A stretch of 64,000 bases of DNA, from assembly GCA_964057225.1 (NCBI GenBank), contig OZ059894.1, forward strand, positions 124,001 through 188,000, read 5' to 3'. The notes under the pieces were generated by a model. That model was not told the origin of the DNA, did no database searches, and saw nothing but the letters and a program-made list of their open reading frames with translations. Shown here in pieces: positions 1-64,000 of the stretch (within the stretch, counting starts at the first letter, position 1; each line of letters begins with the position of its first letter). The stretch is from Auanema rhodensis. Taxonomy: Eukaryota > Animalia > Nematoda. The position numbers were made by a program, and so were the translations under genes.

Positions 1-404
1 ACCGCATCTCTTTATCTTTTACGTGAAGCGAGTTACATACCAAGTGCACATCACGTGTACATTTAATTAGCATAAATTAAAGTTCACGTAAATTTCAAAG
101 TCATGGTTACCATGAACCAATATCAATAAAAATTTGTTTTTAGACTAATATGGACATGGGGAATCTAATTTTGAAAACCGCATCTCTTTATCTTTTACGT
201 GAAGCGAGTTACATACCAAGTGCACATCACGTGTACATTTAATTAGCATAAATTAAAGTTCACGTAAATTTCAAAGTCATGGTTACCATGAACCAATATC
301 AAAAAAAATTTGTTTTTAGACTAATATGGACATGGGGAATCTGATTTTGAAAACCGCATCTCTTTATCTTTCACGTGAAGCGAGTTACATACCAAGTGCA
401 CATC
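1..404. repeat. 176-bp tandem satellite, left flank (about 2.3 monomers)
   Basis: ACCGCATCTC recurs at 1, 177 and 353 (period 176). Same monomer as 11870-64000. The third monomer stops at ...AAGTGCACATC and resumes in register at 11870. Confidence 0.99.
401..404. repeat. 4-bp target-site duplication CATC, left copy
   Basis: Intact monomer reads GTGCACATCACGTG. Left junction is GTGCA-CATC|CGTTCC and right junction is GGAACG|CATC-ACGTG. Confidence 0.95.
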
Positions 405-741
405 CGTTCCGTTATGCTCTCACGTCGATCCTATAGACCAATAAAGCCTACAAGATGAGTGTGATAGTATTCCAGATGTAGCGGTAGATAAAGAGCATAA
501 TGGATAAACATAAGACTCGAGAAAGAAAAGTTTATTATGTCTACATGATTACAATAAGTTATATAAGTCTACATAAAGATATAAAGTGAAAGAGAGCTAA
601 GAAAGGAAGACCAACCATCCATAGTCATTCCATAAGGCAAAGCAGAAGTCTGTGTTCCATATGAAGGGCGTGTCGTCCTCTCTCAGCCTCATGTCGTCTG
701 ATTCTAACCCGCCTGCTACGTATTGATTTCCGAATGGAACG
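405..741 (-). repeat. 3' LTR (337 bp)
   Basis: Direct repeat of 11533-11869 with no difference found by eye. Plus-strand ends are CGTTCCGTT...AATGGAACG (8/9 inverted repeat). Confidence 0.97.
531..536 (-). terminator. Candidate polyadenylation signal AATAAA in the 3' LTR (equivalent site 11659-11664 in the 5' LTR)
   Basis: Plus-strand TTTATT reads AATAAA on the element sense strand. Use of this site is not demonstrated. Confidence 0.5.
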
Positions 742-753
742 TGCCATTTTTTC
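742..753 (-). other. Probable (atypical, A-rich) polypurine tract
   Basis: Sense strand GAAAAAATGGCA directly abuts the 3' LTR; 10 of 12 bases are purines and the position is where a PPT is expected. Confidence 0.5.
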
Positions 754-1438
754 GAGTTTATGTCGCGTCCTCGCGAATAGCAAAATATGTGGCTTGTTTC
801 AATCGTAGCAGAAGGTTTAGTTTTAAAAAATAAAAATTACAATGTTAACATAAAAATAGTAAAGATAAATTACAATATAGTGTTAAACAATATTATCTGA
901 AAATAACTTAATAAAAATTATTTGAAAATACGTGAATATTAAGGAATAAAACAATCTTTTAGAATACCAGGGCTATATTTTGTCAGCGAGAGTGCGCAAA
1001 ATAGCTTTTTAGGCACGACGCTGCATGTCTAACTTGTTTGAGTATAGAGAAACGAGAGTCATGCTATATTATCGATGGAGCTAGCATGTTTCTTCAGCGT
1101 ATTCAAAGCGAATTGTAATAATAAAAAAAAATTAAATTAAATCCCATATAATTTCCGGAATTGAATCATTAACTACTTGATAAGAACTGTTGCTCAGATG
1201 AATATGCAATATAATGTCTCTTATCTTTCATTTCTTCTTTATTTACGGGAAATTATTTGAAATTGATGAAGTTTTATAATCATATATGCTTTGAAACTGA
1301 AATGCTTTTTGATTATTAGCTTACATCTCGTCTTACTCAAGTTTTTCAATGATATAATAATATTAATAGCTCTGGTTTTTTAAAAGAGTGTTGATACAAA
1401 GTTTTACAATAATTTTATCAATCTCGAAATTATTTCTT

Positions 1439-4400
1439 TCATCGTCTTCTTCTTGGTGGTAGCCAATTTTGGTCCGATGGGTCTTCTGGTTCTGTTTCTT
1501 CACTAGAGTCATAGTTATCGTTACCATTTATGACTTTTATGATCTCAATATCGCTGTCGTCGTCCGTGTCATAAGTCGTTGTATTTGATCGCGTGTTTTG
1601 AGCGATTGTATGCTTCATTTTGCGTTCAAAAAGTTTGAGATTGTCTTTGTGTACGTCTTGAATTTTTCCAAATGGATTCTTGAGTTGTACCATGTTTCCT
1701 TCAACGTTGATGACTTCAAATGGTCCATCATATGATTTGCGAAGCTTTTGACCTGGTTTATGCGCTTTAATTGCTAACATAACTTGGTCTCCTTTTCGGA
1801 TATCTCTTTCTTCTATTCGTTGTCGTCCATCATGTTTTCTCTTCGCGGTTTCTTGATGTTTTGCAAGATTTTCTTGAATGATGGTTCTTCTTTCTCCTCT
1901 GATATATTCGGTATTCTCAATTTCTTCCAAGATCTCTGGTTGTAATGTCTCGGGGAATAATTCTTTGTCTAATCTCATACGACTTTCTTTTCCGAATAAT
2001 GCTATGTATGGAGAGATTCCTGTGGTTGCGTGTGTTATTGTATTTAACGCAAAAGTAATTTTTGGTAAATACATGTCCCAATCAGTTACGTCTTCGTTCA
2101 GATAGTGTGTTAATCCTTCTTCTAGCGTTCTGTGTAGTCTTTCGACTTGTCCATTAGAATTTTTCTGATGAGGGAGTGTTGGCTCGTGTTTAATGCCAAG
2201 TTGTTCACACATTTCTTCAAATTTCTTTGATACAAAATTAGATCCACGATCGGTTATTAAACGATTTGGTGGTCCAAAAATATATACGAAATTCCTGAGG
2301 AATCTATCAATGATGACATCGGTGACAATTGTTGGTATAGCGATGGTTGTCGCCCATTTGGAGAATGAATCTTGTATTGTTAGGACATAATTGTTGTTTC
2401 TTTTTGAAGTAGGGAATGGTCCCATAATATCCATATGTATTCTCTCAAATGGTTTTGATGGTATTTCAAATTGACCCATAGGCTGAACGGTCATAGCGTG
2501 AGGATCTTTCTTCCTTTGTGCGCATTTAACGCATTGTTTCACAAAAATTGCTATGTCCGTTTGCATATTTGTCCAGCAGAATCTTCGTAGTATGGCTTCT
2601 TTAGTTTTGTTAATTCCTTGATGTGCTCCAATTGCTGGGTCTTCGTGAAATTCTTCGATAACCTTGTTGATAAGTTCGCTTTCCCTTGGTAAAATCAAAG
2701 CTGGGTGTGGTCGTTTTCTGCTTGGTTTTGTGTATAACATGTTGTCAATAACACAATAACGATCATTAGAAAGCATGTTCTTTTTCGCTCTGTATTCTAT
2801 TTCGGCGATAGTTCTCTTTATCCAAGGTGTATCCTCTTGAATTGCTCTAATGTCAGGTACATTAACGAAATTAATTTGAGCTTTCGGAATTTCTTTTGTT
2901 TTCTTTTTCTTTTCCGGTTTAGGATCGTTTGCTTCATCTCCAATGTATCGTGAGAGAGCATCACAGACTTTGTTTAGTCTGCCTTCTCGGTATCTTATCT
3001 CGATATCGTATTCCTGTATGACTAATTGAAATTTTGCTAGTCTTCCAAAAAGGTCTCTACGAGTCAATAAGCTTGTTAATGGTCGATGGTCTGTGATACA
3101 GATTGTATGTGATCCAAGTATATATGTTCGAAACTGAGCTAAAGCGTATACGAGTCCTAACGCTTCTATTTCAATAGGAGCATAGTTGCGTTCCGCTTTT
3201 ACAAGTTTACGGCTTGCAAATGCAATTGGATGTAAATTTTTGAGTGGTTCATTGGGATCTTCAGGTTGTAATAACACTGCTCCCACTGCGATATTACTAC
3301 CGTCACTTTCTATAATGAACATACGGTCTGATCTTGGTGGTTTTAAGACCGGTGCTTGGATCAATTTTCTTTTTAGTGTATCAACAGCTTGTTGACTTTT
3401 GTCATTCCATTGAAATTCCACATCAAGTTTTGTAAGGTCGTATAAAGGGCTTGCGATGTGTGCAAAATCCTTAATAAATTTCCGAAAGAATCCTACCATT
3501 CCCAAAAATGCTCTTACTCCTGTAGGTGACTTTGGAGCAGGATAGTCTTGAATGGCGGATACTTTCTGTGGATCTGGTTTGACCCCATCTCTTCCGACAA
3601 TTAAACCAAGAAATTTTACTTCAGGTCTTGCAAAAGCGCATTTCTTGAGTTTTATTTTCATGCCTAATTTCTTTACTTCTCTGAGAATCTCAGCTATATC
3701 GTCAAGATGTTGTTCTGCAGTGTCTGATATAACGAGTAAATCATCCAAATAAACAAAGAGTCGGCATTTACATCGGCTTTGAAGGTATCGTACTGCTGTT
3801 TGAAAGGTATGTGGCGCTCCACATAACCCCATAGGCATCCTTCTATATTGATAAGTACCGGTGTTTGTTGTAAATGCTGTTAATGGTCGATCTGATTTCT
3901 TTAATGCTATTTGGAAGAATCCGGATACTAAATCAAAGTTAGAAAAATATTGTGATCCGGCTGCCATATCGACAATGTCAGAGATGTTAGGTATGATGTA
4001 CGTTTGCTTGCGAGTGACGTTATTTAGAGCACGGAAATCGGTTACGAAACGGAATGTTTCATCTTTCTTTTTGACTAAAACTACAGGACTATTGAAAAGA
4101 GATGTGGATGGTTCAATTATATTTTGCTTCAGCATCTCCTGTACCTGTCTTTCGACTTCTTCTTGTTTGCCTATAGGGATACGCGTTATACGCGGTCTAG
4201 GCATGTCCATATCTGTTCTTAGAGGTATTGAATGCTCTACAGGTCCTTTAAATAGTCCTATTTGTTTATCCTCATTTAAAAATGCATCTCTATTACGTAG
4301 AATACAAAGCTGAAGAAGATCTTTTTGTTCTTTAGTTAGGTCGGCGTCTTTTAAATCAAGATCGTTCATAAAGTCCTGAGGAAAATGAGGTAATTTATTT

Positions 4401-7400
4401 TCCCAATCCGCTTCGGGTGGTATATAGTCTGGATTGTGTTCGGTCGTAAAGATCTCGTATTGTGGCAGTACGCCTATTTTTGCTTTGTCAATAATGTTTC
4501 CGGGTGATAGATCAATAGGATGATCAGTGTTGTTTTTGAATGTCATGGTAATTGAATTGACGTCTCGAAATGCTGTTTCGTAGGTGGTAGATATCGTCTT
4601 TTCTTCATCGGGTTGTAGCACGGCGACTTCGTTGTGTGATATGGGTTCAGCTAACCTTACTGGTATTCTACAGGTCTGGTGAGGAAAGATACATTGTGGA
4701 CTTAAATTTATCAAATTAATGACAAATGATGTTTTTCTGATATTCCCGTTATTTCCATTGGCTAACGGTACTACGCGGTCTCCGATTTCTAACGTTTGTT
4801 TGAATGGTCGAAGTTTCATACCGATATTTTGACGATCGAGTGTTTTCATAAAATCTAATCCAATTAATGCTGGTGATGGACAGTCTTCATCTCTTGAAAT
4901 GAAGAATGTATGATCTATTTCATATCCAGCGATTTCTACGGTTAAATCAATTGTTCCCAGAAATCGAAATGCTGATCCGTTTGCTGTCGTTGCAACTGAT
5001 TTATCCTTTTTTACAAAATCATTCAAAGTTAAGTAATGTAATGTCGAGAGTCTGATATAACTAATCGATGATCCTGAATCCCAAAGAGTTAGGATTAGTC
5101 TATCGTTAACAGTCATCAATAGCAGTGGTAGAGTTTGGTCTTTGCGATTGGAAACTGAACAAACTATGGGCATAGCTAGTGGAACTAAAGTGAGAAACGA
5201 TGGATAGTACTGTTTCATTATGTTCCTTGGTATTGGCTGATCAGGTTGACTTACTAGCTCTAATGTTTCTTCATATGTGGGAAGATCGTTGGTTTGATCT
5301 CGGAGTTCGATATGCATGACTTGCATGCCTATTGGTTTGAAGAAATATATTTTCGCAACAAAGGCTAGTACGATCAGTATAACTACAATAATTGTAATTG
5401 CTCCAATAGTGATGAGTGTTCGTTCAATCGTTCCTGCTATTGTATCGACAAAAGAATTCCATGTACTTTTGGTGAATTCATTGGCTTTGGAGATGTAATC
5501 ACTACTTTTCTTCAATATGCTGAATGCTGATGATATTTTTGGATCATGATGAATTGTGTGAAGCACGTGATTTTGACGAATCGATGCTAAACTAGCACCA
5601 TAAGCAATGGCTGTTGTCATTGAGTACACTCGAGATGATAAGTTGGTGTATAAGTGTGCTCCGGTGAATTTTAATGGCGTGATCTTTTCATGATGAAGTC
5701 CGTCCCACATGGATATGAGACTGACGTCTACAGTACCATTAATTCCTTTCCATTCACCGTCTGTTGACCATACGTCTGTTGGTACGTGATCACAGTTAAT
5801 TTCTTTACCATGAGGTAATAGGTCTTTCGATCCTGGTGCGGCAAACAGTAATTGTCCTTCTTGTGTTAATACTGGGGTTTCGAGATAACATGTGCCATTC
5901 ACAGTGTGATTGTGATATATAGTCTTTTGTAATACTACCGGGCAAACATGTATATGTAATATCTCGCTGCCTACAAATCTTGCGGCTATATCTTCTCTTC
6001 CCAGTATTGTACGCATAGCTATTGTTGGTTCAATTTGTAAAATTGATCTCCATAATTCAAGATACCTATTTTGGATCTCACATATTGATTCGTATGACTC
6101 TTTAAAATGTTTCTGCAGTTCTTCTTGAATCATAGTTGTAGCATATTGCAAATGATCTTGTGCAATTCTGCTTGTTATGTTTTGGCGAAACTGTTGTTCG
6201 GAGTCAATTTTTGTGGCAATGTATTGAGCATTAGCCTGTACAGACTCTATATCGGTGGCTGTAGGTGTTGATGATGCTCTATGTTTACGAATCAAGGATA
6301 TTGGTGTATATGTTGTTTCTTCCATTATTGGGATTTGTTGATCTTGATAAACAGCGTAGAGAATAGTAGTTGGCGGCGCGCGGGTCGATATTGTTGCGCG
6401 CGCGGTTGTCGTTGCGGTTGTATGGCGCGCCGTTGTTTCGGGCTGGGCCATCGATGAAGGCGCGCGCGCGGTAGTTGCTGCGGCTGCCCGAGGGCTTGTA
6501 GATGTTTGCGGCAGTATTGCGGAATCTGTTGTGATCAGCGCCTCACGATCGATTATAGGGAGGGCTGCCATCTCGGCCGCGCCGCCTGCCGCGTTGCTTG
6601 GCGCACGCGTCGTGATTTGCAACGATTTAAGTTGGATTTTCTCTGTCATTAATCTTTTTAACTGTTCTGATGATATTCTACTAGATGTATTAGGCAAAAT
6701 ATTATCGTTTAGTAGTGGTAAAAATATTTCCAATAATAAGTCCTTAGAGATGTTGTTGGGCTCTTTGAGCTTGGGATGTGGTCCAATTGGTATTCCAAAA
6801 TTATTCTTGATGTCATAGAACAATTTATCAGTATCAAGTACAAACATTCGTGAAGATGGAATGTTTATAAATTTTATGTCATCGATATCAGCTGCTGTTT
6901 TATTTCTTCTAAGCGTAACGAGAGTTTTTAGCTCATGTACAAGGTCAATTGTATCTTTTATAAATTTGCTGTTTCTTTCTTCTTGATCAGTTAATAATTG
7001 TTTCCTTATTGGTGGCATTTTTACGAATGTTTTTAATATTTCTTGTCTTGATGGAACTGTTAATTTGTCTTCAATTATAACTGGTGTATTGGCTAAATCA
7101 AGAGCGATAGTTTCAGCACGCTCTCGATAAGTGCCTTCTTTTGTACGAATTAACTGATCAAATTCAATAACGGTCAAACGATCTGATATTTGTTGAAGAA
7201 GTTGCCTGGATGTTAAATAAGATATTCCAGCTTTAGTAGCTAAAGCTAATTCTCTTTGAGCAACATATTGTAAAATGGCTTCGTCTTTATCACGGAAATC
7301 ATATTGTTTGAGAAAATGTCTTAAAGATTTCTCATAAATTTGAATTTTAAAGAAAAATTCAAAATTTTCGCGATGGGCTATTATCCATTCTTTTAACGAA

Positions 7401-10123
7401 TATGTAGGGTCTACCATACGTCTTCCTTTAATTAGAGGAATAATTTGTGTAATTCCTGGATTACTCATAAGTGGTCTTAAAAATGGATATGGGCAAATTC
7501 GAAGCGTGTACGTTTCAAAATCTTCAACTTCATTTATTCTATCCTGATCGAATGGGAATGAGCATTTTGTAGAAGTTGCGCGTTTAAGTCTTTTGAACGG
7601 CAATTTCTTAAATTCTCGTTCAATTAGGAGTGTGATATTGTTATCATTAGGATATTTGGGGAATGTTATATAATTTCCTGATGTTGTGTGGAATGCTGGT
7701 TGTCTAAAGCAGGATGCAATTGGTTTTGGTGTTAGTTTACTTGAAAGGATAAGCGCTGATTGTGTACTTGGAATCAAAATAGTTTCTTTGCTTATTATGG
7801 CATCGTAGTAATGCATATCGATATAATTACAACGGGAATCCGATGTTTGGGGATCCCATATAATTATTGATGTATTTGATTTGCAATTACCATGATGAGC
7901 ACTACAACCTTCAGTGTTTAGTATTAAATTGGATAATATTGTATCATCGGGCATGCGGGTCATGACTCCGCGCTCTAGTACTAAACGCGGCCGCTCCTCG
8001 CACTCGTCGCGGCTAAACGCGCGCGCCGGATCATAGGAGGGCTCTGGGGTTGCTTGTGCTATACTATCGATTCTCTCCAGCTCCATGTTATTCCATTTGC
8101 GATCGCGAATCGCCTGCCTGCACTCGTGCGCCGCTATAGGCTGCACCCTATCGATTGTTCTGTTTGTGTCGCGGAGGAATAACAAATCGCGTACACACAG
8201 CTTGTGTACTTCCTTCGAGCAGCGCCACGCGTCCCACTCGTGTGCCGTGTGGTTTCGCGTGTATAGATGGATTTGTGTACGTAGCACATGATTTGTTTCT
8301 GTTAATTTACATTTCTTTACTACTGGCGGAACTAATAAGGCTCCTCCAGTTGCTTTTGTGCAAATTTGATATGAAGTTACACATGGCAGGAAAATTGCTA
8401 CTGTGATTGCCATTACAACCGTTAGTGATAACGGTGAAAGGGTCACAGAGTTAATTCGTGGTGTGCTTCTATCTCGTCCTCTTGATTGATCTCTTTGATT
8501 GTTAAAATGGACTCTTCTTTGTCCGTTATGTTCATTAGTCCTTCCTCTTCTACTATTGTTTGAAGGATTAAAATTGTTTGAATGCCAGTTGTTATTAAAT
8601 CGTCCCGAATTTCGTTCATAATTATTGTTACGGCGATAATTAGCAAAAGAGCCGTTACGATTTTGGTTGTTATTATATTTTGAAAAGTTTTTATTTTTCT
8701 GATAATTTTGATAATTATGATAATTTTTATTGTTTTGGTTATCACGTGGATAATTACGGTCGAAATTTCGGTTATCTCGTCTCTCGTTTGTGCGCGCGAA
8801 AGGAGCTAGTGCTTTGTTTACAGCATTGACTAGCATGGACTGCGTGTCTGTTGTCTGGTTCATTATCGATTCTTCCCAGCGAGCGGCCTCAATCGCATCC
8901 GTGAAGGATTTTGGCTTCGCTCGAATCACAGCTGGTTTCAGAGTATTTTTTAGTCCTCTGAGGAAAGTTGATCTTAATATGTGATCTTTGTGAGGGTCAT
9001 CCGTGGCAAAAGCGCTTAGTGCAATCGTTCTCAGTGATTGAGCGTAAGCGTCAATTGTCAGATCCCCTTGGGTTGTATTTTGGAGATTGATCAGCGCGGG
9101 GTCCTGATTATATTCAGGACAAAGCTTAGATGTTAAAGCTCTTAACAGGTCATTCCATGAACCGGTGGTTTTTAATTGTTCAGGTACTTGCCTGTACGCT
9201 TCTTCCGCTGCTTCGTTTTTAAGAAGCAAAGGTAGAAGGGCTAATCTCTCCGGGATTACCAGACCTACAGCGTTGGCAAATAGGTTGAATTTAGCCGTGA
9301 AATCTCGAAAGTTGCGACTGCCATCATAAGTTGGGCAGTAGGGTGATAACAAGGCTTGCGCTATGCTAGTTTTCCCTGCCCCAGGTAAAGAAGGTTCAGT
9401 TGCCATATTACTTGTACGGGCAGATGGCATTTTTATCACTCTGCCTGTTGTTAATGAGTTCTCAGACACAGGGGTTGTGTGTACTGAGCGGCTGGGTTGG
9501 TTTGGTGCTTTTGAACTTCCTGTTGTTGTATTTGGTAAAATTGGGGTTGAAGTTTGGTTATCAGTAATAGCAAGATGTGTATGTTCGGGTGGTTGTATGG
9601 GAGATAAATTAATGTTTGGAACCGACGAGTATCTATTCGTGTGGCTGGTGTTCAAGTTTCGATCTTTTGGTGAACGATTGAAGAGATCAGAAACTATGTT
9701 TTTAAAAGTTTGTAAACCGCCTGCACTAGTAGTGGCTACTGAAGGTGAAACTGTTGGTTCAGGGATGGACAGAGAGAGAGATGCGTCCGATTTGCTTGAG
9801 TTTTTATTTTTATTTTTCTTATTTTTATTTGAATTAGAGGAGCGTACCTTTTTAGCAGTAACTGGTGTTTGTTCTTCCACTATGACGGATGTTTCTTCTC
9901 CTCCTGGTGGTACGTAATCCTCGTCGCTTAATCGTTCAGTAGGTGAATAAGTGCCTGCACGAGGAGTAAAGAATTTGTCGGTTTTGTGCTCGACTTTCTG
10001 CTCGTCTTCGATTATAGCGATGCTCTGCGCGCGAGCTCGGCTTCTGGTGAGTGGAGCTGAGTCTCGCAGATCAAAATCAGTTCGTGTACTGAGAGGTACA
10101 GCTGATCGGAATCGTTTATCCAC
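1439..10123 (-). CDS. Single Gag-Env-Pol polyprotein (2894 aa from GTG 10123; first in-frame ATG at 9430; frame open from 10186)
   Basis: Uninterrupted ORF with a capsid-like region, Asn/Arg-rich region, signal peptide, glycoprotein ectodomain, TM, aspartic protease, RT, RNase H and integrase. The true start codon is uncertain. Confidence 0.95.
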   Translation of the reverse strand: MDKRFRSAVPLSTRTDFDLRDSAPLTRSRARAQSIAIIEDEQKVEHKTDKFFTPRAGTYSPTERLSDEDYVPPGGEETSVIVEEQTPVTAKKVRSSNSNKNKKNKNKNSSKSDASLSLSIPEPTVSPSVATTSAGGLQTFKNIVSDLFNRSPKDRNLNTSHTNRYSSVPNINLSPIQPPEHTHLAITDNQTSTPILPNTTTGSSKAPNQPSRSVHTTPVSENSLTTGRVIKMPSARTSNMATEPSLPGAGKTSIAQALLSPYCPTYDGSRNFRDFTAKFNLFANAVGLVIPERLALLPLLLKNEAAEEAYRQVPEQLKTTGSWNDLLRALTSKLCPEYNQDPALINLQNTTQGDLTIDAYAQSLRTIALSAFATDDPHKDHILRSTFLRGLKNTLKPAVIRAKPKSFTDAIEAARWEESIMNQTTDTQSMLVNAVNKALAPFARTNERRDNRNFDRNYPRDNQNNKNYHNYQNYQKNKNFSKYNNNQNRNGSFANYRRNNNYERNSGRFNNNWHSNNFNPSNNSRRGRTNEHNGQRRVHFNNQRDQSRGRDRSTPRINSVTLSPLSLTVVMAITVAIFLPCVTSYQICTKATGGALLVPPVVKKCKLTETNHVLRTQIHLYTRNHTAHEWDAWRCSKEVHKLCVRDLLFLRDTNRTIDRVQPIAAHECRQAIRDRKWNNMELERIDSIAQATPEPSYDPARAFSRDECEERPRLVLERGVMTRMPDDTILSNLILNTEGCSAHHGNCKSNTSIIIWDPQTSDSRCNYIDMHYYDAIISKETILIPSTQSALILSSKLTPKPIASCFRQPAFHTTSGNYITFPKYPNDNNITLLIEREFKKLPFKRLKRATSTKCSFPFDQDRINEVEDFETYTLRICPYPFLRPLMSNPGITQIIPLIKGRRMVDPTYSLKEWIIAHRENFEFFFKIQIYEKSLRHFLKQYDFRDKDEAILQYVAQRELALATKAGISYLTSRQLLQQISDRLTVIEFDQLIRTKEGTYRERAETIALDLANTPVIIEDKLTVPSRQEILKTFVKMPPIRKQLLTDQEERNSKFIKDTIDLVHELKTLVTLRRNKTAADIDDIKFINIPSSRMFVLDTDKLFYDIKNNFGIPIGPHPKLKEPNNISKDLLLEIFLPLLNDNILPNTSSRISSEQLKRLMTEKIQLKSLQITTRAPSNAAGGAAEMAALPIIDREALITTDSAILPQTSTSPRAAAATTARAPSSMAQPETTARHTTATTTARATISTRAPPTTILYAVYQDQQIPIMEETTYTPISLIRKHRASSTPTATDIESVQANAQYIATKIDSEQQFRQNITSRIAQDHLQYATTMIQEELQKHFKESYESICEIQNRYLELWRSILQIEPTIAMRTILGREDIAARFVGSEILHIHVCPVVLQKTIYHNHTVNGTCYLETPVLTQEGQLLFAAPGSKDLLPHGKEINCDHVPTDVWSTDGEWKGINGTVDVSLISMWDGLHHEKITPLKFTGAHLYTNLSSRVYSMTTAIAYGASLASIRQNHVLHTIHHDPKISSAFSILKKSSDYISKANEFTKSTWNSFVDTIAGTIERTLITIGAITIIVVILIVLAFVAKIYFFKPIGMQVMHIELRDQTNDLPTYEETLELVSQPDQPIPRNIMKQYYPSFLTLVPLAMPIVCSVSNRKDQTLPLLLMTVNDRLILTLWDSGSSISYIRLSTLHYLTLNDFVKKDKSVATTANGSAFRFLGTIDLTVEIAGYEIDHTFFISRDEDCPSPALIGLDFMKTLDRQNIGMKLRPFKQTLEIGDRVVPLANGNNGNIRKTSFVINLINLSPQCIFPHQTCRIPVRLAEPISHNEVAVLQPDEEKTISTTYETAFRDVNSITMTFKNNTDHPIDLSPGNIIDKAKIGVLPQYEIFTTEHNPDYIPPEADWENKLPHFPQDFMNDLDLKDADLTKEQKDLLQLCILRNRDAFLNEDKQIGLFKGPVEHSIPLRTDMDMPRPRITRIPIGKQEEVERQVQEMLKQNIIEPSTSLFNSPVVLVKKKDETFRFVTDFRALNNVTRKQTYIIPNISDIVDMAAGSQYFSNFDLVSGFFQIALKKSDRPLTAFTTNTGTYQYRRMPMGLCGAPHTFQTAVRYLQSRCKCRLFVYLDDLLVISDTAEQHLDDIAEILREVKKLGMKIKLKKCAFARPEVKFLGLIVGRDGVKPDPQKVSAIQDYPAPKSPTGVRAFLGMVGFFRKFIKDFAHIASPLYDLTKLDVEFQWNDKSQQAVDTLKRKLIQAPVLKPPRSDRMFIIESDGSNIAVGAVLLQPEDPNEPLKNLHPIAFASRKLVKAERNYAPIEIEALGLVYALAQFRTYILGSHTICITDHRPLTSLLTRRDLFGRLAKFQLVIQEYDIEIRYREGRLNKVCDALSRYIGDEANDPKPEKKKKTKEIPKAQINFVNVPDIRAIQEDTPWIKRTIAEIEYRAKKNMLSNDRYCVIDNMLYTKPSRKRPHPALILPRESELINKVIEEFHEDPAIGAHQGINKTKEAILRRFCWTNMQTDIAIFVKQCVKCAQRKKDPHAMTVQPMGQFEIPSKPFERIHMDIMGPFPTSKRNNNYVLTIQDSFSKWATTIAIPTIVTDVIIDRFLRNFVYIFGPPNRLITDRGSNFVSKKFEEMCEQLGIKHEPTLPHQKNSNGQVERLHRTLEEGLTHYLNEDVTDWDMYLPKITFALNTITHATTGISPYIALFGKESRMRLDKELFPETLQPEILEEIENTEYIRGERRTIIQENLAKHQETAKRKHDGRQRIEERDIRKGDQVMLAIKAHKPGQKLRKSYDGPFEVINVEGNMVQLKNPFGKIQDVHKDNLKLFERKMKHTIAQNTRSNTTTYDTDDDSDIEIIKVINGNDNYDSSEETEPEDPSDQNWLPPRRRR
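1600..2700 (-). other. Integrase domain (HHCC zinc finger, DDE core, GPF/Y module); no chromodomain; boundaries approximate
   Basis: FHEDPAIGAHQG...CVKC; HMDIMGP, ITDRGSNF, NGQVERLHRTL; KLRKSYDGPFEV. Confidence 0.93.
2950..3325 (-). other. RNase H domain (Ty3/gypsy type); boundaries approximate
   Basis: FIIESDGSNIAVGAVLLQ, ERNYAPIEIEALGL, TDHRPL, NKVCDALSR. Confidence 0.93.
3580..4240 (-). other. Reverse transcriptase domain; boundaries approximate
   Basis: SPVVLVKKKDETFRFVTDFRALN, FDLVSGFFQI, MPMGLCGAP, YLDD at 3751-3740, KCAF, VKFLG. Confidence 0.97.
4770..5130 (-). other. Retropepsin-type aspartic protease; boundaries approximate
   Basis: LWDSGSSISYI (DSG at 5080-5072), flap-like TANG, ALIGLDFM. 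Confidence 0.92.
5340..8446 (-). other. Envelope-like type I membrane glycoprotein embedded in the polyprotein, probably a class III (gB / chuvirus G-like) fusogen
   Basis: Hydrophobic signal-like stretch VTLSPLSLTVVMAITVAIFLPCVTS|YQIC (8446-8372). Cys-rich ectodomain with at least 12 N-x-S/T sequons. Furin-type sites RLKR (7591-7580) and RKHR (6289-6278). TM LITIGAITIIVVILIVLAFVA (about 5416-5354). The pattern C..Q...EP..A....G.....C...CY..P...F....C recalls gB-like domains III/IV; this is recognition, not a search result. Confidence 0.8.
8456..9340 (-). other. Gag: capsid-like domain (about 9340-8860) followed by an Asn/Arg-rich nucleocapsid substitute (about 8795-8456)
   Basis: PTYDGSRNFRDF...QGDLTIDAYAQSLR...TFLRGL...PKSFTDAIEAARWEE resembles Ty3/gypsy capsid with a major-homology-like segment. 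No CCHC knuckle is present. Confidence 0.8.
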
Positions 10124-11519
10124 TTTGGTAGCGCTCTTGGTTTGGAAAAACCTTGAGTGTTTAGTAACGTGGGGGATTTTGAGACGTTAATGAGTGTTAT
10201 GGATAAGGAGTTTTGGAAAAGGGGTGAGAAAGCTGTGAGTAACTGGTTTGTATAGTCGGCGTTAAGGAATGAATCTAAGTTGTGGCCATCAACAGAGATC
10301 CGCCTACTACCGTATGAAAATTTGGACTTTGTTCGCTTTCCAATTTAATATTCTTAAATGTATATAATTCAACCAGTTTGTATATGTTCAAAAATGTTCA
10401 GTGCTCACTTGATTGATGCCTGAGCAATCTCATTAGTCCTTATTCCCACTTTTTTTTCTTTTTTCTGACGATTCTGATCTTCTTGGACTCACGAGTGATC
10501 GAAAATGCCACGAAAATGGACTTTGGTAAATGTTCAAAGGATTTTAGCGGTTTTCATAATGTACATTCGTAATAGCATTACTCTTTAAGGAAGCAATTTG
10601 GAAAACGAATGAGTACCGTAGTCCCATCATGATCAGAAATCTAGTTTTAAAATTATGGCTAGGAATAGATGACTAAAGATTACAATAACTATATTTAAAG
10701 AATTATGGTGTTTAGGAATGAGTCTTATGCTTCAAAACAACAATAACGGTATGAGGAAGGTGACATATAGTAAGGGGAGAAAATCCAAACTGATATGCTT
10801 AAGCCAACACGACCTGATAGACAATCACTAATAATAATTCAGTTCGTAAAATTGTACAGGATTTTTCGGACTATAGCGATCTTAAAATTCACTTTTCATA
10901 ATATTCCTCCCATTTAGGTGAGGTTTCCCGTGTAACTTCAATGCGTTATCAAAATATTTTTGGATGTTAATGGCAAAAAGTTGTCTGAACAGAAATGTAA
11001 CGCAAAATAAAATAGTCCTGATCGCAAAATATGAAATAATCTCAATTTGGTGCGCAAAATTGTTTCATCCACAAAAATAAAGAAATAACCGTGGCTATTC
11101 TTTCCTCGAAGCCAAAATCAATCCTTAAAAGGAGAAAGTGTGGGCATAAATCTCAATAAAAATTATCCTTGGGTGAATTTGTTCACTAATTCATCCTAGG
11201 GTCCTCAAAAATGCTTCGAGTTCGGGTAACAGAGTATTTGATGTTAACAGCAAGGATATAAAAATTGTTGGGTTCAGACAGACAGAAAATTGTGAACAAA
11301 CGGGAGAATATAACTTCAGTTTCAAAAAATATAAAATCCATCTCCAAAAGGAGTGGTCCTTGCATCTGTTCCCTTTTAAACGTTGTTGGCCCCACCGTAT
11401 TGTGTTGAGACATGGAGTAGATGGTTTAGAGATATAAGAGAATTCAGATTCAATGAATTGTAGTAAAAATAACGAAATATAAGAGAAAATAGTCAAGAAA
11501 TCAAGATAAAAATGTTCGA

Positions 11520-11532
11520 GGTGGAACCTCCA
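11520..11532 (-). promoter_or_regulatory. Primer-binding site complementary to the 3' end of tRNA-Gln
   Basis: Sense TGGAGGTTCCACC immediately follows the 5' LTR. Metazoan tRNA-Gln ends ...GGUGGAACCU-CCA, giving a 13-nt match. Confidence 0.85.
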
Positions 11533-11869
11533 CGTTCCGTTATGCTCTCACGTCGATCCTATAGACCAATAAAGCCTACAAGATGAGTGTGATAGTATTC
11601 CAGATGTAGCGGTAGATAAAGAGCATAATGGATAAACATAAGACTCGAGAAAGAAAAGTTTATTATGTCTACATGATTACAATAAGTTATATAAGTCTAC
11701 ATAAAGATATAAAGTGAAAGAGAGCTAAGAAAGGAAGACCAACCATCCATAGTCATTCCATAAGGCAAAGCAGAAGTCTGTGTTCCATATGAAGGGCGTG
11801 TCGTCCTCTCTCAGCCTCATGTCGTCTGATTCTAACCCGCCTGCTACGTATTGATTTCCGAATGGAACG
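11533..11869 (-). repeat. 5' LTR (337 bp)
   Basis: Matches 405-741 (offset 11128) and is adjacent to the PBS. Confidence 0.97.
11687..11694 (-). promoter_or_regulatory. Candidate TATA box TTATATAA in the 5' LTR
   Basis: Palindromic TTATATAA about 25 nt upstream of AATAAA on the sense strand. Motif evidence only. Confidence 0.4.
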
Positions 11870-11873
11870 CATC
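11870..11873. repeat. 4-bp target-site duplication CATC, right copy
   Basis: GGAACG|CATCACGTGTAC; the satellite resumes in register. Confidence 0.95.
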
Positions 11874-12329
11874 ACGTGTACATTTAATTAGCATAAATTA
11901 AAGTTCACGTAAAATTCAAAGTCATGGTTACCATGCACCAATATCAATAAAAATTTGTTTTTAGACTAATATGGACATGGGGAATCAAATTTTGAAAACC
12001 GCATCTCTTTATCTTTTACGTGAAGCGAGTTACATACCAAGTGCACATCACGTGTACATTTAATTAGCATAAATTAAAGTTCACGTAAATTTCAAAGTCA
12101 TGGTTACCATGCACCAATATCAATAAAAATTTGTTTTTAGACTAATATGGACATGGGGAATCTAATTTTGAAAACCGCATCTCTTTATCTTTCACGTGAA
12201 GCGAGTTACATACCAAGTGCACATCACGTGTACATTTAATTAGCATAAACTAAAGTTCACGTAAATTTCAAAGTCATGGTTACCATGAACCAATATCAAT
12301 AAAAATTTGTTTTTAGACTAATATGGACA

Positions 12330-15300
12330 TGGGGAATCTAATTTTGAAAACCGCATCTCTTTATCTTTCACGTGAAGCGAGTTACATACCAAGTGCACAT
12401 CACGTGTACATTTAATTAGCATAAATTAAAGTTCACGTAAATTTCAAAGTCATGGTTACCATGAAGCAATATCAATAAAAATTTGTTTTTAGACTAATAT
12501 GGACATGGGGAATCTAATTTTGAAAACCGCATCTCTTTATCTTTCACGTGAAGCGAGTTACATACCAAGTGCACATCACGTGTACATTTAATTAGCATAA
12601 ATTAAAGTTCACGTAAAATTCAAAGTCATGGTTACCATGCACCAATATCAATAAAAATTTGTTTTTAGACTAATATGGACATGGGGAATCAAATTTTGAA
12701 AACCGCATCTCTTTATCTTTTACGTGAAGCGAGTTACATACCAAGTGCACATCACGTGTACATTTAATTAGCATAAATTAAAGTTCACGTAAATTTCAAA
12801 GTCATGGTTACCATGCACCAATATCAATAAAAATTTGTTTTTAGACTAATATGGACATGGGGAATCTAATTTTGAAAACCGCATCTCTTTATCTTTCACG
12901 TGAAGCGAGTTACATACCAAGTGCACATCACGTGTACATTTAATTAGCATAAACTAAAGTTCACGTAAATTTCAAAGTCATGGTTACCATGAACCAATAT
13001 CAATAAAAATTTGTTTTTAGACTAATATGGACATGGGGAATCTAATTTTGAAAACCGCATCTCTTTATCTTTCACGTGAAGCGAGTTACATACCAAGTGC
13101 ACATCACGTGTACATTTAATTAGCATAAATTAAAGTTCACGTAAATTTCAAAGTCATGGTTACCATGAAGCAATATCAATAAAAATTTGTTTTTAGACTA
13201 ATATGGACATGGGGAATCTAATTTTGAAAACCGCATCTCTTTATCTTTCACGTGAAGCGAGTTACATACCAAGTGCACATCACGTGTACATTTAATTAGC
13301 ATAAATTAAAGTTCACGTAAAATTCAAAGTCATGGTTACCATGCACCAATATCAATAAAAATTTGTTTTTAGACTAATATGGACATGGGGAATCAAATTT
13401 TGAAAACCGCATCTCTTTATCTTTTACGTGAAGCGAGTTACATACCAAGTGCACATCACGTGTACATTTAATTAGCATAAATTAAAGTTCACGTAAATTT
13501 CAAAGTCATGGTTACCATGCACCAATATCAATAAAAATTTGTTTTTAGACTAATATGGACATGGGGAATCTAATTTTGAAAACCGCATCTCTTTATCTTT
13601 TACGTGAAGCGAGTTACATACCAAGTGCACATCACGTGTACATTTAATTAGCATAAATTAAAGTTCACGTAAAATTCAAAGTCATGGTTACCATGCACCA
13701 ATATCAATAAAAATTTGTTTTTAGACTAATATGGACATGGGGAATCTAATTTTGAAAACCGCATCTCTTTATCTTTTACGTGAAGCGAGTTACATACCAA
13801 GTGCACATCACGTGTACATTTAATTAGCATAAATTAAAGTTCACGTAAATTTCAAAGTCATGGTTACCATGAACCAATATCAATAAAAATTTGTTTTTAG
13901 ACTAATATGCACATGGGGAATCTGATTTTGAAAACCGCATCTCTTTATCTTTCACGTGAAGCGAGTTACATACCAAGTGCACATCACGTGTACATTTAAT
14001 TAGCATAAATTAAAGTTCACGTAAAATTCAAAGTCATGGTTACCATGCACCAATATCAATAAAAATTTGTTTTTAGACTAATATGGACATGGGGAATCTA
14101 ATTTTGAAAACCGCATCTCTTTATCTTTTACATGAAGCGAGTTACATACCAAGTGCACATCACGTGTACATTTAATTAGCATAAATTAAAGTTCACGTAA
14201 ATTTCAAAGTCATGGTTACCATGAACCAATATCAATAAAAATTTGTTTTTAGACTAATATGGACATGGGGAATCTAATTTTGAAAACCGCATCTCTTTAT
14301 CTTTTACGTGAAGCGAGTTACATACCAAGTGCACATCACGTGTACATTTAATTAGCATAAATTAAAGTTCACGTAAAATTCAAAGTCATGGTTACCATGC
14401 ACCAATATCAATAAAAATTTGTTTTTAGACTAATATGGACATGGGGAATCTAATTTTGAAAACCGCATCTCTTTATCTTTTACGTGAAGCGAGTTACATA
14501 CCAAGTGCACATCACGTGTACATTTAATTAGCATAAATTAAAGTTCACGTAAATTTCAAAGTCATGGTTACCATGAACCAATATCAATAAAAATTTGTTT
14601 TTAGACTAATATGGACATGGGGAATCTGATTTTGAAAACCGCATCTCTTTATCTTTTACGTGAAGCGAGTTACATACCAAGTGCACATCACGTGTACATT
14701 TAATTAGCATAAATTAAAGTTCACGTAAAATTCAAAGTCATGGTTACCATGCACCAATATGAATAAAAATTTGTTTTTAGACTAATATGGACATGGGGAA
14801 TCTAATTTTGAAAACCGCATCTCTTTATCTTCTACGTGAAGCGAGTTACATACCAAGTGCACATCACGTGTACATTTAATTAGCATAAATTAAAGTTCAC
14901 GTAAATTTCAAAGTCATGGTTACCATGAACCAATATCAATAAAAATTTGTTTTTAGACTAATATGGACATGGGGAATCTGATTTTGAAAACCGCATCTCT
15001 TTATCTTTCACGTGAAGCGAGTTACATACCAAGTGCACATCACGTGTACATTTAATTAGCATAAATTAAAGTTCACGTAAAATTCAAAGTCATGGTTACC
15101 ATGCACCAATATCAATAAAAATTTGTTTTTAGACTAATATGGACATGGGGAATCTAATTTTGAAAACCGCATCTCTTTATCTTTTACGTGAAGCGAGTTA
15201 CATACCAAGTGCACATCACGTGTACATTTAATTAGCATAAATTAAAGTTCACGTAAATTTCAAAGTCATGGTTACCATGAACCAATATCAATAAAAATTT

Positions 15301-18300
15301 GTTTTTAGACTAATATGGACATGGGGAATCTAATTTTGAAAACCGCATCTCTTTATCTTTTACGTGAAGCGAGTTACATACCAAGTGCACATCACGTGTA
15401 CATTTAATTAGCATAAATTAAAGTTCACGTAAATTTCAAAGTCATGGTTACCATGAACCAATATCAATAAAAATTTGTTTTTAGACTAATATGGACATGG
15501 GGAATCTGATTTTGAAAACCGCATCTCTTTATCTTTCACGTGAAGCGAGTTAAATACCAAGTGCACATCACGTGTACATTTAATTAGCATAAATTAAAGT
15601 TCACGTAAATTTCAAAGTCATGGTTACCATGAACCAATATCAATAAAAATTTGTTTTTAGACTAATATGGACATGGGGAATCTAATTTTGAAAACCGCAT
15701 CTCTTTATCTTTTACGTGAAGCGAGTTACATACCAAGTGCACATCACGTGTACATTTAATTAGCATAAATTAAAGTTCACGTAAATTTCAAAGTCATGGT
15801 TACCATGAACCAATATCAATAAAAATTTGTTTTTAGACTAATATGGACATGGGGAATCTAATTTTGAAAACCGCATCTCTTTATCTTTTACGTGAAGCGA
15901 GTTACATACCAAGTGCACATCACGTGTACATTTAATTAGCATAAATTAAAGTTCACGTAAAATTCAAAGTCATGGTTACCATGCACCAATATCAATAAAA
16001 ATTTGTTCTTAGACTAATATGGACATGGGAAATCTAATTTTGAAAACCGCATCTCTTTATCTTTTACGTGAAGCGAGTTACATACCAAGTGCACATCACG
16101 TGTACATTTAATTAGCATAAATTAAAGTTCACGTAAAATTCAAAGTCATGGTTACCATGCACCAATATCAATAAAAATTTGTTTTTAGACTAATATGGAC
16201 ATGGGGAATCTAATTTTGAAAACCGCATCTCTTTATCTTTTACGTGAAGCGAGTTACATACCAAGTGCACATCACGTGTACATTTAATTAGCATAAATTA
16301 AAGTTCACGTAAATTTCAAAGTCATGGTTACCATGAACCAATATCAATAAAAATTTGTTTTTAGACTAATATGGACATATGGAATCTGATTTTGAAAACC
16401 GCATCTCTTTATCTTTCACGTGAAGCGAGTTACATACCAAGTGCACATCACGTGTACATTTAATTAGCATAAATTAAAGTTCACGTAAAATTCAAAGTCA
16501 TGGTTACCATGCACCAATATCAATAAAAATTTGTTTTTAGACTAATATGGACATGGGGAATCTAATTTTGAAAACCGCATCTCTTTATCTTTTACGTGAA
16601 GCGAGTTACATACCAAGTGCACATCACGTGTACATTTAATTAGCATAAATTAAAGTTCACGTAAATTTCAAAGTCATGGTTACCATGAACCAATATCAAT
16701 AAAAATTTGTTTTTAGACTAATATGGACATGGGGAATCTAATTTTGAAAACCGCATCTCTTTATCTTTCACGTGAAGCAAGTTACATACCAAGTGCACAT
16801 CACGTGTACATTTAATTAGCATAAATTAAAGTTCACGTAAATTTCAAAGTCATAGTTACCATGCACCAATATCAATAAAAATTTGTTTTTAGACTAATAT
16901 GGACATGGGGAATCTAATTTTGAAAACCGCATCTCTTTATCTTTCACGTGAAGCGAGTTACATACCAAGTGCACATCACGTGTACATTTAATTAGCATAA
17001 ATTAAAGTTCACGTAAATTTCAAAGTCATGGTTACCATGCACCAATATCAATAAAAATTTGTTTTTAGACTAATATGGACATGGGGAATCTAATTTTGAA
17101 AACCGCATCTCTTTATCTTTCACGTGAAGCGAGTTACATACCAAGCGCACATCACGTGTACATTTAATTAGCATAAATTAAAGTTCACGTAAAATTCAAA
17201 GTCATGGTTACCATGAACCAATATCAATAAAAATTTGTTTTTAGACTAATATGGACATGGGGAATCTAATTTTGAAAACCGCATCTCTTTATCTTTTACG
17301 TGAAGCGAGTTACATACCAAGTGCACATCACGTGTACATTTAATTAGCATAAATTAAAGTTCACGTAAATTTCAAAGTCATGGTTACCATGCACCAATAT
17401 CAATAAAAATTTGTTTTTAGACTAATATGGACATGGGAAATCTAATTTTGAAAACCGCATCTCTTTATCTTTTACGTGAAGCGAGTTACATACCAAGTGC
17501 ACATCACGTGTACATTTAATTAGCATAAATTAAAGTTCACGTAAAATTCAAAGTCATGGTTACCATGCACCAATATCAATAAAAATTTGTTTTTAGACTA
17601 ATATGGACATGGGAAATCTAATTTTGAAAACCGCATCTCTTTATCTTTCACGTGAAGCGAGTTACATACCAAGTGCACATCACGTGTACATTTAATTAGC
17701 ATAAATTAAAGTTCACGTAAATTTCAAAGTCATGGTTACCATGAACCAATATCAATAAAAATTTGTTTTTAGACTAATATGGACATGGGGAATCTGATTT
17801 TGAAAACCGCATCTCTTTATCTTTTACGTGAAGCGAGTTACATACCAAGTGCACATCACGTGTACATTTAATTAGCATAAATTAAAGTGCACGTAAATTT
17901 CAAAGTCATGGTTACCATGAACCAATATCAATAAAAATTTGTTTTTAGACTAATATGGACATGGGGAATCTAATTTTGAAAACCGCATCTCTTTATCTTT
18001 CACGTGAAGCGAGTTACATACCAAGTGCACATCACGTGTACATTTAATTAGCATAAATTAAAGTTCACGTAAATTTCAAAGTCATGGTTACCATGCACCA
18101 ATATCAATAAAAATTTGTTTTTAGACTAATATGGACATGGGGAATCTAATTTTGAAAACCGCATCTCTTTATCTTTCACGTGAAGCGAGTTACATACCAA
18201 GTGCACATCACGTGTACATTTAATTAGCATAAATTAAAGTTCACGTAAATTTCAAAGTCATGGTTACCATGCAATAATATCAATAAAAATTTGTTTTTAG

Positions 18301-21300
18301 ACTAATATGGACATGGGGAATCTAATTTTGAAAACCGCATCTCTTCATCTTTCACGTGAAGCGAGTTACATACCAAGTGCACATCACGTGTACATTTAAT
18401 TAGCATAAATTAAAGTTCACGTAAATTTCAAAGTCATGGTTACCATGCACCAATACCAATAAAAATTTGTTTTTAGACTAATATGGACATGGGGAATCTA
18501 ATTTTGAAAACCGCATCTCTTTATCTTTCACGTGAAGCGAGTTACATACCAAGTGCACATCACGTGTACATTTAATTAGCATAAATTAAAGTTCACGTAA
18601 ATTTCAAAGTCATGGTTACCAAGAACCAATATCAATAAAAATTTGTTTTTAGACTAATATGGACATGGGGAATCTAATTTTGAAAACCGCATCTCTTTAT
18701 CTTTCACGTGAAGCAAGTTACATACCAAGTGCACATCACGTGTACATTTAATTAGCATAAATTAAAGTTCACGTAAATTTCAAAGTCATAGTTACCATGC
18801 ACCAATATCAATAAAAATTTGTTTTTAGACTAATATGGACATGGGGAATCTAATTTTGAAAACCGCATCTCTTTATCTTTCACGTGAAGCGAGTTACATA
18901 CCAAGTGCACATCACGTGTACATTTAATTAGCATAAATTAAAGTTCACGTAAATTTCAAAGTCATGGTTACCATGCACCAATATCAATAAAAATTTGTTT
19001 TTAGCTTAATATGGACATGGGGAATCTAATTTTGAAAACCGCATCTCTTTATCTTTCACGTGAAGCGAGTTACATACCAAGTGCACATCACGTGTACATT
19101 TAATTAGCATAAATTAAAGTTCACGTAAATTTCAAAGTCATGGTTACCATGCACCAATATCAATAAAAATTTGTTTTTAGACTAATATGGACATGGGGAA
19201 TCTAATTTTGAAAACCGCATCTCTTTATCTTTCACGTGAAGCGAGTTACATACCAAGTGCACATCACGTGTACATTTAATTAGCATAAGTTAAAGTTCAC
19301 GTAAATTTCAAAGTCATGGTTACCATGAACCAATATCAATAAAAATTTGTTTTTAGACTAATATGGACATGGGGAATCTAATTTTGAAAACCGCATCTCT
19401 TTATCTTTCACGTGAAGCAAGTTACATACCAAGTGCACATCACGTGTACATTTAATTAGCATAAATTAAAGTTCACGTAAATTTCAAAGTCATAGTTACC
19501 ATGCACCAATATCAATAAAAATTTGTTTTTAGACTAATATGGACATGGGGAATCTAATTTTGAAAACCGCATCTCTTTATCTTTCACGTGAAGCGAGTTA
19601 CATACCAAGTGCACATCACGTGTACATTTAATTAGCATAAATTAAAGTTCACGTAAATTTCAAAGTCATGGTTACCATGCACCAATATCAATAAAAATTT
19701 GTTTTTAGCTTAATATGGACATGGGGAATCTAATTTTGAAAACCGCATCTCTTTCTCTTTCACGTGAAGCGAGTTACATACCAAGTGCACATCACGTGTA
19801 CATTTAATTAGCATAAATTAAAGTTCACGTAAATTTCAAAGTCATGGTTACCATGCACCAATATCAATAAAAATTTGTTTTTAGACTAATATGGACATGG
19901 GGAATCTAATTTTGAAAACCGCATCTCTTTATCTTTCACGTGAAGCGAGTTACATACCAAGTGCACATCACGTGTACATTTAATTAGCATAAATTAAAGT
20001 TCACGTAAATTTCAAAGTCATGGTTACCATGAACCAATATCAATAAAAATTTGTTTTTAGACTAATATGGACATGGGGAATCTAATTTTGTAAACCGCAT
20101 CTCTTTATCTTTCACATGAAGCGAGTTACATACCAAGTGCACATCACGTGTACATTTAATTAGCATAAATTAAAGTTCACGTAAATTTCAAAGTCATGGT
20201 TACCATGCACCAATATCAATAAAAATTTGTTTTTAGCTTAATATGGACATGGGGAATCTAATTTTGAAAACCGCATCTCTTTATCTTTCACGTGAAGCGA
20301 GTTACATACCAAGTGCACATCACGTGTACATTTAATTAGCATAAATTAAAGTTCACGTAAATTTCAAAGTCATGGTTACCATGAACCAATATCAATAAAA
20401 ATTTGTTTTTAGACTAATATGGACAAGGGGAATCTAATTTTGAAAACCGCATCTCTTTATCTTTCACGTGAAGCGAGTTACATACCAAGTGCACATCACG
20501 TGTACATTTAATTAGCATAAATTAAAGTTCACGTAAATTTCAAAGTCATGGTTACCATGCACCAATATCAATAAAAATTTGTTTTTAGACTAATATGGAC
20601 ATGGGGAATCTAATTTTGAAAACCGCATCTCTTTATCTTTCACGTGAAGCGAGTTACATACCAAGTGCACATCACGTGTACATTTAATTAGCATAAATTA
20701 AAGTTCACGTAAATTTCAAAGTCATGGTTACCATGCACCAATATCAATAAAAATTTGTTTTTAGCTTAATATGGACATGGGGAATCTAATTTTGAAAACC
20801 GCATCTCTTTCTCTTTCACGTGAAGCGAGTTACATACCAAGTGCACATCACGTGTACATTTAATTAGCATAAATTAAAGTTCACGTAAATTTCAAAGTCA
20901 TGGTTACCACGCACCAATATCAATAAAAATTTGTTTTTAGACTAATATGGACATGGGGAATCTAATTTTGAAAACCGCATCTCTTTATCTTTCACGTGAA
21001 GCGAGTTACATACCAAGTGCACATCACGTGTACATTTAATTAGCATAAATTAAAGTTCACGTAAATTTCAAAGTCATGGTTACCATGAACCAATATCAAT
21101 AAAAATTTGTTTTTAGACTAATATGGACAAGGGGAATCTAATTTTGAAAACCGCATCTCTTTATCTTTCACGTGAAGCGAGTTACATACCAAGTGCACAT
21201 CACGTGTACATTTAATTAGCATAAATTAAAGTTCACGTAAATTTCAAAGTCATGGTTACCATGCACCAATATCAATAAAAATTTGTTTTTAGACTAATAT

Positions 21301-24300
21301 GGACATGGGGAATCTAATTTTGAAAACCGCATCTCTTTATCTTTCACGTGAAGCGAGTTACATACCAAGTGCACATCACGTGTACATTTAATTAGCATAA
21401 ATTAAAGTTCACGTAAATTTCAAAGTCATGGTTACCATGAACCAATATCAATAAAAATTTGTTTTTAGACTAATATGGACATGGGGAATCTAATTTTGAA
21501 AACCGCATCTCTTCATCTTTCACGTGAAGCGAGTTACATACCAAGTGCACATCACGTGTACATTTAATTAGCATAAATTAAAGTTCACGTAAATTTCAAA
21601 GTCATAGTTACCATGCACCAATATCAATAAAAATTTGTTTTTAGACTAATATGGACATGGGGAATCTAATTTTGAAAACCTCATCTCTTAATCTTTCACG
21701 TGAAGCGAGTTACATACCAAGTGCACATCACGTGTACATTTAATTAGCATAAATTAAAGTTCACGTAAATTTCAAAGTCATAGTTACCATGCACCAATAT
21801 CAATAAAAATTTGTTTTTAGACTAATATGGACATGGGGAATCTAATTTTGAAAACCGCATCTCTTTATCTTTCACGTGAAGCGAGTTACATACCAAGTGC
21901 ACATCACGTGTACATTTAATTAGCATAAATTAAAGTTCACGTAAATTTCAAAGTCATGGTTACCATGCACCAATATCAATAAAAATTTGTTTTTAGCTTA
22001 ATATGGACATGGGGAATCTAATTTTGAAAACCGCATCTCTTTATCTTTCACGTGAAGCGAGTTACATACCAAGTGCACATCACGTGTACATTTAATTAGC
22101 ATAAATTAAAGTTCACGTAAATTTCAAAGTCATGGTTACCATGCACCAATATCAATAAAAATTTGTTTTTAGACTAATATGGACATGGGGAATCTAATTT
22201 TGAAAACCGCATCTCTTTATCTTTCACGTGAAGCGAGTTACATACCAAGTGCACATCACGTGTACATTTAATTAGCATAAATTAAAGTTCACGTAAATTT
22301 CAAAGTCATGGTTACCATGCACCAATATCAATAAAAATTTGTTTTTAGCTTAATATGGACATGGGGAATCTAATTTTGAAAACCGCATCTCTTTATCTTT
22401 CACGTGAAGCGAGTTACATACCAAGTGCACATCACGTGTACATTTAATTAGCATAAATTAAAGTTCACGTAAATTTCAAAGTCATGGTTACCATGAACCA
22501 ATATCAATAAAAATTTGTTTTTAGACTAATATGGACATGGGGAATCTAATTTTGAAAACCGCATCTCTTTATCTTTCACGTGAAGCGAGTTACATACCAA
22601 GTGCACAACACGTGTACATTTAATTAGCATAAATTAAAGTTCACGTAAATTTCAAAGTCATGGTTACCATGCACCAATATCAATAAAAATTTGTTTTTAG
22701 ACTAATATGGACATGGGGAATCTAATTTTGAAAACCGCATCTCTTTATCTTTCACGTGAAGCGAGTTACATACCAAGTGCACATCACGTGTACATTTAAT
22801 TAGCATAAATTAAAGTTCACGTAAATTTCAAAGTCATGGTTACCATGCACCAATATCAATAAAAATTTGTTTTTAGACTAATATGGACATGGGGAATCTA
22901 ATTTTGAAAACCGCATCTCTTCATCTTTCACGTGAAGCGAGTTACATACCAAGTGCACATCACGTGTACATTTAATTAGCATAAATTAAAGTTCACGTAA
23001 ATTTCAAAGTCATGGTTACCATGCACCAATATCAATAAAAATTTGTTTTTAGCTTAATATGGACATGGGGAATCTAATTTTGAAAACCGCATCTCTTTAT
23101 CTTTCACGTGAAGCGAGTTACATACCAAGTGCACATCACGTGTACATTTAATTAGCATAAATTAAAGTTCACGTAAATTTCAAAGTCATGGTTACCATGC
23201 ACCAATATCAATAAAAATTTGTTTTTAGACTAATATGGACATGGGGAATCTAATTTTGAAAACCGCATCTCTTTATCTTTCACGTGAAGCGAGTTACATA
23301 CCAAGTGCACATCACGTGTACATTTAATTAGCATAAATTAAAGTTCACGTAAATTTCAAAGTCATGGTTACCATGCACCAATATCAATAAAAATTTGTTT
23401 TTAGCTTAATATGGACATGGGGAATCTAATTTTGAAAACCGCATCTCTTTATCTTTCACGTGAAGCGAGTTACATACCAAGTGCACATCACGTGTACATT
23501 TAATTAGCATAAATTAAAGTTCACGTAAATTTCAAAGTCATGGTTACCATGAACCAATATCAATAAAAATTTGTTTTTAGACTAATATGGACATGGGGAA
23601 TCTAATTTTGAAAACCGCATCTCTTTATCTTTCACGTGAAGCGAGTTACATACCAAGTGCACAACACGTGTACATTTAATTAGCATAAATTAAAGTTCAC
23701 GTAAATTTCAAAGTCATGGTTACCATGCACCAATATCAATAAAAATTTGTTTTTAGACTAATATGGACATGGGGAATCTAATTTTGAAAACCGCATCTCT
23801 TTATCTTTCACGTGAAGCGAGTTACATACCAAGTGCACATCACGTGTACATTTAATTAGCATAAATTAAAGTTCACGTAAATTTCAAAGTCATGGTTACC
23901 ATGCACCAATATCAATAAAAATTTGTTTTTAGACTAATATGGACATGAGGAATCTAATTTTGAAAACCGCATCTCTTTATCTTTCACGTGAAGCGAGTTA
24001 CATACCAAGTGCACAACACGTGTACATTTAATTAGCATAAATTAAAGTTCACGTAAATTTCAAAGTCATGGTTACCATGCACCAATATCAATAAAAATTT
24101 GTTTTTAGACTAATATGGACATGGGGAATCTAATTTTGAAAACCGCATCTCTTTATCTTTCACGTGAAGCGAGTTACATACCAAGTGCACATCACGTGTA
24201 CATTTAATTAGCATAAATTAAAGTTCACGTAAATTTCAAAGTCATGGTTACCATGAACCAATATCAATAAAAATTTGTTTTTAGACTAATATGGACATGG

Positions 24301-27300
24301 GGAATCTAATTTTGAAAACCGCATCTCTTCATCTTTCACGTGAAGCGAGTTACATACCAAGTGCACATCACGTGTACATTTAATTAGCATAAATTAAAGT
24401 TCACGTAAATTTCAAAGTCATAGTTACCATGCACCAATATCAATAAAAATTTGTTTTTAGACTAATATGGACATGGGGAATCTAATTTTGAAAACCTCAT
24501 CTCTTAATCTTTCACGTGAAGCGAGTTACATACCAAGTGCACATCACGTGTACATTTAATTAGCATAAATTAAAGTTCACGTAAATTTCAAAGTCATAGT
24601 TACCATGCACCAATATCAATAAAAATTTGTTTTTAGACTAATATGGACATGGGGAATCTAATTTTGAAAACCGCATCTCTTTATCTTTCACGTGAAGCGA
24701 GTTACATACCAAGTGCACATCACGTGTACATTTAATTAGCATAAATTAAAGTTCACGTAAATTTCAAAGTCATGGTTACCATGCACCAATATCAATAAAA
24801 ATTTGTTTTTAGCTTAATATGGACATGGGGAATCTAATTTTGAAAACCGCATCTCTTTATCTTTCACGTGAAGCGAGTTACATACCAAGTGCACATCACG
24901 TGTACATTTAATTAGCATAAATTAAAGTTCACGTAAATTTCAAAGTCATGGTTACCATGCACCAATATCAATAAAAATTTGTTTTTAGACTAATATGGAC
25001 ATGGGGAATCTAATTTTGAAAACCGCATCTCTTTATCTTTCACGTGAAGCGAGTTACATACCAAGTGCACATCACGTGTACATTTAATTAGCATAAATTA
25101 AAGTTCACGTAAATTTCAAAGTCATGGTTACCATGCACCAATATCAATAAAAATTTGTTTTTAGCTTAATATGGACATGGGGAATCTAATTTTGAAAACC
25201 GCATCTCTTTATCTTTCACGTGAAGCGAGTTACATACCAAGTGCACATCACGTGTACATTTAATTAGCATAAATTAAAGTTCACGTAAATTTCAAAGTCA
25301 TGGTTACCATGAACCAATATCAATAAAAATTTGTTTTTAGACTAATATGGACATGGGGAATCTAATTTTGAAAACCGCATCTCTTTATCTTTCACGTGAA
25401 GCGAGTTACATACCAAGTGCACAACACGTGTACATTTAATTAGCATAAATTAAAGTTCACGTAAATTTCAAAGTCATGGTTACCATGCACCAATATCAAT
25501 AAAAATTTGTTTTTAGACTAATATGGACATGGGGAATCTAATTTTGAAAACCGCATCTCTTTATCTTTCACGTGAAGCGAGTTACATACCAAGTGCACAT
25601 CACGTGTACATTTAATTAGCATAAATTAAAGTTCACGTAAATTTCAAAGTCATGGTTACCATGAACCAATATCAATAAAAATTTGTTTTTAGACTAATAT
25701 GGACATGGGGAATCTAATTTTGAAAACCGCATCTCTTCATCTTTCACGTGAAGCGAGTTACATACCAAGTGCACATCACGTGTACATTTAATTAGCATAA
25801 ATTAAAGTTCACGTAAATTTCAAAGTCATAGTTACCATGCACCAATATCAATAAAAATTTGTTTTTAGACTAATATGGACATGGGGAATCTAATTTTGAA
25901 AACCTCATCTCTTAATCTTTCACGTGAAGCGAGTTACATACCAAGTGCACATCACGTGTACATTTAATTAGCATAAATTAAAGTTCACGTAAATTTCAAA
26001 GTCATAGTTACCATGCACCAATATCAATAAAAATTTGTTTTTAGACTAATATGGACATGGGGAATCTAATTTTGAAAACCGCATCTCTTTATCTTTCACG
26101 TGAAGCGAGTTACATACCAAGTGCACATCACGTGTACATTTAATTAGCATAAATTAAAGTTCACGTAAATTTCAAAGTCATGGTTACCATGCACCAATAT
26201 CAATAAAAATTTGTTTTTAGCTTAATATGGACATGGGGAATCTAATTTTGAAAACCGCATCTCTTTATCTTTCACGTGAAGCGAGTTACATACCAAGTGC
26301 ACATCACGTGTACATTTAATTAGCATAAATTAAAGTTCACGTAAATTTCAAAGTCATGGTTACCATGCACCAATATCAATAAAAATTTGTTTTTAGACTA
26401 ATATGGACATGGGGAATCTAATTTTGAAAACCGCATCTCTTTATCTTTCACGTGAAGCGAGTTACATACCAAGTGCACATCACGTGTACATTTAATTAGC
26501 ATAAATTAAAGTTCACGTAAATTTCAAAGTCATGGTTACCATGCACCAATATCAATAAAAATTTGTTTTTAGCTTAATATGGACATGGGGAATCTAATTT
26601 TGAAAACCGCATCTCTTTATCTTTCACGTGAAGCGAGTTACATACCAAGTGCACATCACGTGTACATTTAATTAGCATAAATTAAAGTTCACGTAAATTT
26701 CAAAGTCATGGTTACCATGAACCAATATCAATAAAAATTTGTTTTTAGACTAATATGGACATGGGGAATCTAATTTTGAAAACCGCATCTCTTTATCTTT
26801 CACGTGAAGCGAGTTACATACCAAGTGCACAACACGTGTACATTTAATTAGCATAAATTAAAGTTCACGTAAATTTCAAAGTCATGGTTACCATGCACCA
26901 ATATCAATAAAAATTTGTTTTTAGACTAATATGGACATGGGGAATCTAATTTTGAAAACCGCATCTCTTTATCTTTCACGTGAAGCGAGTTACATACCAA
27001 GTGCACATCACGTGTACATTTAATTAGCATAAATTAAAGTTCACGTAAATTTCAAAGTCATGGTTACCATGCACCAATATCAATAAAAATTTGTTTTTAG
27101 ACTAATATGGACATGGGGAATCTAATTTTGAAAACCGCATCTCTTCATCTTTCACGTGAAGCGAGTTACATACCAAGTGCACATCACGTGTACATTTAAT
27201 TAGCATAAATTAAAGTTCACGTAAATTTCAAAGTCATGGTTACCATGCACCAATATCAATAAAAATTTGTTTTTAGCTTAATATGGACATGGGGAATCTA

Positions 27301-30300
27301 ATTTTGAAAACCGCATCTCTTTATCTTTCACGTGAAGCGAGTTACATACCAAGTGCACATCACGTGTACATTTAATTAGCATAAATTAAAGTTCACGTAA
27401 ATTTCAAAGTCATGGTTACCATGCACCAATATCAATAAAAATTTGTTTTTAGACTAATATGGACATGGGGAATCTAATTTTGAAAACCGCATCTCTTTAT
27501 CTTTCACGTGAAGCGAGTTACATACCAAGTGCACATCACGTGTACATTTAATTAGCATAAATTAAAGTTCACGTAAATTTCAAAGTCATGGTTACCATGC
27601 ACCAATATCAATAAAAATTTGTTTTTAGCTTAATATGGACATGGGGAATCTAATTTTGAAAACCGCATCTCTTTATCTTTCACGTGAAGCGAGTTACATA
27701 CCAAGTGCACATCACGTGTACATTTAATTAGCATAAATTAAAGTTCACGTAAATTTCAAAGTCATGGTTACCATGAACCAATATCAATAAAAATTTGTTT
27801 TTAGACTAATATGGACATGGGGAATCTAATTTTGAAAACCGCATCTCTTTATCTTTCACGTGAAGCGAGTTACATACCAAGTGCACAACACGTGTACATT
27901 TAATTAGCATAAATTAAAGTTCACGTAAATTTCAAAGTCATGGTTACCATGCACCAATATCAATAAAAATTTGTTTTTAGACTAATATGGACATGGGGAA
28001 TCTAATTTTGAAAACCGCATCTCTTTATCTTTCACGTGAAGCGAGTTACATACCAAGTGCACATCACGTGTACATTTAATTAGCATAAATTAAAGTTCAC
28101 GTAAATTTCAAAGTCATGGTTACCATGCACCAATATCAATAAAAATTTGTTTTTAGACTAATATGGACATGAGGAATCTAATTTTGAAAACCGCATCTCT
28201 TTATCTTTCACGTGAAGCGAGTTACATACCGAGTGCACATCACGTGTACATTTAATTAGCATAAATTAAAGTTCACGTAAATTTCAAAGTCATGGTTACC
28301 ATGCACCAATATCAATAAAAATTTGTTTTTAGACTAATATGGACATGGGGAATCTAATTTTGAAAACCGCATCTCTTCATCTTTCACGTGAAGCGAGTTA
28401 CATACCAAGTGCACATCACGTGTACATTTAATTAGCATAAATTAAAGTTCACGTAAATTTCAAAGTCATGGTTACCATGCACCAATATCAATAAAAATTT
28501 GTTTTTAGCTTAATATGGACATGGGGAATCTAATTTTGAAAACCGCATCTCTTTATCTTTCACGTGAAGCGAGTTACATACCAAGTGCACATCACGTGTA
28601 CATTTAATTAGCATAAATTAAAGTTCACGTAAATTTCAAAGTCATGGTTACCATGAAGCAATATCAATAAAAATTTGTTTTTAGACTAATATGGACATGG
28701 GGAATCTAATTTTGAAAACCGCATCTCTTTATCTTTCACGTGAAGCGAGTTACATACCAAGTGCACATCACGTGTACATTTAATTAGCATAAATTAAAGT
28801 TCACGTAAAATTCAAAGTCATGGTTACCATGCACCAATATCAATAAAAATTTGTTTTTAGACTAATATGGACATGGGGAATCAAATTTTGAAAACCGCAT
28901 CTCTTTATCTTTTACGTGAAGCGAGTTACATACCAAGTGCACATCACGTGTACATTTAATTAGCATAAATTAAAGTTCACGTAAATTTCAAAGTCATGGT
29001 TACCATGCACCAATATCAATAAAAATTTGTTTTTAGACTAATATGGACATGGGGAATCTAATTTTGAAAACCGCATCTCTTTATCTTTCACGTGAAGCGA
29101 GTTACATACCAAGTGCACATCACGTGTACATTTAATTAGCATAAACTAAAGTTCACGTAAATTTCAAAGTCATGGTTACCATGAACCAATATCAATAAAA
29201 ATTTGTTTTTAGACTAATATGGACATGGGGAATCTAATTTTGAAAACCGCATCTCTTTATCTTTCACGTGAAGCGAGTTACATACCAAGTGCACATCACG
29301 TGTACATTTAATTAGCATAAATTAAAGTTCACGTAAATTTCAAAGTCATGGTTACCATGAAGCAATATCAATAAAAATTTGTTTTTAGACTAATATGGAC
29401 ATGGGGAATCTAATTTTGAAAACCGCATCTCTTTATCTTTCACGTGAAGCGAGTTACATACCAAGTGCACATCACGTGTACATTTAATTAGCATAAATTA
29501 AAGTTCACGTAAAATTCAAAGTCATGGTTACCATGCACCAATATCAATAAAAATTTGTTTTTAGACTAATATGGACATGGGGAATCAAATTTTGAAAACC
29601 GCATCTCTTTATCTTTTACGTGAAGCGAGTTACATACCAAGTGCACATCACGTGTACATTTAATTAGCATAAATTAAAGTTCACGTAAATTTCAAAGTCA
29701 TGGTTACCATGCACCAATATCAATAAAAATTTGTTTTTAGACTAATATGGACATGGGGAATCTGATTTTGAAAACCGCATCTCTTTATCTTTTACGTGAA
29801 GCGAGTTACATACCAAGTGCACATCACGTGTACATTTAATTAGCATAAATTAAAGTTCACGTAAAATTCAAAGTCATGGTTACCATGCACCAATATCAAT
29901 AAAAATTTGTTTTTAGACTAATATGGACATGGGGAATCTAATTTTGAAAACCGCATCTCTTTATCTTTTACGTGAAGCGAGTTACATACCAAGTGCACAT
30001 CACGTGTACATTTAATTAGCATAAATTAAAGTTCACGTAAATTTCAAAGTCATGGTTACCATGAACCAATATCAATAAAAATTTGTTTTTAGACTAATAT
30101 GCACATGGGGAATCTGATTTTGAAAACCGCATCTCTTTATCTTTCACGTGAAGCGAGTTACATACCAAGTGCACATCACGTGTACATTTAATTAGCATAA
30201 ATTAAAGTTCACGTAAAATTCAAAGTCATGGTTACCATGCACCAATATCAATAAAAATTTGTTTTTAGACTAATATGGACATGGGGAATCTAATTTTGAA

Positions 30301-33300
30301 AACCGCATCTCTTTATCTTTTACATGAAGCGAGTTACATACCAAGTGCACATCACGTGTACATTTAATTAGCATAAATTAAAGTTCACGTAAATTTCAAA
30401 GTCATGGTTACCATGAACCAATATCAATAAAAATTTGTTTTTAGACTAATATGGACATGGGGAATCTAATTTTGAAAACCGCATCTCTTTATCTTTTACG
30501 TGAAGCGAGTTACATACCAAGTGCACATCACGTGTACATTTAATTAGCATAAATTAAAGTTCACGTAAAATTCAAAGTCATGGTTACCATGCACCAATAT
30601 CAATAAAAATTTGTTTTTAGACTAATATGGACATGGGGAATCTAATTTTGAAAACCGCATCTCTTTATCTTTTACGTGAAGCGAGTTACATACCAAGTGC
30701 ACATCACGTGTACATTTAATTAGCATAAATTAAAGTTCACGTAAATTTCAAAGTCATGGTTACCATGAACCAATATCAATAAAAATTTGTTTTTAGACTA
30801 ATATGGACATGGGGAATCTGATTTTGAAAACCGCATCTCTTTATCTTTTACGTGAAGCGAGTTACATACCAAGTGCACATCACGTGTACATTTAATTAGC
30901 ATAAATTAAAGTTCACGTAAAATTCAAAGTCATGGTTACCATGCACCAATATGAATAAAAATTTGTTTTTAGACTAATATGGACATGGGGAATCTAATTT
31001 TGAAAACCGCATCTCTTTATCTTCTACGTGAAGCGAGTTACATACCAAGTGCACATCACGTGTACATTTAATTAGCATAAATTAAAGTTCACGTAAATTT
31101 CAAAGTCATGGTTACCATGAACCAATATCAATAAAAATTTGTTTTTAGACTAATATGGACATGGGGAATCTGATTTTGAAAACCGCATCTCTTTATCTTT
31201 CACGTGAAGCGAGTTACATACCAAGTGCACATCACGTGTACATTTAATTAGCATAAATTAAAGTTCACGTAAAATTCAAAGTCATGGTTACCATGCACCA
31301 ATATCAATAAAAATTTGTTTTTAGACTAATATGGACATGGGGAATCTAATTTTGAAAACCGCATCTCTTTATCTTTTACGTGAAGCGAGTTACATACCAA
31401 GTGCACATCACGTGTACATTTAATTAGCATAAATTAAAGTTCACGTAAATTTCAAAGTCATGGTTACCATGAACCAATATCAATAAAAATTTGTTTTTAG
31501 ACTAATATGGACATGGGGAATCTAATTTTGAAAACCGCATCTCTTTATCTTTTACGTGAAGCGAGTTACATACCAAGTGCACATCACGTGTACATTTAAT
31601 TAGCATAAATTAAAGTTCACGTAAATTTCAAAGTCATGGTTACCATGAACCAATATCAATAAAAATTTGTTTTTAGACTAATATGGACATGGGGAATCTG
31701 ATTTTGAAAACCGCATCTCTTTATCTTTCACGTGAAGCGAGTTAAATACCAAGTGCACATCACGTGTACATTTAATTAGCATAAATTAAAGTTCACGTAA
31801 ATTTCAAAGTCATGGTTACCATGAACCAATATCAATAAAAATTTGTTTTTAGACTAATATGGACATGGGGAATCTAATTTTGAAAACCGCATCTCTTTAT
31901 CTTTTACGTGAAGCGAGTTACATACCAAGTGCACATCACGTGTACATTTAATTAGCATAAATTAAAGTTCACGTAAATTTCAAAGTCATGGTTACCATGA
32001 ACCAATATCAATAAAAATTTGTTTTTAGACTAATATGGACATGGGGAATCTAATTTTGAAAACCGCATCTCTTTATCTTTTACGTGAAGCGAGTTACATA
32101 CCAAGTGCACATCACGTGTACATTTAATTAGCATAAATTAAAGTTCACGTAAAATTCAAAGTCATGGTTACCATGCACCAATATCAATAAAAATTTGTTC
32201 TTAGACTAATATGGACATGGGAAATCTAATTTTGAAAACCGCATCTCTTTATCTTTTACGTGAAGCGAGTTACATACCAAGTGCACATCACGTGTACATT
32301 TAATTAGCATAAATTAAAGTTCACGTAAAATTCAAAGTCATGGTTACCATGCACCAATATCAATAAAAATTTGTTTTTAGACTAATATGGACATGGGGAA
32401 TCTAATTTTGAAAACCGCATCTCTTTATCTTTTACGTGAAGCGAGTTACATACCAAGTGCACATCACGTGTACATTTAATTAGCATAAATTAAAGTTCAC
32501 GTAAATTTCAAAGTCATGGTTACCATGAACCAATATCAATAAAAATTTGTTTTTAGACTAATATGGACATATGGAATCTGATTTTGAAAACCGCATCTCT
32601 TTATCTTTCACGTGAAGCGAGTTACATACCAAGTGCACATCACGTGTACATTTAATTAGCATAAATTAAAGTTCACGTAAAATTCAAAGTCATGGTTACC
32701 ATGCACCAATATCAATAAAAATTTGTTTTTAGACTAATATGGACATGGGGAATCTAATTTTGAAAACCGCATCTCTTTATCTTTTACGTGAAGCGAGTTA
32801 CATACCAAGTGCACATCACGTGTACATTTAATTAGCATAAATTAAAGTTCACGTAAATTTCAAAGTCATGGTTACCATGAACCAATATCAATAAAAATTT
32901 GTTTTTAGACTAATATGGACATGGGGAATCTAATTTTGAAAACCGCATCTCTTTATCTTTCACGTGAAGCAAGTTACATACCAAGTGCACATCACGTGTA
33001 CATTTAATTAGCATAAATTAAAGTTCACGTAAATTTCAAAGTCATAGTTACCATGCACCAATATCAATAAAAATTTGTTTTTAGACTAATATGGACATGG
33101 GGAATCTAATTTTGAAAACCGCATCTCTTTATCTTTCACGTGAAGCGAGTTACATACCAAGTGCACATCACGTGTACATTTAATTAGCATAAATTAAAGT
33201 TCACGTAAATTTCAAAGTCATGGTTACCATGCACCAATATCAATAAAAATTTGTTTTTAGACTAATATGGACATGGGGAATCTAATTTTGAAAACCGCAT

Positions 33301-36300
33301 CTCTTTATCTTTCACGTGAAGCGAGTTACATACCAAGCGCACATCACGTGTACATTTAATTAGCATAAATTAAAGTTCACGTAAAATTCAAAGTCATGGT
33401 TACCATGAACCAATATCAATAAAAATTTGTTTTTAGACTAATATGGACATGGGGAATCTAATTTTGAAAACCGCATCTCTTTATCTTTTACGTGAAGCGA
33501 GTTACATACCAAGTGCACATCACGTGTACATTTAATTAGCATAAATTAAAGTTCACGTAAATTTCAAAGTCATGGTTACCATGCACCAATATCAATAAAA
33601 ATTTGTTTTTAGACTAATATGGACATGGGAAATCTAATTTTGAAAACCGCATCTCTTTATCTTTTACGTGAAGCGAGTTACATACCAAGTGCACATCACG
33701 TGTACATTTAATTAGCATAAATTAAAGTTCACGTAAAATTCAAAGTCATGGTTACCATGCACCAATATCAATAAAAATTTGTTTTTAGACTAATATGGAC
33801 ATGGGAAATCTAATTTTGAAAACCGCATCTCTTTATCTTTCACGTGAAGCGAGTTACATACCAAGTGCACATCACGTGTACATTTAATTAGCATAAATTA
33901 AAGTTCACGTAAATTTCAAAGTCATGGTTACCATGAACCAATATCAATAAAAATTTGTTTTTAGACTAATATGGACATGGGGAATCTGATTTTGAAAACC
34001 GCATCTCTTTATCTTTTACGTGAAGCGAGTTACATACCAAGTGCACATCACGTGTACATTTAATTAGCATAAATTAAAGTGCACGTAAATTTCAAAGTCA
34101 TGGTTACCATGAACCAATATCAATAAAAATTTGTTTTTAGACTAATATGGACATGGGGAATCTAATTTTGAAAACCGCATCTCTTTATCTTTCACGTGAA
34201 GCGAGTTACATACCAAGTGCACATCACGTGTACATTTAATTAGCATAAATTAAAGTTCACGTAAATTTCAAAGTCATGGTTACCATGCACCAATATCAAT
34301 AAAAATTTGTTTTTAGACTAATATGGACATGGGGAATCTAATTTTGAAAACCGCATCTCTTTATCTTTCACGTGAAGCGAGTTACATACCAAGTGCACAT
34401 CACGTGTACATTTAATTAGCATAAATTAAAGTTCACGTAAATTTCAAAGTCATGGTTACCATGCAATAATATCAATAAAAATTTGTTTTTAGACTAATAT
34501 GGACATGGGGAATCTAATTTTGAAAACCGCATCTCTTCATCTTTCACGTGAAGCGAGTTACATACCAAGTGCACATCACGTGTACATTTAATTAGCATAA
34601 ATTAAAGTTCACGTAAATTTCAAAGTCATGGTTACCATGCACCAATACCAATAAAAATTTGTTTTTAGACTAATATGGACATGGGGAATCTAATTTTGAA
34701 AACCGCATCTCTTTATCTTTCACGTGAAGCGAGTTACATACCAAGTGCACATCACGTGTACATTTAATTAGCATAAATTAAAGTTCACGTAAATTTCAAA
34801 GTCATGGTTACCAAGAACCAATATCAATAAAAATTTGTTTTTAGACTAATATGGACATGGGGAATCTAATTTTGAAAACCGCATCTCTTTATCTTTCACG
34901 TGAAGCAAGTTACATACCAAGTGCACATCACGTGTACATTTAATTAGCATAAATTAAAGTTCACGTAAATTTCAAAGTCATAGTTACCATGCACCAATAT
35001 CAATAAAAATTTGTTTTTAGACTAATATGGACATGGGGAATCTAATTTTGAAAACCGCATCTCTTTATCTTTCACGTGAAGCGAGTTACATACCAAGTGC
35101 ACATCACGTGTACATTTAATTAGCATAAATTAAAGTTCACGTAAATTTCAAAGTCATGGTTACCATGCACCAATATCAATAAAAATTTGTTTTTAGCTTA
35201 ATATGGACATGGGGAATCTAATTTTGAAAACCGCATCTCTTTATCTTTCACGTGAAGCGAGTTACATACCAAGTGCACATCACGTGTACATTTAATTAGC
35301 ATAAATTAAAGTTCACGTAAATTTCAAAGTCATGGTTACCATGCACCAATATCAATAAAAATTTGTTTTTAGACTAATATGGACATGGGGAATCTAATTT
35401 TGAAAACCGCATCTCTTTATCTTTCACGTGAAGCGAGTTACATACCAAGTGCACATCACGTGTACATTTAATTAGCATAAGTTAAAGTTCACGTAAATTT
35501 CAAAGTCATGGTTACCATGAACCAATATCAATAAAAATTTGTTTTTAGACTAATATGGACATGGGGAATCTAATTTTGAAAACCGCATCTCTTTATCTTT
35601 CACGTGAAGCAAGTTACATACCAAGTGCACATCACGTGTACATTTAATTAGCATAAATTAAAGTTCACGTAAATTTCAAAGTCATAGTTACCATGCACCA
35701 ATATCAATAAAAATTTGTTTTTAGACTAATATGGACATGGGGAATCTAATTTTGAAAACCGCATCTCTTTATCTTTCACGTGAAGCGAGTTACATACCAA
35801 GTGCACATCACGTGTACATTTAATTAGCATAAATTAAAGTTCACGTAAATTTCAAAGTCATGGTTACCATGCACCAATATCAATAAAAATTTGTTTTTAG
35901 CTTAATATGGACATGGGGAATCTAATTTTGAAAACCGCATCTCTTTCTCTTTCACGTGAAGCGAGTTACATACCAAGTGCACATCACGTGTACATTTAAT
36001 TAGCATAAATTAAAGTTCACGTAAATTTCAAAGTCATGGTTACCATGCACCAATATCAATAAAAATTTGTTTTTAGACTAATATGGACATGGGGAATCTA
36101 ATTTTGAAAACCGCATCTCTTTATCTTTCACGTGAAGCGAGTTACATACCAAGTGCACATCACGTGTACATTTAATTAGCATAAATTAAAGTTCACGTAA
36201 ATTTCAAAGTCATGGTTACCATGAACCAATATCAATAAAAATTTGTTTTTAGACTAATATGGACATGGGGAATCTAATTTTGTAAACCGCATCTCTTTAT

Positions 36301-39300
36301 CTTTCACATGAAGCGAGTTACATACCAAGTGCACATCACGTGTACATTTAATTAGCATAAATTAAAGTTCACGTAAATTTCAAAGTCATGGTTACCATGC
36401 ACCAATATCAATAAAAATTTGTTTTTAGCTTAATATGGACATGGGGAATCTAATTTTGAAAACCGCATCTCTTTATCTTTCACGTGAAGCGAGTTACATA
36501 CCAAGTGCACATCACGTGTACATTTAATTAGCATAAATTAAAGTTCACGTAAATTTCAAAGTCATGGTTACCATGCACCAATATCAATAAAAATTTGTTT
36601 TTAGACTAATATGGACATGGCGAATCTAATTTTGAAAACCGCATCTCTTTATCTTTCACGTGAAGCGAGTTACATACCAAGTGCACATCACGTGTACATT
36701 TAATTAGCATAAATTAAAGTTCACGTAAATTTCAAAGTCATGGTTACCACGCACCAATATCAATAAAAATTTGTTTTTAGACTAATATGGACATGGGGAA
36801 TCTAATTTTGAAAACCGCATCTCTTTATCTTTCACGTGAAGCGAGTTACATACCAAGTGCACATCACGTGTACATTTAATTAGCATAAATTAAAGTTCAC
36901 GTAAATTTCAAAGTCATGGTTACCATGCACCAATATCAATAAAAATTTGTTTTTAGACTAATATGGACATGGGGAATCTAATTTTGAAAACCGCATCTCT
37001 TTATCTTTCACGTGAAGCGAGTTACATACCAAGTGCACATCACGTGTACATTTAATTAGCATAAATTAAAGTTCACGTAAATTTCAAAGTCATGGTTACC
37101 ATGAACCAATATCAATAAAAATTTGTTTTTAGACTAATATGGACATGGGGAATCTAATTTTGAAAACCGCATCTCTTTATCTTTCACGTGAAGCAAGTTA
37201 CATACCAAGTGCACATCACGTGTACATTTAATTAGCATAAATTAAAGTTCACGTAAATTTCAAAGTCATAGTTACCATGCACCAATATCAATAAAAATTT
37301 GTTTTTAGACTAATATGGACATGGGGAATCTAATTTTGAAAACCGCATCTCTTTATCTTTCACATGAAGCGAGTTACATACCAAGTGCACATCACGTGTA
37401 CATTTAATTAGCATAAATTAAAGTTCACGTAAATTTCAAAGTCATGGTTACCATGCACCAATATCAATAAAAATTTGTTTTTAGCTTAATATGGACATGG
37501 GGAATCTAATTTTGAAAACCGCATCTCTTTATCTTTCACGTGAAGCGAGTTACATACCAAGTGCACATCACGTGTACATTTAATTAGCATAAATTAAAGT
37601 TCACGTAAATTTCAAAGTCATGGTTACCATGCACCAATATCAATAAAAATTTGTTTTTAGACTAATATGGACATGGCGAATCTAATTTTGAAAACCGCAT
37701 CTCTTTATCTTTCACGTGAAGCGAGTTACATACCAAGTGCACATCACGTGTACATTTAATTAGCATAAATTAAAGTTCACGTAAATTTCAAAGTCATGGT
37801 TACCACGCACCAATATCAATAAAAATTTGTTTTTAGACTAATATGGACATGGGGAATCTAATTTTGAAAACCGCATCTCTTTATCTTTCACGTGAAGCGA
37901 GTTACATACCAAGTGCACATCACGTGTACATTTAATTAGCATAAATTAAAGTTCACGTAAATTTCAAAGTCATGGTTACCATGAACCAATATCAATAAAA
38001 ATTTGTTTTTAGACTAATATGGACAAGGGGAATCTAATTTTGAAAACCGCATCTCTTTATCTTTCACGTGAAGCGAGTTACATACCAAGTGCACATCACG
38101 TGTACATTTAATTAGCATAAATTAAAGTTCACGTAAATTTCAAAGTCATGGTTACCATGCACCAATATCAATAAAAATTTGTTTTTAGACTAATATGGAC
38201 ATGGGGAATCTAATTTTGAAAACCGCATCTCTTTATCTTTCACGTGAAGCGAGTTACATACCAAGTGCACATCACGTGTACATTTAATTAGCATAAATTA
38301 AAGTTCACGTAAATTTCAAAGTCATGGTTACCATGCACCAATATCAATAAAAATTTGTTTTTAGCTTAATATGGACATGGGGAATCTAATTTTGAAAACC
38401 GCATCTCTTTCTCTTTCACGTGAAGCGAGTTACATACCAAGTGCACATCACGTGTACATTTAATTAGCATAAATTAAAGTTCACGTAAATTTCAAAGTCA
38501 TGGTTACCACGCACCAATATCAATAAAAATTTGTTTTTAGACTAATATGGACATGGGGAATCTAATTTTGAAAACCGCATCTCTTTATCTTTCACGTGAA
38601 GCGAGTTACATACCAAGTGCACATCACGTGTACATTTAATTAGCATAAATTAAAGTTCACGTAAATTTCAAAGTCATGGTTACCATGAACCAATATCAAT
38701 AAAAATTTGTTTTTAGACTAATATGGACAAGGGGAATCTAATTTTGAAAACCGCATCTCTTTATCTTTCACGTGAAGCGAGTTACATACCAAGTGCACAT
38801 CACGTGTACATTTAATTAGCATAAATTAAAGTTCACGTAAATTTCAAAGTCATGGTTACCATGCACCAATATCAATAAAAATTTGTTTTTAGACTAATAT
38901 GGACATGGGGAATCTAATTTTGAAAACCGCATCTCTTTATCTTTCACGTGAAGCGAGTTACATACCAAGTGCACATCACGTGTACATTTAATTAGCATAA
39001 ATTAAAGTTCACGTAAATTTCAAAGTCATGGTTACCATGAACCAATATCAATAAAAATTTGTTTTTAGACTAATATGGACATGGGGAATCTAATTTTGAA
39101 AACCGCATCTCTTCATCTTTCACGTGAAGCGAGTTACATACCAAGTGCACATCACGTGTACATTTAATTAGCATAAATTAAAGTTCACGTAAATTTCAAA
39201 GTCATAGTTACCATGCACCAATATCAATAAAAATTTGTTTTTAGACTAATATGGACATGGGGAATCTAATTTTGAAAACCTCATCTCTTAATCTTTCACG

Positions 39301-42300
39301 TGAAGCGAGTTACATACCAAGTGCACATCACGTGTACATTTAATTAGCATAAATTAAAGTTCACGTAAATTTCAAAGTCATAGTTACCATGCACCAATAT
39401 CAATAAAAATTTGTTTTTAGACTAATATGGACATGGGGAATCTAATTCTGAAAACCGCATCTCTTTATCTTTCACGTGAAGCGAGTTACATACCAAGTGC
39501 ACATCACGTGTACATTTAATTAGCATAAATTAAAGTTCACGTAAATTTCAAAGTCATGGTTACCATGCACCAATATCAATAAAAATTTGTTTTTAGCTTA
39601 ATATGGACATGGGGAATCTAATTTTGAAAACCGCATCTCTTTATCTTTCACGTGAAGCGAGTTACATACCAAGTGCACATCACGTGTACATTTAATTAGC
39701 ATAAATTAAAGTTCACGTAAATTTCAAAGTCATGGTTACCATGCACCAATATCAATAAAAATTTGTTTTTAGACTAATATGGACATGGGGAATCTAATTT
39801 TGAAAACCGCATCTCTTTATCTTTCACGTGAAGCGAGTTACATACCAAGTGCACATCACGTGTACATTTAATTAGCATAAATTAAAGTTCACGTAAATTT
39901 CAAAGTCATGGTTACCATGCACCAATATCAATAAAAATTTGTTTTTAGCTTAATATGGACATGGGGAATCTAATTTTGAAAACCGCATCTCTTTATCTTT
40001 CACGTGAAGCGAGTTACATACCAAGTGCACATCACGTGTACATTTAATTAGCATAAATTAAAGTTCACGTAAATTTCAAAGTCATGGTTACCATGAACCA
40101 ATATCAATAAAAATTTGTTTTTAGACTAATATGGACATGGGGAATCTAATTTTGAAAACCGCATCTCTTTATCTTTCACGTGAAGCGAGTTACATACCAA
40201 GTGCACAACACGTGTACATTTAATTAGCATAAATTAAAGTTCACGTAAATTTCAAAGTCATGGTTACCATGCACCAATATCAATAAAAATTTGTTTTTAG
40301 ACTAATATGGACATGGGGAATCTAATTTTGAAAACCGCATCTCTTTATCTTTCACGTGAAGCGAGTTACATACCAAGTGCACATCACGTGTACATTTAAT
40401 TAGCATAAATTAAAGTTCACGTAAATTTCAAAGTCATGGTTACCATGCACCAATATCAATAAAAATTTGTTTTTAGACTAATATGGACATGGGGAATCTA
40501 ATTTTGAAAACCGCATCTCTTCATCTTTCACGTGAAGCGAGTTACATACCAAGTGCACATCACGTGTACATTTAATTAGCATAAATTAAAGTTCACGTAA
40601 ATTTCAAAGTCATGGTTACCATGCACCAATATCAATAAAAATTTGTTTTTAGCTTAATATGGACATGGGGAATCTAATTTTGAAAACCGCATCTCTTTAT
40701 CTTTCACGTGAAGCGAGTTACATACCAAGTGCACATCACGTGTACATTTAATTAGCATAAATTAAAGTTCACGTAAATTTCAAAGTCATGGTTACCATGC
40801 ACCAATATCAATAAAAATTTGTTTTTAGACTAATATGGACATGGGGAATCTAATTTTGAAAACCGCATCTCTTTATCTTTCACGTGAAGCGAGTTACATA
40901 CCAAGTGCACATCACGTGTACATTTAATTAGCATAAATTAAAGTTCACGTAAATTTCAAAGTCATGGTTACCATGCACCAATATCAATAAAAATTTGTTT
41001 TTAGCTTAATATGGACATGGGGAATCTAATTTTGAAAACCGCATCTCTTTATCTTTCACGTGAAGCGAGTTACATACCAAGTGCACATCACGTGTACATT
41101 TAATTAGCATAAATTAAAGTTCACGTAAATTTCAAAGTCATGGTTACCATGAACCAATATCAATAAAAATTTGTTTTTAGACTAATATGGACATGGGGAA
41201 TCTAATTTTGAAAACCGCATCTCTTTATCTTTCACGTGAAGCGAGTTACATACCAAGTGCACAACACGTGTACATTTAATTAGCATAAATTAAAGTTCAC
41301 GTAAATTTCAAAGTCATGGTTACCATGCACCAATATCAATAAAAATTTGTTTTTAGACTAATATGGACATGGGGAATCTAATTTTGAAAACCGCATCTCT
41401 TTATCTTTCACGTGAAGCGAGTTACATACCAAGTGCACATCACGTGTACATTTAATTAGCATAAATTAAAGTTCACGTAAATTTCAAAGTCATGGTTACC
41501 ATGCACCAATATCAATAAAAATTTGTTTTTAGACTAATATGGACATGAGGAATCTAATTTTGAAAACCGCATCTCTTTATCTTTCACGTGAAGCGAGTTA
41601 CATACCAAGTGCACAACACGTGTACATTTAATTAGCATAAATTAAAGTTCACGTAAATTTCAAAGTCATGGTTACCATGCACCAATATCAATAAAAATTT
41701 GTTTTTAGACTAATATGGACATGGGGAATCTAATTTTGAAAACCGCATCTCTTTATCTTTCACGTGAAGCGAGTTACATACCAAGTGCACATCACGTGTA
41801 CATTTAATTAGCATAAATTAAAGTTCACGTAAATTTCAAAGTCATGGTTACCATGAACCAATATCAATAAAAATTTGTTTTTAGACTAATATGGACATGG
41901 GGAATCTAATTTTGAAAACCGCATCTCTTCATCTTTCACGTGAAGCGAGTTACATACCAAGTGCACATCACGTGTACATTTAATTAGCATAAATTAAAGT
42001 TCACGTAAATTTCAAAGTCATAGTTACCATGCACCAATATCAATAAAAATTTGTTTTTAGACTAATATGGACATGGGGAATCTAATTTTGAAAACCTCAT
42101 CTCTTAATCTTTCACGTGAAGCGAGTTACATACCAAGTGCACATCACGTGTACATTTAATTAGCATAAATTAAAGTTCACGTAAATTTCAAAGTCATAGT
42201 TACCATGCACCAATATCAATAAAAATTTGTTTTTAGACTAATATGGACATGGGGAATCTAATTTTGAAAACCGCATCTCTTTATCTTTCACGTGAAGCGA

Positions 42301-45300
42301 GTTACATACCAAGTGCACATCACGTGTACATTTAATTAGCATAAATTAAAGTTCACGTAAATTTCAAAGTCATGGTTACCATGCACCAATATCAATAAAA
42401 ATTTGTTTTTAGCTTAATATGGACATGGGGAATCTAATTTTGAAAACCGCATCTCTTTATCTTTCACGTGAAGCGAGTTACATACCAAGTGCACATCACG
42501 TGTACATTTAATTAGCATAAATTAAAGTTCACGTAAATTTCAAAGTCATGGTTACCATGCACCAATATCAATAAAAATTTGTTTTTAGACTAATATGGAC
42601 ATGGGGAATCTAATTTTGAAAACCGCATCTCTTTATCTTTCACGTGAAGCGAGTTACATACCAAGTGCACATCACGTGTACATTTAATTAGCATAAATTA
42701 AAGTTCACGTAAATTTCAAAGTCATGGTTACCATGCACCAATATCAATAAAAATTTGTTTTTAGCTTAATATGGACATGGGGAATCTAATTTTGAAAACC
42801 GCATCTCTTTATCTTTCACGTGAAGCGAGTTACATACCAAGTGCACATCACGTGTACATTTAATTAGCATAAATTAAAGTTCACGTAAATTTCAAAGTCA
42901 TGGTTACCATGAACCAATATCAATAAAAATTTGTTTTTAGACTAATATGGACATGGGGAATCTAATTTTGAAAACCGCATCTCTTTATCTTTCACGTGAA
43001 GCGAGTTACATACCAAGTGCACAACACGTGTACATTTAATTAGCATAAATTAAAGTTCACGTAAATTTCAAAGTCATGGTTACCATGCACCAATATCAAT
43101 AAAAATTTGTTTTTAGACTAATATGGACATGGGGAATCTAATTTTGAAAACCGCATCTCTTTATCTTTCACGTGAAGCGAGTTACATACCAAGTGCACAT
43201 CACGTGTACATTTAATTAGCATAAATTAAAGTTCACGTAAATTTCAAAGTCATGGTTACCATGAACCAATATCAATAAAAATTTGTTTTTAGACTAATAT
43301 GGACATGGGGAATCTAATTTTGAAAACCGCATCTCTTCATCTTTCACGTGAAGCGAGTTACATACCAAGTGCACATCACGTGTACATTTAATTAGCATAA
43401 ATTAAAGTTCACGTAAATTTCAAAGTCATAGTTACCATGCACCAATATCAATAAAAATTTGTTTTTAGACTAATATGGACATGGGGAATCTAATTTTGAA
43501 AACCTCATCTCTTAATCTTTCACGTGAAGCGAGTTACATACCAAGTGCACATCACGTGTACATTTAATTAGCATAAATTAAAGTTCACGTAAATTTCAAA
43601 GTCATAGTTACCATGCACCAATATCAATAAAAATTTGTTTTTAGACTAATATGGACATGGGGAATCTAATTTTGAAAACCGCATCTCTTTATCTTTCACG
43701 TGAAGCGAGTTACATACCAAGTGCACATCACGTGTACATTTAATTAGCATAAATTAAAGTTCACGTAAATTTCAAAGTCATGGTTACCATGCACCAATAT
43801 CAATAAAAATTTGTTTTTAGCTTAATATGGACATGGGGAATCTAATTTTGAAAACCGCATCTCTTTATCTTTCACGTGAAGCGAGTTACATACCAAGTGC
43901 ACATCACGTGTACATTTAATTAGCATAAATTAAAGTTCACGTAAATTTCAAAGTCATGGTTACCATGCACCAATATCAATAAAAATTTGTTTTTAGACTA
44001 ATATGGACATGGGGAATCTAATTTTGAAAACCGCATCTCTTTATCTTTCACGTGAAGCGAGTTACATACCAAGTGCACATCACGTGTACATTTAATTAGC
44101 ATAAATTAAAGTTCACGTAAATTTCAAAGTCATGGTTACCATGCACCAATATCAATAAAAATTTGTTTTTAGCTTAATATGGACATGGGGAATCTAATTT
44201 TGAAAACCGCATCTCTTTATCTTTCACGTGAAGCGAGTTACATACCAAGTGCACATCACGTGTACATTTAATTAGCATAAATTAAAGTTCACGTAAATTT
44301 CAAAGTCATGGTTACCATGAACCAATATCAATAAAAATTTGTTTTTAGACTAATATGGACATGGGGAATCTAATTTTGAAAACCGCATCTCTTTATCTTT
44401 CACGTGAAGCGAGTTACATACCAAGTGCACAACACGTGTACATTTAATTAGCATAAATTAAAGTTCACGTAAATTTCAAAGTCATGGTTACCATGCACCA
44501 ATATCAATAAAAATTTGTTTTTAGACTAATATGGACATGGGGAATCTAATTTTGAAAACCGCATCTCTTTATCTTTCACGTGAAGCGAGTTACATACCAA
44601 GTGCACATCACGTGTACATTTAATTAGCATAAATTAAAGTTCACGTAAATTTCAAAGTCATGGTTACCATGCACCAATATCAATAAAAATTTGTTTTTAG
44701 ACTAATATGGACATGGGGAATCTAATTTTGAAAACCGCATCTCTTCATCTTTCACGTGAAGCGAGTTACATACCAAGTGCACATCACGTGTACATTTAAT
44801 TAGCATAAATTAAAGTTCACGTAAATTTCAAAGTCATGGTTACCATGCACCAATATCAATAAAAATTTGTTTTTAGCTTAATATGGACATGGGGAATCTA
44901 ATTTTGAAAACCGCATCTCTTTATCTTTCACGTGAAGCGAGTTACATACCAAGTGCACATCACGTGTACATTTAATTAGCATAAATTAAAGTTCACGTAA
45001 ATTTCAAAGTCATGGTTACCATGCACCAATATCAATAAAAATTTGTTTTTAGACTAATATGGACATGGGGAATCTAATTTTGAAAACCGCATCTCTTTAT
45101 CTTTCACGTGAAGCGAGTTACATACCAAGTGCACATCACGTGTACATTTAATTAGCATAAATTAAAGTTCACGTAAATTTCAAAGTCATGGTTACCATGC
45201 ACCAATATCAATAAAAATTTGTTTTTAGCTTAATATGGACATGGGGAATCTAATTTTGAAAACCGCATCTCTTTATCTTTCACGTGAAGCGAGTTACATA

Positions 45301-46000
45301 CCAAGTGCACATCACGTGTACATTTAATTAGCATAAATTAAAGTTCACGTAAATTTCAAAGTCATGGTTACCATGAACCAATATCAATAAAAATTTGTTT
45401 TTAGACTAATATGGACATGGGGAATCTAATTTTGAAAACCGCATCTCTTTATCTTTCACGTGAAGCGAGTTACATACCAAGTGCACAACACGTGTACATT
45501 TAATTAGCATAAATTAAAGTTCACGTAAATTTCAAAGTCATGGTTACCATGCACCAATATCAATAAAAATTTGTTTTTAGACTAATATGGACATGGGGAA
45601 TCTAATTTTGAAAACCGCATCTCTTTATCTTTCACGTGAAGCGAGTTACATATCAAGTGCACATCACGTGTACATTTAATTAGCATAAATTAAAGTTCAC
45701 GTAAATTTCAAAGTCATGGTTACCATGCACCAATATCAATAAAAATTTGTTTTTAGACTAATATGGACATGAGGAATCTAATTTTGAAAACCGCATCTCT
45801 TTATCTTTCACGTGAAGCGAGTTACATACCGAGTGCACATCACGTGTACATTTAATTAGCATAAATTAAAGTTCACGTAAATTTCAAAGTCATGGTTACC
45901 ATGCACCAATATCAATAAAAATTTGTTTTTAGACTAATATGGACATGGGGAATCTAATTTTGAAAACCGCATCTCTTCATCTTTCACGTGAAGCGAGTTA
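12330..46000. repeat. Large tandem duplication within the satellite (copy 1 about 12.3-28.5 kb, copy 2 about 28.5-46.0 kb)
   Basis: Rare variants recur at offset 16192 (92 monomers): 12466/28658, 13910/30102, 15553/31745, 20091/36283. They then recur at offset 17600 (100 monomers): 20426/38026, 21681/39281, 28231/45831, 28378/45978. Confidence 0.9.
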
Positions 46001-49000
46001 CATACCAAGTGCACATCACGTGTAAATTTAATTAGCATAAATTAAAGTTCACGAAAATTTCAAAGTCATGGTTACCATGAACCAATATCAATAAAAATTT
46101 GTTTTTAGACTAATATGGACATGGGTAATCTAATTTTGAAAACAGCATCTCTTTATCTTTCACGTGAAGCGAGTTACATACCAAGTGCACATCACGTGTA
46201 CATTTAATTAGCATAAATTAAAGTTCACGTAAATTTCAAAGTCATGGTTACCATGCACCAATATCAATAAAAATTTGTTTTTAGACTAATATGGACATGA
46301 GAAATCTAATTTTGAAAACCGCATCTCTTTATCTTTCACGTGAAGCGAGTTACATACCGAGTGCACATCACGTGTACATTTAATTAGCATAAATTAAAGT
46401 TCACGTAAATTTCAAAGTCATGGTTACCATGCACCAATATCAATAAAAATTTGTTTTTAGACTAATATGGACATGGGGAATCTAATTTTGAAAACCGCAT
46501 CTCTTTATCTTTCACGTGAAGCGAGTTACATACCAAGTGCACAACACGTGTACATTTAATTAGCATAAATTAAAGTTCACGTAAATTTCAAAGTCATGGT
46601 TACCATGCACCAATATCAATAAAAATTTGTTTTTAGACTAATATGGACATGGGGAATCTAATTTTGAAAACCGCATCTCTTTATCTTTCACGTGAAGCGA
46701 GTTACATACCAAGTGCACATCACGTGTACATTTAATTAGCATAAATTAAAGTTCACGTAAATTTCAAAGTCATGGTTACCATGCACCAATATCAATAAAA
46801 ATTTGTTTTTAGACTAATATGGACATGGGGAATCTAATTTTGAAAACCGCATCTCTTTATCTTTCACGTGAAGCGAGTTACATACCAAGTGCACATCACG
46901 TGTACATTTAATTAGCATAAATTAAAGTTCACGTAAATTTCAAAGTCATGGTTACCATGCACCAATATCAATAAAAATTTGTTTTTAGCTTAATATGGAC
47001 ATGGGGAATCTAATTTTGAAAACCGCATCTCTTTATCTTTCACGTGAAGCGAGTTACATACCAAGTGCACATCACGTGTACATTTAATTAGCATAAATTA
47101 AAGTTCACGTAAATTTCAAAGTCATGGTTACCATGAACCAATATCAATAAAAATTTGTTTTTAGACTAATATGGACATGGGGAATCTAATTTTGAAAACC
47201 GCATCTCTTTATCTTTCACGTGAAGCGAGTTACATACCAAGTGCACAACACGTGTACATTTAATTAGCATAAATTAAAGTTCACGTAAATTTCAAAGTCA
47301 TGGTTACCATGCACCAATATCAATAAAAATTTGTTTTTAGACTAATATGGACATGGGGAATCTAATTTTGAAAACCGCATCTCTTTATCTTTCACGTGAA
47401 GCGAGTTACATACCAAGTGCACATCACGTGTACATTTAATTAGCATAAATTAAAGTTCACGTAAATTTCAAAGTCATGGTTACCATGCACCAATATCAAT
47501 AAAAATTTGTTTTTAGACTAATATGGACATGAGGAATCTAATTTTGAAAACCGCATCTCTTTATCTTTCACGTGAAGCGAGTTACATACCGAGTGCACAT
47601 CACGTGTACATTTAATTAGCATAAATTAAAGTTCACGTAAATTTCAAAGTCATGGTTACCATGCACCAATATCAATAAAAATTTGTTTTTAGACTAATAT
47701 GGACATGGGGAATCTAATTTTGAAAACCGCATCTCTTCATCTTTCACGTGAAGCGAGTTACATACCAAGTGCACATCACGTGTAAATTTAATTAGCATAA
47801 ATTAAAGTTCACGAAAATTTCAAAGTCATGGTTACCATGAACCAATATCAATAAAAATTTGTTTTTAGACTAATATGGACATGGGTAATCTAATTTTGAA
47901 AACAGCATCTCTTTATCTTTCACGTGAAGCGAGTTACATACCAAGTGCACATCACGTGTACATTTAATTAGCATAAATTAAAGTTCACGTAAATTTCAAA
48001 GTCATGGTTACCATGCACCAATATCAATAAAAATTTGTTTTTAGACTAATATGGACATGAGGAATCTAATTTTGAAAACCGCATCTCTTTATCTTTCACG
48101 TGAAGCGAGTTACATACCGAGTGCACATCACGTGTACATTTAATTAGCATAAATTAAAGTTCACGTAAATTTCAAAGTCATGGTTACCATGCACCAATAT
48201 CAATAAAAATTTGTTTTTAGACTAATATGGACATGGGGAATCTAATTTTGAAAACCGCATCTCTTTATCTTTCACGTGAAGCGAGTTACATACCAAGTGC
48301 ACAACACGTGTACATTTAATTAGCATAAATTAAAGTTCACGTAAATTTCAAAGTCATGGTTACCATGCACCAATATCAATAAAAATTTGTTTTTAGACTA
48401 ATATGGACATGGGGAATCTAATTTTGAAAACCGCATCTCTTTATCTTTCACGTGAAGCGAGTTACATACCAAGTGCACATCACGTGTACATTTAATTAGC
48501 ACAAATTAAAGTTCACGTAAATTTCAAAGTCATGGTTACCATGCACCAATATCAATAAAAATTTGTTTTTAGACTAATATGGACATGAGGAATCTAATTT
48601 TGAAAACCGCATCTCTTTATCTTTCACGTGAAGCGAGTTACATACCGAGTGCACATCACGTGTACATTTAATTAGCATAAATTAAAGTTCACGTAAATTT
48701 CAAAGTCATGGTTACCATGCACCAATATCAATAAAAATTTGTTTTTAGACTAATATGGACATGGGGAATCTAATTTTGAAAACCGCATCTCTTCATCTTT
48801 CACGTGAAGCGAGTTACATACCAAGTGCACATCACGTGTACATTTAATTAGCATAAATTAAAGTTCACGTAAATTTCAAAGTCATGGTTACCATGAACCA
48901 ATATCAATAAAAATTTGTTTTTAGACTAATATGGACATGGGGAATCTAATTTTGAAAACCGCATCTCTTTATCTTTCACGTGAAGCGAGTTACATACCAA

Positions 49001-51733
49001 GTGCACATCACGTGTACATTTAATTAGCATAAATTAAAGTTCACGTAAATTTCAAAGTCATGGTTACCATGCACCAATATCAATAAAAATTTGTTTTTAG
49101 ACTAATATGGACATGGGGAATCTAATTTTGAAAACCGCATCTCTTTATCTTTCACGTGAAGCGAGTTACATACCAAGTGCACATCACGTGTACATTTAAT
49201 TAGCATAAATTAAAGTTCACGTAAATTTCAAAGTCATGGTTACCATGCACCAATATCAATAAAAATTTGTTTTTAGCTTAATATGGACATGGGGAATCTA
49301 ATTTTGAAAACCGCATCTCTTTATCTTTCACGTGAAGCGAGTTACATACCAAGTGCACATCACGTGTACATTTAATTAGCATAAATTAAAGTTCACGTAA
49401 ATTTCAAAGTCATGGTTACCATGAAGCAATATCAATAAAAATTTGTTTTTAGACTAATATGGACATGGGGAATCTAATTTTGAAAACCGCATCTCTTTAT
49501 CTTTCACGTGAAGCGAGTTACATACCAAGTGCACATCACGTGTACATTTAATTAGCATAAATTAAAGTTCACGTAAATTTCAAAGTCATGGTTACCATGA
49601 ACCAATATCAATAAAAATTTGTTTTTGGACTAATATGGACATGGGGAATCTAATTTTGAAAACCGCATCTCTTTATCTTTCACGTGAAGCGAGTTACATA
49701 CCAAGTGCACATCACGTGTACATTTAATTAGCATAAATTAAAGTTCATGTAAATTTCAAAGTCATGGTTACCATGCACCAATATCAATAAAAATTTGTTT
49801 TTAGACTAATATGGACATGGGGAATCTAATTTTGAAAACCGCATCTCTTTATCTTTCACGTGAAGCGAGTTACATACCAAGTGCACATCACGTGTACATT
49901 TAATTAGCATAAATTAAAGTTCACGTAAATTTCAAAGTCATGGTTACCATGCACCAATATCAATAAAAATTTGTTTTTAGACTAATATGGACATGGGGAA
50001 TCTAATTTTGAAAACCGCATCTCTTTATCTTTCACGTGAAGCGAGTTACATACCAAGTGCACATCACGTGTACATTTAATTAGCATAAATTAAAGTTCAC
50101 GTAAATTTCAAAGTCATGGTTACCATGAAGCAATATCAATAAAAATTTGTTTTTAGACTAATATGGACATGGGGAATCTAATTTTGAAAACCGCATCTCT
50201 TTATCTTTCACGTGAAGCGAGTTACATACCAAGTGCACATCACGTGTACATTTAATTAGCATAAATTAAAGTTCACGTAAATTTCAAAGTCATGGTTACC
50301 ATGCACCAATATCAATAAAAATTTGTTTTTAGACTAATATGGACATGGGGAATCAAATTTTGAAAACCGCATCTCTTCATCTTTCACGTGAAGCGAGTTA
50401 CATACCAAGTGCACATCACGTGTACATTTAATTAGCATAAATTAAAGTTCACGTAAATTTCAAAGTCATGGTTACCATGAAGCAATATCAATAAAAATTT
50501 GTTTTTAGACTAATATGGACATGGGGAATCTAATTTTGAAAACCGCATCTCTTTATCTTTCACGTGAAGCGAGTTACATACCAAGTGCACATCACGTGTA
50601 CATTTAATTAGCATAAATTAAAGTTCACGTAAATTTCAAAGTCATGGTTACCATGAACCAATATCAATAAAAATTTGTTTTTGGACTAATATGGACATGG
50701 GGAATCTAATTTTGAAAACCGCATCTCTTTATCTTTCACGTGAAGCGAGTTACATACCAAGTGCACATCACGTGTACATTTAATTAGCATAAATTAAAGT
50801 TCATGTAAATTTCAAAGTCATGGTTACCATGCACCAATATCAATAAAAATTTGTTTTTAGACTAATATGGACATGGGGAATCTAATTTTGAAAACCGCAT
50901 CTCTTTATCTTTCACGTGAAGCGAGTTACATACCAAGTGCACATCACGTGTACATTTAATTAGCATAAATTAAAGTTCACGTAAATTTCAAAGTCATGGT
51001 TACCATGCACCAATATCAATAAAAATTTGTTTTTAGACTAATATGGACATGGGGAATCTAATTTTGAAAACCGCATCTCTTTATCTTTCACGTGAAGCGA
51101 GTTACATACCAAGTGCACATCACGTGTACATTTAATTAGCATAAATTAAAGTTCACGTAAATTTCAAAGTCATGGTTACCATGAAGCAATATCAATAAAA
51201 ATTTGTTTTTAGACTAATATGGACATGGGGAATCTAATTTTGAAAACCGCATCTCTTTATCTTTCACGTGAAGCGAGTTACATACCAAGTGCACATCACG
51301 TGTACATTTAATTAGCATAAATTAAAGTTCACGTAAATTTCAAAGTCATGGTTACCATGCACCAATATCAATAAAAATTTGTTTTTAGACTAATATGGAC
51401 ATGGGGAATCAAATTTTGAAAACCGCATCTCTTCATCTTTCACGTGAAGCGAGTTACATACCAAGTGCACATCACGTGTATATTTAATTAGCATAAATTA
51501 AAGTTCACGTAAATTTCAAAGTCATGGTTACCATGAACCAATATCAATAAAAATTTGTTTTTAGACTAATATGGACATGGGGAATCTAATTTTGAAAACC
51601 GCATCTCTTTATCTTTCACGTGAAGCGAGTTACATACCAAGTGCACATCACGTGTACATTTAATTAGCATAAATTAAAGTTCACGTAAATTTCAAAGTCA
51701 TGGTTACCATGCACCAATATCAATAAAAATTTG

Positions 51734-51793
51734 TTTTTAGACTAAGATTTTTTTTTTTTTTTTTTTTTTTATTTGACTTTTTTTTTAGACTAA
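51734..51793 (-). other. 36-bp poly(T)-rich insertion flanked by a 12-bp direct duplication
   Basis: TTTTTAGACTAA (51734-51745) - GA T23 ATTTGAC TTTT (51746-51781) - TTTTTAGACTAA (51782-51793). Confidence 0.85.
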
Positions 51794-54700
51794 TATGGAC
51801 ATGGGGAATCTAATTTTGAAAACCGCATCTCTTTATCTTTCACGTGAAGCGAGTTACATACCAAGTGCACATCACGTGTACATTTAATTAGCATAAATTA
51901 AAGTTCACGTAAATTTCAAAGTCATGGTTACCATGCACCAATATCAATAAAAATTTGTTTTTAGACTAATATGGACATGGGGAATCTAATTTTGAAAACC
52001 GCATCTCTTTATCTTTCACGTGAAGCGAGTTACATACCAAGTGCACATCACGTGTACATTTAATTAGCATAAATTAAAGTTCACGTAAATTTCAAAGTCA
52101 TGGTTACCATGCACCAATATCAATAAAAATTTGTTTTTAGACTAATATGGACATGGGGAATCTAATTTTGAAAACCGCATCTCTTTATCTTTCACGTGAA
52201 GCGAGTTACATACCAAGTGCACATCACGTGTACATTTAATTAGCATAAATTAAAGTTCACGTAAATTTCAAAGTCATGGTTACCATGCACCAATATCAAT
52301 AAAAATTTGTTTTTAGACTAATATGGACATGGGGAATCTAATTTTGAAAACCGCATCTCTTTATCTTTCACGTGAAGCGAGTTACATACCAAGTGCACAT
52401 CACGTGTACATTTAATTAGCATAAATTAAAGTTCACGTAAATTTCAAAGTCATGGTTACCATGAACCAATATCAATAAAAATTTGTTTTTAGACTAATAT
52501 GGACATGGGGAATCTAATTTTGAAAACCGCATCTCTTTATCTTTCACGTGAAGCGAGTTACATACCAAGTGCACATCACGTGTACATTTAATTAGCATAA
52601 ATTAAAGTTCACGTAAATTTCAAAGTCATGGTTACCATGAACCAATATCAATAAAAATTTGTTTTTAGACTAATATGGACATGGGGAATCTAATTTTGAA
52701 AACCGCATCTCTTTATCTTTCACGTGAAGCGAGTTACATACCAAGTGCACATCACGTGTACATTTAAATAGCATAAATTAAAGTTCACGTAAATTTCAAA
52801 GTCATGGTTACCATGCACCAATATCAATAAAAATTTGTTTTTAGACTAATATGGACATGGGGAATCTAATTTTGAAAACCGCATCTCTTTATCTTTCACG
52901 TGAAGCGAGTTACATACCAAGTGCACATCACGTGTACATTTAATTAGCATAAATTAAAGTTCACGTAAAATTCAAAGTCATGGTTACCATGCACCAATAT
53001 CAATAAAAATTTGTTTTTAGACTAATATGGACATGGGGAATCTAATTTTGAAAACCGCATCTCTTTATCTTTCACGTGAAGCGAGTTACATACCAAGTGC
53101 ACATCACGTGTACATTTAATTAGCATAAATTAAAGTTCACGTAAATTTCAAAGTCATGGTTACCATGAACAAATATCAATAAAAATTTGTTTTTAGACTA
53201 ATATGGACATGGGGAATCTAATTTTGAAAACCGCATCTCTTTATCTTTCACGTGAAGTGAGTTACATACCAAGTGCACATCACGTGTACATTTAATTAGC
53301 ATAAATTAAAGTTCACGTAAATTTCAAAGTCATGGTTACCATGAACCAATATCAATAAAAATTTGTTTTTAGACTAATGTGGACATGGGGAATCTAATTT
53401 TGAAAACCGCATCTCTTTATCTTTCACGTGAAGCGAGTTACATACCAAGTGCACATCACGTGTACATTTAATTAGCATAAATTAAAGTTCACGTAAATTT
53501 CAAAGTCATGGTTACCATGAAGCAATATCAATAAAAATTTGTTTTTAAACTAATATGGACATGGGGAATCTAATTTTGAAAACCGCATCTCTTTATCTTT
53601 CACGTGAAGCGAGTTACATACCAAGTGCACATCACGTGTACATTTAATTAGCATAAATTAAAGTTCACGTAAATTTCAAAGTCATGGTTACCATGCACCA
53701 ATATCAATAAAAATTTGTTTTTAGACTAATATGGACATGGGGAATCTAATTTTGAAAACCGCATCTCTTTATCTTTCACGTGAAGCGAGTTACATACCAA
53801 GTGCACATCACGTGTACATTTAATTAGCATAAATTAAAGTTCACGTAAATTTCAAAGTCATGGTTACCATGCACCAATATCAATAAAAATTTGTTTTTAG
53901 ACTAATATGGACATGGGGAATCTAATTTTGAAAACCGCATCTCTTTATCTTTCACGTGAAGCGAGTTACATACCAAGTGCACATCACGTGTACATTTAAT
54001 TAGCATAAATTAAAGTTCACGTAAATTTCAAAGTCATGGTTACCATGAACCAATATCAATAAAAATTTGTTTTTAGACTAATATGGACATGGGGAATCTA
54101 ATTTTGAAAACCGCATCTCTTTATCTTTCACGTGAAGCGAGTTACATACCAAGTGCACATCACGTGTACATTTAATTAGCATAAATTAAAGTTCACGTAA
54201 ATTTCAAAGTCATGGTTACCATGAACCAATATCAATAAAAATTTGTTTTTAGACTAATATGGACATGGGGAATCTAATTTTGAAAACCGCATCTCTTTAT
54301 CTTTCACGTGAAGCGAGTTACATACCAAGTGCACATCACGTGTACATTTAATTAGCATAAATTAAAGTTCACGTAAATTTCAAAGTCATGGTTACCATGA
54401 ACCAATATCAATAAAAACTTGTTTTTAGACTAATATGGACATAGGGAATCTAATTTTGAAAACCGCATCTCTTTATCTTTCACGTGAAGCGAGTTACATA
54501 CCAAGTGCACATCACGTGTACATTTAATTAGCATAAATTAAAGTTCACGTAAATTTCAAAGTCATGGTTACCATGAACCAATATCAATAAAAATTTGTTT
54601 TTAGACTAATATGGACATGGGAAATCTAATTTTGAAAACCGCATTTCTTTATCTTTCACGTGAAGCGAGTTACATACCAAGTGCACATCACGTGTACATT

Positions 54701-57700
54701 TAATTAGCATAAATTAAAGTTCACGTAAATTTCAAAGTCATGGTTACCATGAAGCAATATCAATAAAAATTTGTTTTTAGACTAATATGGACATGGGGAA
54801 TCTAATTTTGAAAACCGCATCTCTTTATCTTTCACGTGAAGCGAGTTACATACCAAGTGCACATCACGTGTACATTTAATTAGCATAAATTAAAGTTCAC
54901 GTAAATTTCAAAGTCATGGTTACCATGAACCAATATCAATAAAAATTTGTTTTTAGACTAATATGGACATGGGGAATCTAATTTTGAAAACCGCATTTCT
55001 TTATCTTTCACGTGAAGCGAGTTACATACCAAGTGCACATCACGTGTACATTTAATTAGCATAAATTAAAGTTCACGTAAATTTCAAAGTCATGGTTACC
55101 ATGCACCAATATCAATAAAAATTTGTTTTTAGACTAATATGGACATGGGGAATCTAATTTTGAAAACCGCATCTCTTTATCTTTCACGTGAAGCGAGTTA
55201 CATACCAAGTGCACATCACGTGTACATTTAAATAGCATAAATTAAAGTTCACGTAAATTTCAAAGTCATGGTTATCATGAACCAATATCAATAAAAATTT
55301 GTTTTTAGACTAATATGGACATGGGGAATCTAATTTTGAAAACCGCATCTCTTTATCTTTCACGTGAAGCGAGTTACATACCAAGTGCACATCACGTGTA
55401 CATTTAATTAGCATAAATTAAAGTTCACGTAAACTTCAAAGTCATGGTTACCATGAAGCAATATCAATAAAAATTTGTTTTTAGACTAATATGGACATGA
55501 TGAATCTAATTTTGAAAACCGCATCTCTTTATCTTTCACGTGAAGCGAGTTACATACCAAGTGCACATCACGTGTACATTTAATTAGCATAAATTAAAGT
55601 TCACGTAAATTTCAAAGTCATGGTTACCATGAACCAATATCAATAAAAATTTGTTTTTAGACTAATATGGACATGGGGAATCTAATTTTGAAAACCGCAT
55701 CTCTTTATCTTTCACGTGAAGCGAGTTACATACCAAGTGCACATCACGTGTACATTTAAATAGCATAAATTAAAGTTCACGTAAATTTCAAAGTCATGGT
55801 TACCATGCACCAATATCAATAAAAATTTGTTTTTAGACTAATATGGACATGGGGAATCTAATTTTGAAAACCGCATCTCTTTATCTTTCACGTGAAGCGA
55901 GTTACATACCAAGTGCACATCACGTGTACATTTAATTAGCATAAATTAAAGTTCACGTAAAATTCAAAGTCATGGTTACCATGCACCAATATCAATAAAA
56001 ATTTGTTTTTAGACTAATATGGACATGGGGAATCTAATTTTGAAAACCGCATCTTTTTATCTTTCACGTGAAGCGAGTTACATACCAAGTGCACATCACG
56101 TGTACATTTAATTAGCATAAATTAAAGTTCACGTAAATTTCAAAGTCATGGTTACCATGAACAAATATCAATAAAAATTTGTTTTTAGACTAATATGGAC
56201 ATGGGGAATCTAATTTTGAAAACCGCATCTCTTTATCTTTCACGTGAAGTGAGTTACATACCAAGTGCACATCACGTGTATATTTAATTAGCATAAATTA
56301 AAGTTCACGTAAATTTCAAAGTCATGGTTACCATGAACCAATATCAATAAAAATTTGTTTTTAGACTAATGTGGACATGGGGAATCTAATTTTGAAAACC
56401 GCATCTCTTTATCTTTCACGTGAAGCGAGTTACATACCAAGTGCACATCACGTGTACATTTAATTAGCATAAATTAAAGTTCACGTAAATTTCAAAGTCA
56501 TGGTTACCATGAACCAATATCAATAAAAATTTGTTTTTAGACTAATATGGACATGGGGAATCTAATTTTGAAAACCGCATCTCTTTATCTTTCACGTGAA
56601 GCGAGTTACATACCAAGTGCACATCACGTGTACATTTAATTAGCATAAATTAAAGTTCACGTAAATTTCAAAGTCATGGTTACCATGAAGCAATATCAAT
56701 AAAAATTTGTTTTTAGACTAATATGGACATGGGGAATCTAATTTTGAAAACCGCATCTTTTTATCTTTCACGTGAAGCGAGTTACATACCAAGTGCACAT
56801 CACGTGTACATTTAATTAGCATAAATTAAAGTTCACGTAAATTTCAAAGTCATGGTTACCATGCACCAATATCAATAAAAATTTGTTTTTAGACTAATAT
56901 GGACATGGGGAATCTAATTTTGAAAACCGCATCTCTTTATCTTTCACGTGAAGCGAGTTACATACCAAGTGCACATCACGTGTACATTTAATTAGCATAA
57001 ATTAAAGTTCACGTAAATTTCAAAGTCATGGTTACCATGCACCAATATCAATAAAAATTTGTTTTTAGACTAATATGGACATGGTGAATCTAATTTTGAA
57101 AACCGCATCTCTTTATCTTTCACGTGAAGCGAGTTACATACCAAGTGCACATCACGTGTACATTTAATTAGCATAAATTAAAGTTCACGTAAATTTCAAA
57201 GTCATGGTTACCATGCACCAATATCAATAAAAATTTGTTTTTAGACTAATATGGACATGGTGAATCTAATTTTGAAAACCGCATCTCTTTATCTTTCACG
57301 TGAAGCGAGTTACATACCAAGTGCACATCACGTGTACATTTAATTAGCATAAATTAAAGTTCACGTAAATTTCAAAGTCATGGTTACCATGAAGCAATAT
57401 CAATAAAAATTTGTTTTTAGACTAATATGGACATGGGGAATCTAATTTTGAAAACCGCATCTCTTTATCTTTCACGTGAAGCGAGTTACATACCAAGTGC
57501 ACATCACGTGTACATTTAATTAGCATAAATTAAAGTTCACGTAAATTTCAAAGTCATGGTTACCATGAAGCAATATCAATAAAAATTTGTTTTTAGACTA
57601 ATATGGACATGGGGAATCTAATTTTGAAAACCGCATCTCATTATCTTTCACGTGAAGCGAGTTACATACCAAGTGCACATCACGTGTACATTTAATTAGC

Positions 57701-60700
57701 ATAAATTAAAGTTCACGTAAATTTCAAAGTCATGGTTACCATGAACCAATATCAATAAAAATTTGTTTTTAGACTAATATGGACATGGGGAATCTAATTT
57801 TGAAAACCGCATCTCTTTATCTTTCACGTGAAGCGAGTTACATACCAAGTGCACATCACGTGTACATTCAATTAGCATAAATTAAAGTTCACGTAAATTT
57901 CAAAGACATGGTTACCATGAACCAATATCAATGAAAATTTGTTTTTAGACTAATATGGACATGGGGAATCTAATTTTGAAAACCGCATCTCTTTATCTTT
58001 CACGTGAAGCGAGTTACATACCAAGTGCACATCACGTGTACATTTAATTAGCATAAATTAAAGTTCACGTAAATTTCAAAGTCATGGTTACCATGCACCA
58101 ATATCAATAAAAAATTGTTTTTAGACTAATATGGACATGGGGAATCTAATTTTGAAAACCGCATCTCTTTATCTTTCACGTGAAGCGAGTTACATACCAA
58201 GTGCACATCACGTGTACATTTAATTAGCATAAATTAAAGTTCACGTTAATTTCAAAGTCATGGTTACCATGCACCAATATCAATAAAAATTTGTTTTTAG
58301 ACTAATATGGACATGGGGAATCTTATTTTGAAAACCGCATATCTTTATCTTTCACGTGAAGCGAGTTACATACCAAGTGCACATCACGTGTACATTTAAT
58401 TAGCATAAATTAAAGTTCACGTAAACTTCAAAGTCATGGTTACCATGCACCAATATCAATAAAAATTTGTTTTTAGACTAATATGGACATGGGGAATCTT
58501 ATTTTGGAAACCGCATCTCTTTATCTTTCACGTGAAGCGAGTTACATACCAAGTGCACATCACGTGTACATTTAATTAGCATAAATTAAAGTTCACGTAA
58601 ATTTCAAAGTCATGGTTACCATGCACCAATATCAATAAAAATTTGTTTTTAGACTAATATGGACATGGGGAATCTAATTTTGAAAACCGCATCTTTTTAT
58701 CTTTCACGTGAAGCGAGTTACATACCAAGTGCACATCACGTGTACATTTAATTAGCATAAATTAAAGTTCACGTAAATTTCAAAGTCATGGTTACCATGC
58801 ACCAATATCAATAAAAATTTGTTTTTAGACTAATATGGACATGGGGAATCTAATTTTGAAAACCGCATCTCTTTATCTTTCACGTAAAGCGAGTTACATA
58901 CCAAGTGCACATCACGTGTACATTTAATTAGCATAAATTAAAGTTCACGTAAATTTCAAAGTCATGGTTACCATGCACCAATATCAATAAAAATTTGTTT
59001 TTAGACTAATATGGACATGAGGAATCTAATTTTGAAAACCGCATCTCTTTATCTTTCACGTGAAGCGAGTTACATACCAAGTGCACATCACGTGTACATT
59101 TAATTAGCAAAAATTAAAGTTCACGTAAATTTCAAAGTCATGGTTACCATGCACCAATATCAATAAAAATTTGTTTTTAGACTAATATGGACATGGGAAA
59201 TCTAATTTTGAAAACCGCATCTCTTTATCTTTCACGTGAAGCGAGTTACATACCAAGTGCACATCACGTGTACATTTAATTAGCATAAATTAAAGTTCAC
59301 GTAAATTTCAAAGTCATGGTTACCATGCACCAATATCAATAAAAATTTGTTTTTAGACTAATATGGACATGGGGAATCCAATTTTGAAAACCGCATCTCT
59401 TTATCTTTCACGTGAAGCGAGTTACATACCAAGTGCACATCACGTGTACATTTAATTAGCATAAATTAAAGTTCACGTAAATTTCAAAGTCATGGTTACC
59501 ATGAACCAATATCAATGAAAATTTGTTTTTAGACTAATATGGACATGGGGAATCTAATTTTGAAAACCGCATCTCTTTATCTTTCACGTGAAGCGAGTTA
59601 CATACCAAGTGCACATCACGTGTACATTCAATTAGCATAAATTAAAGTTCACGTAAATTTCAAAGACATGGTTACCATGAACCAATATCAATGAAAATTT
59701 GTTTTTAGACTAATATGGACATGGGGAATCTAATTTTGAAAACCGCATCTCTTTATCTTTCACGTGAAGCGAGTTACATACCAAGTGCACATCACGTGTA
59801 CATTTAATTAGCATAAATTAAAGTTCACGTAAATTTCAAAGTCATGGTTACCATGAACCAATATCAATAAAAATTTGTTTTTAGACTAATATGGACATGG
59901 GGAATCTAATTTTGAAAACCGCATCTCTTTATCTTTCACGTGAAGCGAGTTACATACCAAGTGCACATCACGTGTACATTTAATTAGCATAAATTAAAGT
60001 TCACGTTAATTTCAAAGTCATGGTTACCATGCACCAATATCAATAAAAATTTGTTTTTAGACTAATATGGACATGGGGAATCTTATTTTGAAAACCGCAT
60101 ATCTTTATCTTTCACGTGAAGCGAGTTACATACCAAGTGCACATCACGTGTACATTTAATTAGCATAAATTAAAGTTCACGTAAACTTCAAAGTCATGGT
60201 TACCATGCACCAATATCAATAAAAATTTGTTTTTAGACTAATATGGACATGAGGAATCTAATTTTGAAAACCGCATCTCTTTATCTTTCACGTGAAGCGA
60301 GTTACATACCAAGTGCACATCACGTGTACATTTAATTAGCATAAATTAAAGTTCACGTAAATTTCAAAGTCATGGTTACCATGCACCAATATCAATAAAA
60401 ATTTGTTTTTAGACTAATATGGACATGAGGAATCTAATTTTGAAAACCGCATCTCTTTATCTTTCACGTGAAGCGAGTTACATACCAAGTGCACATCACG
60501 TGTACATTTAATTAGCATAAATTAAAAATCACGTAAATTTCAAAGTCATGGTTACCATGCACCAATATCAATAAAAATTTGTTTTTAGACTAATATGGAC
60601 ATGAGGAATCTAATTTTGAAAACCGCATCTCTTTATCTTTCACGTGAAGCGAGTTACATACCAAGTGCACATCACGTGTACATTTAATTAGCATAAATTA

Positions 60701-63700
60701 AAGTTCACGTAAATTTCAAAGTCATGGTTACCATGCACCAATATCAATAAAAATTTGTTTTTAGACTAATATGTACATGGGGAATCTTATTTTGAAAACC
60801 GCATCTCTTTATCTTTCACGTGAAGCGAGTTACATACCAAGTGCACATCACGTGTACATTTAATTAGCATAAATTAAAGTTCACGTAAATTTCAAAGTCA
60901 TGGTTACCATGCACCAATATCAATAAAAATTTGTTTTTAGACTAATATGGACATGGGGAATCTAATTTTGAAAACCGCATCTCTTTATCTTTCACGTGAA
61001 GCGAGTTACATACCAAGTGCACATCACGTGTACATTTAATTAGCATAAATTAAAGTTCACGTAAATTTCAAAGTCATGGTTACCATGCACCAATATCAAT
61101 AAAAATTTGTTTTTAGACTAATATGGACATGAGGAATCTAATTTTGAAAACCGCATCTCTTTATCTTTCACGTGAAGCGAGTTACATACCAAGTGCACAT
61201 CACGTGTACATTTAATTAGCAAAAATTAAAGTTCACGTAAATTTCAAAGTCATGGTTACCATGCACCAATATCAATAAAAATTTGTTTTTAGACTAATAT
61301 GGACATGGGAAATCTAATTTTGAAAACCGCATCTCTTTATCTTTCACGTGAAGCGAGTTACATACCAAGTGCACATCACGTGTACATTTAATTAGCATAA
61401 ATTAAAGTTCACGTAAATTTCAAAGTCATGGTTACCATGCACCAATATCAATAAAAATTTGTTTTTAGACTAATATGGACATGGGGAATCCAATTTTGAA
61501 AACCGCATCTCTTTATCTTTCACGTGAAGCGAGTTACATACCAAGTGCACATCACGTGTACATTTAATTAGCATAAATTAAAGTTCACGTAAATTTCAAA
61601 GTCATGGTTACCATGAACCAATATCAATAAAAATTTGTTTTTAGACTAATATGGACATGGGGAATCTAATTTTAAAAACCGCATCTCTTTATCTTTCACG
61701 TGAAGCGAGTTACATACCAAGTGCACATCACGTGTACATTTAATAAGCATAAATTAAAGTTCACGTAAATTTCAAAGTCATGGTTACCATGCACCAATAT
61801 CAATAAAAATTTGTTTTTAGACTAATATGGACATGGGGAATCTAATTTTGAAAACCGCATCTCTTTATCTTTCACGTGAAGCGAGTTACATACCAAGTGC
61901 ACATCACGTGTACATTTAATTAGCATAAATTAAAGTTCACGTAAATTTCAAAGTCATGGTTACCATGAACCAATATCAATAAAAATTTGTTTTTAGACTA
62001 ATATGGACATGGGGAATCAAATTTTGAAAACCGCATCTCTTTATCTTTCACGTGAAGCGAGTTACATACCAAGTGCACATCACGTGTACATTTAATTAGC
62101 ATAAATTAAAGTTCACGTAAATTTCAAAGTCATGGTTACCATGAACCAATATCAATAAAAATTTGTTTTTAGACTAATATGGACATGAGGAATCTAATTT
62201 TGAAAACCGCATCTCTTTATCTTTCACGTGAAGCGAGTTACATACCAAGTGCACATCACGTGTACATTTAATTAGCATAAATTAAAGTTCACGTAAATTT
62301 CAAAGTCATGGTTACCATGGGGAATCTAATTTTGAAAACCGCATCTCTTTATCTTTCACGTGAAGCGAGTTACATACCAAGTGCACATCACGTGTACATT
62401 TAATTAGCATAAATTAAAGTTCACGTAAATTTCAAAGACATGGTTACCATGAACCAATATCAATGAAAATTTGTTTTTAGACTAATATGGACATGGGGAA
62501 TCTAATTCTGAAAACCGAATCTCTTTATCTTTCACATGAAGCGAGTTACATACCAAGTGCACATCACGTGTACATTTAATTAGCATAAATTAAAGTTCAC
62601 GTAAATTTCAAAGACATGGTTACCATGAACCAATATCAATGAAAATTTGTTTTTAGACTAATATGGACATGGGGAATCTAATTCTGAAAACCGAATCTCT
62701 TTATCTTTCACATGAAGCGAGTTACATACCAAGTGCACATCACGTGTACATTTAATTAGCATAAATTAAAGTTCACGTAAATTTCAAAGTCATGGTTACC
62801 ATGGGGAATCTAATTTTGAAAACCGCATCTCTTTATCTTTCACGTGAAGCGAGTTACATACCAAGTGCACATCACGTGTACATTTAATTAGCATAAATTA
62901 AAGTTCACGTTAATTTCAAAGTCATGGTTACCATGCACCAATATCAATAAAAATTTGTTTTTAGACTAATATGGACATGGGGAATCTTATTTTGAAAACC
63001 GCATATCTTTATCTTTCACGTGAAGCGAGTTACATACCAAGTGCACATCACGTGTACATTTAATTAGCATAAATTAAAGTTCACGTAAATTTCAAAGTCA
63101 TGGTTACCATGCACCAATATCAATAAAAATTTGTTTTTAGACTAATATGGACATGGGGAATCTTATTTTGAAAACCGCATCTCTTTATCTTTCACGTGAA
63201 GCGAGTTACATACCAAGTGCACATCACGTGTACATTTAATTAGCATAAATTAAAGTTCACGTAAATTTCAAAGTCATGGTTACCATGCACCAATATCAAT
63301 AAAAATTTGTTTTTAGACTAATATGGACATGGGGAATCTAATTTTGAAAACCGCATCTCTTTATCTTTCACGTGAAGCGAGTTACATACCAAGTGCACAT
63401 CACGTGTACATTTAATTAGCATAAATTAAAGTTCACGTAAATTTCAAAGTCATGGTTACCATGCACCAATATCAATAAAAATTTGTTTTTAGACTAATAT
63501 GGACATGAGGAATCTAATTTTGAAAACCGCATCTCTTTATCTTTCACGTGAAGCGAGTTACATACCAAGTGCACATCACGTGTACATTTAATTAGCATAA
63601 ATTAAAGTTCACGTAAATTTCAAAGTCATGGTTACCATGCACCAATATCAATAAAAATTTGTTTTTAGACTAATATGTACATGGGGAATCTTATTTTGAA

Positions 63701-64000
63701 AACCGCATCTCTTTATCTTTCACGTGAAGCGAGTTACATACCAAGTGCACATCACGTGTACATTTAATTAGCATAAATTAAAGTTCACGTAAATTTCAAA
63801 GTCATGGTTACCATGCACCAATATCAATAAAAATTTGTTTTTAGACTAATATGTACATGGGGAATCTTATTTTGAAAACCGCATCTCTTTATCTTTCACG
63901 TGAAGCGAGTTACATACCAAGTGCACATCACGTGTACATTTAATTAGCATAAATTAAAGTTCACGTAAATTTCAAAGTCATGGTTACCATGCACCAATAT

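What the first reader, a model, noticed from the sequence alone, without database searches (positions are those of the whole stretch)
5340..8371. Glycoprotein looks class III (herpes gB / chuvirus G-like), not baculovirus F-like
Seen: an N-terminal YQIC...PP....C motif, further Cys pairs, and after the second basic site a long predicted helix (SRIAQDHLQYATTMIQEELQKHFKESYESICEIQNR). This is followed by EPTIAMRTILGREDIAARFVG...C...NGTCYLETPV...FAAPGS...C. Established: class III fusogens have a long central trimerisation helix followed by a Cys-linked beta crown domain, and gB-like envs are known from some BEL/Pao elements. Inference: a Ty3/gypsy lineage captured a gB/chuvirus-type fusogen.
Basis: inference. 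Interest (0 to 1): 0.75.

Follow-up and report, generated by a model that had tools for sequence, protein, structure and literature searches.

The report
Worm retrovirus-like element, herpes-type envelope
This intact retrovirus-like jumping gene, likely from a roundworm, carries an envelope protein predicted to fold like the herpesvirus fusion protein gB; that combination is already described in nematodes, and the only twist here is a 430-residue extra domain of unknown fold that is likely cut out of the protein.

Summary
Positions 5339-8371 (minus strand) are the env part of one 2915-codon gag-env-PR-RT-RH-IN frame of a Ty3/gypsy element with identical 337-bp LTRs, inserted in a 176-bp satellite. 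The env matches Pfam Monjiviricetes_fusion above cut-off. Its AlphaFold model matches herpesvirus gB best (Z 12.2, 368 residues, prefusion EBV gB), then rhabdovirus and thogotovirus glycoproteins. Class I chains appeared only as short helix matches, and no class II fusogen was listed. Nematode GAG-ENV-POL Ty3/gypsy elements with gB-type env are described (Chary & Hayashi, PMC13524379, citing Sacco 2022). The element shares their gene order and tRNA-Gln primer site. This scan also noted such an element before on other DNA (e1-9887218). 'Capture from a chuvirus' is not shown. It is a helical domain with no fold match plus a Ser/Thr/Pro linker. Clear homologues come from Auanema elements, with a weak match in Caenorhabditis relatives. 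Long inserts here occur in 20 of 40 env-before-pol relatives and 0 of 17 BEL/Pao ones. Verdict: new member of a known kind; modest interest.

The parts
11533..11869 (-). 5' LTR, 337 bp; ends CG...CG instead of TG...CA
   Evidence: identical to 405-741, 0 differences
11521..11532 (-). primer-binding site, tRNA-Gln type
   Evidence: same 12-mer as the Gln PBS listed for two Caenorhabditis ENV_HSV elements (Clat_4, Ctro_1) in PMC13524379 supplementary file 1
1439..10186 (-). single 2915-codon stop-free frame gag-env-PR-RT-RH-IN; first in-frame ATG at codon 253 (9430)
8843..9229 (-). Gag capsid region (Retrotrans_gag; weak Ty3_capsid), followed by an N/R-rich basic region
   Evidence: Pfam E 1.7e-5 and 1.8e-3; coordinates
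8372..8455 (-). internal hydrophobic segment, likely signal sequence of env
   Evidence: Kyte-Doolittle peaks 1.65-1.91; homologues resume with Y/F-x-x-C right after it; cleavage inferred
7580..8371 (-). env N-terminal part (aa 1-264): N-terminal strand with C4/C21, then gB-like domains I and II; likely fusion loops at L63-L66 and Y113-F119
   Evidence: pLDDT 78-98 per 10 residues, long beta hairpins; aligned to gB and Chandipura G; 60% identical to P0003; loop assignment inferred
7580..7591 (-). RLKR, likely furin-type site 1
   Evidence: a strict R-x-K/R-R lies in the first 45 spacer residues of 20 of 30 long-spacer proteins (query included) vs 11 of 392 background windows
6617..7579 (-). 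inserted, mostly helical domain (aa 265-585), no known fold match
   Evidence: model pLDDT 69.9, pTM 0.68; best Z 3.6, no Foldseek E<0.001; 41% identical to P0003
6278..6616 (-). Ser/Thr/Pro/Ala-rich disordered linker (aa 586-698) ending in RKHR (6278-6289), possible site 2
   Evidence: pLDDT<50 at 582-703; 50-60% S/T/P/A at 601-700; RxxR or a dibasic site at this place in 7 of 8 subclade proteins
5417..6277 (-). env C-terminal ectodomain: central helix 704-780 (6032-6262), beta crown 795-876 (5744-5989), then the domain V / membrane-proximal arm
5357..5413 (-). transmembrane helix of env
   Evidence: hydropathy 3.18
4844..5116 (-). aspartic protease
   Evidence: Pfam Asp_protease_2
3599..4075 (-). 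reverse transcriptase core (YLDD)
   Evidence: RVT_1 E 4.5e-31
3008..3409 (-). RNase H
   Evidence: RT_RNaseH_2 E 1.9e-28
1442..2680 (-). integrase (H2C2 zinc finger, rve core, C-terminal region)
405..741 (-). 3' LTR
401..404 (.). 4-bp target-site duplication CATC (second copy 11870-11873) inside one unit of the 176-bp satellite

Best explanation
This is the env region of an intact GAG-ENV-POL Ty3/gypsy element, likely of a nematode; it is predicted to fold as a herpes-gB-like class III fusion protein that would fuse the particle's membrane with a cell membrane, and it carries an extra domain that is likely cut out by furin-type proteases. Shown: one frame gag-env-pol, identical LTRs, a 4-bp target duplication, a gB-like sequence profile, a conserved Cys scaffold, and a 434-residue insert between two basic sites. 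Predicted: the gB fold, in a prefusion-like arrangement in the model. Inferred mechanism: Gag stays in the cytosol; the internal hydrophobic segment sends env into the ER; the transmembrane helix returns Pol to the cytosol. Env trimerises through helix 704-780. Cleavage at RLKR, and probably RKHR, separates the insert, while the two gB halves stay linked by C4-C810 and C21-C764. On triggering, the domain I loops insert into the target membrane and the trimer refolds. The insert most likely works as a cap or attachment/shielding subunit at the site of gB's cleavage loop; this is the weakest step.
For: Pfam Monjiviricetes_fusion above cut-off. phmmer PDB hits are gB in 44 of 45 rows and align C764 and C810 with VZV gB cysteines. 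Profile E 4e-16 to gB. VIA: prefusion EBV gB Z 12.2, rmsd 6.8, 368 aligned over model 1-892; HCMV and HSV-2 prefusion gB next. Wide search: 7 of 48161 chains reach Z>=8, all class III. The tree places the env with Caenorhabditis elements, SH-aLRT 100. 14 of 151 homologues have gag, env and RT in one protein record. Insert: stably modelled; 41% identity to P0003; among near-identical copies 6 synonymous vs 4 non-synonymous differences in the folded part (pN/pS 0.19, p 0.011) against 2 vs 5 in the linker (pN/pS 0.96). Class described in PMC13524379.
Against: The whole-model pTM is only 0.50 and Foldseek TM-scores are low (0.10-0.31), as expected with a large insert and flexible domains. Top Z values of 8-12 are moderate. 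Pfam Glycoprotein_B stays below its cut-off. Site 2 is only R-x-x-R, and loose basic sites are no more common at that place across all long-spacer proteins (18 of 30) than in background (88 of 134 windows). The selection count rests on 17 differences without correction for transition bias. Disulfide pairing is inferred from recalled gB pairs, not read from the model. No fusion, cleavage or particle data exist.
Confidence: 0.85

Rival explanations
1. gB-like fusogen, but the insert stays attached: it is cut once at RLKR and remains on the C-terminal half as a permanent head on a mucin-like stalk.
For: Only site 1 is a strict furin motif and is enriched across relatives (20 of 30). Most long-spacer relatives end in Thr/Pro-rich stalks without an enriched second site. 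P0008 lacks site 2.
Against: 7 of 8 subclade proteins keep RxxR or a dibasic pair just ahead of the central helix, although the linker around it is only 31% identical.
Confidence: 0.35
2. The env was recently captured from a chuvirus or other negative-strand RNA virus by this lineage.
For: The best Pfam family is Monjiviricetes_fusion. The top BFVD hits are rhabdo-like and nyami-like virus glycoproteins. The title of Sacco 2022, seen only in a reference list, speaks of RNA virus glycoprotein gene capture.
Against: All looked-up near relatives are nematode proteins; viral hits are 8-15% identical, and chu-like viruses are not ranked first. PMC13524379 section 10 argues for ancient co-divergence. 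My tree held no viral sequences, so it cannot name a donor.
Confidence: 0.12
3. The env is a decaying passenger that no longer works in fusion; the insert is accumulated junk.
For: An internally deleted form lacking gag, env and most of pol is seen in three RNA-guess runs. The linker evolves about neutrally.
Against: The frame is open; no indels in 6270-7600 in 4 DNA runs; 60% identity and all core Cys kept against P0003; synonymous excess in the folded insert.
Confidence: 0.08
4. It is a class I (baculovirus F-like) or class II fusogen, or a captured host membrane protein.
For: Coronavirus HR and gp41-tail chains appear at Z 5.5-5.6, but only on the C-terminal helix 943-1011. Atlas lists a haemagglutinin cluster at 0.79 for the insert region of P0003, below its lead threshold.
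Against: Every strong sequence and fold hit is class III.
Confidence: 0.02

Closest known systems
Nematode GAG-ENV-POL Ty3/gypsy 'ancient errantiviruses' with HSV/gB-type ENV (Chary & Hayashi, eLife 2026, PMC13524379: abstract, sections 5 part 1, 6, 10, 18, 22, passages, and rows of supplementary files 1, 2, 4, 6 seen; Sacco et al. 2022 J Gen Virol seen only as citations there)
   Same: Gene order, gB-type env between a hydrophobic leader and a TM helix, tRNA-Gln primer site, and eight Cys in domains I-II at the places seen by eye in their Nematoda C1 rows. P0009, a close relative in my tree, resembles their Clat_4 row by eye.
   Different: No Auanema element is in their master table (Auanema occurs only in the genome list, with tBLASTn ENV-POL hits). 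The text read does not describe a large insert between domains II and III, and their alignment rows cover domains I-II only. Figures could not be seen.
Herpesvirus glycoprotein B (PDB 9oal, 8vyn, 7kdp, 2gum)
   Same: Domain order, central helix, crown and Cys scaffold; basic cleavage site in the loop before the central helix (recalled for gB).
   Different: About 13-16% identity; a 434-residue insert instead of a short loop; made inside a retroelement polyprotein; no gH/gL partner genes in the element.
Chuvirus / nyamivirus / rhabdo-like glycoproteins (Pfam PF24664) and BEL/Pao gB-like envs (Dezordi 2020, search listing only; Tas element, passage in PMC9094657)
   Same: Same class III family by Pfam and Foldseek; BEL/Pao proteins with this env are among my hits.
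   Different: BEL/Pao put env after pol and have spacers of 16-64 residues (17 of 17); viral proteins are 8-15% identical.
Atlas virus of hookworm (PMC9094657, passages)
   Same: Intact nematode retroelement with a non-retroviral env in the polyprotein
   Different: Belpaovirus with a class II phlebovirus-like env

Membership tests
Class III fusogen (gB-like) | Elongated beta fusion domain and overall gB domain arrangement | tested here: met
   Predicted model; VIA Z 12.2 over 368 residues to prefusion gB, Z 8.4 to Chandipura G on 28-253
Class III fusogen (gB-like) | Long central helix followed by a Cys-linked beta crown | tested here: met
   Helix 704-780, strands 795-876; Z 9.3-9.8 to PRV gB domain IV; C764/C810/C828/C860 conserved 90-94%
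Class III fusogen (gB-like) | Internal hydrophobic fusion loops | tested here: inconclusive
   Hydrophobic turn L63-L66 at a hairpin tip and aromatic residues at 113/119; assignment inferred
Class III fusogen (gB-like) | Homotrimer | not tested
Class III fusogen (gB-like) | Membrane fusion activity | not testable with these tools
   needs an experiment
Ty3/gypsy (Metaviridae) | PR-RT-RH-IN order, Ty3-type domains, LTRs, PBS, TSD | tested here: met
   no Peptidase_A17/DUF1759/DUF5641, which mark the BEL/Pao hits
Ty3/gypsy (Metaviridae) | RT phylogeny within Metaviridae | not tested
   no RT tree built
Nematode GAG-ENV-POL errantiviruses with HSV/gB ENV | GAG-ENV-POL order with intact RT and IN | tested here: met
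Nematode GAG-ENV-POL errantiviruses with HSV/gB ENV | Env groups with nematode elements | tested here: met
   clade with Auanema and Caenorhabditis proteins, SH-aLRT 100
Nematode GAG-ENV-POL errantiviruses with HSV/gB ENV | Cysteine-bridge subtype (C1a/C1d/C2) | tested here: inconclusive
   eight domain I-II Cys match the C1 rows by eye; the defining figure is not readable
Baculovirus F / class I env | Hydrophobic fusion peptide right after the furin site, and F-type fold | tested here: not met
   polar sequence follows both basic sites, and the model is positively gB-like
Chuviridae glycoprotein | Phylogenetic placement inside chuvirus G | not tested
   no viral sequences in the tree; chu-like proteins are among the BFVD hits but not first

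The most novel reading that the evidence does not exclude
In nematode GAG-ENV-POL elements the cleavage loop of the gB-type fusogen is a cassette for lineage-specific accessory domains (at least four insert families with no clear similarity to each other, 170-500 aa). In this lineage it holds a ~320-residue helical domain of undescribed fold, released by double furin-type cleavage as a third subunit that does the attachment or triggering job for which herpesviruses use separate proteins.
Probability: 0.3. Interest if true: 0.6.

Novelty: new member of a known kind. Interest (0 to 1): 0.32.

Why it matters
The class III call adds one more intact, young example to a published group, in a nematode genus that the published survey screened without listing an element. 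It would matter more if the insert proves to be a cleaved accessory subunit. gB-type fusogens normally rely on partner proteins or pH for triggering (recalled), so a built-in, variable head at the cleavage loop would show how a stand-alone retroelement gB finds or is triggered by its target cell, and it would add a helical fold with no current match.

Tried and rejected
No whole genome is held, so copy number and other insertion sites were not counted. Sacco 2022 is not in the library; it may already describe the insert or the single frame. The figures of PMC13524379 (Fig. 5 supplement 1) could not be seen and may show such inserts. Two further literature searches, one for nematode class III retroelement envs (1 paper) and one for furin/mucin-like/inserted domains in class III fusogens (6 papers, 5 listed), turned up no description of the insert; that covers only this library. 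Insert homology: no Pfam family; best Z 3.6 among 48161 chains; no BFVD hit under E 0.2; the Atlas gave no usable hit for two stored homologues; one homologue search covered only 2917-5000 aa because of the alignment length and found nothing; another found only P0003. Absence of a match does not prove a new fold. Three copies of the insert in complex prediction gave no verdict (score 0.00, alignment not used). Expression: no listed holder is on record as RNA; the RNA-guess contigs touch env only in two short pieces at depth <3 in one of three runs, which is no evidence either way. No GT-AG joint skipping env was listed. The Pfam 'Ground-like' hit (E 0.003, below cut-off, on the central helix) was taken as chance. 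No tRNA gene lies in 1-12500. The Pfam scan of alignment A2 was over the size limit and was not repeated. No look-alike by sequence among earlier findings.

Full report
Context. The window holds one LTR element on the minus strand inside a 176-bp satellite. The LTRs (405-741, 11533-11869) are 337 bp with no differences, flanked by a CATC duplication that splits one satellite unit, so the insertion is young. A primer site follows the 5' LTR and is the same 12-mer that PMC13524379 supplementary file 1 lists as tRNA-Gln for two Caenorhabditis elements. One stop-free frame of 2915 codons (1439-10186) encodes Gag, the glycoprotein, protease, RT, RNase H and integrase in that order. The host is likely Auanema or a close rhabditid nematode: the only full-length close relative is an Auanema protein (P0003, 48-58% identical in two blocks). 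Of 20 further hits looked up, 11 are Auanema, 6 Caenorhabditis, 1 Heterorhabditis, 1 Aphelenchus and 1 unnamed. Earlier notes on this genome also call it a nematode (unchecked).

Observation.

Class of fusogen. Pfam: Monjiviricetes_fusion 49.9 bits (cut-off 27) on residues 741-999; Glycoprotein_B E 6.4e-9, below cut-off. Single-sequence PDB search: 44 of 45 rows are herpesvirus gB. The A2 profile gives gB at E 4e-16 and four chains named 'Glycoprotein' at E 2-4e-6 on profile positions 59-194 (that 8a1e and 7u9g are rabies G is recalled). The AlphaFold model (mean pLDDT 72.7, pTM 0.50; blocks of 78-98 in residues 1-260 and 75-97 in 711-890) has long beta hairpins in the N-terminal part, a 77-residue helix and a beta domain. 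Foldseek: all PDB rows shown are gB, best E 4.5e-10; BFVD rows are glycoproteins of rhabdo-like, nyami-, chu-like, entomopox and herpes viruses, with low TM-scores. VIA ranks prefusion EBV, HCMV and HSV-2 gB first (Z 12.2, 11.4, 11.0, 10.9; rmsd 6.8-8.5; 364-391 aligned). In the Foldseek-independent search 7 of 48161 chains reach Z 8: six gB and Chandipura G; Bourbon and Thogoto glycoproteins follow at 6.0 and 5.7; class I chains appear only as matches to the C-terminal helix. The class III call stands. The trimer itself was not modelled.

Is it new? No. Chary & Hayashi (PMC13524379) state that nematode errantiviruses carry only HSV/gB-type ENV, arranged GAG-ENV-POL, and cite Sacco 2022 for the first report. 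Their master table has 36 nematode rows (72 word hits), of which I saw 30. Auanema appears only in their genome list, with ENV-POL tBLASTn hits. The eight domain I-II cysteines match their Nematoda C1 rows by eye. My env-core tree (79 rows: the query and 78 of the 95 hits with both domains; 17 dropped for a short N-domain; no viral rows; midpoint root) groups the query and P0003 with five Caenorhabditis proteins at SH-aLRT 100. 14 of 151 hits carry gag, env and RT in one record, so the fused frame is also common, though some records may be gene models. The scan noted a similar element on another genome (e1-9887218). Direction and donor of 'capture' are untested; the eLife paper favours an ancient association.

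Between the N-terminal gB domains and the central helix the query has a 497-residue spacer. Among the 95 of 151 hits where it could be measured (56 fragments dropped) it ranges 16-509: BEL/Pao 17 proteins, median 31, none over 64; env-before-pol Ty3/gypsy 40 proteins, 20 at 150 or more; unclassified 38, 9 at 150 or more. These proteins are related, so the counts are not independent events. In the query, 434 residues lie between RLKR and RKHR. Residues 265-585 model as a compact, mostly helical domain (pLDDT 69.9, pTM 0.68 from 9 sequences), with no Pfam, PDB or BFVD match. Residues 586-698 are a disordered S/T/P/A-rich linker. The domain is 41% identical to P0003, against 60% for the two gB halves and 31% for the linker. 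Its 8 clear homologues are all Auanema proteins, with a weak match to Caenorhabditis relatives (P0009, P0012). Seventeen differences listed in contigs of four DNA runs over 6270-7600 split 6 synonymous / 4 non-synonymous in the domain (pN/pS 0.19, p 0.011) and 2 / 5 in the linker: a small count, without transition correction, pointing to constraint on the domain. Site 1 is well supported (20 of 30 long spacers vs 11 of 392 overlapping background windows). Site 2 is not enriched overall (18 of 30 vs 88 of 134) but is kept in 7 of 8 subclade proteins.

Mechanism. Only two hydrophobic regions pass the threshold in the polyprotein, one just before env (two overlapping peaks) and one just after it. 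This fits a flavivirus-like topology (recalled analogy): Gag cytosolic, env luminal, Pol cytosolic again. I infer signal cleavage before YQIC, trimerisation through helix 704-780, and furin-type cutting at RLKR and probably RKHR. The two gB halves would stay joined by C4-C810 and C21-C764: the 17-residue spacing of C4/C21 and the alignment of C764/C810 to VZV gB cysteines match the gB disulfides as I recall them. The insert occupies the position of gB's cleavage loop and most likely acts as a cap or attachment subunit; nothing here tests that.

Verdict. Observation confirmed, class III reading supported, novelty low: a new, intact member of a described group. The insert is the part worth a follow-up (probability 0.3 that it is an undescribed cleaved accessory subunit). 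Sacco 2022 and the eLife figures, which I could not see, may already show it. Interest 0.32.

Noticed in passing
window 405-741 and 11533-11869: The LTRs end in CG...CG with a 6-bp inverted repeat, not the usual TG...CA, and the target duplication is 4 bp. Whether relatives share this was not checked.
   Followed up: partly
window 1-404 and 11870-64000: A 176-bp satellite, 97-99% uniform, fills the rest of the window (286 copies in the main block), with short 132/308/484-bp higher-order variants near 61800-63300 and a 39-base T run at 51748. In Auanema rhodense, tandem arrays of 167-504 bp make up most germline-restricted DNA (preprint 10.64898/2026.08.27.747507, passages); whether this array is eliminated from the soma was not tested.
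   Followed up: partly
window 9430-10186 and 10012-10344: The long frame runs 252 codons before its first ATG, and a second ATG-less frame of 110 codons overlaps its start. The real gag start (splice, non-AUG start or frameshift) is unresolved.
   Followed up: partly
window 1717/9852: Contigs of three RNA-guess runs of one study (X12-X14) join 1717 to 9852, skipping 8134 bases without splice ends; the DNA run X2 did not list this joint but has much higher summed depth at the element's ends than over env and pol. This suggests a non-autonomous deleted derivative; depth is not a copy number.
   Followed up: partly
proteins P0009-P0150: Several other insert families sit at the same place in relatives (about 175, 190-320, 360-510 and 190-230 aa), most ending in Thr/Pro-rich stretches. 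The 175-aa Caenorhabditis family weakly matches the first ~75 columns of this insert (hmmsearch E 2e-7; hhalign probability 79%).
   Followed up: partly
P0021, P0016, P0013: Some relatives have two or three aspartic-protease-like stretches after env, and P0043 has an RRM in gag.
   Followed up: no
window 5117-5356: The 80-residue stretch between the env TM and the protease holds a PTYEE motif (PPSYDE in P0003), reminiscent of PPxY-type late or sorting motifs (recalled), and a mildly hydrophobic segment before the protease.
   Followed up: no

What the first reader, a model, noticed from the sequence alone, without database searches (positions are those of the whole stretch)
6278..7591. About 430-aa extra domain bracketed by two furin-type sites inside Env, ending in a mucin-like tract
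Seen: KRLKR (aa about 844-848) and RKHR (aa 1279-1282) flank a Cys-poor, apparently helical domain plus a Thr/Ala/Pro-rich stretch (TTARAPSS...TTATTTARATISTRAPPTT). Established: gB has its furin loop just before the central helix, and RSV F releases an internal peptide by double furin cleavage. Inference: a large excisable passenger (receptor-binding subunit, glycan shield or secreted effector) is inserted in the cleavage loop. I recognise no family for it.
Basis: partly seen in the sequence, partly recalled or inferred. Interest (0 to 1): 0.7.

Follow-up and report, generated by a model that had tools for sequence, protein, structure and literature searches.

The report
Unknown domain inside retrotransposon fusion protein
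A young jumping gene, likely of a roundworm, carries a herpesvirus-like membrane-fusion protein whose cleavage loop holds an extra 320-residue domain with a predicted helical fold that matched no known structure, sitting on a flexible stalk that is predicted to be sugar-coated and likely acting as an attachment or capping head.

Summary
In detail: RLKR and RKHR flank a 434-residue block in the gB-type Env of an intact GAG-ENV-POL Ty3/gypsy element. That element class is published (PMC13524379), and this scan noted the layout before on other DNA (e1-8581169). The block lies in the gB loop before the central helix. Its first 321 residues give a confident all-helical model (pLDDT 79, pTM 0.80) with no Pfam or fold match; the rest is a disordered Ser/Thr/Ala/Pro stalk. 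It is a family trait, not a one-off: 33 of 91 relatives have loops of 100+ residues, homologous head domains recur, and a nested subgroup lacks it. 'Excised passenger' is only half supported. Site 1 is strict R-x-K/R-R in 9 of 9 relatives covering it. Site 2 is strict in 0 of 12 and missing in 4, though the seven closest sequences keep an Arg there. Best reading: cleavage at site 1 leaves the head tethered by the stalk to the membrane-anchored subunit as an accessory attachment or cap domain; site 2 allows shedding at most conditionally. Cleavage, binding and function are untested. New variant of a known kind.

The parts
11533..11869 (-). 5' LTR (337 bp, ends CG...CG)
   Evidence: 337/337 identical to the 3' LTR; sequence
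11521..11532 (-). Primer-binding site, tRNA-Gln type
   Evidence: Abuts the 5' LTR; same 12-mer as the Gln_UUG_CUG site listed for two Caenorhabditis errantiviruses in PMC13524379 suppl. file 1
1439..10186 (-). Single open frame Gag-Env-protease-RT-RNaseH-integrase, 2915 codons stop to stop (first ATG at 9430)
8372..8440 (-). Internal hydrophobic segment, predicted signal peptide of Env (aa 583-605)
   Evidence: hydropathy scan; cleavage point inferred
7592..8371 (-). Env N-terminal core (gB-like domains I/II), aa 606-865
   Evidence: 10 of its Cys conserved in relatives; high-confidence beta-rich model; fold match to herpesvirus gB
7580..7591 (-). Site 1, RLKR (aa 866-869), strict furin-type motif
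   Evidence: strict in 9 of 9 group members that cover it; low pLDDT loop
6617..7579 (-). Inserted 'head' domain, aa 870-1190, predicted all-alpha, no family or fold match
   Evidence: homologues
7214..7360 (-). Most widely shared module of the head (aa about 943-991; two helices ending in the A-I-L-x-x-x-x-x-x-E pattern)
   Evidence: shared with short-head relatives (hhalign probability 96) and more weakly with a second group (probability 54, E 1e-4)
6290..6616 (-). Disordered stalk, aa 1191-1299, with the Ser/Thr/Ala/Pro tract at 6365-6529
   Evidence: composition; pLDDT under 50 over model residues 592-706; O-glycosylation not tested
6278..6289 (-). Site 2, RKHR (aa 1300-1303), minimal R-x-x-R only
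   Evidence: degenerate or absent in relatives
5327..6277 (-). Env C-terminal subunit: central helix, domains III-V, transmembrane helix (about 5351-5419)
   Evidence: Pfam Monjiviricetes_fusion E 1e-14 and Glycoprotein_B E 1e-9; PDB gB sequence hits; helix 709-784 in the model
405..741 (-). 3' LTR; CATC target-site duplication at 401-404 and 11870-11873 in a 176-bp satellite
   Evidence: empty-site joint 400-11870

Best explanation
This is an accessory, independently folding head domain (predicted all-helical) inserted with a Ser/Thr-rich stalk into the cleavage loop of a gB-type Env, and it likely stays tethered to the membrane-anchored half after a host furin-like protease cuts site 1, likely serving as an attachment or capping domain on the particle surface. 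Shown: position in the loop, separate predicted fold, family-wide occurrence with length variation, conservation of site 1, degeneracy of site 2, absence in a nested subgroup. Inferred: the internal signal peptide puts the ectodomain in the secretory pathway; site 1 is cut; the two core halves stay joined by the gB-type disulfides while the head, having no Cys shared with the core, hangs on the stalk at the new N-terminus of the transmembrane subunit; the weak site 2 lets this subgroup shed the head in a second, conditional step; the head binds a host surface molecule or holds the prefusion form until it is displaced.
For: Core without the insert is a full gB-like fold (Foldseek E 5e-11; VIA Z 12.6, rmsd 7.5, 431 aligned against HSV gB 110-722). 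Head alone folds at pLDDT 79, pTM 0.80 from 15 sequences; in the whole ectodomain both parts stay confident but pTM is 0.44 and the two junctions are under pLDDT 50, as expected for separate bodies on flexible links. Site 1 strict in 9 of 9 covering sequences; site 2 strict in 0 of 12, absent in 4 of 12; second group absent in 8 of 10. P0007, P0011 and P0024 have the head joined to the central helix with no basic motif between. Head is under constraint: 93/220 identical to the Auanema relative in its first part, against 150/252 and 148/235 in the core and 21/89 in the stalk. Short-loop P0010, P0013, P0017 nest among head-bearing Envs (FastTree 0.93; SH-aLRT 96), so the head is dispensable for the core. 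All 14 core Cys lie outside the insert.
Against: No receptor, ligand or fold relative was found, so 'attachment' rests on anatomy and analogy alone. The seven closest sequences all keep an Arg at site 2, that position matches the single strict site of short-loop relatives (4 of 4), and minimal R-x-x-R sites are used in nematode collagens (RTTR in SQT-3; PMC10538796, passages), so full excision may be the rule in this subgroup. The tree is a quick IQ-TREE run and the AU test did not finish. Several relatives are fragments. No expression of Env protein or cleavage was seen.
Confidence: 0.55

Rival explanations
1. Double cleavage releases the whole block as a soluble passenger (secreted effector, decoy or pro-piece).
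For: Both motifs lie in predicted disordered stretches; no Cys of the block is shared with the core; Arg at site 2 kept in 7 of 7 closest sequences, followed mostly by small residues; site 2 sits where short-loop relatives have their strict site; nematode convertase substrates include R-x-x-R; CCHFV releases GP38 from beside a mucin-like domain by two convertase cuts (PMC8310232, passage).
Against: Site 2 is never strict (0 of 12) and reads VERR or SNKR in four close sequences; absent in P0007, P0008, P0011, P0024 and in 8 of 10 of the second group; two R-x-x-R arise in 92% of shuffles. A stalk makes more sense for a tethered domain (inference).
Confidence: 0.25
2. The block is mainly a steric or glycan shield or a tolerated spacer, with no specific partner.
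For: Loop length runs from 11 to 505 residues and several unrelated sequence types fill it; the distal half varies fastest (7 of 12 listed differences among genomic copies change the residue); three N-glycan sequons and the S/T tract.
Against: A compact predicted fold of pTM 0.80 with a module kept across Envs only 25-30% identical; diverged families in the same genomes keep it at the same length.
Confidence: 0.12
3. The head is an intramolecular chaperone or clamp that helps the Env fold, trimerise or stay prefusion inside the secretory pathway and has no role outside the cell.
For: It sits just upstream of the central helix that refolds during fusion; herpesvirus gB needs partner proteins for control whereas this element has one glycoprotein only (recalled; one search shows no second glycoprotein).
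Against: Close relatives fold a complete Env frame without it; the monomer model gives it no fixed place on the core (pTM 0.44).
Confidence: 0.08

Closest known systems
Nematode GAG-ENV-POL errantiviruses with HSV/gB-type Env (Chary and Hayashi, eLife 2026, PMC13524379; Sacco et al. 2022, cited there, not seen)
   Same: Gene order, gB-type Env between two hydrophobic segments, tRNA-Gln primer site identical to that of Clat_errantivirus_4 and Ctro_errantivirus_1, multiple copies.
   Different: The sections read describe five conserved domains and say only that the furin site 'is not always conserved'; no inserted domain or mucin stalk is mentioned, and the 15 nematode rows of the supplementary alignment that I saw cover 203-214 residues of domains I-II and stop before the loop.
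Herpesvirus glycoprotein B
   Same: Fold of the core, Cys pattern, central helix; the insert lies upstream of the stretch that aligns with HSV-1 gB 496 and VZV gB 508, where the furin loop lies (recalled).
   Different: gB loops are short and unfolded (recalled); here the loop is 493 residues and holds a folded domain.
RSV F pep27 and CCHFV GP38/mucin-like domain (double convertase cleavage)
   Same: A segment between two basic sites in a viral glycoprotein precursor; in CCHFV a folded domain beside a mucin-like domain.
   Different: Class I or II rather than class III; both cuts are established there (RSV recalled), whereas site 2 here is minimal and not conserved; no sequence or fold similarity found.
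Gammaretroviral SU receptor-binding domain on a proline-rich hinge; Ebola GP glycan cap and mucin-like domain
   Same: Globular head on a low-complexity stalk attached to a fusion machine (gammaretrovirus recalled; Ebola cap removal by cathepsins).
   Different: Analogy of layout only; unrelated folds, and no binding is shown here.

Membership tests
Nematode GAG-ENV-POL errantivirus (Ty3/gypsy) | LTR pair with tRNA primer site | tested here: met
   337/337 identical LTRs, Gln-type site
Nematode GAG-ENV-POL errantivirus (Ty3/gypsy) | Order Gag, Env, protease, RT, RNase H, integrase | tested here: met
   Pfam positions in one frame
Nematode GAG-ENV-POL errantivirus (Ty3/gypsy) | Nematode host | tested here: inconclusive
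Nematode GAG-ENV-POL errantivirus (Ty3/gypsy) | Place in the published Pol tree | not tested
   No RT tree was built with the published elements
Class III (gB-type) fusogen | gB-like fold of the ectodomain core | tested here: met
   Foldseek E 5e-11, VIA Z 12-13 over 300-430 residues
Class III (gB-type) fusogen | Conserved Cys set, signal segment and C-terminal transmembrane helix | tested here: met
Class III (gB-type) fusogen | Trimer and membrane-fusion activity | not testable with these tools
   Only a monomer was modelled
Doubly cleaved precursor with a released internal piece (RSV F type) | Two strict furin motifs flanking the piece | tested here: not met
   Site 2 is R-K-H-R, minimal only
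Doubly cleaved precursor with a released internal piece (RSV F type) | Both sites conserved among relatives that carry the piece | tested here: not met
   Site 1 strict 9 of 9; site 2 strict 0 of 12, none in 4; Arg kept in the 7 closest
Doubly cleaved precursor with a released internal piece (RSV F type) | Demonstrated cleavage and release | not testable with these tools
   Needs protein work
Mucin-like domain | Disordered Ser/Thr/Pro-rich tract | tested here: met
   short (about 55 aa) and Ala-rich
Mucin-like domain | Dense O-glycosylation | not testable with these tools
   No O-glycan predictor or data
Any known family for the head domain (including death-domain-like bundles) | Sequence or fold match above noise | tested here: inconclusive
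   No Pfam hit, no Foldseek hit at E 0.001, best VIA Z 3.7, rmsd 3.4, 63 aligned

The most novel reading that the evidence does not exclude
Nematode retroelements have turned the cleavage loop of a class III fusogen into a modular cargo slot: an ancient helical domain of a new fold, and in other lineages unrelated domains, ride there on a mucin stalk as a built-in receptor-binding subunit that is gained, extended, lost and in this lineage shed by a second cut. It would be a one-gene solution to what herpesviruses do with separate gD and gH/gL proteins.
Probability: 0.3. Interest if true: 0.75.

Novelty: new variant of a known kind. Interest (0 to 1): 0.5.

Why it matters
How env-bearing retrotransposons of invertebrates pick target cells, and how a lone gB-like protein is triggered without partner glycoproteins, are open questions. 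A separable, soluble, confidently modelled domain of no known fold, present in some Envs and naturally missing in close relatives, gives a direct handle: it can be expressed alone, solved and used as a probe on worm tissue. It also shows natural large insertions at the gB cleavage loop.

Tried and rejected
Frame or assembly artefact: rejected; one open frame, contigs of all four DNA runs cover every bin of the Env, and an Auanema relative has a loop of the same 493 residues. Block as part of the fusogen fold: rejected. Unique insertion in this element: rejected. Searches that found nothing for the head: Pfam (fragments), word-based protein search with the head alone and with alignment A2 (only P0001), ESM Atlas (best 0.87, lead only; nothing among named clusters), metagenome contigs, viral contigs (alignment too loose to search), Foldseek on BFVD and PDB, VIA wide (best Z 3.7); a missing match does not prove a new fold. 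PDB profile search with A1 was swamped by Pol. The complex predictor was not available, so head-core contact was not modelled. AU test of the tree did not finish. No RNA holder of the Env region was listed; three runs guessed to be RNA barely cover it, which says nothing on expression. No whole genome is held. Not held and so not read: Sacco et al. 2022, a recalled BoHV-1 paper on proteins placed between duplicated gB furin sites, Oliver et al. 2009. Earlier scan notes by sequence: none.

Full report
Element. The window holds one long frame on the minus strand (1439-10186, 2915 codons) between two identical 337-bp LTRs (405-741, 11533-11869), inserted with a CATC duplication into a 176-bp satellite that fills the rest of the window. 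Pfam places Gag (aa 320-448), a gB/Monjiviricetes-type fusion protein (aa 1343-1605), protease, RT, RNase H and integrase in that order. Hydrophobic segments at aa 583-605 and 1590-1612 bracket the Env ectodomain. This GAG-ENV-POL layout with a gB-type Env is described for nematodes, bryozoans and flatworms in PMC13524379 (abstract, first part of section 5, section 6, sections 18 and 22, term searches and parts of two supplements read), and the primer site equals the tRNA-Gln 12-mer listed there for two Caenorhabditis elements. The two named relatives are from Auanema and C. auriculariae, so a nematode host is likely but not shown.

Observation. The finding's coordinates translate to 438 aa from RLKR to RKHR. 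Site 1 is R-x-K-R; site 2 is only R-x-x-R. Neither motif exceeds chance on its own (one or more strict sites in 38%, two or more minimal sites in 92% of 5000 shuffles). The S/T/P tract does (9 of 2000 shuffles).

Position and fold. The sequence 33 residues after site 2 aligns with the start of the gB central helix (HSV-1 496-586, VZV 508-589). AlphaFold2 of the ectodomain with 64 sequences gives a confident beta-rich N-core (model 1-260), an unfolded stretch at site 1, a confident helical block (311-590), a disordered stretch 592-706 holding the stalk and site 2, and a 76-residue helix; pTM is only 0.44. The model matches herpesvirus gB (Foldseek E 5e-11; VIA Z 12.6, rmsd 7.5, 431 aligned over gB 110-722). 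All 14 core Cys positions lie outside the block, 13 of them conserved in most aligned rows; the block's two Cys are each shared with one other row. The head alone (aa 870-1190, 15 sequences) folds at pLDDT 79, pTM 0.80, almost all helix, and finds no match in BFVD or PDB by Foldseek or among 48,161 chains by VIA (best Z 3.7). Pfam and the Atlas give nothing usable.

Relatives. A phmmer search of 1.84 billion representatives gave 272 hits, of which the best 150 were returned. Of 153 sequences (these, two more, and the window's own), 91 had both core anchors; their loop has a median of 50 residues, 58 are under 100, 33 are 100 or longer, and the window's 493 is second to 505. The set is biased towards near relatives. 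An iterated profile of the block found 14 other proteins: long heads like the window's (P0001, P0008, P0019, P0043 and fragments) and short heads of about 110-130 residues (P0007, P0009, P0011, P0024; P0002 in between); the two forms align with hhalign probability 96. A second group of ten loops (P0012, P0015, P0120 and others) aligns more weakly with the short form (probability 54, E 1e-4, 98 columns), so a shared origin is likely but not secure; two further loop types show no similarity. Most long loops end in an S/T/P-rich tract just before the helix. Against the Auanema protein identity is 60% and 63% in the core halves, 42% in the first part of the head, 27% in its distal part and 24% in the stalk. 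On trees of the core alone (73 rows, FastTree; 27 chosen rows, quick IQ-TREE) three short-loop Envs (69-82 residues) group with the short-head Envs to the exclusion of the window and P0001 (support 0.93; SH-aLRT 96), which points to loss of the head; the AU test did not finish and the root is midpoint only.

Sites. Site 1 is strict in 9 of 9 members of the window's group that cover it, and strict in 5, minimal in 4, dibasic in 1 of the 10 in the second group. In the site 2 zone, of 12 covering members none is strict, 5 have R-x-x-R (one of them inside the head's last helix, probably not the same position), 3 are dibasic, 4 have nothing; P0003 and P0005 are fragments assigned by their core. In the second group 8 of 10 have nothing. 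For the passenger reading: the seven closest sequences all have an Arg at the aligned position (RKHR, RTLR, RVVR, VERR three times, SNKR), the four short-loop relatives checked have their one strict site in this zone, and C. elegans collagens use R-x-x-R sites such as RTTR (PMC10538796, passages).

Copies. Contigs of four DNA runs cover the whole Env. A diverged family spans 6074-8237 with a 2167-base contig in 3 of 4 runs and drops under 80% likeness only in stretches of the block; no listed joint removes the block. Of the 40 best-supported of 526 listed differences, 7 of 15 in the block and 4 of 24 in the core change the residue, all 7 in aa 1100-1280; the one difference inside site 1 changes the variable second position and keeps R-x-K-R. 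This is a selected subset and only suggestive.

Mechanism. Inferred: the internal signal segment threads Env into the secretory pathway, a convertase cuts site 1, the core halves stay linked by gB-type disulfides, and the head becomes the N-terminus of the membrane subunit on a flexible stalk. Relatives without site 2 can only work this way, which makes it the family default. In the window's subgroup a weak site 2 would allow later shedding. A dispensable, faster-evolving, folded head on a stalk is the layout of an attachment or capping domain (analogy: CCHFV GP38 and Ebola cap, PMC8310232 passages; gammaretroviral SU and RSV pep27 recalled). Odds: tethered head 0.55, released passenger 0.25, shield or spacer 0.12, folding clamp 0.08. 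No binding, cleavage or expression of the protein is shown.

Novelty. The element class is known. I found no description of the inserted domain: literature searches returned PMC13524379 as the only paper on these elements, its text has no hit for 'additional domain' and its 'furin' and 'insertion' passages do not concern this, and the nematode rows seen in its alignment stop before the loop. Its figures and Sacco et al. 2022 were not seen and may mention it. Verdict: new variant of a known kind, interest 0.5.

Noticed in passing
window 9848 to 1713, minus strand: Contigs from runs guessed to be RNA join about 9852 to about 1717 or 1592; the sequence offers a GT donor after 9848 and an AG acceptor before 1713. 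This suggests a spliced transcript that skips gag-env-pol, reminiscent of the spliced cerv mRNA of Cer1 (PMC10309623, passages). The downstream piece would be read out of the Pol frame.
   Followed up: partly
window 405-741 and 11533-11869: LTRs are 100% identical and end CG...CG instead of the usual TG...CA (recalled); 4-bp target duplication CATC.
   Followed up: partly
window 9431-10186: The long frame is open for 252 codons upstream of its first ATG, so a non-AUG start or a spliced leader exon may be used; a 184-aa antisense ORF lies at 9363-9917 (+).
   Followed up: no
window 1-404 and 11870-64000: Highly homogeneous 176-bp tandem satellite (copies shown 97-100% identical), possibly centromeric or heterochromatic; the element is a fresh insertion in it, and the empty site is seen in sequencing runs.
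   Followed up: no
window 10187-11520: Long (about 1.3 kb) leader between the primer site and the start of the open frame, covered by contigs of the runs guessed to be RNA.
   Followed up: no
P0020, P0045, P0051, P0071; P0139, P0143, P0148: Other gB-type Envs carry different, unrelated domains in the same loop (one type with Cys and aromatic residues, one coiled-coil-like); P0028, P0045 and P0064 have two strict furin motifs around their loop and are better candidates for true double excision.
   Followed up: partly
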